Shown piece after piece: positions 1 to 64,000 of a stretch of 64,000 bases of DNA. Position 1 is the first letter of the stretch. Each line of letters begins with the position of its first letter. The translations under genes were made by a program, and so were the position numbers. The stretch comes from an uncultured virus (IMG/VR IMGVR_UViG_2579779168_000001). Taxonomy: Duplodnaviria > Heunggongvirae > Uroviricota > Caudoviricetes. The notes beneath the pieces are model-generated. The model saw only the letters and a program-made list of their open reading frames with translations. It did no database searches and had not been told where the DNA came from. The stretch lies in the IMG/VR virus record IMGVR_UViG_2579779168_000001, one strand, 5' to 3'.

Positions 1-276
1 ATGGGTGAGCGGGACTGGACCATTCTGGACGACGAGGCATTCGTCAGGATCGCGGAACAGCAGATTTGGCTCTCCGCCTTCGCCTCCAACAATCCTCGCG
101 CACCGGTACATAAAGAGGCCGATGCCGCCTATGACGAAGCCGAGCGCAGGCAGAAGCCTTGGCTGTATCAGCGCGCCTGGAACAAAGCCTCCCGCTCCTG
201 CGGCTACGAGCCCAGCTAGGAGGAAGTTGCGCGCGCCCTCGCCCCCACCCCCACCGGGGAGGCCTCCGATGTCTGA
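1..276 (+). pseudogene. Phage hypothetical gene with a probable premature stop
   Basis: TAG at 217-219; in-frame read-through ends APTPTGEASDV* at 276, the same C-terminus as the 3373-4143 product. Confidence 0.5.
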
Positions 277-281
277 GGGGC
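239..281 (+). repeat. 43-bp direct repeat, copy 1 (copy 2 at 4106-4148)
   Basis: Identical TCGCCCCCACCCCCACCGGGGAGGCCTCCGATGTCTGAGGGGC, spanning an RBS and an overlapping start/stop. Confidence 0.95.
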
Positions 282-380
282 TCAGGGTGCTTGTCGCCTG
301 CGAATTCAGCGGCACGGTTCGCCGGGCCTTCGCCGCGCGCGGGCATGATGCGTGGTCGTGCGACCTCCTGCCGGCGGAAG
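269..380 (+). pseudogene. N-terminal fragment of a phage cytosine-methyltransferase-like protein
   Basis: MSEGLRVLVACEFSGTVRRAFAARGHDAWSCDLLPAE is a typical phage MTase-like N-terminus; similarity then stops abruptly. Confidence 0.65.
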
Positions 381-497
381 CCCGCGCCCCCGTTGGAACG
401 CCTGGACGGCCGCCTTCGTCTTCGGCCCTGGCTTCCCGTCAACGACAAGCGAATAGCCGAGCGCGACCAGCGCCCGCTGAACTGCGGTCGTGTCCAT
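370..497 (-). pseudogene. 5' fragment of an endolysin (peptidoglycan-binding domain)
   Basis: MDTTAVQRALVALGYSLVVDGKPGPKTKAAVQAFQ is nearly identical to the N-terminus of 16065-16865; 445-508 is identical to 16813-16876. Confidence 0.85.
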
Positions 498-654
498 GAA
501 GTGCTCCGGATGTGAAAAAGCCGCCTCAGAGGGCGGCGAAAAGGCGTAGGGCGGCTCGCTCCCAGGACAACAAGAGACGGGACGCAACGCGCACCGCTTG
601 CCAGACAACCGCCGCGTGTGCGATGCCCACATGATGCTAACCACCGAGGGCGCC

Positions 655-1494
655 ATGCTCGCGAAGACCGCCGACGTTGTCTCGATCGACTTCGAAAGCA
701 TGGACGAGTGGCGTGCCTGGGCAGCGGCCAATAGCTACCGCATGCGCGACGAAGCGCTCGCCGAGGTCCGGTCGCACGGACAAGCGAACGGCGTCATCGA
801 ACCCCTTACCGGACGGACATTCACGGCCGAACAGATCGAATGGAACCCGGAGAACATGCGCGAGTCCGGCGCCGCGGCCGGACTGATCTCTCGTCACCGC
901 GCGACACTGTTGGCCATCGCTGAGTGCCTGCCGGATATCAACAAATACGAGACGAAGATTTATGGCGCCGAAGCGCTGACGGAGTTCGCGCTTGCTCTCC
1001 GCTCGATCTATCCGAAGTTCATCGGCTCTGAATACGCCATCAACGAGCACGTCACCCGATGGCTTTATCCGATCCCGAGCGAAGACCTGACCGCCCTCTC
1101 ATTCGGTGACGAGACGTTTGACCTCGTCACGACGAACGAGGTTCTAGAGCACGTCCCTTCCATCGACGCGGCGTTGGCCGAGATCAAGCGCGTGCTCAAA
1201 CCTGGCGGGTGGCACGTCGGAACCTGCCCGTTCGTCTACGGCCAGCAAGAGTCGATCGTGAAAGCTCGGCTCGACGCGAACGGTGCCATCATCGAGATGA
1301 TGAAACCGGAATATCACGGCAACCCGATGAGTGAAAAAGGCTCGCTCGTGTTTGAGTTGCCGGGATGGGACATCCTGAGCAGGGCAAAGGCAGCGGGCTT
1401 CTCCCGCGCCTTCTGGAAATACCTTCGCTCGGCCTCTTACGGCATTGCTGCCAACGACACCGGCGGCGTCTTTGTGCTCTGCCTGCGGCGCTGA
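655..1494 (+). CDS. Class I SAM-dependent methyltransferase (Methyltransf_11-like), moron
   Basis: DLTALSFGDETFDLVTTNEVLEHV...KRVLKPGG motif; GAGGG RBS before ATG 655 (ORF open from 598). Confidence 0.85.
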   Translation: MLAKTADVVSIDFESMDEWRAWAAANSYRMRDEALAEVRSHGQANGVIEPLTGRTFTAEQIEWNPENMRESGAAAGLISRHRATLLAIAECLPDINKYETKIYGAEALTEFALALRSIYPKFIGSEYAINEHVTRWLYPIPSEDLTALSFGDETFDLVTTNEVLEHVPSIDAALAEIKRVLKPGGWHVGTCPFVYGQQESIVKARLDANGAIIEMMKPEYHGNPMSEKGSLVFELPGWDILSRAKAAGFSRAFWKYLRSASYGIAANDTGGVFVLCLRR

Positions 1495-2129
1495 GACGGT
1501 CGGCTCCCCAACAGATAGATTGCCGGGTTAATTGCTATTGCTGCGAAAAGTAGTACTCCCCATCGGGCTTTACGGCATGATCCAGAGTTTCAACGCGTCT
1601 AACTGGATCGTTATAGCGTTGCTCGGGACAGTTCTTGGCGATCCGAAGCAGCGATCCTGCATCGCACGACTGTTGTACGATAGGCTGCCAGTCTAAGCTG
1701 CGCGGATATCTTTAACTGCCCGCGCCACTAGGCAAATCTCGACCGCGTCACGCCCCTTTAACCGTGGCCTCGTGTCCTTGCTACAGCGCCTCGATTGTGC
1801 CGCCACCAGTGAGCCGCATGTCTTCGAACATGCCAAAAGAGCCATCGCCGCGCTGAATGCTCATATTCTGGCTTCCGCCCGTGATGATGCCTTGAAACAT
1901 CTGGCTTTGGAGGCCTGCGGTGAATAGTACGCACGTGCTGCGCTTCGGGCAAAACGGCAGGGCCACATTCGCCCACAGGGTGGCAGAACCCATCTGTCCT
2001 GGCCCGATCGCCATGGAATAGCTGAAAGTGACAAGGTTCTGATCTTTAAGGTGACGACGCCAATAGCCCGAACCGGTTGCGCCGGGCTTCGCGGCTCGGC
2101 CTCTTGGGCCTGCTGGCGAGCAAGCGCGG

Positions 2130-3131
2130 ATGGTTGCTGCGAAGCTCTACAATGCGATGTGGAAGGCGCGGCGCGGGGGCGCTGGCGACGAACAGGACAA
2201 CAAGCCGAAGTACCCGAAGGGTTCGATCGGTGAAGCCTGGGAGCTTTATCGCCGTACACCCGAATGGCCGAAAAAAGCGCAACGGACCCGCGAGGAGTGG
2301 GATCGGGTCTGGGCTCGGGTCGAGCCGGTGTTCGCCGACCAGAAGCCGAAGACCGTCACGCTCATTGATGTGAGCGAGTGGCGCCAGTTCGTCGAGGAGA
2401 CCGTATCCCTCCGCGAGGCGCACCGCTGCATCAAAATCTGGCGCGCTCTTTGGCAGGTCATGGCCGCGATGAAGTACTGCGATGCGGAGAACGACCCGTC
2501 GTTCGGCGTCCGCAACACCGAGCCGGCTCCGAGGTCGCAGGAATGGCAGCTCGCGGAGATCGTTCGGATCGGGAAGCGGGCATGGCGGGAAGGCTACAAG
2601 GGCCTCGCAGCGATCCTGGCGGTGATGTGGGACGGCATGATGTCGCCAGTCGACGCGCGCACCATCAAGCCCGCTCAGCGGATCAGGCACGGCAACCTGC
2701 AGGCGTTCGCGATCACTCGCGGCAAGACAGGCGCCCTCGCCTACGCCCCGATCACTCGTCGCGCAGCGAAGGTCATGGATGCCTATCTGTCGGATAGGAA
2801 GGTCGTGGATCTGGAGAGACCGCTTTTCCGGACCCGGCGCGATTCGGACTACCGGAAGAACAGCCTGGCCGAGGACTTCCGCGATATTCGCAATCTCGTC
2901 TATCCGGGCGACACCAGGACCCTCACCGACATCCGTCGATCGGGCGCTCTGGAGGCATCAGCCGGCGAGGTCGACCCGAAGGCTCTGTCCGATGTGATGG
3001 GGAATACGCTGGCGCAATCAAAGGCACTGCAGCGCACTTACACGCCTGCGCAGATCGCGACGGCGGCCACCGTTCCTGAAGCGAGACGACGCGGCCGGCG
3101 GGCAAGATCGGCGAACGAAAACAGCTCATAA
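2130..3131 (+). CDS. int: Tyrosine recombinase/integrase, probably 5'-truncated
   Basis: TRGKTG, DIRRSGALEA and terminal RTY motifs of rhizobial phage integrases; adjacent to the tRNA att core; in-frame integrase-like sequence extends upstream to a stop near 2074 with no start codon. Confidence 0.75.
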   Translation: MVAAKLYNAMWKARRGGAGDEQDNKPKYPKGSIGEAWELYRRTPEWPKKAQRTREEWDRVWARVEPVFADQKPKTVTLIDVSEWRQFVEETVSLREAHRCIKIWRALWQVMAAMKYCDAENDPSFGVRNTEPAPRSQEWQLAEIVRIGKRAWREGYKGLAAILAVMWDGMMSPVDARTIKPAQRIRHGNLQAFAITRGKTGALAYAPITRRAAKVMDAYLSDRKVVDLERPLFRTRRDSDYRKNSLAEDFRDIRNLVYPGDTRTLTDIRRSGALEASAGEVDPKALSDVMGNTLAQSKALQRTYTPAQIATAATVPEARRRGRRARSANENSS

Positions 3132-3219
3132 TTCCGAAATTGCCGGCGTGGCCATTCCGAACTGACCGCAGCCCCCGAAGGGGAAAGATCAATAAGGTGC
3201 TGAATTTCTTGGAGAAACA

Positions 3220-3269
3220 TGGCGCGGGCGACGGGGCTCGAACCCGCGACCTCCGGCGTGACAGGCCGG
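3220..3269 (-). other. att core: 3' half of tRNA-Asp(GTC), from anticodon arm to CCA
   Basis: Reverse complement CCGGCCTGTCACGCCGGAGGTCGCGGGTTCGAGCCCCGTCGCCCGCGCCA; no D-arm or 5' acceptor strand upstream. Confidence 0.9.
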
Positions 3270-3372
3270 AAATATGCTAATAGCGCCAATGGCGCGTTAC
3301 AAACTTCAGCCCAGGAATATGCGGGAGAAACGCCCAGTTTTGTAACGCCCCTCTCCCCGAGGAGCGCGCGCC

Positions 3373-4143
3373 ATGGGTGAGCTGAGCAAAATCGAATGGA
3401 CGGACCACACGTTCAATCCGTGGATCGGCTGCACCAAAGTCTCACCGGCATGCGACCATTGCTATGCCGAGGCGATGATGGATACGCGCTATGGCCGCGT
3501 TCGCTGGGGGGCTGGCGAGGATAGGTCGAGGACATCGGCGGCAAACTGGCGCCTGCCTACCCGCTGGGACCGTGAGGCCGCTGCGGCAGGTACGCGGCCA
3601 TTCGTCTTCTGCGCCTCGCTAGCCGATGTGTTCGACAACGAGGTCGATCCGCTTTGGCGCAGCGACCTCATGGTGCTGATCGAGAAGACGCCAAACCTGA
3701 TTTGGCTTCTGCTGACGAAGCGCATCGGCAACGTCATCAAGATGACCGACCCCGCGCGCGGCAACCACATGCTGCCGCCGAACGTCGCGCTGGGCGCCAC
3801 GCTGCCGAACCAGATGGAGTACGATCGCGACCGCATCAAGCTTCGCGAAGCCGGTGCGGCGAACGGCGTGTTGTTCACCTTTGGCAGCTTCGAGCCGATG
3901 CTCGGGCCGGTCATCCTCGACTGCAATGCGCCGGACTGGATCATCTGCGGCGGCGAAAGCGGCCAAGGCGCGCGCGAGATGGATCCGCAATGGGCGCGTT
4001 CCCTTCGCGATGGCAGCAAGCGGTTCGGCCGCGCCTTCTTCATGAAGCAGATGACCGGCAAGCGTCCGATCCCTGACGACCTGATGGTGCGCGAGTTGCC
4101 CGCCTTCGCCCCCACCCCCACCGGGGAGGCCTCCGATGTCTGA
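3373..4143 (+). CDS. DUF5131 / phage Gp37-Gp68 family protein
   Basis: SKIEWTDHTFNPWIGCTKVSPACDHCYAE, LLTKR, SFEPMLG and WIICGGESG motifs. Confidence 0.9.
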   Translation: MGELSKIEWTDHTFNPWIGCTKVSPACDHCYAEAMMDTRYGRVRWGAGEDRSRTSAANWRLPTRWDREAAAAGTRPFVFCASLADVFDNEVDPLWRSDLMVLIEKTPNLIWLLLTKRIGNVIKMTDPARGNHMLPPNVALGATLPNQMEYDRDRIKLREAGAANGVLFTFGSFEPMLGPVILDCNAPDWIICGGESGQGAREMDPQWARSLRDGSKRFGRAFFMKQMTGKRPIPDDLMVRELPAFAPTPTGEASDV

Positions 4144-4148
4144 GGGGC
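4106..4148 (+). repeat. 43-bp direct repeat, copy 2
   Basis: Identical to 239-281. Confidence 0.95.
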
Positions 4149-4771
4149 GGAACACAGAGATGGTGTCGCGGCTTCGCGAGATCGCGATGGGCCGTCTCAA
4201 GCCGGACAACGGATCGTCGGTTCCGCTCGCTGACGAACTTCGCGCCGCAGCCGACGCCCTAGAGTCGACCTCCCGCGCCCTGAGCGAGAAGGAGGGGGAG
4301 CTGGCGGAGGCGCGGGCTCGAATTCAGGCTCTGGCATGGGAAAAGGACGTAGCGATTATTGCGGCGCGGGATGCGGTCCTCTCCGCAATTGCCGCAAGCC
4401 CCGAGGAAGGGTGGCACTACAGCATCAACTTCGGCCCGGACGGAGAGGCCAATTACGCCAACGTCTACGCTCCGAACGATGCTTTCGTCGGCAACCTCAA
4501 GACCCACCACGCGGCGATGATTGTCGCTGGCATGAACGCCGCAGCATCCGCCACCAGCCAGCGCGACGAAGCCCTAGCCGCCCTCAAAGCAGCGCGGGAG
4601 GCTTTGGAGCCGTTCGCGCGGATCGCTGAAGAATATGCCGACCAGGAAGACGACGACTTTCAGGTCTGGCGCGACTTCGACGTTCTCGGGGCTACGCTTC
4701 CGCTTCGCATCTTCCGCGCCGCCCGATCGGCTCTGGAGAACGGCCCTGGAGGTTCTGGTCATGGGCAATAA
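4136..4771 (+). CDS. Phage hypothetical protein
   Basis: Translationally coupled ORF in a + strand gene string. Confidence 0.7.
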   Translation: MSEGRNTEMVSRLREIAMGRLKPDNGSSVPLADELRAAADALESTSRALSEKEGELAEARARIQALAWEKDVAIIAARDAVLSAIAASPEEGWHYSINFGPDGEANYANVYAPNDAFVGNLKTHHAAMIVAGMNAAASATSQRDEALAALKAAREALEPFARIAEEYADQEDDDFQVWRDFDVLGATLPLRIFRAARSALENGPGGSGHGQ

Positions 4772-5390
4772 GCCGACACGCGCAGACCGCATCATTCGAC
4801 CGGTGAGGATCGAGGGCGACTTGGCTTTCATCCCGCTCAGCCAAAACCTTGAGGCAGTCATTGACGCGTCAGATGCACCACTCGTTGAAGGGCGAAATTG
4901 GCACGCGGTCGAAAACCGCAACGTCTTCTATGCGCGGGCTTGCGGGCCTCGCGGGACAAAGCCGCGCCGCATGATCCCGCTGCATCGTCTGCTGATGTCC
5001 CCGCCTGACGGTCTCTTGGTCGATCATATCGACGGCAACGGTCTCAACTGCCGTCGCTCAAACATGAGGCTGGCGACGGTCGCAGAGAATACACGCAACC
5101 AGCGTCTCAGCGTGGCTAACACAAGCCAGCGAAAGGGCGTTACCTGGCACAAGCGACTGCGCAAATGGGTAGCTTACATCGGCGTATCGGGGCGCACTCT
5201 TCATCTGGGGCGTTTCGATGACATCGAAGAGGCCGCAGCCAAGCGCGCCGAAGCTGAAGCGAAATATTACAACGACTTCGCCACCCGTAATAATCGGGGG
5301 TGCCTTGTCATGAGCGACGCAAGCGGCTGCGCCAGTCCCACAAAAAAAGATCCAGGGACGGAACAGAGGGAGGCGGGCAATGCGCGCTGA
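4761..5390 (+). CDS. HNH-AP2 homing endonuclease-like protein
   Basis: LHRLLM...VDHIDGNGLNCRRSNMRLAT..EN (HNH_3) followed by an AP2-like KGVTWHK..KWVAYI...LGRF. Confidence 0.88.
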   Translation: MGNKPTRADRIIRPVRIEGDLAFIPLSQNLEAVIDASDAPLVEGRNWHAVENRNVFYARACGPRGTKPRRMIPLHRLLMSPPDGLLVDHIDGNGLNCRRSNMRLATVAENTRNQRLSVANTSQRKGVTWHKRLRKWVAYIGVSGRTLHLGRFDDIEEAAAKRAEAEAKYYNDFATRNNRGCLVMSDASGCASPTKKDPGTEQREAGNAR

Positions 5391-5667
5391 TGCTCTCGTT
5401 CGCCAGACCCTTGAGGCCGTCTTGCCTCCCAATGTGCCGCCATCGTTCCGCGATATCGTTGGCGCTCGCTTTGTCGGGAAGAATGCCGTCACCGCCGGGC
5501 TGATCATGGTCGACGGTCTTCCCGCCACCGTCAGCCTGACGCGATGGGCGTTTGGCTGGTCTCACCGTTTCACCCACATGGAAGGCGGCGCGCTGTCGTT
5601 CGAGAACGGCGCATGGGTTCGTGTTGACGACCCACAATATGCGCTGCCGCTCACGGAGGCAGCATGA
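5380..5667 (+). CDS. Phage hypothetical protein
   Basis: Coupled ORF with RBS. Confidence 0.6.
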   Translation: MRADALVRQTLEAVLPPNVPPSFRDIVGARFVGKNAVTAGLIMVDGLPATVSLTRWAFGWSHRFTHMEGGALSFENGAWVRVDDPQYALPLTEAA

Positions 5668-6086
5668 CCCCTCTCTCACCCCCCGCCGCGCAGGGGACGG
5701 CAGCGCGACCGAAGCCGATGGACCTCCCGGCCTTGCTCCGAGACGCTTTCCTCGCCGGGCGCGGGCTCAAGGACGGCGACAAGCTGTCCGATGCCGATCA
5801 AGCGGCATGGGTGGCCTACGATCCCGAACCCATGCTCGCGTACCAGCGGCTAGTCGCGTTCCTATCCGCCTCCCCATCCCCTGAAGCCTTTCCGGCGAGC
5901 GGGGTGGAAAAGCTGCGTGAAGCGGCCGAGTTCGCTTGGTTTCGCGCCGACGATGTTTCGGAGCGCATCCATTCGGGGAAATACCGGGCCAGTCTGAGCG
6001 ATGTCGAGGATTTACGAAACCAAATCCGCAAGCTCGTCAACCTGACCCGCGCCCTCACCGCTGCCCCAGCGCCGGAAGATCGGTGA
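5664..6086 (+). CDS. Phage hypothetical protein
   Basis: ATGA overlap with the upstream gene. Confidence 0.6.
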   Translation: MTPLSPPAAQGTAARPKPMDLPALLRDAFLAGRGLKDGDKLSDADQAAWVAYDPEPMLAYQRLVAFLSASPSPEAFPASGVEKLREAAEFAWFRADDVSERIHSGKYRASLSDVEDLRNQIRKLVNLTRALTAAPAPEDR

Positions 6087-6322
6087 TGGGCGTTCGGGAA
6101 GATATCCGTCGAGCACTCTACGATGCGATCGACTGGCAGGAGAGCCTTGCCGACGCGCAGCGCGGAGACCCGGAACAGTTCAAGGAGTGCAAGGAGCAGG
6201 CTCGTCGCTATAGGGCAATTCTCAAGCGCCGATACGGGACATCGAAGTCCATTGCCGAGCAGGCGCTTGAGGGCACGTCCGCAGTCCCGATCACGGAATT
6301 GATGCGGAGGAACCGCCCATGA
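6086..6322 (+). CDS. Phage hypothetical protein
   Basis: TGATG overlap; begins MGVREDIRRAL. Confidence 0.6.
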   Translation: MGVREDIRRALYDAIDWQESLADAQRGDPEQFKECKEQARRYRAILKRRYGTSKSIAEQALEGTSAVPITELMRRNRP

Positions 6323-7125
6323 CCACGACCAACGACGCCCCAGCGCCGGCTCCGAGCGGGCTGGTCAAGAAGCTCGAAAACGCGGCTGAACTCCTCGCGA
6401 TGAACGATGCCTTTGGAGGCGTTCAGCTTGTGATCGCCGAGACTATTGCTGCCCTGTCGCCGGCTCCGAGCGGGAGCGGGGTGCGGGAGGCTCTGGCACA
6501 CGAAGCGAACGAATGGGCCGATCTCGCATCGACTGGTTTTCAATGGCTCAAGAACATTCGCGACGGCATCTCAACCGTCGAGGACGCTATCGCCAATATG
6601 GAACAGGGCTTCAAGCACTGCCACGAGGTTCGCGCCCCCCTCGCCAGCGACGCCAGCCCGAGGGGTGAGGCGATCACGGCCCGCTATACGAATTGGCGCG
6701 GCGAAACGGCGGAGCGCACCTTCATCCCGCATCGCGTGTTCTTCGGCTCAAACGAGTGGCATCCCGAGCCGCAAGTCCTAATTGAGGCCATGGACTGCGA
6801 GAAGGGCGCGCTTCGGACCTTCGCAGCGGCCGGGTTTGCGCATCCCGCGCCCGCCACGGTGGAGAGCTGGCAGGACATTGCGAGCGCGCCGAAGGATGGG
6901 ACGGTGTTCTTCGGTATCGGCCATGACGATGCTTACCCGCAGGCGATGCGCTGGCAGGCATATTCAGCCGACGAGATCGAGGAAATCGGGGAGCCTGGAT
7001 ACTGGGCCTATTGTGAGGATCTGATCGGCGACGTCACCGGATCAGCCTCTCCTCTGCATTGGCGCCCGATGTTCCCACTGCCATCCGCCGCCCTAGCGCC
7101 CGCGACCGAGGGGGGGAAGGGATGA
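6319..7125 (+). CDS. Mosaic phage protein with a WYL-like segment and a DUF551-like C-terminus
   Basis: YTNWRGETAERTFIP...WHPEPQ...RTF (WYL-like); WQDIASAPKDGT...HWRP (DUF551-like). Confidence 0.7.
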   Translation: MTTTNDAPAPAPSGLVKKLENAAELLAMNDAFGGVQLVIAETIAALSPAPSGSGVREALAHEANEWADLASTGFQWLKNIRDGISTVEDAIANMEQGFKHCHEVRAPLASDASPRGEAITARYTNWRGETAERTFIPHRVFFGSNEWHPEPQVLIEAMDCEKGALRTFAAAGFAHPAPATVESWQDIASAPKDGTVFFGIGHDDAYPQAMRWQAYSADEIEEIGEPGYWAYCEDLIGDVTGSASPLHWRPMFPLPSAALAPATEGGKG

Positions 7126-7871
7126 GGGGATTTGATGTGGCATCCGCTAGTGTCCGGCCAGAGACTAGCGAGCGCGAAGCAGATCGAGACGCTGCCAAGA
7201 TCGCGCGCGCTCATTCGCACCATGCGATGTGGGCTGGCCTGCCGACTGGAAGCATTGAGCAATTCGGTATCGCCCTCGCCCAACGGATTGAAGCCGCCAT
7301 AGCCTCTGCACCTGCCACAGCAACCGCAGAGCCGCACGAGCGCATTCGAAAGCTGATGCAGGCTCTGGATGAAAGCGCGGCATCCGAAGGGCGTTGGCAA
7401 CATCGGGCGCAGCACTTCGAAAGGCTCTACGAGGAATGCCAAGCTGCGATGGAGAACGCCGGCTATCTCGGATCGGTGCCTAACTGCATCAAAGAGCTTT
7501 GCGCCCGCGCTGAGAAAGTCGAAGCCGCGCCCCCACCTCCGCCCCAATTCCTCGCGACTGAAGACGGAGAGTCCAACGGGAACGAGGAGCGGTTCCCGAT
7601 CTTTGACAAGCAGCGCTTGGCTCGTCGGATGTACGAACATGAGTGCTACGACAATGGGGTCCGCCCAGAATGGGATAAGGAACTCAAGCCGGTTCGCGCT
7701 CGCTACGAAGGCTATGCGGCAACAGCGATTGCCGACCTCTGCCCTGATGAGGTTCTGGAGAACCAGCCTGTAGCACTCGCGGATGCGCGCTCAAAAGACC
7801 CCTCCCGCCCCGCCATGCCGAAGGAGGAAGACACCAGCACCACCAAGGAGAAACACGATGGTCAACCGTGA
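7122..7871 (+). CDS. Phage hypothetical protein
   Basis: ATGA overlap and strong RBS. Confidence 0.6.
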   Translation: MRGFDVASASVRPETSEREADRDAAKIARAHSHHAMWAGLPTGSIEQFGIALAQRIEAAIASAPATATAEPHERIRKLMQALDESAASEGRWQHRAQHFERLYEECQAAMENAGYLGSVPNCIKELCARAEKVEAAPPPPPQFLATEDGESNGNEERFPIFDKQRLARRMYEHECYDNGVRPEWDKELKPVRARYEGYAATAIADLCPDEVLENQPVALADARSKDPSRPAMPKEEDTSTTKEKHDGQP

Positions 7872-8076
7872 AGCCACGAACGTCGAGAAGGTCGCGTTCG
7901 CCATTACCAACCTGACCTATGCCGAGATGATCGAGGTGGGCGCGAGCCTTCGCGACATCATCGGGGACCGGATTGCCGACGACCCCGAAGTGATGACGAC
8001 CGCGCATGCCGTGGCTGACATCCTCCATAGCTGGGCGGCCGGCGAACTCGTCGAGGAGAACGAAGGCCATGGCTAA
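7858..8076 (+). CDS. Phage hypothetical protein
   Basis: AAGGAG RBS; coupled ORF. Confidence 0.65.
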   Translation: MVNREATNVEKVAFAITNLTYAEMIEVGASLRDIIGDRIADDPEVMTTAHAVADILHSWAAGELVEENEGHG

Positions 8077-8326
8077 GCTGACGAAGGCGCAGCATGCCGT
8101 TCTAGAGCGCATGGCGACTGGTGACGAGGTCTGGACGGTCTCGCCGCCCAACCCCTCAACATTCTGGCACGGAGACATGAACGCGCGAGCGCCGTCCTTT
8201 GCGACCCTGCATGTGCTGTGGAAGCGCGGCGCAATCGAAGACGGTGAAGCCGAGCGCGGGCGTGGGCACAAATACCGAATCACCCCCGCAGGCCGCGCCG
8301 CCTTGGAGCCCAGCGATGAGCGCTGA
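8069..8326 (+). CDS. Small winged-helix-like phage protein
   Basis: KLTKAQHAVL...YRITPAGRAAL pattern. Confidence 0.65.
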   Translation: MAKLTKAQHAVLERMATGDEVWTVSPPNPSTFWHGDMNARAPSFATLHVLWKRGAIEDGEAERGRGHKYRITPAGRAALEPSDER

Positions 8327-8873
8327 CACAGCCCCTGCCGCGATGCCGGGGGATGAGGACGTGGCGCGGCTTGTCGCTGGCGTGATGAGTCGCGACAACC
8401 ATGCGCTGGCCTTGCATACCGCCCGAAAGATCAAGGCCCTCTTCGCCCCGATCCTGGCGGAGAAGGAGCGGGAAAAGGAAGCCGCCATTCAAGTCGCTGA
8501 GATGAATGCCACAGCCGGCGCATTCTGGGCTGAGCGCGGCAAGAACGCCGAAGCCCGCGCCCTAGCCGCCGAAGCAGCGCTCGCTGCGGAGAGGGCCAAC
8601 ACGGTCGATGGCTCGATCGTCATCCGGCTGGATGACAAAGGCGGCATCGACGAGATTTTCGGCAACGGTGTCCTCTGTCACATTGAGCGGCTGGACAAGG
8701 GGCACTGGTTCATCATCCTAACCCGGCCGGACCAGACCCAGGAGGCGTTCTGGCTCAACGGCAAGGGGAAGGTCGAGTTCACGATGCATGAGCATCGGCC
8801 GGCCCCAACGACAGGCCCGAATGTCGAGCCATGGACCGTTGCCGCAGCCATCCGGGCGCAGGGCGCACCATGA
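8316..8873 (+). CDS. Phage hypothetical protein
   Basis: Coupled ORF; last gene of the + strand string. Confidence 0.6.
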   Translation: MSADTAPAAMPGDEDVARLVAGVMSRDNHALALHTARKIKALFAPILAEKEREKEAAIQVAEMNATAGAFWAERGKNAEARALAAEAALAAERANTVDGSIVIRLDDKGGIDEIFGNGVLCHIERLDKGHWFIILTRPDQTQEAFWLNGKGKVEFTMHEHRPAPTTGPNVEPWTVAAAIRAQGAP

Positions 8874-9061
8874 CCCGCGCCAACGGCTTCACCATCACCG
8901 GCTGAGAAGCGTCATCCAGAGTAAGACACCGGCCGCAACCCATGCAGCGGCGACGAGCGCAGCTTCAGCATGGCGACGAAGCGCGCGCCGCCACCAAGGC
9001 AGCGCCGCCCGCCGCGCCCGCTCCTCGGCATTGTCCCGGCCGATCTGCTCCCAATGGCCCA

Positions 9062-9754
9062 TCAGAACAGATCATCCTTGAAGGGCTCGATGGTTCTCGG
9101 ATCGTCGTCGCCTTCGCCGGCCTTGTTCACGCGCTTCGAGACGATCCACTCGCCCAGCTCCCGCGGCGGCTGCTTCAGCAACTCCATTCCACCCGAGCCG
9201 TCGAGCCAGGCGTCGAAGTCCTGCTTCAGTAGCATGCACGGCATCCGGTCGTGATACTGCGCCGTCCAGGCATTGGCCTCCCGCACGATCATGGTGCAGG
9301 TCGTGATCTCTTCGCCGCTCTCCGGATCGCGGAAACGCTCGTAGAGCCCAGCGAAGGCCAGCAGATCGCCATCGGCCGCGGAGAAGAAGTGTGGCACCCG
9401 GTCCTTCTTCTCACCCGTCCATTCGAAGAAGCCGCTGGCAGGGATGATGCAGCGCCGGCTCTTATAGGCATGCTTGAAAGTGCCGCTGGTATCGACCGTC
9501 TCGACCTTGGCGTTGAAGGTTGAGAGCTTGAAATCCTTGAGCCCGCCCTTGTGCCAGCCGGGGATCAGCCCCCAGCGCGCCTCTCGCAGCTCGCGGCCGG
9601 TCTCGCCCTTCACGATGATGTGGATCAAGGTCGTGGGAGCGATGTTGTAGCGCGGCTGCAGATTGCCCTTCTCGGCCGGCAGCTTGTTCGTCAGCGGCTG
9701 GCTGAAGGCGACGATCTCGCCCCAACTATAGGCCTGCGAAAAACGCCCGCACAT
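9062..9754 (-). CDS. SOS response-associated peptidase (SRAP/YedK family, abasic-site processing)
   Basis: MCGRF N-terminus, RYNIAPT, RCIIPASGFFEW and HDRMP motifs. Confidence 0.95.
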   Translation of the reverse strand: MCGRFSQAYSWGEIVAFSQPLTNKLPAEKGNLQPRYNIAPTTLIHIIVKGETGRELREARWGLIPGWHKGGLKDFKLSTFNAKVETVDTSGTFKHAYKSRRCIIPASGFFEWTGEKKDRVPHFFSAADGDLLAFAGLYERFRDPESGEEITTCTMIVREANAWTAQYHDRMPCMLLKQDFDAWLDGSGGMELLKQPPRELGEWIVSKRVNKAGEGDDDPRTIEPFKDDLF

Positions 9755-9826
9755 GAACGCCACCCTTTCCCAACGCGCTGGCGCCGCGTCGTCCGTTGTC
9801 GAGACGGCCCATGAGGCCTCCCGGCC

Positions 9827-10195
9827 TCAGCTTACCGCAGCTTCCGCCTTTGGAAACAGGTGGAGGACATAGCGCTCCGGCCTATTGGACTGCCATCCGG
9901 CGCAACAGGCCTCGATCGCGGCGCGCTCCGCCTCCTCCCAGACATGCATGTGCTCGATCGCCTCGGACGGCACCTTATCCACCCATCCCAGGTCATCGGC
10001 ACTCTCAAGTTCGCAGATCGCCCAGTACGCCTTGCCGGCTGTCACGCCCGCTTTCTCGAAAACCGCCTGCGCGGCCGCGAGGCCACGGCTGGTTTCCTCC
10101 GGGCTCGCGCCTTCAATCTGCAGATAGACGCTCCTAGTCGCCTCCAATGCGGCGGCGGTTCGGCTCTCCGGGTTGCTCAGATGGAAGTTGGTCAT
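9827..10195 (-). CDS. Hypothetical protein
   Basis: ORF with GGAGGG RBS in the LexA-boxed operon. Confidence 0.65.
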   Translation of the reverse strand: MTNFHLSNPESRTAAALEATRSVYLQIEGASPEETSRGLAAAQAVFEKAGVTAGKAYWAICELESADDLGWVDKVPSEAIEHMHVWEEAERAAIEACCAGWQSNRPERYVLHLFPKAEAAVS

Positions 10196-10508
10196 CCTTC
10201 CCTCCTTCGATCAGGGTGAGCCCGGTCATGCTGGGGGGCAGATCGGGCGGTGAGGTCCGGCCGATATCGGGACAGTAGGCTCCGCACTTCCTGCCGTATT
10301 TCTGCGGCTTTCGGGCCGGGTTGTGCGGGTCCCATGGGCAGCGAGACATGAAGATGGCGACGATCTGAGCGAGTGTCGCGCCCGCTCCATAGTGCCAGGA
10401 CAGGACCGCGAGGCGGGCGTCGCCCTTGCGCTGGCAGAAGTGGCAGCGAAGGCGCACGAGGATCCACGGAAAATCCCGCAGCTCGGTCTTGTCGTTCGGG
10501 GGCTCCAT
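10134..10508 (-). CDS. Cys-rich Zn-ribbon-like hypothetical protein
   Basis: RLRCHFCQRKG...RCPW...CGAYCPD. Confidence 0.7.
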   Translation of the reverse strand: MEPPNDKTELRDFPWILVRLRCHFCQRKGDARLAVLSWHYGAGATLAQIVAIFMSRCPWDPHNPARKPQKYGRKCGAYCPDIGRTSPPDLPPSMTGLTLIEGGKDDQLPSEQPGEPNRRRIGGD

Positions 10509-10511
10509 AGC

Positions 10512-10739
10512 TCATTCGGTCTCGCGAACTGGCCGCGCTCCCTGCGAAAACAGCCCACGCAGATAGCCTCGCGATGTCGAGCGGTCGGCATCCGCCAGCA
10601 GGATGATGAAGTCATGAGCCAAGGCGCGTAGGGCAGCGGCCTCGCTGCCGTGCTCCTCCATCAGCATGGAAACAATGCCCGTGATTTCCGCGTCCAGCGT
10701 TGTGTCTTCGACATGTTGGTCGGCTGGCTGGGCTGACAT
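10512..10739 (-). CDS. Small hypothetical protein, first gene behind the LexA box
   Basis: GAGGA RBS; contains DADRSTSRGYLRG. Confidence 0.7.
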   Translation of the reverse strand: MSAQPADQHVEDTTLDAEITGIVSMLMEEHGSEAAALRALAHDFIILLADADRSTSRGYLRGLFSQGARPVRETE

Positions 10740-10760
10740 GGCTTGCGTCCTCGTGTATGA

Positions 10761-10775
10761 GAACATTATGAGAAC
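10761..10775. promoter_or_regulatory. Alphaproteobacterial LexA (SOS) box
   Basis: GAAC-ATTATGA-GAAC (GAAC-N7-GAAC) overlapping a leftward promoter with a TTGACT -35. Confidence 0.85.
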
Positions 10776-10798
10776 AAACAGCACCGGGGAGTCAAGCC

Positions 10799-11050
10799 AT
10801 GAACGTCGACACCTTCTTTCTCCAGCCCTTCAAGACGCACCGAAAGAGGCTCGTTCCGAGCCAGCGCGTGCCGGCGAAAACGAAGCATCACGCGCTGAAT
10901 GAAGGGGAACGCCTGGGGCGCACGGCCGAAGGCGTCGCCGTTGTCCATGTCGTCGCAGATGATGAGACCGGCGAAGTCGCGTCGATCGATGTCCTCGCCC
11001 GCCATGGTGCCATCCCGGAGGAGTTCGAGGAGCAGATCCGCGCGCTATGA
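10799..11050 (+). CDS. Hypothetical protein
   Basis: GGGGAG RBS; 83-aa ORF. Confidence 0.7.
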   Translation: MNVDTFFLQPFKTHRKRLVPSQRVPAKTKHHALNEGERLGRTAEGVAVVHVVADDETGEVASIDVLARHGAIPEEFEEQIRAL

Positions 11051-11337
11051 AACGCAACCCGCGGCGCGCCTATGACAAGGATGGCAGGGAAATTCCGCCC
11101 GCCACCGTTGGTAGCCGCCTCGCTTTGGGCCTGCGCTGTGTCGAGATTTTCTGCAACGAGTGCAAGCACAACAAGAACGGCATCGACGTGAGCGACCTGC
11201 CGCCCGAAACGCCGATCCCGGATATTTACCTCCGCTATATCTGCTCCCGCTGCGGCTCGAAGAATCTCATAAGCCGGGGCGATACGCATGAGTTCTATGA
11301 GCAGATCGATAAGCGCCGAAGGGAACGATCGGATTAG
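11047..11337 (+). CDS. Zn-ribbon protein
   Basis: CNEC...CSRCGS; ATGA overlap. Confidence 0.75.
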   Translation: MKRNPRRAYDKDGREIPPATVGSRLALGLRCVEIFCNECKHNKNGIDVSDLPPETPIPDIYLRYICSRCGSKNLISRGDTHEFYEQIDKRRRERSD

Positions 11338-11354
11338 GCGCCGGTTGATGCTCA

Positions 11355-11771
11355 ATGGGCCGCCTCGTCATCCGCAATAAGCAGGATTTGGCCGCTGCGC
11401 TGGAGCGGGCCGACGAATTGATGGGCTGCACGACCGACAGCGACGAAGAACGCGAGATTGCGGCGATCGCGGATGCTGTCGAGACCTATCTGCAATCCAT
11501 CAGCGTGGCCGGCAAGGCGTCAGAGGGATCGCACATGGAACCCGAAGAACCGATTTCCAACGGAAGGCAACTCGCGCTTCGCATGCAGAAGGCTTACCCC
11601 GATCAGGATTGGGTGGCCTTGATAGCGGACCGCTCCGGTGAAACGCGGGATAAGATCGAGTGGCATCTGCAGCAGGAGATCGCGCCGACAGGGGCTATAC
11701 TTTTCGCGGCCGGGGAACTGCTCGCCGAAGCACATGAGAAGGAAGCCGGTGAAGGCGAGCCGCCGCTCTAG
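11355..11771 (+). CDS. Hypothetical protein (HigA-like N-terminus)
   Basis: IRNKQDLAAALERADELM...EEREI...VETY. Confidence 0.55.
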   Translation: MGRLVIRNKQDLAAALERADELMGCTTDSDEEREIAAIADAVETYLQSISVAGKASEGSHMEPEEPISNGRQLALRMQKAYPDQDWVALIADRSGETRDKIEWHLQQEIAPTGAILFAAGELLAEAHEKEAGEGEPPL

Positions 11772-12811
11772 CCAGTCGGCATCTCGTAGACCGTCGCCTC
11801 GTCTGCTTCTTCGCGCAGGCCCTTGTAGGAGGCATGACGGAGCTTGCCGTCATCGGTCCAGCCGCGGAACTGGATCTCGGCGACAAGCGCGGGCGTGAGC
11901 CAGCGATAGGAGCGTTTGCGGCCGGTCATGTCGATGGCCGGGCGCGGAATAATGAGCCTGTCCATCGCCTTGCGCAGCGCCGCACCGCTTTCAAAGGTGA
12001 AGCCGGTGCCGACGCCGCCGACATAGACCAGGTGGTCGCCCCGCCTCGCGGCCAGCAGCAGCCGCCCGATTCCGCCCAGGGCGATCGTCGACGGTTCATA
12101 GCCGACGATGACGAAGCTCTCCGACTGGCTGCATTTGATCTTCAGCCAGTCACCACCCCGTCCCGATCGATAGGGCGCATCGCGGCGCTTGGCGATGATG
12201 CCTTCAAGCTTCATCTCGCAGGCGAGCTTGAGGAAGGGAGCGCCATCGGCGTCGATCTCTTCGCTCAACCGGATCGAGCCATGAGGCTCGGCCAGCAGAA
12301 GATCCTCCAGCATCTGGCGCCGTTCGCTCAGCGGCATCGGGCGCAGATCATGGCCGTTCAGATAAAGCAGGTCGAAGGCATAAAAGATTGCCTCCGAGGC
12401 GAAGCGCTTGCCGCCGCGGCCGCCGAGAGCCTTTTGCAGAGCGCCGAAATCGGAAGCGCCGCGCTTGTCGAGCACCACGGCCTCACCGTCGAGGATGGCG
12501 CTTTCCACGCCAAGGCTCAGCGCATCATGCCCGATCGTCGGAAAGCGCGGCGTCCAGTCATGGCCACCGCGCGTGATGATGCGTACCCGGCTTCGCTCGA
12601 TATGGACGGCAAGGCGATAGCCGTCCCATTTCACCTCGAAGGCCCAATCCGGACCGACTGGCGCCCTGGCCTTCAGCAGCGCCAAACAGGGCTCGATGCG
12701 TTCGGGCATCGGATCGGAAAACAGATCGCGGTCAGGTTTCCGGCGCCGGGTGACCGGTCCCTTCACGGTGTCGACACCCGGCCCGGCCCTGAGAACGCGA
12801 CGCGTACCCAT
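11768..12811 (-). CDS. ligD: ATP-dependent DNA ligase (LigD ligase domain only)
   Basis: EVKWDGYR, LDGEAV, AFDLL, EGIIAKR, WLKIK and LRHASY motifs; start uncertain. Confidence 0.92.
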   Translation of the reverse strand: MGTRRVLRAGPGVDTVKGPVTRRRKPDRDLFSDPMPERIEPCLALLKARAPVGPDWAFEVKWDGYRLAVHIERSRVRIITRGGHDWTPRFPTIGHDALSLGVESAILDGEAVVLDKRGASDFGALQKALGGRGGKRFASEAIFYAFDLLYLNGHDLRPMPLSERRQMLEDLLLAEPHGSIRLSEEIDADGAPFLKLACEMKLEGIIAKRRDAPYRSGRGGDWLKIKCSQSESFVIVGYEPSTIALGGIGRLLLAARRGDHLVYVGGVGTGFTFESGAALRKAMDRLIIPRPAIDMTGRKRSYRWLTPALVAEIQFRGWTDDGKLRHASYKGLREEADEATVYEMPTG

Positions 12812-12900
12812 CAACGCAACTCCGCAACGAAACGAGTCGCCAACTAACGGCAAGGCGAATCGTTCCCTAACGGAAGCGCAGGCGGTCAGGCCGGGGTGAG

Positions 12901-13119
12901 CTACGGCGACTTCTCGCGGAATCGCTCGACCGAGCGCCTGACGAGCTCTTTCTCGCTCTGGGCGACGAGAGCGAATGCGGCCACGATATACGCTAGACGC
13001 GCCCGTTCTCGCTCGTGGTCTTCTTCCGGAAATTCTCGCTTCAGTTCCTGCCATGCGGCTTCGAGCGCCCCATGAGCCCGCGCGAGATCGACCGGATCCT
13101 TCAGTGATGAGAACGGCAT
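12901..13119 (-). CDS. Small hypothetical protein
   Basis: MPFSSLKDPVDLARAHGALEAAW... Confidence 0.65.
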   Translation of the reverse strand: MPFSSLKDPVDLARAHGALEAAWQELKREFPEEDHERERARLAYIVAAFALVAQSEKELVRRSVERFREKSP

Positions 13120-13178
13120 ATCCGGCGGCTTAAACGCCCGCGGTGGTCCCGGCAATGAAAAAGGACCCATCCTGCCTC

Positions 13179-13466
13179 TCAGTCAAAGTCTTCGCGGAAG
13201 TCCACGCCAATCAGCTCGAGCGCCCTAAACAGGGTAGTCAGGGTGGGATTTCCGCCATCGCGGATGAAGGCCTTGTAGATAGCTGACCGGCTGAGCCCGG
13301 TCTGCGCCGCGAACTCCTTCACGCCGATCTCAAGGATGACATCGCCAATGGCCTTCGCGATGGCGCGCGGATCGCTGTTCTTGAAGGCAGCCTTGATGTG
13401 AGCGACGCGGCCCTCAGCCGTGTCAAGATCATGCTGGACGAGTGGCCGGGTCGTTTCGGATGCCAT
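13179..13466 (-). CDS. Addiction-module antidote-like HTH protein (orphan)
   Basis: AQTGLSRSAIYKAFIRDGGNPTLTTL. Confidence 0.8.
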   Translation of the reverse strand: MASETTRPLVQHDLDTAEGRVAHIKAAFKNSDPRAIAKAIGDVILEIGVKEFAAQTGLSRSAIYKAFIRDGGNPTLTTLFRALELIGVDFREDFD

Positions 13467-13842
13467 CGGTTGGTCGCGCTGCTTCGATCGGGAAGGCGCT
13501 CAATGCGGAGCGCTGGCGACACGTCAACTCGGCGCGGTCGCCTCGGAACCTCGGGTTTGCGCGCAGAGACCGACCGCAATGCTGCGCCGAAGGTGTCGAA
13601 ATAGGCCTGTGCGGTGCCGCCAATCCAAAGGCGATCCATGATCTCCAACGCGTCATTCAACGCGGATGGAGATGATCATGATGAACCGACGTGCGACTGT
13701 GATCCCGCACCCCACCGACCCCAAAAGGTTCCGGATAATCTGGGACGCTCCAGAGCCCAACGAGGCGCCGGAGATTGAGGTTGAGTTGCTGAGGCCGAAC
13801 GTAACCCGGCCGCCCAGGCGTTCATTGCGCCGGGTCTGAAAC

Positions 13843-13875
13843 AAAAAAAGCCCCGCCAGCCAGAGCTGACGGGGC
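13843..13875 (-). terminator. Rho-independent terminator
   Basis: GCCCCGTCAGC/GCTGGCGGGGC hairpin followed by a T7 tract on the - strand. Confidence 0.75.
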
Positions 13876-13896
13876 CGTTGATCGAAAGAGCCAGCG

Positions 13897-14196
13897 TCAG
13901 GGGTCAACGTGCTCCGGCATCGCCTTCAACTCGTCCTTGGTCCAGTTCGTCACGGCGTGCACGTTTCCGTCTTCATCACGCATAAATTCGAGCTGGTTGA
14001 TCGGTATGGGGACCGGCTTGGTACCGATTCCGAGGAAGCCGCCAACATCGATAATGGCCTGCGCCATTGGGCCGGAGCCGTAGACATGCGAGATCGAGCC
14101 GATTTTTTCGTCGCCCGGCCCATAGATGGTGGCGCCGTCGAGAACGTCGGGCGTCAGGTCGGTCGATGAAAGGCGGGTATGCTGAGAATGATCCAT
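13897..14196 (-). CDS. PRC-barrel domain protein
   Basis: IYGPGDEKIG...IIDVGGFLGIGTKPV...WTKDELKAMPE. Confidence 0.9.
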   Translation of the reverse strand: MDHSQHTRLSSTDLTPDVLDGATIYGPGDEKIGSISHVYGSGPMAQAIIDVGGFLGIGTKPVPIPINQLEFMRDEDGNVHAVTNWTKDELKAMPEHVDP

Positions 14197-14269
14197 CGTC
14201 TCCTCCCAGGGTTGTTTCAGAATTAACGGTCAGAAGACGACCGCGTTCCTCGCAGTGCCGGCTCAAAGC

Positions 14270-14336
14270 AAAAAGGGCCGCCGCTCCCGAAGGAACGACG
14301 GCCCAAGTTCAGGGAGGAAACGCCCAAGGAGGGCCG
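14270..14336 (-). ncRNA. suhB / alpha-r8 (MmgR-like) small RNA
   Basis: CCCTCCTTGGGCGTTTCCTCCCTGAACTT core followed by a GGGCCGTCG...CGGCGGCCC hairpin and T tract. Confidence 0.75.
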
Positions 14337-14377
14337 CCCCTTACGAGGGCGAGGCGATCGGCGGCCGGAGCCGCGAT

Positions 14378-14743
14378 CTATGTTCGGCGCCGGCGCGGCG
14401 CTGGCTTCGTGACCTGCAACTGCTTCAGCATCTCCTGAGCCATGATTTCGGCTCGCCGGACAATCTCGGCGTCCTCAGCGCGCTCCTGGCTGATGGCCAG
14501 CATCTTCTCGAGCGAGACGGCGATGCGCTCCATGATCGCGGTCAGCTTCAATTGCTCGGCGGCCATTTCCTGAAGCGGTCGCATATCTGCGATCGACAGC
14601 CCCGGGATCAATCGATCGCCGGACGGCGTTGTCGGGCTCTTCCGATCCTTCAGGTACTGACGGATCATCACGGCGCCGATGGCAAGGCCAGCGACGAGCG
14701 TGCCGATCGCGTTCTCTGGGGTGATACCTTCAGGGAGAACCAT
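14378..14743 (-). CDS. Lysis-cassette membrane protein (one TM helix plus coiled coil)
   Basis: IGTLVAGLAIGAVMI TM segment; distal position in the lysis cassette. Confidence 0.65.
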   Translation of the reverse strand: MVLPEGITPENAIGTLVAGLAIGAVMIRQYLKDRKSPTTPSGDRLIPGLSIADMRPLQEMAAEQLKLTAIMERIAVSLEKMLAISQERAEDAEIVRRAEIMAQEMLKQLQVTKPAPRRRRT

Positions 14744-15212
14744 CGGCGACGACCCTGTCCATGCTCGCGGCATCCTTGGTCGCGGCGACGATGTTCATCG
14801 CGTCGAGGACAAGAAGGCCGGGATACACAGCAAGGCCAGTCGTCGCCGCATCGGAGGCCAGCAGGCCGAAGGTGATCTGAAGCCAGAGGAAGCAGGACAG
14901 AAACGACGCCAGAGCCCGCACATGCGGCGACCAGCGACCGTACCATGTGCCTGAAAACGTCCCGTTCACGACGAGTGCCAGCAGCCGGAAGACCCCGATC
15001 GCGATGGCGAACCACCCCCAGGTGCTCTCGTTCATCATGGCCGCCATCTGGGCCCAGGCAGGGTTGCCGGCGAAGGTTGGAGCCGGGCCGATCAATATGC
15101 AGCCCCACGCCACCATGATCCCGGCCAGAACCCATTCGGAGCGCCGGGCCGGGAAATGGTCATGGATGCCGAGGTAGATCCGGACCGGAAGCGGGTGATT
15201 GCGGTAGGGCAC
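14730..15212 (-). CDS. Multi-pass membrane protein of the lysis cassette
   Basis: About four hydrophobic segments. Confidence 0.75.
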   Translation of the reverse strand: MPYRNHPLPVRIYLGIHDHFPARRSEWVLAGIMVAWGCILIGPAPTFAGNPAWAQMAAMMNESTWGWFAIAIGVFRLLALVVNGTFSGTWYGRWSPHVRALASFLSCFLWLQITFGLLASDAATTGLAVYPGLLVLDAMNIVAATKDAASMDRVVADGSP

Positions 15213-15222
15213 CGGCCTCCTC

Positions 15223-15486
15223 CTATCCCGCGGTCACGCTCGGGTCTTCCACCTTGCGAGCCATTTCCGGCGTGGTGCGGATCTCGCTCACCTCCGGGAG
15301 TGCGGCGGCCGAGGCGACCAGACCAGCCTTGCGGCGGACATAGAGCCCCCAGACCGTCGGGATCAGCCACATGACGAAGGCGACCACCACCGTCTGCCCC
15401 TGCGCATCGAGCACTCCGTAGGTGCCGAGCGCGGCCGCGGCTGATTGGACGACGGTGCGGATAAGGCTGAGGATCTGTTCGTTCAT
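15223..15486 (-). CDS. Putative holin
   Basis: Small protein with two hydrophobic segments and a basic tail (VRRK), located after the endolysin. Confidence 0.7.
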   Translation of the reverse strand: MNEQILSLIRTVVQSAAAALGTYGVLDAQGQTVVVAFVMWLIPTVWGLYVRRKAGLVASAAALPEVSEIRTTPEMARKVEDPSVTAG

Positions 15487-15489
15487 GGC

Positions 15490-15795
15490 TCAGGCTCCTT
15501 TCTTCGCGGATTCGATCGCCTGCAGCGCCTTCATCGTTTCGCCGATGGCGATAGCGAGATCGGCAGCGGAGCGCGGCGGTTTGGCGCAGAACTGCGCGAG
15601 CACGACCTGTCCCTGCTGCGCGGCGGCGCGCACCCTCTCCGGCGCGAGCAGGTCGACGGTCAGCGCCGCCGTCTGCAGATCGGCGCAGCGGGCGGACAAC
15701 CGATCGCTGACCTGCGCGATCTGGCTGTCCAGCGTCTGGCAGCCGGCAAGCGCCAGAGATCCCAAGGCGACGAGCGCCAGGACGACACGTTTCAT
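15490..15795 (-). CDS. Lipoprotein (spanin-like position)
   Basis: Signal peptide with an LAGC lipobox. Confidence 0.75.
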   Translation of the reverse strand: MKRVVLALVALGSLALAGCQTLDSQIAQVSDRLSARCADLQTAALTVDLLAPERVRAAAQQGQVVLAQFCAKPPRSAADLAIAIGETMKALQAIESAKKGA

Positions 15796-16064
15796 GTGAT
15801 GCTCCGGGGTGATGAGGGTGCGGCAGGCCCGGCCGCTGCGGGATCAAAGGCGCGGCACCGCATTTGCGGAGATGCCGGTCATGTAGACTGGAGTGTTCTC
15901 AGATGACCCAATCGGCTCCACATCGGCACAAGCGAAGCACGGAGAGGCTGAGCTCAGAGGCCGTAGAATTCATGTTCGCCACGGCGCTCGTTGCGACCCA
16001 AATCACCTGGATCGGTGCAATAGCGTTCTGCTTCTGGAAGGCCGTGCAACTGATCGTCAGATGA

Positions 16065-16865
16065 TCAAGCGGTGGCCTTAGCCGCAAAGATAGCCGCCAT
16101 GAACTGGCGATAGAAGCCGGCGATCTCTTCCCAGTGGTCCGTGAGGTTGACCGTGCGGCGCGCGTTCTTCAGGTCATCGGGTCCGGCGTTCGGGAGATAG
16201 AAGGAGATGCCCTTCCCCTGCCCGTTCCATCGGCCGTCAATCAGGCCGGAAAACATGAGCTCGGCAGCGAACTCGGGATCGAGCGCACGATCGGGATCAG
16301 AGGCAATGCCCTCACGGTCGTAATTGTCAAACCAGGTCAATTGAACGATTCCCCGGCCATAATAGACGTGGCCCCACGGCCCGGCTGGCTTGCTGTAGCC
16401 CTTGTCGGGATAGTGCTTGGCCACATAGGCGCGGGCCGCCGCGTCGGTCTTGCAGAAGCCCTCCCGCACCGGCACCATGCCGGAGCCAACCTCGCGCCGC
16501 GCCGTGGCGAGCCCATAGCCCAGCGTCTTGTCGCGGCCATCCCCCGTCTTCGTGAAGCCGTCGAGGATGCCTTCAATGCCTCGGACCTGACCGGGCGAGA
16601 GCGACGTGCCGAACATCGAAGCTTTGCCCGACCTGAGATAGGCAAAGAACTTCGCGCGATCGATGGCCAAGACGCCCTGCGGTCTTCCCGCCGCCGCCGC
16701 GCTCAGCGCTGCAATCGTCTTCGGTCCAACGATCCCGTCGACATGCAGCCCATGTGACACCTGAAACGCCTGAACGGCCGCCTTCGTCGCCGGCCCCGGC
16801 TTGCCGTCAACCACAAGCGAATAGCCGAGCGCGACCAGCGCCCGCTGAACTGCGGTCGTGTCCAT
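16065..16865 (-). CDS. Endolysin: PG-binding domain plus GH19/lysozyme-like domain
   Basis: VDGKPG...FQVSHGLHVDGIVGPKT; YYGRGIVQLTWFDNY; ARRTVN. Confidence 0.9.
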   Translation of the reverse strand: MDTTAVQRALVALGYSLVVDGKPGPATKAAVQAFQVSHGLHVDGIVGPKTIAALSAAAAGRPQGVLAIDRAKFFAYLRSGKASMFGTSLSPGQVRGIEGILDGFTKTGDGRDKTLGYGLATARREVGSGMVPVREGFCKTDAAARAYVAKHYPDKGYSKPAGPWGHVYYGRGIVQLTWFDNYDREGIASDPDRALDPEFAAELMFSGLIDGRWNGQGKGISFYLPNAGPDDLKNARRTVNLTDHWEEIAGFYRQFMAAIFAAKATA

Positions 16866-16929
16866 GAAGTGCTCCGAGCAAAAAGAAACCGCCTCAGAAG
16901 GCGGCTAGACGGGCCAAGCGTTGCGCTGC

Positions 16930-18024
16930 TCAGCTTGCGCCGGATTTGGCCAACAGGCCGGGCTTTGTCGATTTCGCAAAATCGAGAATGCGATCATGCA
17001 CCGGATCGCTGAAATACCGCCGAACGAGCACAGACAGGGCAATGAGCGCCGCGATATAGATCGCTAAAGCGACAAGCGGGTATGCCGAGACGAATGGCGC
17101 GAGTGGCCTGACGATCATGATCAGGCTCACATGGAAGAGATAGAGTTCATAGCTGTTCCGCCCAAGATAGCTCAGTGGGTCAAGCCGCCGTCTTGGCTCG
17201 AAGGTGGAAGCTGCAATGACCAAGCCAGCCGATACACCCATTAAGAACGGGCCAATCGCATAGTGAAATTGCATGCTGACAAATAGATAGGTCAGCAGCA
17301 TCGCCGTCGCGCCGCCCCAGCGGGTCAGAAGCCGGGTCACAGGCGTGAAGAACTGCTGCAGGCGGTTGAAGATGATCGCGACAAAAGCGCCCATCGCGAT
17401 TGCGTCAAAGCAACCGAAGTAATCCCAAGGGGTAAAGTGCAGGCTAGAGCTTGTCGCTCGATAGATGGGTCCGTAGGCAATGATTGAGACGAGCGCTGCC
17501 ACTATTAGGCCGCGCCAAGCAAGGCCGCGGCAAAGAAGCGGATACCAGAGGTAGAACATCTCCTCTATGGCCAGCGACCAGAGGATTAGCCAAGCTGCAA
17601 CGCGATACCCCTCGTGCCAGTGAACGAAGACATTAAAACGGAATGTCAGAGCATACCACGCCATCTTCAGCGTCGACATGTCGTCTGGCACAGCGAGCCC
17701 ATCGACCCCCGATTTGCTGACGGCCACCAAGAAAACAAGGAAGAGCAAGAACAGCGGTAGGATTCTAGCGGCACGCCGCACATAGAAATCCGGAAGCGCG
17801 ACTGCGCCGAGAGCCCCGTTTCGCTTGAGAATATTGGTCGTTATCAGAAAACCGGAGACGACGAAAAAGACGGTGACGCCGTAATATCCGTTGCCTGCTG
17901 GCCCCATGATGGTGACGCCGAAAGGCAGCGTGAGATACTGTCCGTAGTGCAAAGCGATGACGGCGAGGATCGACAGCCCCCTCAACCGTCCTACCGTGAC
18001 ATTGAACATCGCGCCCTCCGCCAA
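16930..18024 (-). CDS. Acyltransferase_3 (OafA-like) O-acyltransferase moron
   Basis: LRGLSILAVIALH, GVTVFFVVSGFLIT, RRAARILP, WSLAIEEMFY, SYELYLFH; ATG at 18009 is a possible start. Confidence 0.92.
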   Translation of the reverse strand: MAEGAMFNVTVGRLRGLSILAVIALHYGQYLTLPFGVTIMGPAGNGYYGVTVFFVVSGFLITTNILKRNGALGAVALPDFYVRRAARILPLFLLFLVFLVAVSKSGVDGLAVPDDMSTLKMAWYALTFRFNVFVHWHEGYRVAAWLILWSLAIEEMFYLWYPLLCRGLAWRGLIVAALVSIIAYGPIYRATSSSLHFTPWDYFGCFDAIAMGAFVAIIFNRLQQFFTPVTRLLTRWGGATAMLLTYLFVSMQFHYAIGPFLMGVSAGLVIAASTFEPRRRLDPLSYLGRNSYELYLFHVSLIMIVRPLAPFVSAYPLVALAIYIAALIALSVLVRRYFSDPVHDRILDFAKSTKPGLLAKSGAS

Positions 18025-18066
18025 GGCGCTGTAGCCCTATGCCCTGCACAAGAGCAACTGTCGCAA

Positions 18067-18852
18067 TCAGCTCCCATCGCCCGACAGGAAGAAGCCGGTT
18101 GCATCCATCCCACCCGGCTCGCTGCCTGGGAAGGTGTTGCGTGACGCGCACCCGATGATACCGCGGTTGCTGGCCCAGAAGCGCTTTCCCGCCGCCGCGC
18201 CGTTGAATGTCTTGGTATGAGACGTGACGTTCCCGCCGAAATTCGCCCATGCGAACGCGGCTGAGAAATACGGAATGCCGACCAGATCGGTGTTGCCGGT
18301 CGTACTGAACGCCTCGCCCGTATCGGAGGCATAGAGGTGCGCGGTGGCCCAGCCGGAAATGCGGATATCGCCTAGATCGAAGGTAGAGCCGCCCTTGGAG
18401 GCCGCGAGATGGGGGCCGTTCGGACAGGCACCGAATTCCACATGATGATAAGCGACCCAGCTTCCCTCGTGCGAGTAGATGCCGGCGCCATAAGCCGAGG
18501 TGACTTTCACGCCCGCGAGCGTGAACCGCGCGCCGTAAGCAGCGTCCAGAGCGTTGCCGCCTGACGCGGCGTTGATGCGGCAGCTATACGGCGCCGCTAG
18601 GTCGCCTTCGATGAGAACAGAATCGGGGTCGGCGAACCCGACCCAAGGGCCCGCGATCCAAGCCGATGCGTAGTCACCCGCAGCGAGTTTGATCTTGAGC
18701 TGGTTCCCGCGCAGGTCGACGTTGTCGCGAGTCCATTGCGCGGCCTTAGCGAGAGAGGCCCAAGGCAGCGCCATGGAGCCGTCGCCGGTTGCATCGTTGC
18801 CGGAGGACGAATCGACGTAGAAAGTCGTGGGCGCGGTGAGTTCAAGTCTCAT
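18067..18852 (-). CDS. Tail spike/fibre-like beta-helical protein
   Basis: TFYVDSSSGNDATGDGSMALPWASL followed by Gly-rich beta-helix-like repeats; located after the fibre genes. Confidence 0.7.
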   Translation of the reverse strand: MRLELTAPTTFYVDSSSGNDATGDGSMALPWASLAKAAQWTRDNVDLRGNQLKIKLAAGDYASAWIAGPWVGFADPDSVLIEGDLAAPYSCRINAASGGNALDAAYGARFTLAGVKVTSAYGAGIYSHEGSWVAYHHVEFGACPNGPHLAASKGGSTFDLGDIRISGWATAHLYASDTGEAFSTTGNTDLVGIPYFSAAFAWANFGGNVTSHTKTFNGAAAGKRFWASNRGIIGCASRNTFPGSEPGGMDATGFFLSGDGS

Positions 18853-19268
18853 GGCGTGGCGCCCGCAAGAACCTGAACCTTTCGCGCCGCGGTGATCAAC
18901 TTCGCGCTGACCAGTGCGTCTAGACCCGCCGCGAGATCGGCGTCGCCAAGATCAATGAACTCCGCCCCAACCGCTTGATCATACCAGAGCTTTGTTGCGG
19001 CATCAGTCATCGCTGCCTGAGCAATCCCCAACTGCTCGTCTTTGGTGAAAAGCCGGATGAACTCTCGGAAAGACAGCCGCGGCGAAACAACGGCCATAGG
19101 CTGGAGCTTCACTGAAGCCAGATCAGCATCGCTTGGCTGGGGTCCAAGCTTCGTTTCGTTCCAGTTGTAGATGCCGACCTCTTCGCCGGGGGGGTGATAA
19201 AGCAGGAAATCGACATCCGGGATGGCGATTGGATGCAGCGCCAGAATGCGATCGTTGAGACGGTCCAT
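18849..19268 (-). CDS. Tail fibre assembly / XkdW-like protein
   Basis: IYNWNETKLGPQPSDADL; directly after the tail fibre gene. Confidence 0.65.
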   Translation of the reverse strand: MDRLNDRILALHPIAIPDVDFLLYHPPGEEVGIYNWNETKLGPQPSDADLASVKLQPMAVVSPRLSFREFIRLFTKDEQLGIAQAAMTDAATKLWYDQAVGAEFIDLGDADLAAGLDALVSAKLITAARKVQVLAGATP

Positions 19269-19271
19269 GGG

Positions 19272-20558
19272 TCAGCGCCCCGTGAGGAAAACAGAGAATT
19301 CGGAAGCGTTGCCGTTGATGATACCGGAGCCACCCGCGGCGCGGACGCCGATCAGCAATATGGTGCCCTGGGGGTAATACTGCGTGTAGGTCAACTTTGG
19401 TTTTGCGGCGAAGCTGTTGAAGATCGCCAAAGACGAAGTTCCCTGTGAAACTAGGCCGGAAGTGTTGTTGAAAACAGAGACATCCAAATTATCCCACGCT
19501 GCAACATTGTTATATCCATTGACGCCGGCCACTACGTTGTAGACGCCAGAAACAGGCACAGTGATAGTTGCAGAGGTGAGCTGGAAGACACCTGGCGTCC
19601 CGGCATTTGTGTCAACGTTGACGTTGCCGAAGGACGTGCTGACCGCAACAGTCGCAGGTTGGCTGGTGGCGGTTCGGTAAATGCCGATAAGACCGGGCTG
19701 GGAAACCAGACGGATCAGCCACTGCGTGCCGGTATTTACGAACTCGAAGACTTCGCCGCCGCCAATCAGATAAAATGTCGCAGTAGCAGCGGCGCGGTAA
19801 AAGAGATTTCCGCCGCCCGTGGCGTTCACATACGCAGTTTGGAAGCCGGACGGGCTGTTGCTCGTTTCCAGCGTGCAGCGAAAACCGACCGGCACGCTGC
19901 TCGCCGCCGGTAGCGTGAAGACCTGGCGCACCGACAGGTCCATGACATAGGTGGTATATTCGTTCGCCGCAGTGACAGTGACGCCCCCGCTCGGCACCGT
20001 CACGCGAGGCGTGCGCAGGCGCGGAACAGCCTGAAGGCGGAACGACGTGCCGTCGTAAATGAGCGTGCACGTCCCCAGCATCTCGCCGCCTTCCAGCGCG
20101 GCGCCGTTGTCGTTGCGGACGATCGCCTTTGCACCCAAGCCGTTAACGTTGAGGGTCGCCGCCCCTGTATTTGGACCGCCGGGAACAATGCGAATGGGCG
20201 CCCCGACCAACTGCGCATAGTCGGTATTGGCCGGAGAGAAGGAGGCGGTGATGGCATTGGCCGTGCCCCCAACGACGCCGATGTAGCTATAAGACTGCCC
20301 ACGAAGACCGAGTTCGAAATGAGCCTGGAGGGTGGCCAAGTCGCCGTTGTCCAAGGCATCGAGCTGCGAGCGATCTGCCGTGAATTGTCCGATCATGGCA
20401 GCCATGGCGGCAGATTGGCGCCAGGCCTTGTTCGCCTGCTCGGGAAGCGCGATTCCGTTGACAAACCCGGCCAGCCGAGCCGCCAATGCTGCATAATCCG
20501 CTTGCGAAATGACATTCGCTCCGCCCGTCGCAGCGAAAGGCAGAAATTCATTGGCCAT
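19272..20558 (-). CDS. Tail fibre protein
   Basis: MANEFLPFAATGGANV...NKAWRQS anchor; NTGAATLNVNGLGAKAI segment. Confidence 0.88.
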   Translation of the reverse strand: MANEFLPFAATGGANVISQADYAALAARLAGFVNGIALPEQANKAWRQSAAMAAMIGQFTADRSQLDALDNGDLATLQAHFELGLRGQSYSYIGVVGGTANAITASFSPANTDYAQLVGAPIRIVPGGPNTGAATLNVNGLGAKAIVRNDNGAALEGGEMLGTCTLIYDGTSFRLQAVPRLRTPRVTVPSGGVTVTAANEYTTYVMDLSVRQVFTLPAASSVPVGFRCTLETSNSPSGFQTAYVNATGGGNLFYRAAATATFYLIGGGEVFEFVNTGTQWLIRLVSQPGLIGIYRTATSQPATVAVSTSFGNVNVDTNAGTPGVFQLTSATITVPVSGVYNVVAGVNGYNNVAAWDNLDVSVFNNTSGLVSQGTSSLAIFNSFAAKPKLTYTQYYPQGTILLIGVRAAGGSGIINGNASEFSVFLTGR

Positions 20559-20573
20559 GTGGCTCTCCGAAGA

Positions 20574-21251
20574 TCAGGACGTGAAATAGTCTGGAGGCGC
20601 GCCCCAGGCGCCGGTGCCCCAGCCGCTGATGAACTCGTTATTGACGCCCCAGCCGAACAGCGGTCCGTCAACCGTGGTGATGCGGTAGTTGGCCTTCACA
20701 CCTTCGGGCTTCAAAGGAAGATATCCCTGCGAAAGCAGAGCGATGAACAGAGCTGAAGGGATGATACCCGCGACGCCGAAGGTGATCGACATGTCCTGGT
20801 TGTCGATGACGACGATTTTTGTGTCGCCACTGGGGAACAGAATCTCGAGCGCTGCCTTTGCGCTTGGCAACGTCCCGTCCCAGTTGTTGGCCGCAATCTT
20901 CGCGCGTAGAAGCGTGCGATAGGTGTCGTCGTCTAGGCGGGTGATACCGGCGGGCGTATCGTATCGCGAGTCATACCAGACACCCCGCCCCCAGCCTCGG
21001 GTTGCGTCGCCCCAAGTGAACCAAGCGTTCGCGATCGGCACCTTGACGAAGCGTGTCCGACCAACCCACTCGCCAACCTCATCGAGCTGGACGCCGATGG
21101 CCTGGTCGAGGTCGAAGTCGAGCGGCAGATGCTCCATGACAGCCTGCTGCGCGACGATCGGCTCGACCAGAGCCTTGATCATCGCTTCGAACTTCGGCTT
21201 GCCCGCGTGGAGACTCGTGATCAGCGCCAGATAGGCGTCAACGTCAGCCAT
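20574..21251 (-). CDS. DUF2612 baseplate protein
   Basis: FDLDQAIGVQLD...LDDDTYRTLLRAKI..NNWDG...DNQDM. Confidence 0.88.
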   Translation of the reverse strand: MADVDAYLALITSLHAGKPKFEAMIKALVEPIVAQQAVMEHLPLDFDLDQAIGVQLDEVGEWVGRTRFVKVPIANAWFTWGDATRGWGRGVWYDSRYDTPAGITRLDDDTYRTLLRAKIAANNWDGTLPSAKAALEILFPSGDTKIVVIDNQDMSITFGVAGIIPSALFIALLSQGYLPLKPEGVKANYRITTVDGPLFGWGVNNEFISGWGTGAWGAPPDYFTS

Positions 21252-22435
21252 CAGGGCACCACGGTTATCGTCACGTCGGTTAGGGCTGCCGATGGCGCCT
21301 CATTAAATGCTATCGGCAGATCGGCGGTGCCGAACGATCCGCCGTTCTTCGCAATTGTGAGGGCCGTGATCTTGTAAGTCTTGGCGTTGCCGGCGAGCGC
21401 CAGGTTGGCCGGGACAAAAACCTCTGCCCATTCGACGGCGCCGCTGGTGCCGCCGATTTCGAGGCCGTTGATGAAGTCGACGACCGCCTGCTTGATGCTA
21501 GTCTCGATGGCTGTCGTGTAGCCGACCAGCGCCTTCAGTGAGATCGCAACTTTGATCGTCGCCGCGGTAGGCCGGTAGAACTTGATAGCGCGCGCGACGC
21601 CATACTCATCGGTGATCGTGACATTGGTCGTGCCGTATGTGCCTGTCCCCGCGGTCTTTTTAGCAGCGATGGCCTGGGCGATCGCGGTTGCGTCGCCCCC
21701 CTGGACAACCAGCGAAATCGAGTGCGCCGGGATGCCATTCGCATCTGTCGTGCCGGTATCGTTCTCGTAGCCTTTCAGTCGATCGACGCCGGCCACGCTT
21801 GCAACGGCACCCATGGTGCCCTCAAAGACCGTTAGGGACGGGAGGGCGGTCGAGATGGTCTGGCGCTGGCGAAGCTGAGCGTCGAGTTCAACGGGCTGAC
21901 CGGGCGCAGCGGCATTGGCATTTGTGACGCTCTGCCAACCGCGCGTCGGTGTTCCGATGGTCGAAATCGCGCCGGGCAGTGCTTGAATTGCACCGGCATC
22001 CTTCGCGATGGCCGTGACCGTGATTGATCCGCCCGCCGGGATGGTGACAGACGTCGGCAAAAGCCACTGATTGCCAGCGTTATCCTTGGCAATTCCGCCT
22101 GTGATCGTGGTGCCAGCCTGCCCGATCAGCGTGAGATCGACGGTCGAGTTCGATGCAACCAGCCGCTTGATGCCGTTGATCTTGACGACGGAAGAGAGCC
22201 CGACGCCGCGCGCAGTCGAAGGCGAGAAGGCGTTGTAGACCTGAAGGGCCATGGCGTTGGCGTCATCCACCGCCGCGGCGAAGATGGCGATCTGCTGGCC
22301 ATCCTGGGTGTCCGGATCGATGTCGATGTCCTGCCCGAAGATCGCGCGGAACTGCTCCTGGAAATAGGCCAGCACGGTGGCATAATCCGGCTTGAAGATG
22401 CCGTTCTCGTCGATCGTGCAGACAGGAAGCGCCAT
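21251..22435 (-). CDS. Baseplate J/gp47 family protein
   Basis: DTQDGQ, ELDAQLRQRQ and YENDT..TDANGIPAHSI motifs. Confidence 0.9.
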   Translation of the reverse strand: MALPVCTIDENGIFKPDYATVLAYFQEQFRAIFGQDIDIDPDTQDGQQIAIFAAAVDDANAMALQVYNAFSPSTARGVGLSSVVKINGIKRLVASNSTVDLTLIGQAGTTITGGIAKDNAGNQWLLPTSVTIPAGGSITVTAIAKDAGAIQALPGAISTIGTPTRGWQSVTNANAAAPGQPVELDAQLRQRQTISTALPSLTVFEGTMGAVASVAGVDRLKGYENDTGTTDANGIPAHSISLVVQGGDATAIAQAIAAKKTAGTGTYGTTNVTITDEYGVARAIKFYRPTAATIKVAISLKALVGYTTAIETSIKQAVVDFINGLEIGGTSGAVEWAEVFVPANLALAGNAKTYKITALTIAKNGGSFGTADLPIAFNEAPSAALTDVTITVVP

Positions 22436-22794
22436 CAGAAATTCACCCCACGCACGGTTGCGGCGCCGTAGATTGTGTCGAGCGTCAGCGTGTCGACGCT
22501 GAAGGCGCGGTTGTCGCGGTTGAGGTTGCTTGAATAGGACGTGATCGCCTTCACGCCGGTCGTGCCGAGCACGCGGCGCCGGATGGCCGGATCACGGGTG
22601 TTCGCGGTGCGGACGCCCAGTACTTCGGTCTTCCACGTCATGCCTTCGGTCTGGTCGAGGAACCACTCGCCCTGCCAGAGGCCCAGACGGGTCTGGACTG
22701 ACTGCGCGACAGCTTCGGGCTGGTCTATCCAGAAGTCCTGCTTCCCACGGCCGAACGAATAATCGCCCTGCGCGTCGAGCTTGCGGTAAAGCAT
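22435..22794 (-). CDS. Baseplate wedge / sheath initiator (gp46-like)
   Basis: YRKLDAQGDYSFG...GEWFLDQTEG. Confidence 0.8.
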   Translation of the reverse strand: MLYRKLDAQGDYSFGRGKQDFWIDQPEAVAQSVQTRLGLWQGEWFLDQTEGMTWKTEVLGVRTANTRDPAIRRRVLGTTGVKAITSYSSNLNRDNRAFSVDTLTLDTIYGAATVRGVNF

Positions 22795-22801
22795 GGCTGC
22801 C

Positions 22802-23503
22802 TCAGTTCGTCGGGCCGGCCGAGTTGCCGCCGCCGGGTTGCACGCCGGAGTGCTTGTGCGTCGAAAAGACGATGTCGTTCACGATGAGCTCGCCATTGAT
22901 GCGAACGGTGCCGGTGATTGCCGTCTCGCCCGCCCCGCCGCCAATGCTGACGCCATTCGCAGCCGAGATGCCGACCTGCTTGTCCGTCGAGATGCCGACA
23001 CCGCCAGCGCCGGACATGCTGATCTTGGTCTTTCCATCATCGGAACGGATCTCGGTCGAGCTCGTGCTGATGCCGTCGATCGCGTTCGGGTTCGACTTGA
23101 GGCCAGGCGTGAAATAGCCGTTCGACAGGCTGTGCATGCTGGCGTCTGCCGGCACCTGCTCGCCCCCGCTCTGTTGCCAGGTATCCGGCGAGCGGGAGGT
23201 GAAATTCACCATGCCCTCGTCACCAACCTTCAGCGGGAAGGTGATGTTCATGCCCCCGCCGCCGGGATAATGGACCGGGACGTCCTGCAGCACAGGAAGG
23301 TCGATCGCCTTCTGTGACCCATCCTCCTGCTTCACGAAGGACTTGATGCCTATTTGAAGTTTGACGGATGGTGCCTTGCCCGCACCGCCCGGATCGAAGG
23401 CCAGCACGCGCGCCGGCGCTGATGTCTGGATCCGCGAAATGTGTTGTTCGATCGCCGCCCGAAGGTTCTCCTCGGGATCGTCGACTCGCTGGCGAAGGTC
23501 CAT
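22802..23503 (-). CDS. Baseplate spike (Gp138/gp45-like)
   Basis: TFPLKVGDE; C-terminal HKH (THKHSGVQPG) metal-binding tip. Confidence 0.85.
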   Translation of the reverse strand: MDLRQRVDDPEENLRAAIEQHISRIQTSAPARVLAFDPGGAGKAPSVKLQIGIKSFVKQEDGSQKAIDLPVLQDVPVHYPGGGGMNITFPLKVGDEGMVNFTSRSPDTWQQSGGEQVPADASMHSLSNGYFTPGLKSNPNAIDGISTSSTEIRSDDGKTKISMSGAGGVGISTDKQVGISAANGVSIGGGAGETAITGTVRINGELIVNDIVFSTHKHSGVQPGGGNSAGPTN

Positions 23504-23506
23504 GGA

Positions 23507-24448
23507 TTACTGGCCCGGATCGAGATCGATGCCCTGCTGCACGAGACGGATGGGCTGCGGGCCCTGCCCGTCTGCACGAATGCAGGTGGCATCGGTGTAG
23601 TAGATGTTCCCCTCGGTATCGCCGATAAGGTCGGCGACGAGAACGCGGTAGAGGCCGTCGTCCGCGAGCGATGGAATCATCGAATTCTGGACTTCTGCCG
23701 TAAAATTTGGGCTGAGGGCGGCCTGATCGATGCTGGCCTGGTCGATCTTCAGCCGGGTGTCCGGACGAACCTTCGGATTCAGCAGCATCCGGACAATGAT
23801 GCCGTCCAGCGTCTGGACGGGCCGCCCGACCATGCCGGTATCCGAGTTGATCACGAATGCCTCACCGGGGCGCGGCTCGTTGTTCTTGGTGATATTGAGC
23901 TTGTCGTTCTCGACGAACCAGCTCGAGCCGGTTGAAAAAGCGATGTCGCGCATGACGTCGCGCGCCATTCCGAACAGCACTCGGGGCCGCGGCATCTGCT
24001 TGGTCCCCAGATCGGCGATGTAGCCAGCCGTGATGCCGTGCGGCTTGAAGGCTTCCAGCACGACGTCAACCTGATCCTTGAAGGTCGACCCTGCCGCGAG
24101 CGTCTTGCTCACGGTGGCGAAGTTGTAGGCCTTGTCGCCAGACGTCGCGAGCAGCGAGCAATAGGTGTCGACGGGGTTCTCGCGCCCGGTCCGCTTCTGG
24201 ATCAGGTTGCCCTTGAAGATGATCTCGCGGGCGCCCTGGTATCCAGCCGAGAGCGTGACGGACTGGCCCTCTTTCTTGATCTTCTGCGCCGTTGATTCCT
24301 TGAGATTTGTGATTGTGATTTCGGCGGCATTCGGCGTCTGAAGCCGGTTCTGCGTCACCTTGAAACGGATCCGCAGATTGGAAACGTCGATGGTCTCGCC
24401 GCCGGCATCGATCGTCAGCGCGACATCTCTGATCCACTGGCGTGTCAT
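23507..24448 (-). CDS. Baseplate hub protein
   Basis: LRIRFKV...PNAAEITITNL...LSAGY; start MTRQWIR overlaps the upstream stop. Confidence 0.8.
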   Translation of the reverse strand: MTRQWIRDVALTIDAGGETIDVSNLRIRFKVTQNRLQTPNAAEITITNLKESTAQKIKKEGQSVTLSAGYQGAREIIFKGNLIQKRTGRENPVDTYCSLLATSGDKAYNFATVSKTLAAGSTFKDQVDVVLEAFKPHGITAGYIADLGTKQMPRPRVLFGMARDVMRDIAFSTGSSWFVENDKLNITKNNEPRPGEAFVINSDTGMVGRPVQTLDGIIVRMLLNPKVRPDTRLKIDQASIDQAALSPNFTAEVQNSMIPSLADDGLYRVLVADLIGDTEGNIYYTDATCIRADGQGPQPIRLVQQGIDLDPGQ

Positions 24449-24759
24449 GGCGAGATGAAGAGGACTTTGCCGTTGGTGCCGAGATTGGCGTAGGTCGGCT
24501 CGACGAGCTCGCTGCTGTCCGTCATGACCCTGATTTCGCCTGGGAAGCCGAGGTAATCGAACTGCTGCAGGACGTTCTCGCCGGCGGTGAGCGGGAGCCC
24601 TTGCACCAGCGGGTTGCCGTCGATATCGGCGATGTCGATGAACCACCCTCCGTCAGGCGTGTCGCACCAGCCGAACCGAACCTGATACTCAACCGTGCCG
24701 AGCGTGATCGACATCTGCTGCGCCTGAGGCAGCAACGGAAACTCGTAGACGGTCGCCAT
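24445..24759 (-). CDS. Baseplate plug-like protein
   Basis: Position in the operon; PTYANLG motif. Confidence 0.75.
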   Translation of the reverse strand: MATVYEFPLLPQAQQMSITLGTVEYQVRFGWCDTPDGGWFIDIADIDGNPLVQGLPLTAGENVLQQFDYLGFPGEIRVMTDSSELVEPTYANLGTNGKVLFISP

Positions 24760-25295
24760 CAGGCCCTCGCAGACGGTGACGCGAAGCCGCTCGTACCGGA
24801 ACTCTTGAGCTGCTGCTGACCGACATTCGCGGTCGCGCCGGTTTTCGCTGGATTGGCCTGGGCCGAATTCGGAGCGCCAGTGGTCTGCGTCGAGACGATC
24901 CGCGCCTCGCGCAACCGTACCGAAATCAGCGAGATGTTCTCGGTCCGCTCGTCCTTGGACAGCGAGACCGAGCTCAGAAGCATGTTCTGGTACTGGCGCG
25001 AGCCAGTAGTGACCTCGAAGGGCTCGCGCTGCCGCTGAAGCGCTATAAGTTGCTCATAGGCCTCAGTGGCATACCCGACATAGCCGCCGGTCGAATCCGA
25101 CCACGCAATCTGCATCTCGATCTCGGACGGACGGAAGAACGCATGATCCGAAATCGAGGCGCCGCGCTCGACCGGATGGTCCGTCACTACCATCTCGTCC
25201 TTGCTGATCTCGCGGATCACGACATCGGGGATCAGCGTCCCGATCTGGCGCGTCCCTGTCGTCAGCAGCGCGAAGGTGTCATCGATCAGCGCCAT
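24759..25295 (-). CDS. Tail tube initiator / Dit-like protein
   Basis: TDHPVERGASISDHA...FEVTTGSRQYQNML. Confidence 0.8.
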   Translation of the reverse strand: MALIDDTFALLTTGTRQIGTLIPDVVIREISKDEMVVTDHPVERGASISDHAFFRPSEIEMQIAWSDSTGGYVGYATEAYEQLIALQRQREPFEVTTGSRQYQNMLLSSVSLSKDERTENISLISVRLREARIVSTQTTGAPNSAQANPAKTGATANVGQQQLKSSGTSGFASPSARA

Positions 25296-25355
25296 ATGTG
25301 AACCGGTTCCCTATCTGGGGCGACTGCCATATGATCTGGGCCCTCGGAGGCAGGC

Positions 25356-25679
25356 ATGCGCGCGATACTGGTAGCTCTGGCGATGGTAGCTAGCGGGGCA
25401 GCGATGGCCGCCCCAGCCCGTTGCCTGTTGGTCGTGGATGGCAAGACCTACCTCAACGGCCCCTGCCCCGTGGATGTCTCAAAGGATGGGAGCTTCAGCA
25501 TCGGGACGGGCCCCAAAGCTTCGTACTTCGCCTATGTCACGGTCGAAGGGCCTGGCGTTGCCAAGGGCTCCTGGAACGAAGAGCGCGGCGCGAGCCATGC
25601 CCATACGGACCTCGGCCAGCTTCGCCGCAACGATGCTTGCTGGCAGAACGACAGGGCGATCGTATGCGCTTGGCGCTGA
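25356..25679 (+). CDS. Small secreted Cys-containing protein (moron)
   Basis: Signal peptide (AMA-AP), four Cys, GGAGG RBS; opposite strand to the tail operon. Confidence 0.8.
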   Translation: MRAILVALAMVASGAAMAAPARCLLVVDGKTYLNGPCPVDVSKDGSFSIGTGPKASYFAYVTVEGPGVAKGSWNEERGASHAHTDLGQLRRNDACWQNDRAIVCAWR

Positions 25680-25996
25680 CCGCCTTGCTGGGGCTCATCA
25701 CCACTGCCGTAGCCCGAGCGGAAACACCATTGCCCATGATCGATGTTGAAAGCCGCTGCACCGTGGCAGCCGATCGCGGCATCCAGCGTGCGGATTGTAT
25801 CAACAGCGAGCAGCGCGCCTACGATCTGTTAGGCAGCCAATGGGAACGCGTGGAAGACCGGTTTCGAATAGGCTGCGTCAAACAATTCGGCGGGGTGCTG
25901 ATGGCTTATACAGCCCTGGCACGCTGCGCAGCCGATAGCTTGATGGTCCAGGATCTAAACCGGAAGCGGGAGGAAAAGCCGTTTCGCTATCGCTAG
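25664..25996 (+). CDS. Small secreted Cys-containing protein (moron)
   Basis: Signal peptide MRLALTALLGLITTAVARA; four Cys. Confidence 0.7.
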   Translation: MRLALTALLGLITTAVARAETPLPMIDVESRCTVAADRGIQRADCINSEQRAYDLLGSQWERVEDRFRIGCVKQFGGVLMAYTALARCAADSLMVQDLNRKREEKPFRYR

Positions 25997-27969
25997 CGAA
26001 CCGCGCCCGTCATGTTCCGAAGCATCCGGCCGTTGACGCCGTTCTGAGCATCAGCGACCGCCGAGGCCGTGGCGCTGGGGTCCGATCCTCCAAGGATGGT
26101 GATCTCGGTCTTCTGCGCCATGTCGACGTTGGTGTTGTTGTTCGCCGCCGGCGGCACAAGCGGAGAGCCGCTCGGCTGGATGCCGCTGCCGATCAGAGCA
26201 GCATTGGACTGGACCGCCGCCATTGATCCGGCATTGAGCCGCGAGAACGGCGTATAGGCGGGGATAGTTCCCGCTTCAGCCTGCGCCGCTGCCGCTCGTT
26301 CCGCGGCGCGAAGGGCACGCTGTGCCCACTTGTTGCGGGACGGGTAGTTCTTGATGCCCGCCTGCTCGAAGGTGTTCTCGAACGCGACGGTCGCATCCTC
26401 GACACTGCCTGCGCGCTTCACGGCGGAAACCGCGCCCTTGTGCGAGGTACGCAACTCGTGGCGCAGAAACCCGTAGTTGGCTTCGTCGGATGCTGGATCG
26501 AGGCCCTTTTCTGCCGCCCATGCTTCAAAGGCACGCCGGCGCGGCCCCGTCCACTGAGCCCACCCATAACCGCCACGCCCTGAAGTGGGATTGCGCTCCT
26601 GAAGCTCATTGAGGCCACCGCTCTCATGGCCCAGATTGCCGACGATGCCGGCGGCCTGCTCACGGGTGAACCCGAAGTCAGCCATCAGGCGATTGATGAT
26701 GCCGGGGGCCTTTTGCGTGAAGGTGCTGCCGCGGATCGGCGCGTTGCTGTCGCCGCGCCCACCGCCGCCAGAAGGCGCGTCCTGGCCGCCCATGAACTTC
26801 GGCATCGTGCGCTGCCACCAGTTACGCTTGTCGGTAATCTGCGGCGCGCTGCCCGGCGTGCCATCGTTCGGGGTCTTGCCCCAGGTGCCATTGGCGCGAC
26901 GGCGCGCAATCTCCTGGTCCTCGCCGCCGTTGGCCGGGCTGGTGCTCAGCGCCAGAGCGCCGGCCGCACCCAAGGTGAGCGGATTGATGCCGAGCTTCAG
27001 CAGCATGGCGCCCCACCCAGCCCCGATGGCGGTAAATGCCCCCAGGATCCGCAGCAGCCATGATCCGACGAGCCATACGGCGAAGGCTTCCAATGCAACC
27101 TGCAAGCCGCTCTGCCCCGTCAGGGACTGCGCGATTTTGTCGAACGCTTCCCAAGCCGGCGTCAGGGCCTGAACCAGCTTCTGGAACGCCGCAGCAAGCC
27201 ATGCCGCCGCTTTGCCCGCCTCGTCGAAGAACGTGACGATCTTGTCGGCATTGCGGATCAGGAAATCATCGACGTCCTTGACGAACGAGGCCAGCGAGCG
27301 ACCGAGCGTCTGCTCAAGCTTCGCGCCGATCAGCTCCGCGGTCGCCCCGAGCGAGCGCCAAGCCTGGGTGAGCTGGTTGCCGATATCGGCCGCCTGCTTT
27401 TGGTCCACGCCGAGCGCGCGCGCCTTGGCGGCATACTCATCCATGAACCGGGTGAGGTCGCCGGACTTGATTGCATTGTAGGTGCGTTCATCGATCCCGA
27501 GCGCCTCGAGATACTGGAGCGCGACGTATTGCGGCTTCTTCGATAGCGCCTTGGCGAGATCCTGAACGATTGCGGTCGTCTCGCGCAGCCTGCCGTTCTC
27601 GCGGGTGGCCACGCCGAGCGACTTGACCAGGCTCTCATAGCCCGGATTGCTGCGCATCTTCTGCGCGAAGCTCTCGATCGAGGCGAGCGCGCCCTGATAC
27701 GAGCCGCCGAGCTGCGACACCGCATAGCTCAGGCCCTTGATGTTCTGAACCGACGCGCCGGCGCGCTGCGCGGTGAAATAGATTTCGTCGAAACCAGCCG
27801 CAATCTTTGTCACAACCGCGCCGATGCCGGTGGCGATCCCCAGCAGCGTGACATTCATCTTGATGACGGCCTTCGTGGCCGCACCAACGCTGTTCAGGAA
27901 CTTCGCTTCCGACCCGCCATCGATCTTATAGCCGATGCCGACCAGAAATTCCTTGATCGTATCAGCCAC
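25993..27969 (-). CDS. Tape measure protein with a phage tail lysozyme domain
   Basis: Ala-rich helical N-terminus; AAGIVGNLGHESGG...GYGWAQWTGPRR lysozyme motif. Confidence 0.88.
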   Translation of the reverse strand: MADTIKEFLVGIGYKIDGGSEAKFLNSVGAATKAVIKMNVTLLGIATGIGAVVTKIAAGFDEIYFTAQRAGASVQNIKGLSYAVSQLGGSYQGALASIESFAQKMRSNPGYESLVKSLGVATRENGRLRETTAIVQDLAKALSKKPQYVALQYLEALGIDERTYNAIKSGDLTRFMDEYAAKARALGVDQKQAADIGNQLTQAWRSLGATAELIGAKLEQTLGRSLASFVKDVDDFLIRNADKIVTFFDEAGKAAAWLAAAFQKLVQALTPAWEAFDKIAQSLTGQSGLQVALEAFAVWLVGSWLLRILGAFTAIGAGWGAMLLKLGINPLTLGAAGALALSTSPANGGEDQEIARRRANGTWGKTPNDGTPGSAPQITDKRNWWQRTMPKFMGGQDAPSGGGGRGDSNAPIRGSTFTQKAPGIINRLMADFGFTREQAAGIVGNLGHESGGLNELQERNPTSGRGGYGWAQWTGPRRRAFEAWAAEKGLDPASDEANYGFLRHELRTSHKGAVSAVKRAGSVEDATVAFENTFEQAGIKNYPSRNKWAQRALRAAERAAAAQAEAGTIPAYTPFSRLNAGSMAAVQSNAALIGSGIQPSGSPLVPPAANNNTNVDMAQKTEITILGGSDPSATASAVADAQNGVNGRMLRNMTGAVR

Positions 27970-28111
27970 GGGGTTTGCTCGCTTCGTTGGCGCGCCAGGC
28001 GTTCTCGTCCATGGCCGTGATGGCGTCGTTCATGTCGGCGACGTCGCAGAGCGTCAGAGTGCCGTCGATCAGGCTCTCGTATTTGCAGAGGCCGCGGAGG
28101 ACCGGGCGCAT
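27962..28111 (-). CDS. Tail chaperone T-like segment, reached by -1 frameshift or its own ATG
   Basis: MRPVLRGLCKYESLIDGTLTL.DVA.MNDA; the frame is open back to a slippery site in the upstream gene. Confidence 0.75.
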   Translation of the reverse strand: MRPVLRGLCKYESLIDGTLTLCDVADMNDAITAMDENAWRANEASKPRG

Positions 28112-28152
28112 CAGCAGATCCGCTCCATCGGGAAGAGCGATCGGGTCGAACT

Positions 28153-28635
28153 CTAGGGCTGGGCGGCTGCTATCGACTTGGAGACCAGCCCGAAGAAAAA
28201 AGGGGCGAGTTCGACCACCAGCACCTTCATCATGATCGCGACGCTATCGGCGCCGTCCAGGTTGTCGTCGAGGAGGCGTTCGGATTGCGTGCCCCAGATC
28301 GGAACCCATCCAGCGTCGCCGTCCCGCTTGCGCTTCACGCGCGAGAGGCACTTTGCCTGAACGTAGTCATAGGTCTCGTCCGGCATCTGGGCGAGGAGGT
28401 TCGATGCAGCCTCGAGCCCCGGCATGACCGTCTCCTGGAGGTTCATGTCCAGAAGCGCGCCAGGGTTCTCCTTGAGCTTGTCGAGCGTGCCGGCCGGGAT
28501 CATCGCCGTAACCGACGGGAGGATGCTAACCAGGAGAGGCTGGACGCGACGGGCAACATGCTGCTGCGTCTTGGCGTCCATCGGCTCAGCCCGATAGGTC
28601 TGGCTGCCGATCGTGAATTCGACGGGCTCGCGCAT
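28153..28635 (-). CDS. Tail assembly chaperone (G-like)
   Basis: Between tube and TMP; QQHVARR motif; C CCT TTT slippery site near the 3' end. Confidence 0.82.
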   Translation of the reverse strand: MREPVEFTIGSQTYRAEPMDAKTQQHVARRVQPLLVSILPSVTAMIPAGTLDKLKENPGALLDMNLQETVMPGLEAASNLLAQMPDETYDYVQAKCLSRVKRKRDGDAGWVPIWGTQSERLLDDNLDGADSVAIMMKVLVVELAPFFFGLVSKSIAAAQP

Positions 28636-29096
28636 CAGATCGCCGCCGGCGTGCCGGTCCCGAGCTTCTGGTCGATCCGACCCGAGTTCCAAGTCCACTC
28701 GACGATCTGTCCTGTCTTGCCGTTGTTGAGATCGGGCACCTTTCGCCAACCACAGCCGGCGCAGGAAATGACATCGCCGCGGGCAGGATTGCGGAGGACG
28801 ATGGTGCCGTCGCCGTACGTGGCGCCGGATTGGCGCTCCGCATTCATCGCGTCGTTCAGCAATGCGTTGGTGGGCGAAGTCTTGAGAAGCCGAAGTGTGA
28901 CGGTTCCCGCCCGACCGGAATGCAGGCTGTGCATGTAGCTGCCATCCGCGCCGATCGTGAGGGTGCCGATATCGTCGACCTGCGTGATGCTGATGCCCTC
29001 TTCAGCGACCCCGGCGCCATTGCCGATTGCGAAGGTGCCGCCCGGCCCCGAATACGAGGCGCTGACATCGGCGAAGGAATAGGTGGTCGTGCCCAT
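28635..29096 (-). CDS. Tail tube protein (DUF3277-like)
   Basis: TYSFADV...EEGI...IGADG...LLKTSPTN. Confidence 0.85.
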   Translation of the reverse strand: MGTTTYSFADVSASYSGPGGTFAIGNGAGVAEEGISITQVDDIGTLTIGADGSYMHSLHSGRAGTVTLRLLKTSPTNALLNDAMNAERQSGATYGDGTIVLRNPARGDVISCAGCGWRKVPDLNNGKTGQIVEWTWNSGRIDQKLGTGTPAAI

Positions 29097-29110
29097 GAGA
29101 GCCCCTCAGG

Positions 29111-30919
29111 TCAGCGATTGACGGAGATCAGCACCGGCACGCTGTGCACGGCGCCAGCAAGTTTGGTCGCGATTTGGAAAACGACGGACTCGCGAGCTTC
29201 GCGGTTGGCCTGAGCCTGGCTTGCAACCGGCGGCGCATAAACATAGTAGCCCGTCGGCAGTGTATCCCCGGTCTTCAACTGCCCAATTCCAGCGGCATTC
29301 CAGACGCCGGGCGCAATCAGCCCATTGGTACGAGCCTGAATCAGCCGTTTCTCCATGATGGTCTGGAGCGTCGTCATACCCTCGTCGGTCTGAGGGATCT
29401 TCGGGAAGGTGTAGAGCGCGTTGTAGACGGCGGTCTGAAGGTCGTTCTCCAGCCAGTCGAGGCCGTGCCATTCGTCAAAGAACGATCCGTCCGAGTTCGT
29501 TCCGAACTGCAGGATCGCGGTCGCATTGTCGTAGTTGACGAAGACGTTGACGTTCTTCGCCTTCAGCGTCGCGGCTTGGCTTTCGGTCAGGGTCTCGGCA
29601 ACGACGCCGGGTTCCTGCTTGAACATCATCGTGATGGTGGTGTTCGAGCCCTGGAAATTGACCGTCGACGCCCTCCCGAAGAACGACGCGATGGCCTGAG
29701 GCGAGGACGTCGAATACTGAATGAAGGACCGCTTGTAGCCGGCCACTTTGAGCTGCGAGCCGAGGTCGGTCGAGATCGTGGAATCCACCGCCGTGGTGTC
29801 GGTCGTGGTGAAGCCGATGCGGCGCTTCTTGCCCTGCCCTTCGATAAAGGCGGCTGCCGCGAGGCAGGATGGGATATCGACGTTGGGCTCGGCGATCACC
29901 GCCGCATACCAGTCGCCCGAGGCGTTGACGAGTGCCTGAAGGGCCTGGGTCAGTGTCTCCGCAACGATGCCGTTCGCCGGGGCGCTGGCTTGCCCAGCCT
30001 TACCCTTGAGGAGGGCCGCGACCGACGTACCTGCACCGCCCGAAAGCGTCGCGCCGGAGACAGTGATATTCGTGCCGCTTTTGGCCAGGGTGTAGGCGTT
30101 GCCGCCGGTGCCGGGCGCGTCCGCGATAACGTAGACGTTCGTCCCCACCGCCAGGAAGTTCATCAGAGCGATGTTGACGTCGGTCGAGGTGTTCAGGAAC
30201 GCGGCGAGATCCGTCGCCATCTGAGCCGGTGAAGCCGAGATGTTGATCTGGTTCCCGGTTGCGCCAGACGCCTTGAAGGTGATGGCGGTGCCATTGACGG
30301 TGACGGTGTCATTCACCGCCGGCAGACCACTGAACCCGATGCTGCCGAACGCAGTCGGATCGGCGAGATAGCCGATCGTCGAGGTGGCGCCAGTCGAGCC
30401 GGATTTGATGACGAACCGGCTGTTGACCGCATCCCAGATGACCGTGGACCCAGCCACCAGCGCCGCAACTGCGGTCTGGATCACCGAAGCCACACCATTG
30501 AGGTTGGTCTGCGCCGAGAAGTTGAGGCCGGAAACCGTGCGGGGGATGCTGTCGAGGATGAAATAGAAGGCGCCGGCGGTGATCGCGGTGAAGTTGGCGA
30601 TCAACTGTTCCGTCGAAGACAGCACGCCGCCGTTGAGCGTCGCATGCGTCGCGGTGCGGGCCCAGCGGCCGATGTAGTAGATCGACGGCTGCGGCGTCTG
30701 GCCGAAATGGCGCGCCGCGGCCAGATACTCCGGATCAGTTGTCGAGAAATCGGCGGCGACACCGGTCAGGTTCGAATAGCCACGGATGCGCTGGTTGATG
30801 TCGATGACATCAGTCGCCCCGACGGCGATGCCGGCGCCGAAATTGCGCGTCGGCGCCGCAACGGGCGCCAGGCTGATGTTGATGTTAACGATGTCGCTGA
30901 CAGCGAGCCCTTGGGCCAT
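29111..30919 (-). CDS. Tail sheath protein (DUF3383)
   Basis: [23 protein letters not shown] and LAGAVH motifs. Confidence 0.9.
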
Positions 30920-30921
30920 GA

Positions 30922-31503
30922 TCAGGTCTCCACGATGAAGGGCTGGGTGGCTTCAGGGGTCGAGATCGAACCCTGAGCCGAGAGAAGGTTGAGGATGGGG
31001 TAGGAGCGCGTGATTACGCGCCGGAACTGCATCTCAAGGTCGACCTTGCGGATGTAGCGCTCGTTGACGATGTCGGTTGCCGTGCGGGCCCGGCTGCAAT
31101 CCAGGAGCGCGACGCCCACTGCGTTCAGCGCGTCCCAGTTTTGCTTGATCCAGAGCCCGTCGCGGAGCTGGGAAGCCTTCGAATAGCCGTTGGGCCCGTA
31201 GAAGCTGGCGAGCATTGTCAGCGTCTCGTGCCGCGTCAGTTCGGTGCTTCCATCGCCCTCTGGATGATGTTGTTGGTGAGCGCCCCAGTCCGCATCGAGA
31301 TCCATGATCCCGAAGGCGCACCAAGAGACGTTGTCGGGCGGCATCGGTGGCGGTTTTGGCTGCCAGCGTGGCCGAACATTCACCCGGGTGATCGCGGTGA
31401 GGCCAGAGATCGTGTTGCCAATCAGATCCTCAAAGGCATCATCCTCGACAGGCGTCGTGGTCGACGGGACCAGAGGTCCGCCGGTCGCTGACGTGTTGGC
31501 CAT
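30922..31503 (-). CDS. Neck / tail terminator protein
   Basis: VRPRWQ..PP...WCAFG; position before the sheath gene. Confidence 0.78.
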
Positions 31504-31509
31504 GTCGGA

Positions 31510-31878
31510 TCACCGCAGATCGAGCAGGCGGCAGGTCGCGCAGGTGAAACCGGCGCCGTATCGGGAATAATCATCGACCACGACGACGGTCCATTTCCGG
31601 CCGTTCCAGTCGAGCTCGTCGGCATCGACGCCGTTGCCACCCTCGGTGAAGGTGAAGGTGGAATGGACGATGATGGAGCCTTCCGACAGCGCCGCCTGGG
31701 GATTGCGCTGGAGGTTGCGGCCCTTGTCGGAGGTGACGACGCATAGGATCGCTGTCGATGTCGTCGTGACCGTGGTACGGCCCGTGACAGGGTCAACAGC
31801 CACCGCGTTGCGATAGACCGTGGCGGTGTCAGCGAACTCCGGATCGTCCAGGATTTCGGAGACGTCGAGAGTTGGCAT
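31510..31878 (-). CDS. Head-tail joining protein
   Basis: MPTLDVSEILDDPEF...DYSRYGAGF. Confidence 0.78.
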   Translation of the reverse strand: MPTLDVSEILDDPEFADTATVYRNAVAVDPVTGRTTVTTTSTAILCVVTSDKGRNLQRNPQAALSEGSIIVHSTFTFTEGGNGVDADELDWNGRKWTVVVVDDYSRYGAGFTCATCRLLDLR

Positions 31879-32363
31879 CACTCGCCCTTCTTCCGAACCA
31901 CGTGCGTGATGGCTCGACGGTACTGCCCCGTATCGATCAGCGGCTTCGTACCGGTGCGGCCTTTGGCATTGCGCTTGGCGATCGTGACCGGCGATAGCGG
32001 CGCGAACGGCCCTTCGGTGATCTTCACCTTCACTGCGTTCTCCGCGACGATCCCGACTGCGGTCAGGGTGGCATCGGCGTCCGACGATTTGCCTGAAAGC
32101 GCGGCTTGCGCCCCGGTCTTCATCCGCTTCTCGATCTTGTCGCGAGCGGATTCGACGCCAGGCACCAGATGCGGCCGCGGCGGGATGTTCTGGGTCGGGG
32201 AACCCGTCTCCATCAGGTAGCCGATTTCGGCATTGCTGATGGCGTCGCCGTCGTCGCGCCCGGCCGCTGTGTCTGGGATCCCGACCAGCACCTCTTTCGA
32301 GGTCAAGTCCTTGATCGCTTTGAGGAGAGCCGGCACGCCGTCCTTCGTGATCTTGACGGTCAC
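31878..32363 (-). CDS. Neck / tail completion protein
   Basis: VLVGIP...NIPPRP...KPLIDTGQ. Confidence 0.8.
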   Translation of the reverse strand: MTVKITKDGVPALLKAIKDLTSKEVLVGIPDTAAGRDDGDAISNAEIGYLMETGSPTQNIPPRPHLVPGVESARDKIEKRMKTGAQAALSGKSSDADATLTAVGIVAENAVKVKITEGPFAPLSPVTIAKRNAKGRTGTKPLIDTGQYRRAITHVVRKKGE

Positions 32364-32776
32364 GGGATCGCGAAGCGCTTGTTCGGGACATAGAGAAGCC
32401 CCGCGCCGAAGGCCCTGATCATGGCGTAGAGGCGCTGCCCGTAAACGGTCGCGTTCCAGAGCCCTGCCCCGGCAATAGTCGTAGTGGTCGTGTCATAGCT
32501 AACGCTGACCTTGTCGACGGCCTTCGACGCAACCAGGCTTGAAGACGTTGTGACCACTCCACCGCCGCTCTGCGCCGACTTCTTGGCCTGCGCCGACAAG
32601 ACGAGGTTGTGAGCGACGAACAGCATCACCGCGAGATCGAGTGAAGGGCCGAACCGCCCTGCATTGAGCTGCAGGTAGGCCTGCGTCTCCCAGAAATCGA
32701 ACTGCGCCTGCGGATAGACAGTCGCATCGGAGAACTCAGGGAACGCCGTGACGAAATCCTGGTAGGTAACCGCCAC
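32360..32776 (-). CDS. DUF4054 head-tail adaptor
   Basis: FPEFSD...LFVAH...VSVSYD...TVYGQ. Confidence 0.85.
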   Translation of the reverse strand: MAVTYQDFVTAFPEFSDATVYPQAQFDFWETQAYLQLNAGRFGPSLDLAVMLFVAHNLVLSAQAKKSAQSGGGVVTTSSSLVASKAVDKVSVSYDTTTTTIAGAGLWNATVYGQRLYAMIRAFGAGLLYVPNKRFAIP

Positions 32777-32786
32777 GGCGCGTCCC

Positions 32787-33131
32787 TCAGGTCTTGCTCT
32801 TGGCCGGCGCCTTCGAATCCTCGGCTGGCGCTTTCTCGGACGCGGCCTCGAAACCGTAGGTGATGCCCTGCGGCTGCTCCTCCGCGCCCACCTTGCGCAG
32901 CAGGCCGTTCACGACCGCGCCATGGTTCGGGTTGGCCTTCACCCAGGCATCGAAGAGGTCTTCGTCGACGCCGGCAGTGAGCCCTTCGACGGTGCCGAGA
33001 TCATTCCCGGCCCCCTTGATAACGGTCCGCTGACGATCCTTGGAGAGCCCCGGTTTGTCCGGATTGCCCTCGGGCTCCTCGATGCGGATCGCCATCGGGA
33101 TACGGCTGGCGATGGTGACGGTCTTGCCCAT
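32787..33131 (-). CDS. Virion-associated protein (paralog of 33133-33561)
   Basis: TVTIASRIP...GLTAGVDEDLFDAW...AVVNGLL. Confidence 0.7.
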   Translation of the reverse strand: MGKTVTIASRIPMAIRIEEPEGNPDKPGLSKDRQRTVIKGAGNDLGTVEGLTAGVDEDLFDAWVKANPNHGAVVNGLLRKVGAEEQPQGITYGFEAASEKAPAEDSKAPAKSKT

Positions 33132-33132
33132 G

Positions 33133-33561
33133 TCAGCCTCCGACGCTGGCGGTTTCGATCTTCCGGAATTCTGCCGGCAGGTTCTGGGGATCGGCCGGCT
33201 CCATGCCCGTGCGCTTGTCGGCGTAGCGATCGACGTACTTGTCGATGGCCGCCGGCTGTTCGGAGGCGAAAATGAAGCCCCCCTCGACCGCCGGATGCTC
33301 CTTGTTCTGCTCCAGCCATTTGGAGAAGAAGTCGGCGTCGACATCGCGCGTCAGGGCGTAGCCGCCCCGAAGCTCCTTGGTCGACGGGCGATCCATGGGG
33401 ATGGCGCATCCGTTGATCCGGACGACCTTGCCGACGCGCTCGTAGCGGGTGACTTTCCGCTCGGGATTGCTCTGCGTCGGCTCGGCGACCTCGATGGGGT
33501 TCTGGAGCTGCAGCAACAGCCCATGGGGCAGCTTGCAGGCGACAGTGACGGTTGCGGCCAT
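33133..33561 (-). CDS. Virion-associated protein
   Basis: TVTVACKLPHGL...LTRDVDADFFSKW...GFIFA. Confidence 0.8.
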   Translation of the reverse strand: MAATVTVACKLPHGLLLQLQNPIEVAEPTQSNPERKVTRYERVGKVVRINGCAIPMDRPSTKELRGGYALTRDVDADFFSKWLEQNKEHPAVEGGFIFASEQPAAIDKYVDRYADKRTGMEPADPQNLPAEFRKIETASVGG

Positions 33562-33564
33562 GGT

Positions 33565-34608
33565 TCAGACCCCCAGCATCTGCGAGATGGCAACGGGATA
33601 GCGGATCACCGCGCCCCAGGTGCCGCTGGTCTTCTTCTGCTGCCAGGAGGAGAGCTGACGGACGATCGCGTGATCGCGGAGCTTCTCGTTGAACGCGCAG
33701 TAGCCGGTATCGTGACCGTCGAAGCTGTCGGCGATCAGCTGGACGACGTTGCCGGCCGCCGTGCCGTACCGATAAGAGGTCTTCACCGTCAGGTTGGGGA
33801 AGTTCTTCTGCAGCAGGTCGGAGACGCTGATGCCGAAGGTGTTGGTCGCGGTGAGCGCGACTTCCGAACCGGGCGACATGGCCAGGGTGAGCTTGTCGCT
33901 CTTCTTCACGCGGCCGGCGGTCTGAGCCACGAGCTGCGAGAACATCGCCTGGATGTCGGCGAATACCTCGTTGGCGGTCGCGACGATGGCGTTGTTGTTG
34001 ATCCACTTCACGCCACCGGCGGCCTTGGTGGCCGGGGTGAGCGCAGCGGAGAGCGACGGGTCGTTGAGAAGGCCGTAGTTCTGCAGGCCGCTGACGCCGA
34101 AGTGGTAGGTGTAGTCCGCGAACTTGTCGAGCGTCGACGCCGCCGAGGTCTGGAGCTCGCCGACCCAGTTGAGCTTGGCCGCCCCAGCCCGGTCGATCTG
34201 GAGATCGCCGTATTCCACGACGGTCTGGAACAGGTAGGACTGGCGCTGCGGGAAGGTGGCGTTCGCGTCCGACCGACCATTGGTATTGAAGTCGCCATAG
34301 CTGGAGACTTCGCCGGTATTCTCGACGACCGTGAAGACCGCGGTCTGGGCAGTCCAGTCGCCGGTCTTCTTCTCGCCGAGAATGTCGGCGCCCTCGTTGG
34401 GCGATTGGAGGATGCGGACCACTTCGGGATCCACATACTGCGTCAGCCAGGCCGGGATACCGCCGCTGGCAGTCGTGGCGAGCGCCGGCTGCGCATCGAG
34501 CGCGAACTGGAAATCGGCACGGAACTCTCGGGGCATCCAGTCCATCGCCAACGGCAGATGGATGCCCCACTCGCGCTCGAGGCGAGCGAAGTCGGAATTG
34601 CGGGTCAT
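33565..34608 (-). CDS. Major capsid protein (DUF2184-like)
   Basis: GEKKTGDW, SSYGD, RQSY, YGLLNDP, QKKTSGTWG; GGGAG RBS before MTRNSDF. Confidence 0.88.
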   Translation of the reverse strand: MTRNSDFARLEREWGIHLPLAMDWMPREFRADFQFALDAQPALATTASGGIPAWLTQYVDPEVVRILQSPNEGADILGEKKTGDWTAQTAVFTVVENTGEVSSYGDFNTNGRSDANATFPQRQSYLFQTVVEYGDLQIDRAGAAKLNWVGELQTSAASTLDKFADYTYHFGVSGLQNYGLLNDPSLSAALTPATKAAGGVKWINNNAIVATANEVFADIQAMFSQLVAQTAGRVKKSDKLTLAMSPGSEVALTATNTFGISVSDLLQKNFPNLTVKTSYRYGTAAGNVVQLIADSFDGHDTGYCAFNEKLRDHAIVRQLSSWQQKKTSGTWGAVIRYPVAISQMLGV

Positions 34609-34622
34609 GTGTGGTTGCTCCC

Positions 34623-35123
34623 TCAGCCCAGCGGGGTGTCGGACATTTTGACGAGTTCGCCAGCCGCGCCGGCGGTCATGGCGAACCATTTGGTTTCGGT
34701 GCTGCCGGCGACGGTGGCGCCCGCGGCCGCGAAGCTGATCGTGCCGTCTGCGTTCTTGGCGAAAGCCTTCATGCCGACGGTCACGGCGCCGGCGCCGGCG
34801 TTCTTCACCCAGAAGTCGCCGCCGTTGAACAGTTCGCCGATGCCGAAGCCGGCCGGGATCACCATCCCGGATTCCGCGAGGTAGGTGGTGATGAGCGCCT
34901 GGAGATCCCGATGCAGGAAGCCGGTCGGGGCGCCGGTGCCGGTGTTGGCCAGGATGCGGTTCGTCGAGGCATCGGCCCAGCAGAAGCGGCCGATGGTGAG
35001 CCCGCTAGGGCCCGCGACGAAACCGCCCTCGACGGAGAGCACCGAATGGCGCGGATTGGCGCTGGCGAAGTCGCCTTCGACGGCCGGCGCCTGGGTCAGA
35101 TTGACCTGGGTCTGGAAAGGCAT
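34623..35123 (-). CDS. Head decoration / cement protein
   Basis: FQTQVN...APAVEGDFASANP...GDFW; directly upstream of the capsid gene. Confidence 0.82.
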   Translation of the reverse strand: MPFQTQVNLTQAPAVEGDFASANPRHSVLSVEGGFVAGPSGLTIGRFCWADASTNRILANTGTGAPTGFLHRDLQALITTYLAESGMVIPAGFGIGELFNGGDFWVKNAGAGAVTVGMKAFAKNADGTISFAAAGATVAGSTETKWFAMTAGAAGELVKMSDTPLG

Positions 35124-35139
35124 GTGCTGATCTCCTTCC

Positions 35140-36909
35140 TCAAACCTTGAGGCGGTTGGCGTGCGGGAAGCGGTTCTCGAATTCCTTCGAAGCAGCGGCG
35201 TCCTGCGCGATCGGCTTGCGCGCCGGCGGGATGTCGCCGGGCTTGGGCTGCAGCTTCAGGATGGCCGGGAAGGCGGACGGGTGGACGCCGTCGACATCGA
35301 CGCCGAGCGAGGTCAGGGCGGTGCGGTAAACCGCATCGGCGCTGTCATGCGCCATTGCGAGGTCGCCGACGTAGGGCCGGACGGCGCGCTCCGCCTCGCG
35401 GATATCCTGCTGGGCCTTGATCGCAGCGGCGGTAGCCGACTTGGTCGCGGACTTCACAGCAGCGGCGATTGCCGCGTCCATGGCCGTCTTGGTGACCTTG
35501 TCATCATCCTCTTCGCCGTCGTCGTCCCCGTCTTCGGCCACCTTCTTTTTCTTGTCGTCCTCGTCGTCGGAATCGTCCTCATCGGCGGCGAGATCGGCTT
35601 CCTCCTCGGGAAGGATATCGGCCAGAGCCTCGATGACCTCGGCGGCGTCCTCGATCGAGGAATCCTTCGCGAGCTTGCCTTCGGCCGCCGTCTTCAGGCC
35701 GGTCAGGATGGCCGGCTTGCTGGCCGCGAAGTTCGCGGCGGTCACCTTCGCGAGCACAGGGGCGAGGTCGATCTTGGCGTCCTGCGCCAGCTTCGGCTTG
35801 AGGTAGAGGGAGAGAGCGGTCAGCGCGGCCGCGCCACCACGGGTGATCGATGGCTTCTTTGCCATGCTGATGAACTCCTTGATTTTGGGGATAGGCTTCT
35901 CATCGCCGACAACGACGTCCGGCCCGGCGCGGCCTTCTTTGACGAGGGCGACGTGGTTGCCGATCAAATCGCGCATCACGCCGTCGTACCTGGCCCCTTC
36001 GAAGGTGCCGGGGGTCATGTCCGCGCGATATCGATACGCGCTCGACAGTTCTTTCTGCGTCTCGGCTTCGATGGCCTTGATCGCCAGACCGTCCCAGATC
36101 GACAGATCGGCCTTGAGGTAAGGGGCTTCCCAGATCGGGTTGCTGATGGAGCCGGCGACAGCCTCGTGCTCGTGATCATCGGCTGTCACTGGCCGGTGGA
36201 TGTTCAGGAGCGGCTTTCCAGCGAAGGATGCCGCGGCCTTTTCCAACTCCTCCGGGTCGCGGAGAAGCTGGTAGAGCCGGTCGGGGTTGAGCCCGAGCCC
36301 TTCCCAGTCGGGGATTTCACGCCCGTAATAGGGGCAGACATTCGCCTTGCTGATCGGCGTGCGCGCCACATGGAGATGGCCGTCCTGATCGTAGGTGCGC
36401 GCTGATGCGCGGTCGAAGGCGAGCGCATCCCCTGCCATCTTCGGCTTCCAGTCTTCATCGATCTCGGAGAATTCTTCCGGCCCCAGTTCGATGGGGCCTG
36501 CGTATGGTTCGATCTGCGCGATATCGATGTCGCCCGGGTCGTACGTGACTGTGATGTGCGGCCTATAGGCGTCATGATCCCAAGAGGCGCCGGCTTTCCG
36601 AAACTGCTGCCAGCGCTTGGCAAGGTCAGAGGATTCGAAGCGAAGGACGATGGCGCCCTTATCACCGAGCTTCTCGATTGAGCGCTGCGCCTCGTGATCA
36701 GCTAGAGACGGTATTCGAATGCGGTCGAAATCGTCCGGGGCCGCGAACCAGTCGAACTTGTCCTTACTGTAGGCGATCGTAACGTGAAGGTCGGAGGCCG
36801 CGAGAGGCTTTGATAGCCCCTGTTCCATCGCCCAAGCGATCAAGGCGTCTGCGTTCAACACCGGGCGCCGCGCGAACAGCGTCCGTAGCTCGGGCTGCTC
36901 CGTCGCCAT
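35140..36909 (-). CDS. Acb1-like 2H phosphodiesterase fused to a DUF2213 putative prohead protease/scaffold
   Basis: N-terminal LHVTIAYS and PHITVTY motifs; then ISKANVCPYYGREIP, ELSSAY, NHVALVKEGRAG; GAGAG RBS before ATG 36909. Confidence 0.85.
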   Translation of the reverse strand: MATEQPELRTLFARRPVLNADALIAWAMEQGLSKPLAASDLHVTIAYSKDKFDWFAAPDDFDRIRIPSLADHEAQRSIEKLGDKGAIVLRFESSDLAKRWQQFRKAGASWDHDAYRPHITVTYDPGDIDIAQIEPYAGPIELGPEEFSEIDEDWKPKMAGDALAFDRASARTYDQDGHLHVARTPISKANVCPYYGREIPDWEGLGLNPDRLYQLLRDPEELEKAAASFAGKPLLNIHRPVTADDHEHEAVAGSISNPIWEAPYLKADLSIWDGLAIKAIEAETQKELSSAYRYRADMTPGTFEGARYDGVMRDLIGNHVALVKEGRAGPDVVVGDEKPIPKIKEFISMAKKPSITRGGAAALTALSLYLKPKLAQDAKIDLAPVLAKVTAANFAASKPAILTGLKTAAEGKLAKDSSIEDAAEVIEALADILPEEEADLAADEDDSDDEDDKKKKVAEDGDDDGEEDDDKVTKTAMDAAIAAAVKSATKSATAAAIKAQQDIREAERAVRPYVGDLAMAHDSADAVYRTALTSLGVDVDGVHPSAFPAILKLQPKPGDIPPARKPIAQDAAASKEFENRFPHANRLKV

Positions 36910-36958
36910 GTTATCTCTCGTTTGAATGGCTGGCGCCGCTCGGCTATCGTGATGAGGC

Positions 36959-37195
36959 ATGACAGAGCATCCTTCCGACCCCACCGAAGTGATCGAGGCG
37001 CTCAAGGAGCTGGCCCGCGCCAGCTTCGTCGACAATTTCCCAAACATCCCAGAAGACGAGACGATCGAGGGCGAGGCCGCGATCATGATCGGCGAGATGC
37101 TGGCGGACTTCCGTAAGATCGCGGCTGGGGCGTCTGATGGCGCCGCCATCGCCCAAGCGTGGATCGACAGGGTCTTCGACTACGGCGAAGAGTAA
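36959..37195 (+). CDS. Small acidic hypothetical protein, opposite strand within the head operon
   Basis: 78-aa ORF filling the gap between two head genes. Confidence 0.6.
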   Translation: MTEHPSDPTEVIEALKELARASFVDNFPNIPEDETIEGEAAIMIGEMLADFRKIAAGASDGAAIAQAWIDRVFDYGEE

Positions 37196-37959
37196 TCGTC
37201 CTTCAGGATCGGTTCCGCGTAGCAGCGGCAATTCCAGATCGCGCCAGGCAACGCGTGGTGGCCGGGATCGCACTCCGGCGGGTCGTCCCATCGGAACGAC
37301 TTGCCGTTAAGCGCACGATGCGAGGGACGGACATCGCTGTCCCCCGACGTGCGCCAAATGAAGTGCGTGGAACCTATGCTCTCCGCCCTCGCCCGCGTCA
37401 GTTCGGCCGAGGTACGAGACACTTCCGTCCGCGCGATCAGATCGGCGCGGCTCTTGGTCACCTCGCCGGTTTTCATGATCTCAGCAGCAATTTCGCTAGC
37501 GCGGGCGCCGTTGCTGATACCCTCGATGGTAAGCCTGTGGACGCGCTCCGCGGCCTCGGTAGGAAGCGACGTGATCAGTGACACTTGGTCCGCGAGCCGC
37601 TGCCGCAGTAAAGCGCCAGTGGGAGCCTTCGCGATCTCCCGATGGACTGCGATCCCCATCTCCCGAGAGACAGCCATCCAAGCCTTTCGGTCCCGAGCGG
37701 CGACTTCCGCCACCATGCGGCCGCCGACCGAACTGGCCCAGGCTTCGATGGTACCTGCGTAGCGCCGCAGCGCTCGTTCGACGATACCGGCCGACGCTGG
37801 ATCAGCCTGGTCAAACAGGCCCATGACCAGATCGCCAATGTGGCGCGCGACCTTGCGCAGCTGTCGGGAATACGTCACCTCAGCCTTACGGGCCCGGATG
37901 AATGCGCTCTTGGCGCTGGGCTCCGCACGGTCGAAGGCGAGGCGATGACGACGGCTCAT
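37180..37959 (-). CDS. Head morphogenesis protein (Mu F / SPP1 gp7)
   Basis: RADLIARTE, WRTSGDSDVRPSH and PG.IWNCRC motifs. Confidence 0.92.
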   Translation of the reverse strand: MSRRHRLAFDRAEPSAKSAFIRARKAEVTYSRQLRKVARHIGDLVMGLFDQADPASAGIVERALRRYAGTIEAWASSVGGRMVAEVAARDRKAWMAVSREMGIAVHREIAKAPTGALLRQRLADQVSLITSLPTEAAERVHRLTIEGISNGARASEIAAEIMKTGEVTKSRADLIARTEVSRTSAELTRARAESIGSTHFIWRTSGDSDVRPSHRALNGKSFRWDDPPECDPGHHALPGAIWNCRCYAEPILKDDYSSP

Positions 37960-39521
37960 GCCTCAGCCTCTTCGGTTTCCTCCTCGTCCGTCTCAGGTGC
38001 CGGAGGATCGTTCTCGCCAGGTGCCGGAAGCGGCACGTCGTCCACATCCAAACCGGCGTAGGGCGATTCATCATCGCTGGCGAGGCGCTTGCGAACCTCA
38101 AGAGGGTCGAGCACGCCGGAGTCGATGTAGACGGCGTCGGTGTCCGCCTCCGCCTTTCGCATCTCAGCCTTGGCCTTGTCGTCGAGGCTCCAGAGCGGTT
38201 CGAAGACGAAGCCGATATCGGGGTCGACGTCGCCGAATTCCGACATCTGGATCAGGTTGATAACCGTCGTCAGGTGCGGGCGCAGGAACTTCTCCTGCAG
38301 TGCCTCGATCCCGTCATAGTAGACCCGGATCTCGCCCTCGGACGATGCATTGAGCCCCGACGGCGTGATGCCTGTGAACTTCACCAGCGGGATGCCGGCA
38401 ACCGAGCAGATGTGCTCCTGGCTCTGAGCCTGCAGGTGGTCGAGCGTGCCCAGCGGGGTGGAGACGTTGAAGAACTCCTCCGCCGGGTCGTTCGGACCGG
38501 CACCCTTGTTCAGCACCATCGTTCCGCGGTTGTCGCGGAGGTTGTTGAAGAGCTCGACGCGGCGGAAGAGCCCATCGGCGTCGACATTCAGCACATTGGC
38601 CAAGTCGATCTTGATGCCGCTGACCGAGAATGAGCTGATAAGGTCAGCGACGCTCTGCCGGGTCCGTAGCCAGTTGTCGACATAGGGCTTCGCCATCTGC
38701 GACATGCTGAGGCCGCCGAACGAATAGGCCGGCTTCAGAAGGTCAGGCACCTCCCGAGCGATGAAGGTCAGCAGCCGGGTCGCATGGACCTTCTGCCCCT
38801 GCACGTACCAGGCGGACGGCTTGTACCAGCTCGGCTTGAGCGGATTGCTCGTCTCGTATTCAGCCGGATAGCACCAGACGGCCTCGACGGTTCGGAAGCC
38901 TTTCAAGGCACCCTTCCCGACTTTGGCCTTCGTTACCGTGTCGGCGCCGTTGCCGATCGGGGTGGCGAGCTCGGGCCCCTCGGTTTGTCCGAGGTCGGCG
39001 AAGAGGTGCGCCCGGCCGAAGAACCCATCCTGCTCCGTGATCCTCTGGAACAGCTCCTTGACGCCGAGCTCCTTGAGCTTGTCGCCAATGGCCTTGATCT
39101 TGGCGGCCTTGTCGTCCCCGCCGGCGGCCGTGATCCGAATCCACTGCCGGGTCGCCTCGGTCGCGATGATCTCCGAGATGCGGCGAAACTCGGGACGCTG
39201 GGCGAGCTCCGACAGGTGCGGGAACCCGAGCCACGCCATTCCCTCGTTGTAGAGCCCGGCTGCCGCCTGCTGAATCGCCCAGGACTGGCCCGGCAATGCG
39301 CTTTCGTCCATCGCCATGCCGTTCGACGGCAGAACGCCCGCAGGAGGCGGGAGGATCTTGAACGGATTGACCTTCTCGGCCTCTGGCTTGGCCGGCGGGA
39401 TGCGCGACCGCGCGACGGTCTCAGGGCTCACCGCCACGGGCTTGCGCGGCTGTTCGGTGGCAACCACAGGCGCTGGCTGCGGCCCCGCGATCCACGCCGC
39501 GATACGCTGGCGGAGGCTCAT
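37956..39521 (-). CDS. Portal protein (DUF1073-like)
   Basis: LAQRPE, PAYSFGG, IPLVKFTGITPSGLNASSEGE; follows terL. Confidence 0.9.
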   Translation of the reverse strand: MSLRQRIAAWIAGPQPAPVVATEQPRKPVAVSPETVARSRIPPAKPEAEKVNPFKILPPPAGVLPSNGMAMDESALPGQSWAIQQAAAGLYNEGMAWLGFPHLSELAQRPEFRRISEIIATEATRQWIRITAAGGDDKAAKIKAIGDKLKELGVKELFQRITEQDGFFGRAHLFADLGQTEGPELATPIGNGADTVTKAKVGKGALKGFRTVEAVWCYPAEYETSNPLKPSWYKPSAWYVQGQKVHATRLLTFIAREVPDLLKPAYSFGGLSMSQMAKPYVDNWLRTRQSVADLISSFSVSGIKIDLANVLNVDADGLFRRVELFNNLRDNRGTMVLNKGAGPNDPAEEFFNVSTPLGTLDHLQAQSQEHICSVAGIPLVKFTGITPSGLNASSEGEIRVYYDGIEALQEKFLRPHLTTVINLIQMSEFGDVDPDIGFVFEPLWSLDDKAKAEMRKAEADTDAVYIDSGVLDPLEVRKRLASDDESPYAGLDVDDVPLPAPGENDPPAPETDEEETEEAEA

Positions 39522-41071
39522 CGCCGGCCACCAGCCGCCGCACGCGCCAAGACCTCGTCGCTGATAACCAGAGGACCGCGCACGCTCATCAGCTTTCCGA
39601 ATGCCCCCGAGCTCGCGTCGACCTGGTCCTTGAAGGCACCGCCTGGGAACAGGCAGAGCTCGTCGAGGTAGTCATCGTTCCATTGGCCGCGGACGAGATA
39701 GACGTTCCCGGCCTCGCACTGGGCTGAGAACGGCTCCGCGCGAGTAATTTTGTCGCCAGTTTCAGGTTCCGCCTGGGCGACAAAGCCTGCGAGCATCGAG
39801 ATCATGTCCTTGCTCTGAACCTTGCCGGCTTGGCCGGGGTCCTGAGGAAGGCTGATCTTGACTGCACGGCCGTCGCTCTCGGCTGTGGCTTTGATCAGCC
39901 GCCGGACCGCGGGCCCTTCAATCTGGTCCTTCACGACATGCCCGACGATAAACGAGCCATCAGGCGCCCGGCCCAACTTCACGCCGGCCGTCCTGGCAGC
40001 AGTCGCGCTCTCGGTTGCCGCGAGGTCCCAATGCCTAACCCACGTCGTACCTGCGGGCGCGGCTTCTAAAATCTTGTCCGCGAACCAGTGGCGCTTGAAC
40101 ATGCCGCCTTCACGCGGTGAGGGGCGCTGCTGATATTGGCCGGCGTAGGCATAGCTGCCCTTGGCGCGTTTCAGTCGCTCGACCTCTTCACGAGGGAAGC
40201 GTTCTGGGAACAGCAATTCGCCGTCTTCGGTCCGCGGATCCTCGAAGAACAGTTCGCCAGCCACATATGTGCGGCAGGGTCCACTCGTCACCTTCCCGGT
40301 TTGGTCGATGCGCTCCGCTTCGAATTCCATCGGCAAGTTCAGGTGCACGAAGCCCAGATCCAGCTCAAGAGCGACCGCGGCCACGTCCTGATGGTGCAGG
40401 CGCTGCATGATGATCACCATCGCCGACGACGTGATGTCGTTCAGGCGATCGGAAATGCCCTCGCGGAATATTCTGACCGTGGTCTTGCGTTCGGCATCGC
40501 TCTCGGCCGTTTCGGTCGAGTGCGGGTCGTCCACCTTCACGCGGTCGCCGCGGCCGCCTGTCATTGAACTGAAGGGGCGCGCCTCGCTGAAACCGTTACC
40601 CGTGTTCTCGAACTTACCCTTGGCGTTCTGATCGCCGCGCAGCCTCATCGGCCAAGCCGCCTGGTACTGGTCGCTCTCGATGAGGCGCCGGAGCTTCAGG
40701 TTGTCGCGCAGCACGTTGAGCTGGCTGTACGACGTGGCGAGCGTCTGCAGATCGGGGCGACCCACCGGCCCCCACTCCCATGCGGTCCAGAAGACCATCA
40801 GGAGCGACTTCATCATGCCAGGCGGAACAGTCATCAGCAGAAATTGGATGCGGCCTTCTGTGACAGCCTCCAAGTGCTTGCACATGGCCCGGAGAGCCCA
40901 TCCGAATTTCAGTGGCCGGGTGGGTTCCAGTATCCGCCAATGCTCCTTGATGAAGCCCTCCAGTGTCTGAGAGCGGGCCCGGATACCTTCGACGTCCTCC
41001 GCGATGCGCTGGCGCTCGCGCTCCTGCTCCCGCCTACGCCTCTCCGCCCTGATCTCCGCCAGCGTCGGCAA
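39518..41071 (-). CDS. terL: Terminase large subunit
   Basis: VPPGMMKS Walker A variant, TGGRGD..VDDP, MQRLH, YQQRP, WDLA, DQVDA; start uncertain (TTG 41071; ORF open to 41131). Confidence 0.93.
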   Translation of the reverse strand: MPTLAEIRAERRRREQERERQRIAEDVEGIRARSQTLEGFIKEHWRILEPTRPLKFGWALRAMCKHLEAVTEGRIQFLLMTVPPGMMKSLLMVFWTAWEWGPVGRPDLQTLATSYSQLNVLRDNLKLRRLIESDQYQAAWPMRLRGDQNAKGKFENTGNGFSEARPFSSMTGGRGDRVKVDDPHSTETAESDAERKTTVRIFREGISDRLNDITSSAMVIIMQRLHHQDVAAVALELDLGFVHLNLPMEFEAERIDQTGKVTSGPCRTYVAGELFFEDPRTEDGELLFPERFPREEVERLKRAKGSYAYAGQYQQRPSPREGGMFKRHWFADKILEAAPAGTTWVRHWDLAATESATAARTAGVKLGRAPDGSFIVGHVVKDQIEGPAVRRLIKATAESDGRAVKISLPQDPGQAGKVQSKDMISMLAGFVAQAEPETGDKITRAEPFSAQCEAGNVYLVRGQWNDDYLDELCLFPGGAFKDQVDASSGAFGKLMSVRGPLVISDEVLARAAAGGRR

Positions 41072-41489
41072 GCGGACCGAGGATCGCCTCAAGGCTACCG
41101 AGCTCGTCATCTGAGAGCTTGGTGAGGTCATAGGTGCCGATTGATCCGGAGTGCTTGTGCTTCTCGACGATGAGCCCGAACAGCTTCGCTTTGCCCATGG
41201 AGGCAGCGACGGCGGCGCTGGACTGCTTCTCCGCGATGGCGAGGACGCGGGCCTCTTCCAGCTCGCGGGCGATGCTTTCGACCGTCACCTCGACCTTGCG
41301 CGCGGCCTTGGATTGCAGCTCCAGAACTCTTGCTGCGACCTTAGCATCTGTTAGCAGGCGTGAGGCGCAGGCTTCGGCGGCCTTGTCAGAAGCCCCGTAT
41401 CCAGCGGCTTTGTAGGCGACGCGAGCTGCTAAGCCCTTAGCAATCGCCTGGGCGAATGCCTCGTGTCGGTTGTTGCGAAGGACTGGCAC
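41034..41489 (-). CDS. terS: Terminase small subunit
   Basis: RHEAFAQ...AYKAAGY...ASRLL...VAARV; overlaps terL. Confidence 0.88.
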   Translation of the reverse strand: MPVLRNNRHEAFAQAIAKGLAARVAYKAAGYGASDKAAEACASRLLTDAKVAARVLELQSKAARKVEVTVESIARELEEARVLAIAEKQSSAAVAASMGKAKLFGLIVEKHKHSGSIGTYDLTKLSDDELGSLEAILGPLADAGGDQGGEA

Positions 41490-41492
41490 TGG

Positions 41493-41714
41493 TCAATCCG
41501 CGCTCCCGAGATCGCGTCCGGTCACTGCATCAACGACCCGAGCATACGACTTGATGAAGACGTGCGGGCGCCGCAGCCCTTCCGGGAACTCGGGATGCCA
41601 CACGAGGTCTTCGATCACTCGCGCCTCAGCCTTGGACATTCTGCCCTGCTTGACGAGGTCGTCGACGAGCTCAACCGCACGGCCAGCGGGGCTTTCCGTG
41701 TGGAGGAGCTTCAT
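41493..41714 (-). CDS. Hypothetical protein
   Basis: ORF abutting terS. Confidence 0.5.
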   Translation of the reverse strand: MKLLHTESPAGRAVELVDDLVKQGRMSKAEARVIEDLVWHPEFPEGLRRPHVFIKSYARVVDAVTGRDLGSAD

Positions 41715-41751
41715 GGCAACATCCGGTGAAGGCGAATTGGGGTTCAGTTCG

Positions 41752-41967
41752 ATGCCTGAGACCAGGACCGACGTTGCCGTCGAGGCCACGGCGAAAGCGT
41801 TCCACGAGACTTGCCGTGAGAAGCGGCAATACACCTGGGAGCAATCGAGCGAGGAATGGCGCCGCGACCTGCGAGCTTTTGTTCGGCCGATCGTCGAAGC
41901 GGCGCTGGTCGCTTCTGATGCCTATGTGGCTGCGGCGCTGCCTACGCCCACCAAGGGCGATCGATGA
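41752..41967 (+). CDS. Hypothetical protein
   Basis: MPETRTDVAVEATAKAFHE... Confidence 0.5.
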   Translation: MPETRTDVAVEATAKAFHETCREKRQYTWEQSSEEWRRDLRAFVRPIVEAALVASDAYVAAALPTPTKGDR

Positions 41968-42259
41968 ACGGCTTCCCCGCGATGATGACGACCGGTACGA
42001 CTTCGCAGCCGGCGCCATCATAATCGCCGCTGTTCAGCCGCTCTGTGGCCGTTTCCTTGCTGCTGGCGATGCCGCAAGTGAAAACGCCTTGGCAGTTGTT
42101 AGAAACCGCCCAGGCTCGATGCCCGGCGATGTCGAGAATGTTGCAGATTGGGCAGCGATTGAGTTCGGGCCGGTCAGCATAGACCACGGCTCGCTCGTCG
42201 CGTGGATCGAACCTCATCTCACAAGACTGGCATTCCAGCGTCTTCGGGAGCCGAGGCAT
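41942..42259 (-). CDS. Zn-finger hypothetical protein
   Basis: CQSC...CPIC. Confidence 0.55.
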   Translation of the reverse strand: MPRLPKTLECQSCEMRFDPRDERAVVYADRPELNRCPICNILDIAGHRAWAVSNNCQGVFTCGIASSKETATERLNSGDYDGAGCEVVPVVIIAGKPFIDRPWWA

Positions 42260-42269
42260 TGCATTGACC

Positions 42270-42580
42270 TTCTGCCACTCGCCGGGGACAATCCGGCGCT
42301 GAAACCGTCGGGGCCGTTATCTGGCTGGTCCGAAGCGGACTGCTAGTCGACGAGAGAGCTTGCCCTCCGGCGTGTATGCCCGTGTCTCCTGACACCCGAA
42401 GGGTAGGACTGACCGCGCTCCCGCGCTTCCGGCACGCCCCCATCGCTCCGTCTCTGGCGGATGGGCCTCCGCCCGTTCCCGGGCCTCTCGCCGAACTCTA
42501 AATCTTGCATCGTCGCAAAGGGCCGTTTCGCGCTATGCGCTGGCCGGGAGGTGCCGTTAGCGACACGTTTCGCGACGATG
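42270..42580 (-). ncRNA. Putative structured RNA (late-operon leader)
   Basis: Nested stems 42508-42519/42569-42580 and 42347-42356/42485-42494 with several internal hairpins; no credible ORF. Confidence 0.5.
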
Positions 42581-42699
42581 ACCGATGCATGCCTGCAAAA
42601 CGGGGGTTCGACAACCACCCAATTTCGGCTTCAAATCTTGCGTTGCTACAAGATTATGGAGGTGTAGCGCGAACCTTCAAATGGCAACAAGCTTGGGAA

Positions 42700-44001
42700 T
42701 TAGGCCCCGGCCCAGAGTCGGAGAAGCTCAGTGACCGCATCGCCTGGTTTGATCGATCTCGGCTGAACATGAGCCAGCCCGAGGGCATGCCAGACTTCTC
42801 GCTCAATCGAGCGGAACACCGCAGTGAAGCTTTCCTCGCGGCCATAGACGAAGGGACCTATCGATGCGGGTTGGCCATCCAGCTCGCATCGCTCCTCTTC
42901 CCAATCGTTGATTCGAGAGTGAGCCAATGCGTGGAAGCCCATCACCTCAGCATCAATTTCAAAGGGCACTCCTGGTCTCGATGCCCTTCTTCGCACTGCC
43001 TCCGCCATCGCCAGCGCCTGCGCCGCCGGTGCAACAAGCCAAGCCGGGTTGACGTAGTGCACTTCGGGCTCTGCCCGCGAGGCTACGGCTTCTCGAAACC
43101 CGTACACCTCGATGGAGCCATTATCGCGGATGAGCCACCGAGACGGGCTCTGATCAACGACCTCGACGCCGTGGGCGATTGGCCTCGGGTGCCAGCTGAT
43201 GCGACCGTCCCCTGCGGGAAAAACGGGTTGCTTTTCGAATAACATTCGACCTTCCGGGCGCAGCAACTGCGTCCAGGCATTACGACTGTCGAGATCTTGC
43301 AGCTCTAGCGAGCTTTGCGGGTACACACAGAAACGGAAAAAAATCCCTCTAGGCGGGTTTGGCCATGACATGCGGCAACGACCATGAAGCGCACCCCGAT
43401 CAGCGCTGTCTCGAAGAAAGGCTGACGCCCTCGATCGCTCTTCAGCAATCCGTTCACTACGGGTCCGAGCGTCCCAAAAGACGTTCTGCAAGTCCTGCAT
43501 GGTCATGGGCGCGGCTGCCAGAGCGCGCCTGATATAGCTCGCAGGCGGATCGCCATAGCCGTGCGGAGCTAATGTGGAGCGGTTGACTCGGATGACGACA
43601 ACGCCTGTGTCGTCGCTCTCTGGATCCAGTACAGCATGGCATTCCAAACTCGCCAGCGGCGGGTCGATCACGCTCTGGACCGCCGCTTGAAGCTTCTGAG
43701 CAAGCTCAGTCACCCGCGGGAGCTTCGTGATCCCGCAACACACCCGAGGCGTGGATTTGTCCTCATCTGCTCCAAGAACGAGTGTCCCGCCCCAAGCGTT
43801 AGCGAGCGCCACGATTTCTCGCGCGATCCCGTCTCTCCCGGGCCGATCAAGGTCCTCTCCCTTATGCCACCGGTGCGGGCCAGCACCGTTGGGGACAGAA
43901 AGATCTCGTTTGAATTCAATATCGGCCGTTTCCGAGGTGCCGATCAGGCCAAGGATGTCCTGCCAAGTGATGGCGTTGATCGCGATCGTTGAGATGCTCA
44001 G
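42700..44001 (-). CDS. AlbA_2 (Schlafen-like) domain protein
   Basis: ETADIEFKRD...IVALANAWGGTLVLG...VIRV...APH...YIRR; AGGGGG RBS before CTG 44001 (ORF open to 44217). Confidence 0.85.
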   Translation of the reverse strand: MSISTIAINAITWQDILGLIGTSETADIEFKRDLSVPNGAGPHRWHKGEDLDRPGRDGIAREIVALANAWGGTLVLGADEDKSTPRVCCGITKLPRVTELAQKLQAAVQSVIDPPLASLECHAVLDPESDDTGVVVIRVNRSTLAPHGYGDPPASYIRRALAAAPMTMQDLQNVFWDARTRSERIAEERSRASAFLRDSADRGALHGRCRMSWPNPPRGIFFRFCVYPQSSLELQDLDSRNAWTQLLRPEGRMLFEKQPVFPAGDGRISWHPRPIAHGVEVVDQSPSRWLIRDNGSIEVYGFREAVASRAEPEVHYVNPAWLVAPAAQALAMAEAVRRRASRPGVPFEIDAEVMGFHALAHSRINDWEEERCELDGQPASIGPFVYGREESFTAVFRSIEREVWHALGLAHVQPRSIKPGDAVTELLRLWAGA

Positions 44002-44155
44002 ACTCGATCCCCCTGAAATTATCAGCTCTTGCGCCCTCTGCGCTCTGTTGGTGCACCCGCTTTGAAACTGAGATCGACAGTCTCGATCGAGGCCCAGCGA
44101 ACAGCTCGCGCACGTCGGGCACGGCGTCAACGAGAGGATCGCGAACCAAGTCAGT

Positions 44156-45400
44156 TCACGGGGACTTTGGAAACCAGACCTCGAGCAAGCCCGACAAATC
44201 TCGGCCTGGGAGGACAACTTTCCGCGCCGAGAATTTCGTCTGCGCAGATACTATCGACGCAACGGAAGCCGCTGTCGCAGAGTCAGCGTCGTTGAAATAG
44301 CGGACTTCTCCCTGGGATGGAGCCGCCTTCACTTGCTCGATGCCCTTGGCCACCTTGATCTTCAGGCCGTCGCTAGTCGATGCAACCTTCTCAAGCCTCT
44401 GCTGAGCCTCTTTCGCAGCTGATGTTTGGCCGCTATCTGCGATCTGAAAAAATACGCTCGTGAGCGCAGGGGAACCCGACGGATCCTTTACAACCTTGCT
44501 ATCACTCGAAGTCGCGCTCGCCAAAGCCCCGATCGCCTTGGACACCGCTTCGGCATTCTTCTGAAGGCTATTGTTACCGCCCAAAACCGAAGTAGCCTCG
44601 GCAGTCGCCAATGCAACAGAGCTTTTTCTGATATCGTCGGCGTTTACCCCAGCTGCCTTCTCAAGAGACTTGGCAATATCAAGGCCTGATTGCTTGACCG
44701 CAGCCTCCTCTCCATCCGTCTTTGCTTTCTCAGCAAGAATTGGACACGCAATAGACGCCATCCCGAACAAAGCGAAACCATGGCTCAGTGGTGTGAACAT
44801 CGGGAGACCCAAATTTGAGTCCTTACCCCAAATTACGCCAATTACCGTTCCGTTTTCATCGAAGATTGGTCCCCCGCTCATGCCGGGAACGATATTGTTC
44901 GACATGATGATCTTGCCTAGCTCGCCGAGCCCTCTGTTCGAGACGATGCCGGGAAACATGACCAGGGGATTCGAGTTCCCGATAGGATAACCAGCAGCGG
45001 TGATACCTTGCTCCGCCCTTGGAGCAACGCAGCTCAGCGAGACGCTTCTTGAAATACCAGCGGACCTGACCGAGTCGCTGCTAATGTATAGCAGGCACAA
45101 ATCAAGCATCGGCGACGTACAGTCAATCTTTCTTGCTGTATATCCACTTCCTTCGCGTGTCTTAAGTGATACAGATATTCGATCTTTGGTTTCATCAAAC
45201 AAATTCAACACATGGCGAGCCGTAACAATATAGCCATCGGCACCAATCAAAAACCCAGAGCCGTGATCTTTCTTTTTCCCGTCCTGGTCCTTGATCTCAA
45301 TGTATACTACAGTGTCAGCGAGCTGCGAGAGGCTAGTTTGGGACATCACTGCGGTGCTAACGCAGAAAATCGCCAGAGCAGCCAAAAACAGCTTCAACAT
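44156..45400 (-). CDS. Secreted trypsin-like serine protease with a LytR_C-like C-terminal domain
   Basis: Signal peptide; GSGFLI, TARHV (His), DLCLL (Asp), PGMSGGP (Ser). Confidence 0.88.
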   Translation of the reverse strand: MLKLFLAALAIFCVSTAVMSQTSLSQLADTVVYIEIKDQDGKKKDHGSGFLIGADGYIVTARHVLNLFDETKDRISVSLKTREGSGYTARKIDCTSPMLDLCLLYISSDSVRSAGISRSVSLSCVAPRAEQGITAAGYPIGNSNPLVMFPGIVSNRGLGELGKIIMSNNIVPGMSGGPIFDENGTVIGVIWGKDSNLGLPMFTPLSHGFALFGMASIACPILAEKAKTDGEEAAVKQSGLDIAKSLEKAAGVNADDIRKSSVALATAEATSVLGGNNSLQKNAEAVSKAIGALASATSSDSKVVKDPSGSPALTSVFFQIADSGQTSAAKEAQQRLEKVASTSDGLKIKVAKGIEQVKAAPSQGEVRYFNDADSATAASVASIVSAQTKFSARKVVLPGRDLSGLLEVWFPKSP

Positions 45401-45409
45401 TGGATTCCC

Positions 45410-46288
45410 CTAGATATTATAGAGACCACGAATGCAAGCGAGATCACGGGGGTGGATATTCTTGCCACCGGCTGAGATGAGCTCTCTCCACACTCCGTTA
45501 TCGTCCTTATATTCTCCCCATCCCTCTAGAACGGGATACATCATGACAGAATCCTTGTTGAATTTCGGATCTCCAACGCAGGCGGTAGTCGCGGGTAGCC
45601 TTTGCAATATTTGCTCAGTGGTTGTTTTCGGCGACCACTTATAATCTAGCATATCGGCAATAACTTTCTCGGGATTCCATCGCACTGCCCCGGGAAACAT
45701 GTGTTCATGCTCCAACCCAAGAGCATGACCGAATTCGTGTTCAATTGTCGGACTATATGGATCCTCTAGATTCATTGTCCTCTTGGTTTTCGGCGCAAAC
45801 AAATTTTCACGCCCAACCAAGGAGAAACTACCGATTCCCGAATCGAAAGTGATTCTAATATGCGATTTCTCTTGAGAGGCGGAAAAATCAAATGCAATTT
45901 TTTTTGGGATATTACCCTGCAACCATCTATTAGCACCATCGATCACACGTTGCTGTGTCGCTTGATCACCGGCCATAAAGAAAACGCCGAGCGTGATTTT
46001 GTCACTACTCGGGGTCAATCCATCAGTTGAAAGCCAGCAGTTTTTTCGGAATGCCGTGCCATAAGGGGTCGGACGAAAGTCGACGTCAGCGGGCGTCACG
46101 GGCTGCGTGGCCCCGGAAGGTTGACTACCAGGTGAAATGGGATCTGACGGCAGCTCGTCTTGGCGCAAAAAACTATCTGGCGTCGTACAAACAAACCGCC
46201 GCGAAGGAGCTTGTGCGAGAGAGGGCCCCAGGATCAGAGTTGCGCCTGACATGCATGCGCAACTCTGAAGGAACTGCCGCCTGTCCAT
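45410..46288 (-). CDS. Tat-exported metzincin (astacin/M12-like) metalloprotease
   Basis: MDRRQFL twin-arginine signal; HEFGHALGLEHEH; SVMMYP Met-turn. Confidence 0.9.
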   Translation of the reverse strand: MDRRQFLQSCACMSGATLILGPSLAQAPSRRFVCTTPDSFLRQDELPSDPISPGSQPSGATQPVTPADVDFRPTPYGTAFRKNCWLSTDGLTPSSDKITLGVFFMAGDQATQQRVIDGANRWLQGNIPKKIAFDFSASQEKSHIRITFDSGIGSFSLVGRENLFAPKTKRTMNLEDPYSPTIEHEFGHALGLEHEHMFPGAVRWNPEKVIADMLDYKWSPKTTTEQILQRLPATTACVGDPKFNKDSVMMYPVLEGWGEYKDDNGVWRELISAGGKNIHPRDLACIRGLYNI

Positions 46289-46293
46289 GTCCG

Positions 46294-46644
46294 CTATCTC
46301 GCAAACTGTCCGCGAATTGGGACACCCGCCACAGTCGGAACGCTTTTCGCGCCTGGCGAAGCCTCCGAAGCGACAACGGCCTTGCAGACTGCATCTGCAA
46401 TCTCAGATGCAGTTGAGAGACCCGGAATTGACTTGAGCAATATCTTAAGGAGAGGCTGGGCAGCGGCAACATATTTACAAGTAGAAGAAATTCTTGCCTG
46501 AGCATCCTTAACGATACTGCTCGTGTCCGCCTTATTTTCTGAGGATGCACCCTGCGGCGATCCAGGGATTATTGGATTTTCTTTATTAGGATCGCACGCG
46601 ACAAGAAACAATGCGAACGAACAAACCGACAACTGCTTAATCAT
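46294..46644 (-). CDS. Small lipoprotein
   Basis: LVAC lipobox; GGGGGG RBS; 5-bp gap to the next gene. Confidence 0.8.
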   Translation of the reverse strand: MIKQLSVCSFALFLVACDPNKENPIIPGSPQGASSENKADTSSIVKDAQARISSTCKYVAAAQPLLKILLKSIPGLSTASEIADAVCKAVVASEASPGAKSVPTVAGVPIRGQFAR

Positions 46645-46914
46645 CGCCGCCCCCCCTGATTATTCATTGATATTTCCTTGGGGCATCCAGAGAGTCAACC
46701 ATTAGTTGAGCGCCGGCCATCTCTCCCCCACGGGACAAATTGCGATTGCGCCATCCCGATGCAAACCATAGGCGACGGCGACCGGTTCTCGCGCTTCTTG
46801 AACCATCTCGGCTCGTCGCCTAGCGAGGTGCTTGGGCATGCCCATGACCCGCGGAGATATAGATCCTGAACGCGGACGCGGTTGAGGGGTGCCGGGCGCG
46901 TCGATAAGAGCAGC

Positions 46915-47739
46915 CTATCTGACTGCGACACCTTGACGACGAAGCCCGCCGGCCACCGCCGCCGCGCCGGCCTTCCGCTGCCGATCAAGATTGGTCCGCG
47001 ACAAGCATCGCCCCGGAACTGCCTCATGCGGCTTCACGGCCAAGGGCAGGCAGCCCTCCTCCAGGCATCGCGCGCGGAATACCGACTGGGCATGCGCTTT
47101 GATCTGACCGTGGGTGGTTTTGCTGGCACGGGCCAGGGCGTCGTTCGTGATCTTCGCGACCTCGCGAGCTATCTCGACGCGGCGCTCATAGGCTTCGAGC
47201 ACGGCCCGGTCTCGCGTGTCCATGACCTTGCCATCGTGGAGATGCGGCGGCGCGTTGTGGCGGCGCATGATCTCGTCTGCCAACGCCTTGGCTTTCTTCT
47301 TACGGTGATGGAGCATGGCGGCCATATCGCGGCCAAGCGCGGTCGCATAGGCCCAGAGCATAAGGGCGTCGGACTGCATTGGCCGTCCATCGAGATAGGT
47401 CATCGGCCATTTGAGCGCTTCGTTCATGCGCGAGAGCTCATCGGCCGTCGGGCGCGCGGCACGCTCCTGTTGCCTCTCCTTCTCCGCCAGAGCTCGAGCC
47501 TGAGCGTCGACCAGGTCGGAGAACTCGTGGATCATCGCCGGCCAGCCGTTCGCATGCTGGCGGGGCCCGACGCGGGTGCCGGAGCGGGCGAGAATATCGA
47601 AGGCTTCGACCATGCGGTTCTGGACATGCTCGGGGGTCCACGAAGTTGGGATATCCCCCTCGCCTATCGCCGCGATGCGGCTGGCAAGATCGTCGGCGGG
47701 GCCAAGATATCCGGGGATGGCGATGGCATGTGCGTTCAT
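46915..47739 (-). CDS. Putative late-gene regulator (DUF6362-like)
   Basis: WTPEHVQNRMVEAFDIL...RPTADELSRMNEALKW; last gene of the replication operon. Confidence 0.65.
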   Translation of the reverse strand: MNAHAIAIPGYLGPADDLASRIAAIGEGDIPTSWTPEHVQNRMVEAFDILARSGTRVGPRQHANGWPAMIHEFSDLVDAQARALAEKERQQERAARPTADELSRMNEALKWPMTYLDGRPMQSDALMLWAYATALGRDMAAMLHHRKKKAKALADEIMRRHNAPPHLHDGKVMDTRDRAVLEAYERRVEIAREVAKITNDALARASKTTHGQIKAHAQSVFRARCLEEGCLPLAVKPHEAVPGRCLSRTNLDRQRKAGAAAVAGGLRRQGVAVR

Positions 47740-48101
47740 GGGCGTGGCCGTGTTGGGAGGGCGAGTTTTCCGAGGCGGCGGCGGGCGTGTTCGATCCCGT
47801 CGTCGAGGACGACGCGGGTGATGCGGTCGAGCATGGTTGCGGCGCTGACGTTCGCCGCCGCTGCGAGCTCGGTGAGAACGCGGGCATTGCGGTCAGGCAG
47901 GTAGGTACCGAAGCGGCGGGCGCCGGGACGGGCGAGCTTGATGCAGTACCGCTTGGCGATGGCCCGAACGCGCTGCGGGCTGATCTCGCCAATCGCCTGC
48001 GCGATCTCGTGACTGGTCATTCCCTCAGCCGCCAGGGCGGCAATTTTGGGAGCCCGGTCCCGCGCCGGCTTGAATTTGGTTCTGTCGATCGGTCCCATCA
48101 T
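47736..48101 (-). CDS. HTH DNA-binding protein
   Basis: GMTSHEIAQAIGEISPQRVR. Confidence 0.7.
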   Translation of the reverse strand: MMGPIDRTKFKPARDRAPKIAALAAEGMTSHEIAQAIGEISPQRVRAIAKRYCIKLARPGARRFGTYLPDRNARVLTELAAAANVSAATMLDRITRVVLDDGIEHARRRLGKLALPTRPRP

Positions 48102-48166
48102 CCTGCCGCATCGTGGTGGTGGCAGCCGGCGCGGGGATGCGCCGGCCGATGTTGGCGCCTGTCCTC

Positions 48167-48439
48167 TCAGGCGACGGCGTCAGCGAGATCCTTGACCGCC
48201 TTGAACTTCACGACGGTCTTGGCCGGAACGTCGATCATGGCGCCGGTGGCTGGGTTCCGGGCGGAACGCGCGGCGCGCTTCGCCGTCGAGAGCTTGCCGA
48301 TGCCGGGGACGGTCAGATCACCGCCGGATTGCAGCGCGCCGCCGACCGCCCTGCCGAGGCTGGCGAGCACCGTAGCGACGTCCGTCTTCGTCTTGCCGGT
48401 GTCGTCGGCGATCGCCTGGATCAATTCACTCTTGGTCAT
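48167..48439 (-). CDS. HU family DNA-binding protein
   Basis: MTKSELIQAIA...RAARSARNPATG...KFKAVKDL. Confidence 0.95.
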   Translation of the reverse strand: MTKSELIQAIADDTGKTKTDVATVLASLGRAVGGALQSGGDLTVPGIGKLSTAKRAARSARNPATGAMIDVPAKTVVKFKAVKDLADAVA

Positions 48440-48486
48440 GGTCTTCTCCTCTGTTGAAACGGGCGCGGGATGCGCCCCGATCTGCC

Positions 48487-48783
48487 CTAGCGGGCGGATT
48501 CCATTCGGCGGTGGCGCCCCTGCCCTGATGGTCGGAACACCTTCGCGTTGCGGGTAAGAGGCTGGCGGCCGCGGTCTTCGGCGCGATCCTTCGCTCGAGC
48601 CGCAGCGATGATCGCTTCAACCTCGGTCGGGAAAATCCGGGCGATCGGCTTACCGTTCTCGCGGGTCACAACGCCGTCGACCGTCAGGGTGCGGAAACCG
48701 ACGCCGGGCGCGATGTACCAAGCCGTCCAGCCGACCTTGCCGGGGATCGGATCGGCGCCGAAATCGCGAGGCAGCATGCTCAT
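48487..48783 (-). CDS. Hypothetical protein
   Basis: ATGA overlap with the upstream gene. Confidence 0.6.
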   Translation of the reverse strand: MSMLPRDFGADPIPGKVGWTAWYIAPGVGFRTLTVDGVVTRENGKPIARIFPTEVEAIIAAARAKDRAEDRGRQPLTRNAKVFRPSGQGRHRRMESAR

Positions 48784-49271
48784 GCCGCCCTCGCCTGCTT
48801 GCGCTGCCGGGTCGCCTCTTCGAAGTCTTTGAGCAAATGCGGCGGGCAGAGGTGCGGGAAGCTCAGGCTTTCCGGATCCTGTGCCCAGTGCGGGTTCCAT
48901 TCCTGGCCAGTGCGCCATGCCTCCAGCCGTTGGCGCCACTGGCGCTCCTTGGCCTCCGGGCTCTTCGCGGCAATGGTCCGGATGGTGTGGGCGACGACCG
49001 CCGTCGACGGGAGCCACGTCCTATCGACACCTTCGACTTCGCCGCTGATGAGCTGCCGGATACCTTCCTGAATCGACCAAGCGCTGAACTCTCCGAGGAC
49101 CATCACGTACACGGCGGCGAGCTGAGCCGGGTCATCACGCTGCTGGCTGGCGAAGGCCCGAAACAGCAAGGAGAGGCTCGCCCCGAGCTCGGCTTTGGTC
49201 GGCTTTCGAACCAATTCGGCGCCTACTGGGACCGGCTGCTTTCCTGCTGGGATTGCGGGACTATTGTTCAT
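48780..49271 (-). CDS. Replication-associated protein (helicase loader-like position)
   Basis: Follows the initiator; WLPSTA motif. Confidence 0.6.
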   Translation of the reverse strand: MNNSPAIPAGKQPVPVGAELVRKPTKAELGASLSLLFRAFASQQRDDPAQLAAVYVMVLGEFSAWSIQEGIRQLISGEVEGVDRTWLPSTAVVAHTIRTIAAKSPEAKERQWRQRLEAWRTGQEWNPHWAQDPESLSFPHLCPPHLLKDFEEATRQRKQARAA

Positions 49272-50136
49272 CGGGGAAGAGCTCCATCACTGTTCTGAGA
49301 CCTGCGACCAATCGATCATCTGAGGACGGCCGCCGTGGCGCATCGCGTGCTCCGGTTGGCCCAGGCCTCGCGTCGGCGTGCGTGATCGCTCCAACGAAGC
49401 CGGGACGGCTCATGTCGGCATCGGGTGGCGGCGCGTTGTTGCGAATCCAGTTTCGGTATGCCGCTGCCCAATCGAGCTTCACGGCATTCGGTGACGAGGC
49501 GGCCCAGTCCTTGAACCGTTCTGTTTCTTCCTGGCAGGCGCGATTGCTAGGCAGTCGTTCGCGGGCATAGGCCTTGAGCTCGTCATCCGGCCACCAATCC
49601 GATGGGAGCCGAGTCCCGCGCTTCCGGCCTTTCGCCTTGCGAGGATCGGCATCGGCATTCGGCTGCTCGTGCGCATCCCGAAGAGACGAAGTCTCTGAGG
49701 ATATGTCTTCTCTCCTCTCCTCTTCTCTTCTCTGGTTCGTTTTGCTTGAAGCAAGTGCTTCATCTGCGTCGTTGATTTTCAACGCGTTGCGACGAATTTC
49801 CCCGCTGCGTATGCCACCTGTCCTCCCGGCGTCTGCCCTGTGTGTCGACTGTGTCTTCCGGGTGTCTAGCTCCTGTGTCACCCGGGTGTTGGTCAGATGC
49901 CCGTCACCAGTGGGCACGATCTTGCCCGCGGCGATCAGGTCATCGCGGAGCTTCGATGCCTTGTTCGGATGGCACTTCCAGAGGCGCCCGAGCACCATCT
50001 TGTCATCGACGACCGCGCTCTTGCGCCGGTACATCTGGTGGCAAAAGCGGAGGTATGCGCCCTCCTGCTCAAGGGAGAGGGTGTCGGTCCCCTCGTCCCA
50101 AGCCTCGTATTCCATCTTGTAGAATTCGCCCCTCAC
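49261..50136 (-). CDS. DUF1376/YdaU-like replication initiator
   Basis: LSLEQEGAYLR N-terminus; GTRLPSDW...KLDWAAAYRNWIR C-terminus; GTG start overlaps the dnaB stop. Confidence 0.85.
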   Translation of the reverse strand: MRGEFYKMEYEAWDEGTDTLSLEQEGAYLRFCHQMYRRKSAVVDDKMVLGRLWKCHPNKASKLRDDLIAAGKIVPTGDGHLTNTRVTQELDTRKTQSTHRADAGRTGGIRSGEIRRNALKINDADEALASSKTNQRREEERREDISSETSSLRDAHEQPNADADPRKAKGRKRGTRLPSDWWPDDELKAYARERLPSNRACQEETERFKDWAASSPNAVKLDWAAAYRNWIRNNAPPPDADMSRPGFVGAITHADARPGPTGARDAPRRPSSDDRLVAGLRTVMELFPDEQ

Positions 50137-51557
50137 CGGCCATCTCCATGGATGCCGCAGACGATGGAGCGGCCCGGATCGCACCAGAGGTTGACGCGGC
50201 CGGTCTGGCCCTGCCGGCTCTTCTCGATGCCGATCTCGATGTTGTTGCGGACGGCATCGGCTTCGTCATGCGCGGCTTGGTCGCCGCGGCGGAAGGCTTC
50301 GGTGCGCGTGGCGTAATAGTGCTCGCGGTAGAGCATCAGGACGGCGTCGGCGGCCTCTTCGATCTCACCGGAGGCGCGTAGATCCGAAAGCTGCGGCCGC
50401 TTGTCCTCGCGCTTCTCGACGTCCCGGCCGAGCTGGCAGCACAGCATGACGGTGCATTCCAGGCTCTTCGCCATGACCTTGGCGGCGTTGGCAATCTCAC
50501 CGAGTTCGTTGACCTTGTTGCCCTGGTATCGGCTCGATGGCTTCACCAGCATGGCGTGGTCGATCAGAGCGAGACGAAGCCGTTTTCCCTGCTTGTCGAG
50601 ACGGTCAGCGTATTTGCGGGATTCGACGAGAATGTCCGCCATGCTGAGCGCTGGCGTGTCGTCGATGCGGAGCGGTTCCTTCTTCGCCTGACCTGCGGCC
50701 CACATATAGGCCTCAAGCTCGTTCTCGGTGGTGTGCCCCGACAGGACTTCACCGTAGGTCGGGCCCTTTGACCCCAGACGCTCGCAGATGACCCGTGCAG
50801 CGATCTCTTTCGATGGCACCTCGAGCGAATAGTACTGCGTGCCGCCGCCCTGGCTGCTCATCTTCGAAGCGAGAGCGGAACCCATGAGGGTCTTGCCGGC
50901 CCCAGTTCTCCCGGCGAGGACATAAAGCGCGCCCGGTGCCAGCCCCCGCATCGGCAGATGCTTGTCGAGATCTGGGATGCCGCAGGATGGCGGCCGCTCC
51001 AGTTCGCCGCGCATCATGGCCTCAGCCTCGCGGCCGGCCTGTTCAGCGATGTCGCCCAAGCTTCCGCGGCTGGACCGACGCTGATCGGTCGCCGCATCGC
51101 GGAGGGCATCGACGGATTCGATAAGCCCCCGCGCCAGATCCGAGACATCCGAGGTCGCAATCTGGCTCCGGGCGCCGTCTGCGGCGTCGAAGATGCGACG
51201 GACGACCCATGCGCTGCGGATGATCTTGGCGTATTCGGCCAGAGACCCGGCCGGCGCAGCAATCGCTGCCATGCGGGCGACCAGCTTATCGATCGAACCG
51301 CCCTCGCCCATCAGGACAGAGGCGCCACCCTGAACGACGGTGCGGAAATCGACCGTACCGCCGCGGGCGACGATGTCGATGATGCGGCGATATAGAGCAC
51401 CGGCGGAGAGATCGCCGAAGTGCTCTTCCTGCAGGCCAGTCAGCATGACGCTGCTGATCGCCGGCGGTGCCATCAGCATGCCGCCGATCAGCGCCATCTC
51501 CGTTTCAGAGATCTCGCGGAACCAGTCACTGAATTGGTCGGGGGCCATCGCGTTCAC
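50133..51557 (-). CDS. dnaB: DnaB-like replicative helicase
   Basis: LAGRTGAGKT, YSLE, IDD, QLGR.VEKREDKRPQLSDLRASGEIEEAAD, KSRQG. Confidence 0.95.
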   Translation of the reverse strand: MNAMAPDQFSDWFREISETEMALIGGMLMAPPAISSVMLTGLQEEHFGDLSAGALYRRIIDIVARGGTVDFRTVVQGGASVLMGEGGSIDKLVARMAAIAAPAGSLAEYAKIIRSAWVVRRIFDAADGARSQIATSDVSDLARGLIESVDALRDAATDQRRSSRGSLGDIAEQAGREAEAMMRGELERPPSCGIPDLDKHLPMRGLAPGALYVLAGRTGAGKTLMGSALASKMSSQGGGTQYYSLEVPSKEIAARVICERLGSKGPTYGEVLSGHTTENELEAYMWAAGQAKKEPLRIDDTPALSMADILVESRKYADRLDKQGKRLRLALIDHAMLVKPSSRYQGNKVNELGEIANAAKVMAKSLECTVMLCCQLGRDVEKREDKRPQLSDLRASGEIEEAADAVLMLYREHYYATRTEAFRRGDQAAHDEADAVRNNIEIGIEKSRQGQTGRVNLWCDPGRSIVCGIHGDGR

Positions 51558-52354
51558 AGCAGCCTCCCGAAGGTTGCTTGCTGCGGGGCTGGCAGCTCCG
51601 GCGGCTTCCAGTCATCCCAGAGAGCATCAATCTCGGCAAAGTTGCGAGGATGCTGCCGACAGAAGTCGGGCCACTGCGGGCCGCGCCGGTATGCGCCGTC
51701 GACCGTGACGATCCAGCGGTTGGCAACGAAGAGCCTGTGGTTCAGATCCAGATGCTTGAAGTCCGCCCGGCAGACCCAGCCGCGGCGCTCGAGGATGCAG
51801 GCCAGTTTAAGAGCCTTGATCTTCCACGGTGTCAGTGTGAGCGGCGACGGCGTTCCGGCTTGGGTATCCGGCACGAATTCGGGCAGCGGGCAGCGCTTGG
51901 CCGGCAGCATCTGCGGCCATGCATCGTTCCACGAGCTACCCCACTCGACATCCTCGCGCGGGATCTCCGGATAGATGTAGCCGCGCTCGTCGATTGTCAC
52001 GACCTGGACACCCATGCGATGGCAGATCGACCGGTGGAGCTCGCTTCCTGTGCCGTGCGGAACAAGCACGGCGCGGCAGTCGGGCCCGGGCGCGCACGGG
52101 TCTCGTGGCTCCAGCGCCTGCATGATGACGTGGTCGTTGAGACGGAGCTTCGCCTCGAACCCGATCTGCAGGCCACCGCGCTCGCGCACCAACAGGATGT
52201 CCCAGCCCGCAGTCTCCGGGTAAGAAATCCATCCCGTCGGCTTCGGCGGCCGAGAGCTTTCCCAGCCTGGGCGGTGGGCGGTCCCGGTCGCAATCGCGAT
52301 GAAGCGGGAGCACATCTCAGCCTCGGTCGCGAATTGAGCAACCCTCTTCTTCAT
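51554..52354 (-). CDS. Phage protein with a PD-(D/E)XK-like motif
   Basis: YPETAGWDILLV...IGFEAK. Confidence 0.7.
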   Translation of the reverse strand: MKKRVAQFATEAEMCSRFIAIATGTAHRPGWESSRPPKPTGWISYPETAGWDILLVRERGGLQIGFEAKLRLNDHVIMQALEPRDPCAPGPDCRAVLVPHGTGSELHRSICHRMGVQVVTIDERGYIYPEIPREDVEWGSSWNDAWPQMLPAKRCPLPEFVPDTQAGTPSPLTLTPWKIKALKLACILERRGWVCRADFKHLDLNHRLFVANRWIVTVDGAYRRGPQWPDFCRQHPRNFAEIDALWDDWKPPELPAPQQATFGRLL

Positions 52355-52617
52355 CTCGCCCTCCGCTGGAAGTGACCAACAAGGACGCCAACGAGCGCAG
52401 GGACATCGAGAGGCGAGACGGCGCCATTCCGTTCCACGCGAGCGAGGACGATTTCCAGCGCCGCGGCTGGGCTGGTGAGGCCGGCGTGGAACCCAGCCTC
52501 ATGCTGGCCGATCGCTTCCCATGCGATCTTCGCTTCGCCACTGCTGTTGGAACGGGTGGTGAGGACGAGCGTCCAGTCAGCGGCACCGATGTCGACGATG
52601 TCTGCCGAGATGGTCAT
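52351..52617 (-). CDS. Hypothetical protein
   Basis: ATGA overlaps on both sides. Confidence 0.6.
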   Translation of the reverse strand: MTISADIVDIGAADWTLVLTTRSNSSGEAKIAWEAIGQHEAGFHAGLTSPAAALEIVLARVERNGAVSPLDVPALVGVLVGHFQRRAR

Positions 52618-53636
52618 GCGGCCACGACCCCAGCCATCATTGGTGCCGCTTCCTTGGCCGCCAGGATCTGCGCCGCTTGCCGGAAATAGTCCTTGTTCAG
52701 CTCGGTCCCGATGAACTTGCGGCCGGTATCGAGCGCCTTGAACCCCTCGCTGCCGATGCCGGCATACGGCGACAGAACCAAATCGCCGGGGTTCGACCAG
52801 AGACGAATACAGCGCTCGATCAGGTCGAGCGGCATCGGGCAGAGATGCCGGACCGCCTCAGGGTCGCGCGAGAAGACGGTGTTCAGTACGTCCGTCTCGT
52901 CAGTGTCGTCCCATACCGGTGACGCCCAGCGCTGCCAGATGTCGAGCGCTTCGAAATATCGCGGATCGGCCTTTTGGTCCTTGTCGCTGAGGGACGTATA
53001 GTCCGGCAGAGCGTCATGACTGAGCACGCGGCGCGTGACGAACTGAGCGCCCTCACCTGCCCACAACGGCCAGTCTCCGGGCAAGTGCACTACAGGATGA
53101 TCATCCATGCCGTCCGCCCATTTGCGGAAGGTCACGATGTATTCTGGCAAGCCCTGACGGACGCGGCCGGCATCAGTTCGGAAGTTCTTGTAGAGCAGGC
53201 CGTCCGGCTTGGACTTGGTCATCTCGCGGACGGGGCAGCGCCGCACCGTCGTCTTGGAGTGGAGCGTCCAACCCGCGCGCCGGTGTGTGCGAATGCAGTC
53301 TCCGGTGAAGTCCGTCAGGCCCCGATCGCCGCGCTCGCTGGCGTTCGAGTAATAGACCATGTCCTTGACGTGGATCGAAACGTGCCGCCCGGGTTTGATG
53401 ACCCGGAACAGCTCGCGAGCGACGTAGGAATAGGCCTCTTGGAACTCCTCATCGCTCGCGACATTGCCCATGTCGCGCTCGCAATCCGAATAGATGTAGA
53501 GGTTGGAGAACGGCGGGCTGTAGACGGAAAAATCGACGCTGTTGTCAGGCAATCGCGACAGCACTTCGACGCAATCGGCGTTCCAGAGTGTGAAGTTTTC
53601 GCCCTCGGCGATACCGTCGTGCGGAATCTCGATCAT
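52614..53636 (-). CDS. N4/N6 DNA methyltransferase (beta class)
   Basis: YSPPF catalytic motif; HLCPM...VLSPYAGIGSEG SAM-binding motif. Confidence 0.92.
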   Translation of the reverse strand: MIEIPHDGIAEGENFTLWNADCVEVLSRLPDNSVDFSVYSPPFSNLYIYSDCERDMGNVASDEEFQEAYSYVARELFRVIKPGRHVSIHVKDMVYYSNASERGDRGLTDFTGDCIRTHRRAGWTLHSKTTVRRCPVREMTKSKPDGLLYKNFRTDAGRVRQGLPEYIVTFRKWADGMDDHPVVHLPGDWPLWAGEGAQFVTRRVLSHDALPDYTSLSDKDQKADPRYFEALDIWQRWASPVWDDTDETDVLNTVFSRDPEAVRHLCPMPLDLIERCIRLWSNPGDLVLSPYAGIGSEGFKALDTGRKFIGTELNKDYFRQAAQILAAKEAAPMMAGVVAA

Positions 53637-55036
53637 GCCACCCTCATGAATTTTGGAAGCGGAGACGCCTGAGACGGCGCGTAATCGTTGAGGACCGAGG
53701 AGGAGAGGGCCGCACGGCCCATGGCCGCCGTCATCTCTCGCTTCATGAGATCGTGGTCCCCGGCCTTGCGGGCGATTGCCTGTCCGATCGCCGCCTCGGT
53801 GTCGGCACAGACGACATGGACATGAACGGGCCGCGTTTGGCCAAAACGCCAGCAGCGCCGAACTGCCTGGTAATAGCTCTCGTAGGAGAAGCTGAGCCCG
53901 ACGAAGGCCATGCGGGCACAGTGCTGCCAGTTCAGGCCATATCCTGCGACCGATGGCTTGCTGATCAGGTGCTTGATCTCGCCGCGGGAGAAGGCGTCGA
54001 GGCGCTTTTCTTTGATCTCCGCGATCTGGCTGCCACGGACCTCCGTCGCATCGGGCATCGCCTCGCGAAGTGCATCGGCCTCATAGTCGGTGTCGCACCA
54101 GATAATCCATGGCTCGCCCGCATCCGCCGCGACGATCTCTGCAACCTTCTCCGCGCGAGCTCGCACGGTCATACGCTTCTCTCGATGGATGGAGGTGGCG
54201 GACATCTCTGGCAGACGGAACATGCGAGCCTGCCCGTCGCGCTCCTCGCCGGCATCGCCGCTCACATCGGCTCGAATGAGGTGGCGATGCTGGACGAGCT
54301 CGGGCAGCACATAACCATCGTCCGGGAAACCGATATCAGACGGCATGCCGATGCATCGCGACCACGAAGCCATCCATTCCCAGAACGACTTGGCGGCGGC
54401 ACGCTTCAGCCGATAGCGCGCCATCTGCGCCTGGTCCGAGATGAACCAGCGTGAAAGCATTTCGTTCGCGGCCATGACACCGAGAAAGGCCGATTGCTGG
54501 CCCAGTTCCATGTGATCGTTCGGCGCCGGCGTCGCCGTCGCGGAAAGGCGATATGGCGTCGACTTGAAGATCTCGATCAGCTTGCGTGTCGTGACGCCCG
54601 TAAAGCTCTTGAGGATCGACGACTCGTCGAGAATGACCGCGCCGAACTGCGAGACATCGAAGCGATCCAGTCGCTCATAGTTGGTGATGACGATGCGGGC
54701 GCGATCGGAGGGGACTGGCTCGCGCCGGAAGACGGCATCAATGCCCCAGCGCTGCGCCTCGCGCTCATGCTGGGCCCCAACGGCGAGCGGTGCCAGCATC
54801 AGCGCCGGCCGGTTGGTATGTTCAACGACGACGCGGCCGTATTCGAGCGCGGCGAAGCTCTTGCCCAGGCCAGTATCGAGGAAATGCGCTGCGCGGCCGG
54901 TGCGTAGGGCGAACTCGACGCAATGTTCCTGATGCGGCTTTAGCGCTGAATTCAGGGCTGGGATCCGCGCAAGCCCCGATGGCACGGCAGCGATGCGCTT
55001 AGATGCAACCAGGGCGTGATAGGCCTCAATGCTCAT
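53633..55036 (-). CDS. SNF2-like SF2 helicase
   Basis: DTGLGKS, LDESS, SATATP, GLNWQ and QAVRRCWRFGQ motifs. Confidence 0.92.
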   Translation of the reverse strand: MSIEAYHALVASKRIAAVPSGLARIPALNSALKPHQEHCVEFALRTGRAAHFLDTGLGKSFAALEYGRVVVEHTNRPALMLAPLAVGAQHEREAQRWGIDAVFRREPVPSDRARIVITNYERLDRFDVSQFGAVILDESSILKSFTGVTTRKLIEIFKSTPYRLSATATPAPNDHMELGQQSAFLGVMAANEMLSRWFISDQAQMARYRLKRAAAKSFWEWMASWSRCIGMPSDIGFPDDGYVLPELVQHRHLIRADVSGDAGEERDGQARMFRLPEMSATSIHREKRMTVRARAEKVAEIVAADAGEPWIIWCDTDYEADALREAMPDATEVRGSQIAEIKEKRLDAFSRGEIKHLISKPSVAGYGLNWQHCARMAFVGLSFSYESYYQAVRRCWRFGQTRPVHVHVVCADTEAAIGQAIARKAGDHDLMKREMTAAMGRAALSSSVLNDYAPSQASPLPKFMRVA

Positions 55037-55368
55037 GCCACGCCTCCCCGCAGGAGGCATTCGGCGGCGCGCTGATCGAAGGTGGCGCGAGCAATGCCGA
55101 TGTTGCGGCAGTAGGCCGCGATCCGCTGTTCCAGATCACGAGGGAGGCTGGTCTGGTCGATCACCTCAATGGAGCGCGCGCGGTTCGGCAGGCGGCGGAT
55201 AGCGCCGCGCTCCTCAAGATTGGCCATCAGTCGGAACACGCCTGACTTGGAGCGTAGACCAACTCCGGCTGCCATCTGCTCATAGGAAGGCGGCTGCCCT
55301 TCGCGAGCGGCAAACTCGTTCACGAAATCCAACAGCGCGCGCTGCCGCTTTGTCAGGCCCGTGCTCAT
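55033..55368 (-). CDS. LexA-like DNA-binding domain protein lacking the peptidase domain
   Basis: LTKRQ...PPSYEQM...LRSKSGVFRL...LEERG.IRRLPNRARSIEV. Confidence 0.88.
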   Translation of the reverse strand: MSTGLTKRQRALLDFVNEFAAREGQPPSYEQMAAGVGLRSKSGVFRLMANLEERGAIRRLPNRARSIEVIDQTSLPRDLEQRIAAYCRNIGIARATFDQRAAECLLRGGVA

Positions 55369-55931
55369 CAGGCGGCTCCTGCGATGAAAGGGTCGCGCAT
55401 CCGCATCCGGGCGACGGCATCGCGGGCGGCGAAATCGGGGTCGGCTTTGAAGGCGACGGCGAACCAGAGGCAGAGAGCGTCACTGTGGTTGTCGTCGACG
55501 AATTCGAGACCGCGGGTCAGGCATTCCTGCTTGACGGCCGCTTTGGCTTCTTCGCGTTTCAGGCGGCCTTTGCCCTTGCCAAGGAAGGCGATGCGGGCCT
55601 GCGCAGGCTGGACCTCGTCACAGCGAACGCGCAGCAGATGGGAGATGCCGAGAATTCCCCAGCGCATCCCAGCCTGCATCATGATGGTGTCGATGTTGGT
55701 GAAGCCCTGGCCCTGCTTCCCGGCAATCGTCTGTGTCGAGAATTCGAAGGCGACGCGGTCTGGCTGATGCAGCCCGATCATGTCGCCAACGAACTGAAGC
55801 TGCTCACCCGCGATCTTGCCGTGATCTGACCCTGACGGCGCGAGACGGCGCGTTCCGCCGATCAGCTTTCCGCCGATGGGGGCAAACGCCCATCCCGTCT
55901 TCACGCCGATGTCGAAGGTGAGCAGTTTCAT
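55368..55931 (-). CDS. RuvC-like Holliday junction resolvase
   Basis: LTFDIGVKTGWA...E...DDNHSDA. Confidence 0.8.
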   Translation of the reverse strand: MKLLTFDIGVKTGWAFAPIGGKLIGGTRRLAPSGSDHGKIAGEQLQFVGDMIGLHQPDRVAFEFSTQTIAGKQGQGFTNIDTIMMQAGMRWGILGISHLLRVRCDEVQPAQARIAFLGKGKGRLKREEAKAAVKQECLTRGLEFVDDNHSDALCLWFAVAFKADPDFAARDAVARMRMRDPFIAGAA

Positions 55932-55933
55932 GG

Positions 55934-56590
55934 TCAGTGGACCGAGCCGGCTTCGCGCTCTTCCTCGCGAGCGCGCAGGAAGGCGGGACGGATGTCCTCG
56001 TCGAAGTCCTCGGACGGCGCCGGCGGAACTTCGTCATCGACGGGTGCAGCGGCGACTTCGGGAGCGGCTTCGGCCTGAGCTTCGACAGCCTTCTTGCGAC
56101 CGCCCCTGCCCTTCGGCTTCGCCGGCTCGGTCGGTGCTTCGGTCTTCAGGTTCTCGAGATCGAGCGCTTCGCCAGCGGCGGCACGGTTCTGCTCGGTGAA
56201 GATGCGGTTCGCGGCTTCGGCGGCGGTTTCTTGCTGCGCGCCCTCGTCTTCGTCGCCATCCTGCTTGGCGGCGGCCTTCGACATCCGGTCAAGATCGCCA
56301 ACATGCCCGGCGTTCTCGAATTCCTCGTCGAGGAGGTCGAGCAGGAAGCGGAGATGGGCGACGTGCTCGCGGGCCTTGAGCTCGTTGTTCTTGGCCTTCC
56401 GGAAGATCGAAGCGGCATGCCGGAACGACGGACCATGCAGATTGCCGATCTCGATCTGCGTCTTCACGCGATCGCCGTAGGTGCCGTTGATGCTGGACGT
56501 CTCTTCCTTCGCCTTGTTGTTGGCGACGAAGAGCGCCTTCACCACGGATGGTGCTGGGAATTTGATCGGGGCTTCGGATTCCGGCTTCAT
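55934..56590 (-). CDS. Hypothetical protein (weakly GapR-like N-terminus, acidic tail)
   Basis: AGGAG RBS; coupled within the operon. Confidence 0.7.
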   Translation of the reverse strand: MKPESEAPIKFPAPSVVKALFVANNKAKEETSSINGTYGDRVKTQIEIGNLHGPSFRHAASIFRKAKNNELKAREHVAHLRFLLDLLDEEFENAGHVGDLDRMSKAAAKQDGDEDEGAQQETAAEAANRIFTEQNRAAAGEALDLENLKTEAPTEPAKPKGRGGRKKAVEAQAEAAPEVAAAPVDDEVPPAPSEDFDEDIRPAFLRAREEEREAGSVH

Positions 56591-56615
56591 GTGTGCGCGC
56601 TCCTGGGGCTGGTGG

Positions 56616-57065
56616 TCAGTGGTGAAGCTGTTCGGGGAGGCCGGGCTCGGGGATGCGTCCTTCGCGGATCATCCGCTGATGGATCTGGCGGATGCGCTCG
56701 GCGCCGGCTGACGGTGTCTTGAACCGGGTGCGCGGCGCGAAGCGCAGGACGCTCATCGGCTCGCGTGCATCGAGATCCGGGATGCTGATGTGAGGCAGCG
56801 TCGGCTTCGGGCTGGTCTCAATCACCGGCTCTGATGGCGCCTCAGTCGGCGCTGGCTGACGACGGACCGGCTCGCGGACAATGCGTTCTGCCGGAGCCCG
56901 CCGCTGCAGGCGGACGCGCTCGCGATGCTTCAACTTGGTGTCGCCGACATCCAGCGCCCAAGCGACGGAACTGCGCGGGCGCCGAAGGCGGCGTGCGATC
57001 TCGCCAATCAGCATTCCTTCTGCACGAAGGCGCTTGGCGCTTGCATGCCAGTCTGGGGGGTTCAT
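56616..57065 (-). CDS. HTH-containing hypothetical protein
   Basis: LRAEGMLIGEIARRLRRPRSSV. Confidence 0.65.
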   Translation of the reverse strand: MNPPDWHASAKRLRAEGMLIGEIARRLRRPRSSVAWALDVGDTKLKHRERVRLQRRAPAERIVREPVRRQPAPTEAPSEPVIETSPKPTLPHISIPDLDAREPMSVLRFAPRTRFKTPSAGAERIRQIHQRMIREGRIPEPGLPEQLHH

Positions 57066-57229
57066 GGGCGTGGCTCCGAGAGGTTTTTGGCCTGCCGGTC
57101 GCACCACTCCGCGCCATCGGCGAAGGCCGCTGCTGGAAACATCGTCAGCCGGGAAAGCTTGGCGAGGAACCAAGACAGACCGGCCAGGAAAAACGCGAGA
57201 AGGCCCCGCATGGCCCCTCCTTTCAGGGT

Positions 57230-57574
57230 TCACGCGCCAAGGGCGTCGAGTTGTTCTTGAATGCGGCGCTGCTCGGCTCGCAGCGCGTCTTGCCGTTCAC
57301 GGCGATGGGCTTCGTCGAGCCACGCCGGCGCCTTCGGGTACACGGCCATCAGGAACGCGGGGCCGTAGGCCAGGATCAGTAGAGAAAGCCCCGTCCACGA
57401 GGGCTTCGCCACACCCTCCAGCCAGCGCTTCACCGTATGAATTGGGAGCCCGATGTCGGCGGAGACGTGTTCTGCAGTCTTCACTGGATATCGCGCGCGG
57501 ACGAACGCGACCGCGCGATCGGGACAAGCTTGGGACGTGATCGCCTCAATCTTGGTCTGTTCTGACCAATTCAT
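57230..57574 (-). CDS. CII-like HTH regulator
   Basis: KTAEHVSADIGLPIHTVKRWLEG; downstream of cro. Confidence 0.7.
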   Translation of the reverse strand: MNWSEQTKIEAITSQACPDRAVAFVRARYPVKTAEHVSADIGLPIHTVKRWLEGVAKPSWTGLSLLILAYGPAFLMAVYPKAPAWLDEAHRRERQDALRAEQRRIQEQLDALGA

Positions 57575-57857
57575 TTCCGGCCTCTTCTGCGAAGTTGGCT
57601 TCACAGACGAGGACGGCACTGCAGATCGCTTGGACGCGGACGCGGGATCGACCTTCCGGGGATGGCGGGCTGCAACCCGCGCCCCACCGGAATTCGAAGG
57701 AGATGATGGCAGTGGATGGAGAAGCGCGTGGCCCACCATGACTAGCGCCCCGACAAAACGAGGCCGATCAGCAGGATCGGCGCGAACGCGATGAGACCGG
57801 CGGCCGCAAGGGCGCCAACGAAGAGAACGCCGACGATGAGATCGAGGGCGCGGGACA

Positions 57858-58088
57858 TCAGGCGACCTCTCTCGCAGGAGCGAACTTCTGGGATCGCAAT
57901 TGGCGGAAGAGCGGGTAATCGACCCCGCTGATGCCGTGCTCGGGCGCCGCCTCAATGAGCAGTCCCCAGTACTCCGCAGGGATCGAGCCTCGCGTCTTCA
58001 TGACGCGGACATGGCTCTCCTTCACGCCGAGAAGCTCGGCGACCACCTTCACGCCAAAGGCGTCGATCACGGATGCGAAGCTGTGCAT
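57858..58088 (-). CDS. cro: Cro-like repressor
   Basis: VIDAFG..VAELLGV...MKTRGSIPAEYW; divergent from cI. Confidence 0.85.
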   Translation of the reverse strand: MHSFASVIDAFGVKVVAELLGVKESHVRVMKTRGSIPAEYWGLLIEAAPEHGISGVDYPLFRQLRSQKFAPAREVA

Positions 58089-58092
58089 ATCC

Positions 58093-58161
58093 GTATCGCT
58101 ACACTAAGTAGCGATACTGGTCAATGCGGCACGTAGCGATATGGGCGCTACATTCTGTAGC
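58093..58161. promoter_or_regulatory. OR operators and PR promoter
   Basis: Palindrome GTATCGCTAC-N5-GTAGCGATAC (58093-58117) plus further half-sites; TTGACC-N17-TAGCGA on the - strand. Confidence 0.85.
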
Positions 58162-58917
58162 ATGACCGACGACCGCATTCGAAAAGTTCAGGGGCAGCGG
58201 CTCGCTGAAGCTCGCCTCAAAGCGGGGTGGCGCTCGTCACGAGCAGCGGCGATTGAAAATGGTTGGGCAGAGTCCAGCTATCGCGCCCACGAAAACGGCA
58301 GCCGGACGATCGGCCAGAACGACGCCGAGACTTATGCGCGACGCTTTCGCGCTGCCGGAGTAAGCATCACCGCTCAAGAAATCCTGTTTGGTCCTAGTGC
58401 GGACGCTTCCCAGGATGACGCCTCTAAGCCCGACGAGCTCATCGTAGCCGGCGCGCGCATCCCTCTCTCTGATCGAGCCCTGCGCGGCGGCGCTCGTGAC
58501 CTGCCAGTACCCGGAATCGCCCTTGGAGGTTCGGAGGAGGAAGGCGATTTTCAGCTCAATGGCGAGGTCCAGTACTTCTTGGACCGGCCTGCCGGGCTCG
58601 TTGGACGGAAGCGAGCATTTGCCGTCGTCATTCGGAACGACAGCATGATCCATTCCTATAGGCCGAGCTGGCCGATCTTCGTGGATCCTGATGGGCGCCA
58701 GCCTGTCGCAGGCGTCGATGATGTCTTGATCGAACTCTATTCCGAGGAAGAGGGTCGGGCCGGACCGGCGTTTGTGAAGAAGCTCGTCTCGCGACGTGGC
58801 AGCGAGGTTGTTCTGTGGCAACAGAACCCCGAGAAGGAGATCCGCTTTCCTATTGATCGGGTGAAGCAAATTCTCCGTGTTATCCCCTACCCCGAGGCTA
58901 TGGGGTTGTCTGTGTGA
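58162..58917 (+). CDS. cI: CI-like repressor (HTH plus S24 autopeptidase)
   Basis: RLAEAR...SYRAHENG HTH; NDSM (Ser) and FVKKL (Lys); alternative start at 58141. Confidence 0.92.
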   Translation: MTDDRIRKVQGQRLAEARLKAGWRSSRAAAIENGWAESSYRAHENGSRTIGQNDAETYARRFRAAGVSITAQEILFGPSADASQDDASKPDELIVAGARIPLSDRALRGGARDLPVPGIALGGSEEEGDFQLNGEVQYFLDRPAGLVGRKRAFAVVIRNDSMIHSYRPSWPIFVDPDGRQPVAGVDDVLIELYSEEEGRAGPAFVKKLVSRRGSEVVLWQQNPEKEIRFPIDRVKQILRVIPYPEAMGLSV

Positions 58918-58967
58918 CTGACAGCCTCCACCGCCTCTAACTCGCGCTCGATCTTGGGGAGCGCTGG

Positions 58968-59273
58968 CTATGACAGCCCGGTCCTCCCGCAATCGAACTC
59001 GCGCAGAGCGGCTTCGATCTCGCGAAGTTTGATATCTGACGGCGGCGCCAGAATTTGGCTGTTCGCTCCGCCAACAGTCCCGCACATCGGCATGACGCTA
59101 GCATCCTCGTCTAGGCCGTACTCTTCAAATTCAAACTGCATCTCGGGGAATTCGCGGCGCAGGTACGCTTCGATCCGCTCGCGCGCCCCATTGAACGCGC
59201 GCTCCTTGCCGAGTGGCGGGAACACGACGATCTGCTTCGTCTCGGGCAATCCTTCATGCCACGGTTTCATCAC
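58968..59273 (-). CDS. Hypothetical protein in a LexA-boxed two-gene operon
   Basis: GTGA overlap with the upstream gene. Confidence 0.7.
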   Translation of the reverse strand: MMKPWHEGLPETKQIVVFPPLGKERAFNGARERIEAYLRREFPEMQFEFEEYGLDEDASVMPMCGTVGGANSQILAPPSDIKLREIEAALREFDCGRTGLS

Positions 59274-59512
59274 TCACCTCGCTTGATTGGATAGACGCTG
59301 ACGTTTTTGCCGAGGCCGCCACGGTCGCGGCAGACGGCGCAATGCAGTTTGTCGTGCAGCCCAATCAGGCTGAAGACGCCGTTTGCTATGTGCCGTCGGA
59401 TCTCACCAGGCGGCATTCGCTTGGTGCGGCCACAGTCCTCACACCTGATGTCGATCGCTCGAAATAGCGATAATTCCGGCCGCAACGGCCCCTCTTCCGC
59501 CCATAGGCTCAT
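59270..59512 (-). CDS. Zn-ribbon protein
   Basis: CEDCG...CAVC. Confidence 0.75.
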   Translation of the reverse strand: MSLWAEEGPLRPELSLFRAIDIRCEDCGRTKRMPPGEIRRHIANGVFSLIGLHDKLHCAVCRDRGGLGKNVSVYPIKRGE

Positions 59513-59531
59513 CTCGACGCCACCCAGTTTT

Positions 59532-59546
59532 GTTCTCGTTGCGTTC
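59532..59546. promoter_or_regulatory. Alphaproteobacterial LexA box
   Basis: GTTC-TCGTTGC-GTTC, 20 bp upstream of the 59512 start. Confidence 0.75.
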
Positions 59547-59628
59547 CCATTGAAGCCAGACGCGCCGCCATGAGTCGAGTCGAGTTTTCGCGCTACTGAC
59601 GCGCGCTGTCAGGAAACGCCTAATCAGG

Positions 59629-59674
59629 ATCGCTACATGGCGTGTTGACATAGATCGCTACTTCATGTAGCGAT
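59629..59674 (+). promoter_or_regulatory. OL operator and PL promoter
   Basis: TTGACA(59645)-N17-TAGCGA overlapped by ATCGCTAC-N5-GTAGCGAT; extra half-site at 59629. Confidence 0.85.
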
Positions 59675-59710
59675 ACTTCCATCAGCCAACCGGCGATGGG
59701 GATCGACGCA

Positions 59711-60049
59711 ATGGCCTACAGCCACACAATCTACGTCAACATCGGCAGCGCGGAGATCGCGCTCGATGTCAGCTACACGGTGACGCCGGGCTTTGCCGGC
59801 GACCGTGTTGACCCGCCCTACCCGGCTGAGGCGAGCGTCTCCAAAGTCGAGGCGATCATCGAGACTTGGCGCTTCGGCAAGAAGACGACCGAGCGCAAGC
59901 CGGTCGAGGGCTGGCTGTTCAATCTCATCGCCAGCGACGCCGAGATCAACGCTGACCTGCTCAGCGAGGCCGGCGAGGAAGATGATTACCGCGCGGACGA
60001 AGCGGCTGAGATGCGCCGTGAAGACCTTCGCATGCAGGCGGCGGAATGA
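59711..60049 (+). CDS. Early hypothetical protein
   Basis: First ORF after PL. Confidence 0.7.
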   Translation: MAYSHTIYVNIGSAEIALDVSYTVTPGFAGDRVDPPYPAEASVSKVEAIIETWRFGKKTTERKPVEGWLFNLIASDAEINADLLSEAGEEDDYRADEAAEMRREDLRMQAAE

Positions 60050-60285
60050 CGGCCGTGAAGCACGCCACCCGCGAGCGCAAAGAGCGCTTTCTCCGCAGCT
60101 TCGACGCTTACAAGGGCCCGTTGCGCACGGCAATCACCGCGATCAGCGAGCGCATTTATCGCGACGGCCTTGACTGGCTGTCCGACGAGCAACTGACCGA
60201 GATCACGTCGGATGTCGCCGAGAACGCGATGTCCGCCAACCGCCGCATGGTTCGAAACCGCGCAATCCTCCGGAGGGCTTCCTAA
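60046..60285 (+). CDS. Early hypothetical protein
   Basis: ATGA overlap. Confidence 0.65.
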   Translation: MTAVKHATRERKERFLRSFDAYKGPLRTAITAISERIYRDGLDWLSDEQLTEITSDVAENAMSANRRMVRNRAILRRAS

Positions 60286-60539
60286 TGCCCCGTTTTCCGA
60301 CGCCGACCGAGCCCGGCCACTACTGGGCGAAACTCGTCCATCCAACCCGCATGCCGGAAGGCGAGGATTGGGCCTCCGTCGATTGGGAAGTGGTCCAGGT
60401 TTTCGAAAACTGCCTGGACCGCGACGGCCCCGAATATCTCGGCGTGCACGTCCCTGGCGTGAAATTCGTCCAGTGGGTTCCCGATTTTGTCTGGGGTCCG
60501 GCTGTTCCGGTTCCTTCCGATCTTCGGAGGGCTTCGTGA
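60285..60539 (+). CDS. Early hypothetical protein
   Basis: TAATG overlap; PTEPGHYWAK. Confidence 0.7.
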   Translation: MPRFPTPTEPGHYWAKLVHPTRMPEGEDWASVDWEVVQVFENCLDRDGPEYLGVHVPGVKFVQWVPDFVWGPAVPVPSDLRRAS

Positions 60540-60781
60540 TGTCCAACGCCGCCCGCGAATACGAATACTGGCTCCGCGCCGCTCACCTGGACACGAAACG
60601 CTGGGAAGCCGAGCGCTCGCCTGCGGCTCAGTCCCTCTACCTGAACCTCGTCGTGTCTTCGCTGACGCGGGCTCTGGTCAGCGCCAACAAGCTGAACGAC
60701 CGCGACCGCCGCGCCTACTGCATGCGCAATCTCGGCCGCGCTCGCGCCCTCCTCAACCGCATTGAACGGAGCGCAGCATGA
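60539..60781 (+). CDS. Early hypothetical protein
   Basis: TGATG overlap. Confidence 0.6.
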   Translation: MSNAAREYEYWLRAAHLDTKRWEAERSPAAQSLYLNLVVSSLTRALVSANKLNDRDRRAYCMRNLGRARALLNRIERSAA

Positions 60782-61092
60782 GCACGCGGGTTCTCCACAT
60801 CCCGGCAAAAAGCCTGAGCGAGGCGCGCATGGTTGCGCATGCTGTCGAGGCCGGTCGCGTGCCCTGCCTCAAGCAGTATCTCGACGAAGCCCGCGCGAAG
60901 GCATCGGCCGCTTCCCTGACCGAGCTTCACCGCGTCCCGTACACCGTGATCCCGATCATCATGGTTGATGGGTTGACCGACGACGGCCGGATCAAGATCG
61001 CACGTGTCGCCAATACGGCCGGGCAGGCAGTGGCCGCCCTTCTCCTCGTCATCGGCGGCTCCTTCCTCGTCGGATGGGGAAGCCTGCTGTGA
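60778..61092 (+). CDS. Early protein with a C-terminal TM helix
   Basis: ATGA overlap; hydrophobic tail. Confidence 0.65.
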   Translation: MSTRVLHIPAKSLSEARMVAHAVEAGRVPCLKQYLDEARAKASAASLTELHRVPYTVIPIIMVDGLTDDGRIKIARVANTAGQAVAALLLVIGGSFLVGWGSLL

Positions 61093-61215
61093 CGCGCATT
61101 TCACGCCTTGCTGGGGAGGCGGCGCAGGCCGCCGTTCCCCCTTCGCCCGGCCCGCTCTCGATGGTCGAGAACCGGGATGGTGTCCGCCTCTCCAGCAAAC
61201 CCAGGGGAGATCGCG

Positions 61216-61404
61216 ATGCAGCCTGAACCGCTGTTCCAGGCGTTCGATGCCGGTTGGCTGATCATCGGCGGCGCTGTGCTGCTGATCGGCGCCCTCTGGT
61301 GGGACATCAACCGCAGCGATGAGCCCGTTCACGACGATGAGGACTGGGATGTCGAGCCCCGCCGGCACGACCCGGAAGCCGACGCCCGGAACTGGCCATT
61401 CTGA
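61216..61404 (+). CDS. Small membrane protein
   Basis: GGGGAG RBS; WLIIGGAVLLIGALWW. Confidence 0.55.
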   Translation: MQPEPLFQAFDAGWLIIGGAVLLIGALWWDINRSDEPVHDDEDWDVEPRRHDPEADARNWPF

Positions 61405-61436
61405 ACCAAAACCCAACTCAAGCAGGAACAAGATCC

Positions 61437-62252
61437 ATGGCACAGGAATGGCTTGAAGACGCCAACGGCAACCGCTGTTCGGTCGAGTATTTCGGCTCCC
61501 GCGAGGAAGCGCAGAAGGCTCTCGATAGCCTCGAAAACTGCGAGAATTGCGCCAACTGCTCGCGCTGCTCGGGCTGCTCGGACTGCTCGGACTGCTCGNN
61601 NNNNNNNNNNNNNNNNNNNNNNNNNNNNNNNNNNNNNNNNNNNNNNNNNNNNNNNNNNNNNNNNNNNNNNNNNNNNNNNNNNNNNNNNNNNNNNNNNNNN
61701 NNNNNNNNNNNNNNNNNNNNNNNNNNNNNNNNNNNNNNNNNNNNNNNNNNNNNNNNNNGCTCGCGCTGCTCGCGCTGCTCGGGCTGCTCGCGCTGCTCGG
61801 GCTGCTCGGACTGCTCGGGCTGCTCGGACTGCTCGCGCTGCTCGGGCTGCTCGCATGTCGCCTTCCTCTGGAACAAGAAGGACGAGAAGGGCGACCCGAG
61901 CGCCGACATCCCGGCCGGACCGCCGCAGGTTCCTGTCATCGAGAATATCCACCAGAAGGTGTTCGAGGCCGCTTCGGCGCCCGGCGCGCTGCGCATGAGC
62001 TCGTGGCACACCTGCGGCACGACGCACTGCCGAGCCGGCTGGGTCGTTCATCTTGCAGGCGACGCTGGTTATGCGCTGGAGCGGTTTTTCAACACCGAGC
62101 TCGCGGCGATGAAGATTTACGACGCGAGCAGCGATCTTCCCAAGGTCTCGCCCGTCCACTTCTACGACGGCAACGAAGCCGCCCTCGCCGACATGAAGCG
62201 CATGGCGGATCTGGAAGCGGCCGCCAACGCGCCAGAGCCGCAGGCGGCCTGA
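61437..62252 (+). CDS. Cys-rich (CSx)n repeat protein with a WHxCGTTHCxAGW C-terminal domain; spans an assembly gap
   Basis: Repeat translation on both sides of the N-run 61599-61758. Confidence 0.8.
   Translation: MAQEWLEDANGNRCSVEYFGSREEAQKALDSLENCENCANCSRCSGCSDCSDCSXXXXXXXXXXXXXXXXXXXXXXXXXXXXXXXXXXXXXXXXXXXXXXXXXXXXXXSRCSRCSGCSRCSGCSDCSGCSDCSRCSGCSHVAFLWNKKDEKGDPSADIPAGPPQVPVIENIHQKVFEAASAPGALRMSSWHTCGTTHCRAGWVVHLAGDAGYALERFFNTELAAMKIYDASSDLPKVSPVHFYDGNEAALADMKRMADLEAAANAPEPQAA
61557..61853 (+). repeat. 9-bp tandem repeat TGCTCG(CGC/GGC/GAC)
   Basis: Directly visible; interrupted by 160 N. Confidence 0.92.
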
Positions 62253-62413
62253 TGCCAACCCGGCGCGCCTCCGATGGTTCGTTGAGGCGCGCCACCCTCG
62301 CAGTCCACATGCGGCTCCAAGCCGAAACGGAAGCCCGCAAGGCCGGGCTGCAAATCACAGCCTGGCGCGACGGCAAGCCGGTCGTCCGCCTCCCGATGAG
62401 GAAGCCGAAATGA
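62252..62413 (+). CDS. Small hypothetical protein
   Basis: Overlaps both neighbouring genes. Confidence 0.5.
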   Translation: MPTRRASDGSLRRATLAVHMRLQAETEARKAGLQITAWRDGKPVVRLPMRKPK

Positions 62414-63354
62414 CCGAAGCCGCGCTGAAAGAGGATTTCTCATACTGGAAGGCGCAGTTGGCCGGCCAGAACCCCGAACTGACCGACAAGCTGCCGCGTT
62501 GCGGCTGCTATCGGTACCGCGGCGATCCGGTCCTGATCCGCGTCGTCGACGGGACCATGTTCGCCTGGATTGGCCGCAAAGGTCAGCAGACGCGCCGGCT
62601 GGCTGACGCCTCGTTCGCGGAGACGACCTTCTCGTTCTTCTGCCGCGACGCCATCAGCTCAGACCTCTACGACGCCGTCGCCAACAAGAACCAGCCGTGG
62701 CCGGAGGACATCGAGAGCCTCGACGACGCCCGCTCCAACTTTCCGACCGATCCGTTCGAAGCGCTGATCGCAGAGCTCGATCTGATCGAGTTGAAGATCG
62801 CCGAGTTTTTCAAGACGCCGGTCCTTGCCGGAGACGATGTCCGCGCCCTTCAGGCCGACAAGTGGAAGGAACGAGCGCGCGAACTCTCCGGCAAGATCGA
62901 GGACATGCGGGTCGCGGCGAAAAAGCCGATCGATCAGCAGGCCAAGGAGATCCAGAAGAAGTTCGTTCCGCCGCGCGACCGCGCCGATGCCTTGGTCTCC
63001 AAGGTCAATACCGGAATGTCGGTCTATTCCCTGGCGAAGAAGCGGGCTGTCGAGGCGCAGGAAGCCGCTGATCGCGCGGCGCGGGTAAAAGCTGCCGCTG
63101 CCATGGGCGAAGCCGCCCCGGTTGAGCAGGCGCCCGTGCGCGGCCGCAGCAAGGTCGCCACCAACAGCACGACCGTCCGGACGCGCAAGGTGGCCGTCAT
63201 CAATGATCTGCCCGCCGCGGCAGCTTTCTATGCGGCCCTCCCCGAGCCCCCGGTCCAGTTCGTGACGGTCATCAAGCAGATGGCCGAGCAGAACCTAAAA
63301 ACCGGCGTCGCCGTGCCGGGCTGCGAACTGAAAACCCTCGAATACGTCGCCTGA
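62410..63354 (+). CDS. Phage coiled-coil protein of the recombination module
   Basis: RVAAKKP...IQKKF coiled coil; C-terminal AVPG; directly before Bet. Confidence 0.75.
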   Translation: MTEAALKEDFSYWKAQLAGQNPELTDKLPRCGCYRYRGDPVLIRVVDGTMFAWIGRKGQQTRRLADASFAETTFSFFCRDAISSDLYDAVANKNQPWPEDIESLDDARSNFPTDPFEALIAELDLIELKIAEFFKTPVLAGDDVRALQADKWKERARELSGKIEDMRVAAKKPIDQQAKEIQKKFVPPRDRADALVSKVNTGMSVYSLAKKRAVEAQEAADRAARVKAAAAMGEAAPVEQAPVRGRSKVATNSTTVRTRKVAVINDLPAAAAFYAALPEPPVQFVTVIKQMAEQNLKTGVAVPGCELKTLEYVA

Positions 63355-63363
63355 GAGGCCATC

Positions 63364-64000
63364 ATGAACGCCATTGCCAAAATCGAGCCGCGCAAGTCCG
63401 TCATCGCCACCCTTGCCGATTCCTACGGGATGGAGGCGCAGGCCTTCGAGGCGACCTTGAGGGGTACGGTGTTCCCGGCATCGGGGACGCGCGAGGAATT
63501 CGCCGCCTTTGTGCTCGTCGCGAAGGAATACCGGCTGAACCCGCTTCTGCGCGAGATCTATGCCTTCCCGAAGAAGGGCGGCGGCATCGTTCCGATCGTC
63601 GGCATCGACGGCTGGCTGAACCTTATCAATGGCCACCAGCAGTTCGACGGCATGGAATTCGACCAGCACGACGACGAGAAGGGCGCTCTGATCGCGGTCA
63701 CCTGCCGCATCTTCCGCAAGGATCGGTCCCATCCGACGGTGGTGACCGAGTATCTCGAGGAGTGCATTCGGGGCACCGAGCCCTGGAAGATGAAGCGCCG
63801 GATGCTACGCCACAAGGCGGCCATGCAGTGCGCCCGCTATGCCTTCGGCTTCAGCGGCATCTACGACGAGGACGAAGCCGCCGATATCGCCCAGGTGCGC
63901 GAAGTTGGCGGGGGCTCGCTTCCAACCGCGCCGCCGCCCCCTCCTTCTGACGATGAACTCAATTCGGCTTTGAACGTTGAGGATGCAGTCGTCGTTTCCG
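63364..64000 (+). CDS. bet: Phage recombination protein Bet/RecT (runs off the window)
   Basis: Own translation: EYRLNPLLREIYAFP..GGIVPIVGIDGW...HPTVVTEYLEEC...RMLRHKAAMQCARYAFGFSGIYDEDE. Confidence 0.93.
   Translation, partial: MNAIAKIEPRKSVIATLADSYGMEAQAFEATLRGTVFPASGTREEFAAFVLVAKEYRLNPLLREIYAFPKKGGGIVPIVGIDGWLNLINGHQQFDGMEFDQHDDEKGALIAVTCRIFRKDRSHPTVVTEYLEECIRGTEPWKMKRRMLRHKAAMQCARYAFGFSGIYDEDEAADIAQVREVGGGSLPTAPPPPPSDDELNSALNVEDAVVVS

Follow-up and report, generated by a model that had tools for sequence, protein, structure and literature searches.

Acb1 of phages T4 (gene 57B) and FBB1 (PDB 7T26/7T27) is a stand-alone 2H phosphodiesterase of about 150 residues, and its HxT/HxT tetrad has been reported as the active site (Hobbs et al. 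2022, PMC9117128). Acb1 is also marked by a lid at its C-terminus that carries a stacking Trp, by additional stacking aromatics and a Glu that reads adenine, by metal-independent cleavage of 3'3'-cGAMP and cA3 and by rescue from CBASS. In the reported assays, T4 Acb1 and all 9 further homologues tested cleaved 3'3'-cGAMP and cAAA (Hobbs et al., PMC9117128). Enzymes of this kind are already known on head proteins: 2H and NUDIX enzymes have been found fused to portal, MuF or capsid peptidase, and are presumed to be packaged and injected. The 2H-portal and 2H-MuF fusions (Iyer et al. 2017, 2022; PMC5512222, PMC9503650) place a counter-defence 2H domain on a head-interior protein. The NUDIX head-protein fusions (2022, PMC9503650) do so with a different cargo enzyme, and the injected effectors, or polyvalent proteins, of Iyer et al. 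(2017) likewise carry an effector on such a protein. Gp3 of cyanophage Pam3 (PDB 8HDS) is a portal that ends in an Acb1 domain, to which the searched passages of the Pam3 paper make no reference.

On the side of head maturation, close described counterparts are the DUF2213 members of Pbunaviruses, Pa193 gp24 (PDB 9B40) and JG024 gp22, which begin at the protease domain. In the Pa193 paper, gp24 is treated as a putative scaffold, and the main text never uses the word 'protease'; the protein is borne by the virion, with residues 286-326 lying under the capsid vertices (PMC11456595), and has a Mascot score of 5061 in the Pa193 supplements. In T1-like phages (Drexlerviridae), an N-terminal protease is followed by a C-terminal scaffold, and this protease-scaffold protein is reported to control CBASS sensitivity (bioRxiv 10.1101/2023.05.21.541620). 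Full-text searches brought up no description of an Acb1-prohead protease or Acb1-DUF2213 fusion, Supplementary Table 2 of bioRxiv 10.1101/2025.08.21.671373 lying outside that survey. The nearest statement, in the text of the same preprint, credits 13 of 75 viral 2H enzymes with extra domains 'including ... proteases'. Acb1 on a protease-scaffold is a known theme in a little-described arrangement.

The window, i.e. the whole stretch of 64,000 nucleotides analysed here (uncultured virus, IMG/VR record IMGVR_UViG_2579779168_000001), encodes such a protein in a prophage head-assembly gene. Positions 35140..36909 (minus strand) form a single uninterrupted frame, translated into 589 residues and then a stop codon, to which Pfam and PHROG assign an Acb1 domain, a linker, a DUF2213 protease and a scaffold tail. 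Whereas the T4 and FBB1 enzymes stand alone, Acb1 is here the N-terminus of a head protein, and its C-terminal end, which holds the lid in FBB1 Acb1, runs into the linker. In the Pam3 and Iyer fusions, the domain rides on MuF or on the C-terminus of the portal, of which a virion has 12 copies; the protease-scaffold N-terminus would offer potentially many more copies, next to a protease. Residues 159-588 match PHROG phrog_2229, 'head maturation protease' (E 1.5e-132); for the 589-residue protein, the NCBIfam search returned 0 families and the PADLOC search 0 matches. A sequence-only reading of this DNA had proposed an anti-CBASS Acb1-like phosphodiesterase fused to the putative prohead protease/scaffold, and the strings it quoted are all there, in frame with DUF2213: LHVTIAYS (residues 41-48, with H42/T44), PHITVTY (117-123, with H118/T120), the PIELGPEEF tail (139-147) and the linker MAGDALAFDR (158-167).

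Assembly error and frameshift were ruled out as the source of the fusion. Bosea sp. records contain the same two-domain protein at 92% and 82% identity, the frame is intact in relatives, and a comparison of the window with locus L002 over the Acb1 part shows predominantly synonymous differences (dS 0.94, dN 0.075, dN/dS 0.079). The Acb1 part is under purifying selection, and the in-frame Acb1-DUF2213 fusion is confirmed as real. It was found only in prophage and metagenome proteins: tblastn against isolated phages matched 816 records, 0 of which cover 80% of the query, so that no cultured phage brings direct support.

The frame is open further upstream, to an ATG at 37149. The stretch up to that codon is antisense to a small plus-strand ORF, itself conserved in two relatives, and the homologues begin at MATEQ/MAREQ, which is the position of 36909. 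The ATG at 37149 was rejected on these grounds, and 36909 is the likely start. In ESM Atlas, the small antisense ORF gave a best score of 0.82, below the level worth quoting.

Residues 10-156 (36442..36882, minus strand) match Pfam Acb1, PF23474, almost from end to end (positions 2-143 of the 144 in the profile), with E 6.6e-38 and 130.1 bits, the cut-off being 27. Among PDB sequences, the closest is the Pam3 portal C-terminus (E 6.7e-21), followed by Acb1 7t26 (E 3.7e-10). The structure comparison that the sequence-only reading had called for was run with Foldseek on a model whose pLDDT is mostly above 85: ranks 1 and 2 are 7t26 and 7t27, the FBB1 Acb1 structures (best E 5e-8, TM 0.78 on target). 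The first HxT motif, H42-V-T44 (36778..36786, minus strand), aligns to the HTT of 7t26 and the second, H118-I-T120 (36550..36558, minus strand), to its HIT. H42 and T44 are kept in 25 of 25 Acb1-DUF2213 fusions; so is H118, while 24 of them have T at position 120 and one has S. W154 aligns with a Trp near the C-terminus of FBB1 Acb1 and is taken to be the lid Trp on the basis of this alignment; a Trp is kept there in 21 of the 25. Position 12 is aromatic and E145 present in all 25, and W110 is conserved; these residues may correspond to members of the Acb1 set Y12/W74/F107/E141. Profile, predicted fold and HxT/HxT tetrad place the N-terminal domain in the Acb1 family, which bears out the Acb1-like identity first proposed. 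Its identity to FBB1 Acb1 is only about 25%. The predicted activity is the hydrolysis of cyclic di- and trinucleotide defence signals such as 3'3'-cGAMP and cA3.

Could the 2H domain act instead on a substrate foreign to CBASS? Candidates would be 2',3'-cyclic phosphate RNA ends, 2'-5' oligoadenylate-like signals, cA3 of type III CRISPR or host regulatory nucleotides, the domain then being a head-borne effector that processes RNA or degrades signals. RNase or oligonucleotide-degrading roles have been proposed for 2H domains on MuF and portal (Iyer et al. 2017, PMC5512222), viral 2H phosphodiesterase groups are reported to differ in substrate range (bioRxiv 10.1101/2025.08.21.671373), and 2_5_RNA_ligase2 and LigT_PEase turn up as weak secondary Pfam hits (E about 2e-3). 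Consistent with this, the SMODS cyclase (PF18144) was found in 0 of the 2 genomes of related hosts from which L002 and L001 come, a result of little weight, as a single profile does not take in every CD-NTase. However, these LigT-type profiles reach 18 bits, against 130 for Acb1, and the solved Acb1 ranks above the BCSR5 enzyme and LigT (from E 3.5e-5) in Foldseek. The tetrad, the aligned Trp and E145 are conserved, and the uniform cleavage of 3'3'-cGAMP and cAAA by the Acb1 proteins assayed points the same way. A substrate other than CBASS signals is therefore quite improbable in our view, and we retain Acb1 activity as the predicted one for the domain.

The two globular parts are joined by a disordered segment, residues 157-168 (36406..36441, minus strand), delimited by pLDDT (below 50 for residues 159-168), conservation and comparison with the DNA of a relative lacking Acb1 (L001). 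It contains an internal ATG, M158 (36436-36438, minus strand), and the motif A164-F-D166 (36412-36420, minus strand), whose A and D are shared by all 63 aligned sequences. Translation starting within the joint, at M158, could leave most scaffold copies free of cargo. The sequence-only reading had raised the use of this ATG alone as a threat to the fusion. The fusion would be only apparent if M158 were the sole start, the product then being a plain DUF2213 protein, or if Acb1 were a decaying remnant. M158 does coincide with the beginning of stand-alone DUF2213 proteins and is preceded, at 6 nt, by a purine-rich GGAAG; the column is Met in four close fusions and Val in three. Against this, a stop codon between the domains was seen in 0 of 25 fusions (44-92% identity), the Acb1 part has the low dN/dS given above at a dS of 0.94, and its catalytic residues are invariant. 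Moreover, a translated, stop-free Acb1 frame necessarily gives the fusion, to which an internal start adds and does not substitute. We thus regard a merely apparent fusion as very improbable indeed, and treat the protein as a true fusion.

Residues 169-337 (35899..36405, minus strand) form the DUF2213 domain, predicted to have a capsid-maturation protease fold. Pfam PF09979 matches residues 171-337 along its entire length, positions 1-167 of 167, with E 3.7e-47 and 160.9 bits (cut-off 22); as sequence matches, this one and that of Acb1 are far beyond chance. The domain was modelled with a pLDDT of 85. In VIA-align, T4 gp21 came first with a Z of 10.8 (rmsd 2.8 over 130 residues), and the next three rows were the VZV (8.8), HCMV (6.5) and KSHV (6.0) proteases, unrelated folds appearing from 5.7. 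The top rows of Foldseek were again herpesvirus proteases and T4 gp21, with a best E of 3.8e-3 and no match at 0.001 or better. On these model comparisons, the VIA-align result and the Foldseek rows consistent with it, we assign DUF2213 to the prohead-protease fold, with a scaffold-like tail behind it, and the first assignment of this part as prohead protease/scaffold stands. The fold is common to T4 gp21 and herpesvirus assemblin, but sequence and profile similarity to T4 gp21 is not significant (hhalign probability 0.14% for the DUF2213 alignment). Candidate catalytic residues are H238, S289 and H319, invariant among the 63 sequences, and H246, nearly so; the His-to-Ser spacing resembles that of H85/S140 in T4 gp21. 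The Pbunavirus DUF2213 proteins belong to the same family (9b40_G, E 1.2e-10), and share with the window protein the gene position, the A-x-D motif in the tail and, given their presence in virions, perhaps its location; unlike it, they lack the cargo and the LAFDR motif of the joint.

The C-terminal part, residues 338-589 (35143..35898, minus strand), is modelled as helices and disordered acidic stretches, consistent with a scaffold; the order of protease and scaffold is that of the Drexlerviridae protein. It contains five A-x-D sites (residues 375-377, 414-416, 476-478, 520-522 and 568-570), whose A and D are each conserved at 0.92 or more. With A164-F-D166, which falls exactly at the joint, the fusion has six conserved A-x-D motifs, all in non-globular parts. 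Outside the protease fold, a conserved Asp is preceded by a conserved Ala at -2 in 6 of 7 cases, against 0 of 8 inside it. The motif recurs in possible substrates. The Pbunavirus capsid protein reads A62-M-D64-S65-N66 (JG024), and residue 66 is the first one modelled in Pa193 and E217; JG024 and the window share A70-M-D72 at the same position of their portals, and in Pa193 both the map and the LC-MS data reported lack portal residues 1-93 (PMC11456595). The earlier suggestion that AxD sites are where the protein is clipped thus gains from conserved placement within the fusion, from the Pbunavirus capsid and portal motifs and from the Pa193 paper, and we consider A-x-D a credible candidate cleavage motif of the DUF2213 protease. 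It differs from that of T4 gp21, which is reported to cut after Glu in I/LxE (bioRxiv 10.64898/2026.03.04.709575). If true, A-x-D would be the cleavage rule of the DUF2213 head proteases, a large and so far uncharacterised family that includes those of the therapeutic Pbunaviruses. The joint motif itself may not be a cleavage site, because the residue after D166 is Arg in 55 of 63 sequences, whereas Ala or Ser follows the other five.

The fusion gene lies between portal/MuF and cement/capsid genes, in a head module syntenic with that of Pam3. Upstream are the portal gene (37956..39521, minus strand; Phage_portal_3, E 3.9e-82), which carries no cargo domain and has A70-M71-D72 in its N-terminal region, and a MuF-like head morphogenesis gene (37180..37959, minus strand; Phage_Mu_F, E 7.1e-22; phrog_324), a short form also without cargo. 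Downstream are a cement or minor capsid protein (34623..35123, minus strand; XM1_gp53_minor_capsid, E 1.2e-33; Phage_cement, E 3.1e-21) and the major capsid protein (33565..34608, minus strand, probable start 34608; phrog_264, E 3e-67; PDB sequence matches 8frs_B and 9b40_A). In the latter, A36-L37-D38 stands just ahead of the segment aligned to the first residues modelled in the E217 and Pa193 capsid proteins.

In our judgement it is fairly probable that Acb1 is a counter-defence cargo targeted to the capsid and released by the protease. The gene would encode a three-part head-assembly polyprotein, comprising the Acb1 2H phosphodiesterase, a serine protease with the T4 gp21 and herpesvirus assemblin fold, and a C-terminal tail for scaffolding and capsid binding. 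The tail would carry the whole protein into the procapsid, where the protease would act on the A-x-D sites of capsid protein and portal as well as on its own, in the tail and at the joint; the cut at the joint would free an Acb1 of about 18 kDa. As part of a head-assembly polyprotein, Acb1 would be made late, in step with head assembly, and would probably become enclosed in the virion and enter the next cell along with the DNA; the window protein resembles the injected effectors in having its effector on a head-interior protein. Several points weigh against this scheme. A cargo of 18 kDa on every scaffold copy would be a large load inside the head. The Arg after the joint motif, the hhalign and Foldseek results for DUF2213, the 0 of 2 related host genomes with a SMODS cyclase and the failure of any of the 816 isolated-phage records to cover 80% of the protein are unfavourable, and CBASS is reported to act late in infection (bioRxiv 10.64898/2026.03.04.709575), so that delivery by injection is not obviously needed.

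The carriers of the domain were then surveyed, as the sequence-only reading had advised. Of 2168 Acb1-like cluster representatives at E 0.001 or better, the top 150 were taken, and 142 of these, all but 8 proteins of 2209-3865 residues, were scanned against Pfam. Among the 142, 30 have the domain on prohead proteases of three Pfam families (DUF2213 19, Peptidase_S78_2 8, Peptidase_S78 3), N-terminal of the protease in 29 of these 30; 32 are fused to portals, as in Pam3, and 9 to MuF. ADP-ribosyltransferase domains are also present in 20 of the 142 and NUDIX in 10, and one representative (P0169) combines NUDIX, Acb1 and ADP-ribosyltransferase in the same slot. The 120 best relatives of DUF2213, a list biased by the presence of Acb1 in the query, comprise 30 proteins with Acb1, 31 with NUDIX alone, one with PF27659 and 58 with no other domain. 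The best tree of Acb1 domains implies 20 or more switches of fusion partner.

The recurrence on proteases bears on another account of the fusion, in which CBASS senses the prohead protease-scaffold and the fused Acb1, as an antidote, matches the trigger in time, place and dose, packaging being incidental or absent. That head-assembly proteins trigger CBASS, as stated in the sequence-only reading, is in print (bioRxiv 10.64898/2026.03.04.709575; 10.1101/2023.05.21.541620). The former preprint reports that prohead proteases activate CD-NTases by cutting their activation loop, T4 gp21 alone being sufficient in vivo; according to the latter, all Drexlerviridae escape mutants of type I CBASS map to the protease-scaffold fusion gene, and the scaffold domain alone induces CBASS toxicity. 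The choice of three protease families, the nearly constant N-terminal placement and the many partner changes fit such a pairing, which, as a natural union of a CBASS-trigger class with an anti-CBASS enzyme, would make trigger-antidote coupling genetically addressable. However, the slot is not specific to CBASS, as NUDIX and, in P0169, ADP-ribosyltransferase occupy it too, and portals and MuF, for which there is no report as triggers of the protease type, are equally common partners. Resolution of the tree is weak, with 15 well-supported branches out of 146 that force only two or more origins of the DUF2213 fusion, and a diffusible small-molecule signal does not obviously call for a hydrolase beside the trigger. 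The shared slot and the frequency of portal and MuF partners argue for a general capsid-loading logic and not for a CBASS-specific pairing. The antidote account is accordingly unlikely to us: of the sequence-only reading, the domain identities, the fusion and the fold are supported and the A-x-D sites credible, while a trigger role of the protease as the cause of the fusion is a plausible conjecture. A proposal uniting both themes we hold as conceivable but doubtful. In it, Acb1 would have been fused repeatedly and independently to three protease families since protease activity switches CBASS on, each protease molecule having its built-in antidote, and the N-terminus would be a swappable loading dock that fills virions with many copies of counter-defence enzymes.

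Returning to the capsid-targeted cargo, which we prefer, the N-terminus of the protease-scaffold would be an exchangeable slot for counter-defence enzymes. The NUDIX fusions share slot and logic with the window protein, some relatives carrying both enzymes; since the cargo enzyme differs, the presumed target signal differs as well. If true, this N-terminus would be a natural capsid-loading tag, reused for Acb1, NUDIX and ADP-ribosyltransferase, and of interest both to phage biology and to the engineering of cargo into virions. Exchange is visible among close relatives, whose N-terminus carries nothing, NUDIX, or NUDIX and Acb1, and relatives at 88-91% identity are without the Acb1 domain. The Acb1 domain has been gained or lost in the manner of a cassette: aligned with the window, the DNA of the Acb1-less L001 parts about 20 nt past the start of the small ORF, and rejoins it at the LAFDRA codons, at the end of the joint.

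The Acb1-DUF2213 gene (35140-36909, minus strand) was found to be a single open frame of 589 codons followed by a stop. The sequence-only reading had described an Acb1-like phosphodiesterase in frame with a putative prohead protease/scaffold, and translation recovered every motif it had quoted: LHVTIAYS (H42/T44), PHITVTY (H118/T120), PIELGPEEF (139-147), and the joint MAGDALAFDR at residues 158-167, of which M158 is the ATG at 36438. Pfam assigned residues 10-156 to Acb1 (PF23474, E 6.6e-38, 130 bits for a cut-off of 27, the profile being nearly all covered) and residues 171-337 to DUF2213 (PF09979, E 3.7e-47). Among PHROGs, residues 159-588 matched phrog_2229, "head maturation protease" (E 1.5e-132), and residues 29-155 matched the C-terminal end of the portal family phrog_146. 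Upstream of 36909 the frame is open as far as 37149; homologues begin at the residue equivalent to 36909, and the extra open part runs antisense to a small plus-strand ORF (36959-37195) kept in two relatives. Situated between MuF and the Acb1-protease gene, and transcribed from the other strand, this ORF encodes 78 residues, of acidic character. It is conserved at the corresponding position in the locus of an Acb1-less relative (L001, 9732-9965) and in that of a fusion-bearing one, Bosea sp. TAF32 (L002, within 9717-9977). The ORF at 36959-37195 had no match in Pfam, PHROG or PADLOC, and its top Atlas score was 0.82.

In a PDB sequence search the Acb1 domain hit the Pam3 portal (8hds, E 6.7e-21), over the last 150 residues of that protein, and the Acb1 of FBB1 (7t26, E 3.7e-10), with both HxT motifs aligned and W154 opposite a Trp near the 7t26 C-terminus. 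The portal's Acb1 domain goes unmentioned in the passages searched in the paper on the Pam3 structure. AlphaFold's full-length model had a mean pLDDT of 84 and a pTM of 0.40, values consistent with modelled domains arranged as beads on a string, and was disordered at 159-168, 339-353 and 438-469. The solved structures it matched best were 7t26 and 7t27 (E 5e-8, TM 0.78 on target); the phosphodiesterase of Burkholderia phage BCSR5 and LigT ranked below them. In Acb1, the tetrad H44, T46, H113 and T115, stacking aromatics, E141 and a C-terminal lid were defined by Hobbs et al. 2022 (PMC9117128). Across 25 aligned fusions (44-92% identity), H42, T44 and H118 were present in all 25, and position 120 was T in 24 and S in one; an aromatic at position 12 (25/25), W110 (24/25), E145 (25/25) and W154 (21/25) were also kept.

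When 5.8 billion clustered proteins were searched, this two-domain protein was recovered from Bosea sp. (92% and 82% identity), and both Pfam domains were present in 30 of the best 120 matches. Between the window and L002, the Acb1 codons gave a dS of 0.94 and a dN of 0.075 (ratio 0.079), and the DUF2213 codons a ratio of 0.047. Since the Acb1 frame is conserved and no stop precedes the protease, any translation of it must give a fused protein. We conclude that the in-frame fusion is real and under selection; the open frame, the Pfam domains, the conserved homologues and the dN/dS ratios all bear out the original observation.

Modelled alone, DUF2213 reached a pLDDT of 85, and its best structural alignment was with gp21, the capsid-assembly protease of T4 (Z 10.8, rmsd 2.8, 130 of 165 residues), followed by the VZV, HCMV and KSHV proteases (Z 8.8, 6.5 and 6.0), unrelated MCE domains appearing from Z 5.7 downward. 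Foldseek ranked the same proteases first, at E 3.8e-3 and weaker. In a 63-sequence alignment H238, S289 and H319 were invariant and H246 nearly so; an hhalign comparison of DUF2213 with T4 gp21 was not significant and gave no mapping of these residues onto the T4 catalytic ones. Past residue 338 the model shows a helical, acidic tail. The Pbunavirus homologue is Pa193 gp24 (9b40_G, E 1.2e-10), which its authors name a putative scaffold; they report it in mature virions, with residues 286-326 forming a helix-turn-helix pentamer beneath the capsid vertices (PMC11456595).

Acb1-less relatives, 88-91% identical over the DUF2213 part, start about 13 residues ahead of the LAFDR motif. In one of them (L001) the DNA follows that of the window across the divergent small ORF and for some 20 nt more; the two then differ, and agreement resumes at the codons encoding the last part of the joint motif (LAFDRA), so that the Acb1 segment (~0.5 kb) behaves as a cassette. 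Among the best 120 DUF2213 relatives, a list biased because the query contained Acb1, the N-terminus carried Acb1 in 30 (two also with NUDIX), NUDIX alone in 31 and PF27659 in one, while 58 had no other Pfam domain. Among proteins with other cargo (P0036, P0046, P0169 and others), those of Mesorhizobium prophages have NUDIX and a Cys-rich CxxCxGxG segment in this slot, and P0169, a metagenomic representative, has the order NUDIX-Acb1-ART (ADP-ribosyltransferase)-DUF2213. Two cargo-bearing DUF2213 proteins (P0028, P0036) have in common an initial peptide of ~25 residues (…AAA.G..LGIP.AVGEEFVGKD) before the cargo domains.

A profile-free scan of residues 1-165 against 1.84 billion representatives gave 2168 Acb1-like proteins with E no higher than 0.001; lengths among the top 150 ran from 150 to 3865 residues. 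Pfam partners were counted on 142 of these 150: DUF2213 in 19 (Acb1 N-terminal of it in all), Peptidase_S78_2 in 8, Peptidase_S78 in 3, portal families in 32 (two matches under cut-off), MuF in 9, ADP-ribosyltransferase domains in 20 and NUDIX in 10. When 149 Acb1 domains were placed on a quick tree, 20 partner changes were needed (minimum 4, shuffled mean 33); the well-supported branches, only 15 of 146, require no more than that the DUF2213 fusion arose at least twice. Iyer et al. 2017 (PMC5512222) described 2H domains within polyvalent proteins, also fused to MuF or portal, and proposed that they degrade nucleotide signals, an account that Iyer et al. 2022 restate (PMC9503650). A 2025 preprint reports extra domains, proteases among them, on 13 of 75 viral 2H enzymes (bioRxiv 10.1101/2025.08.21.671373). 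No account of an Acb1-DUF2213 or Acb1-prohead-protease fusion came up in full-text literature searches, outside which lies that preprint's supplementary table.

It had been guessed that the domain is clipped at A-x-D sites. Across the 63 aligned sequences, A and D are each conserved at 0.92 or above in six A-x-D triplets (164-166, 375-377, 414-416, 476-478, 520-522 and 568-570). A conserved Ala stands at -2 of a conserved Asp in 6 of 7 cases outside the folded protease domain and in 0 of 8 within it. The next residue is Ala or Ser at the five tail sites, and Arg at the joint site in 55 of 63 sequences. The capsid protein of Pseudomonas phage JG024 (Pbunavirus), which does not differ from Pa193 gp26 in the residues compared, reads A62-M-D64-S65-N66; the first modelled residue of the Pa193 capsid protein is 66, where by alignment the deposited E217 chain also begins. 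In the window's capsid protein the triplet A36-L37-D38 is offset by one residue from the Pbunavirus A62-M-D64 site. A70-M71-D72 is common to the portals of JG024 and the window, which fits a shared maturation cut; the Pa193 portal is reported to lack its first 93 residues in both map and LC-MS (PMC11456595). The conserved triplets and the capsid and portal motif positions thus support the clipping guess, and at the joint itself a cut is what we infer. The portal motif lies at 39306-39314 (minus strand) in the window, and the N-terminal regions of the two portals are otherwise unlike. The JG024 portal (L006, 204-2501) has a C-terminal extension of ~240 residues, and that of Pa193 has no cryo-EM density (residues 529-765); the Pbunavirus extension may be another head-borne cargo domain.

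The best-supported mechanism, and in our judgement a fairly probable one, is that Acb1 is a capsid-targeted cargo held in an exchangeable slot that fronts a protease-scaffold polyprotein, and is freed by A-x-D cleavage. The explanation first put forward, in which Acb1 is joined to the protease-scaffold as a possible CBASS trigger, is a live rival, and two preprints report a protease-scaffold as such a trigger (bioRxiv 10.64898/2026.03.04.709575; bioRxiv 10.1101/2023.05.21.541620). The two readings are compatible, and neither rules out the other. The chief value of the fusion is that it links an anti-CBASS enzyme, in a testable way, with the recently reported CBASS trigger, and that it gives a lead toward the cleavage rule of the DUF2213 protease.

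The gene is followed on the same strand by those for the cement and major capsid proteins and preceded by those for the terminase large subunit, portal and short MuF, an order identical to that of cyanophage Pam3. Together with the E217/Pam3-like tail and baseplate genes and the replication module in the remainder of the window, this order marks the element as a myophage or prophage whose host is a Bosea-like alphaproteobacterium. The window itself encodes no CBASS cyclase. Between the terminase and replication genes lies a low-GC island (42700-46288, minus strand; GC 0.51 versus about 0.63) encoding a Schlafen/AlbA_2 protein, an astacin-like peptidase and a trypsin-like peptidase, the last of which matches defence-system protease modules in PADLOC (RT-Protease_XI, E 8.9e-16, and LmuA). 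This island may be a prophage-borne defence cassette.
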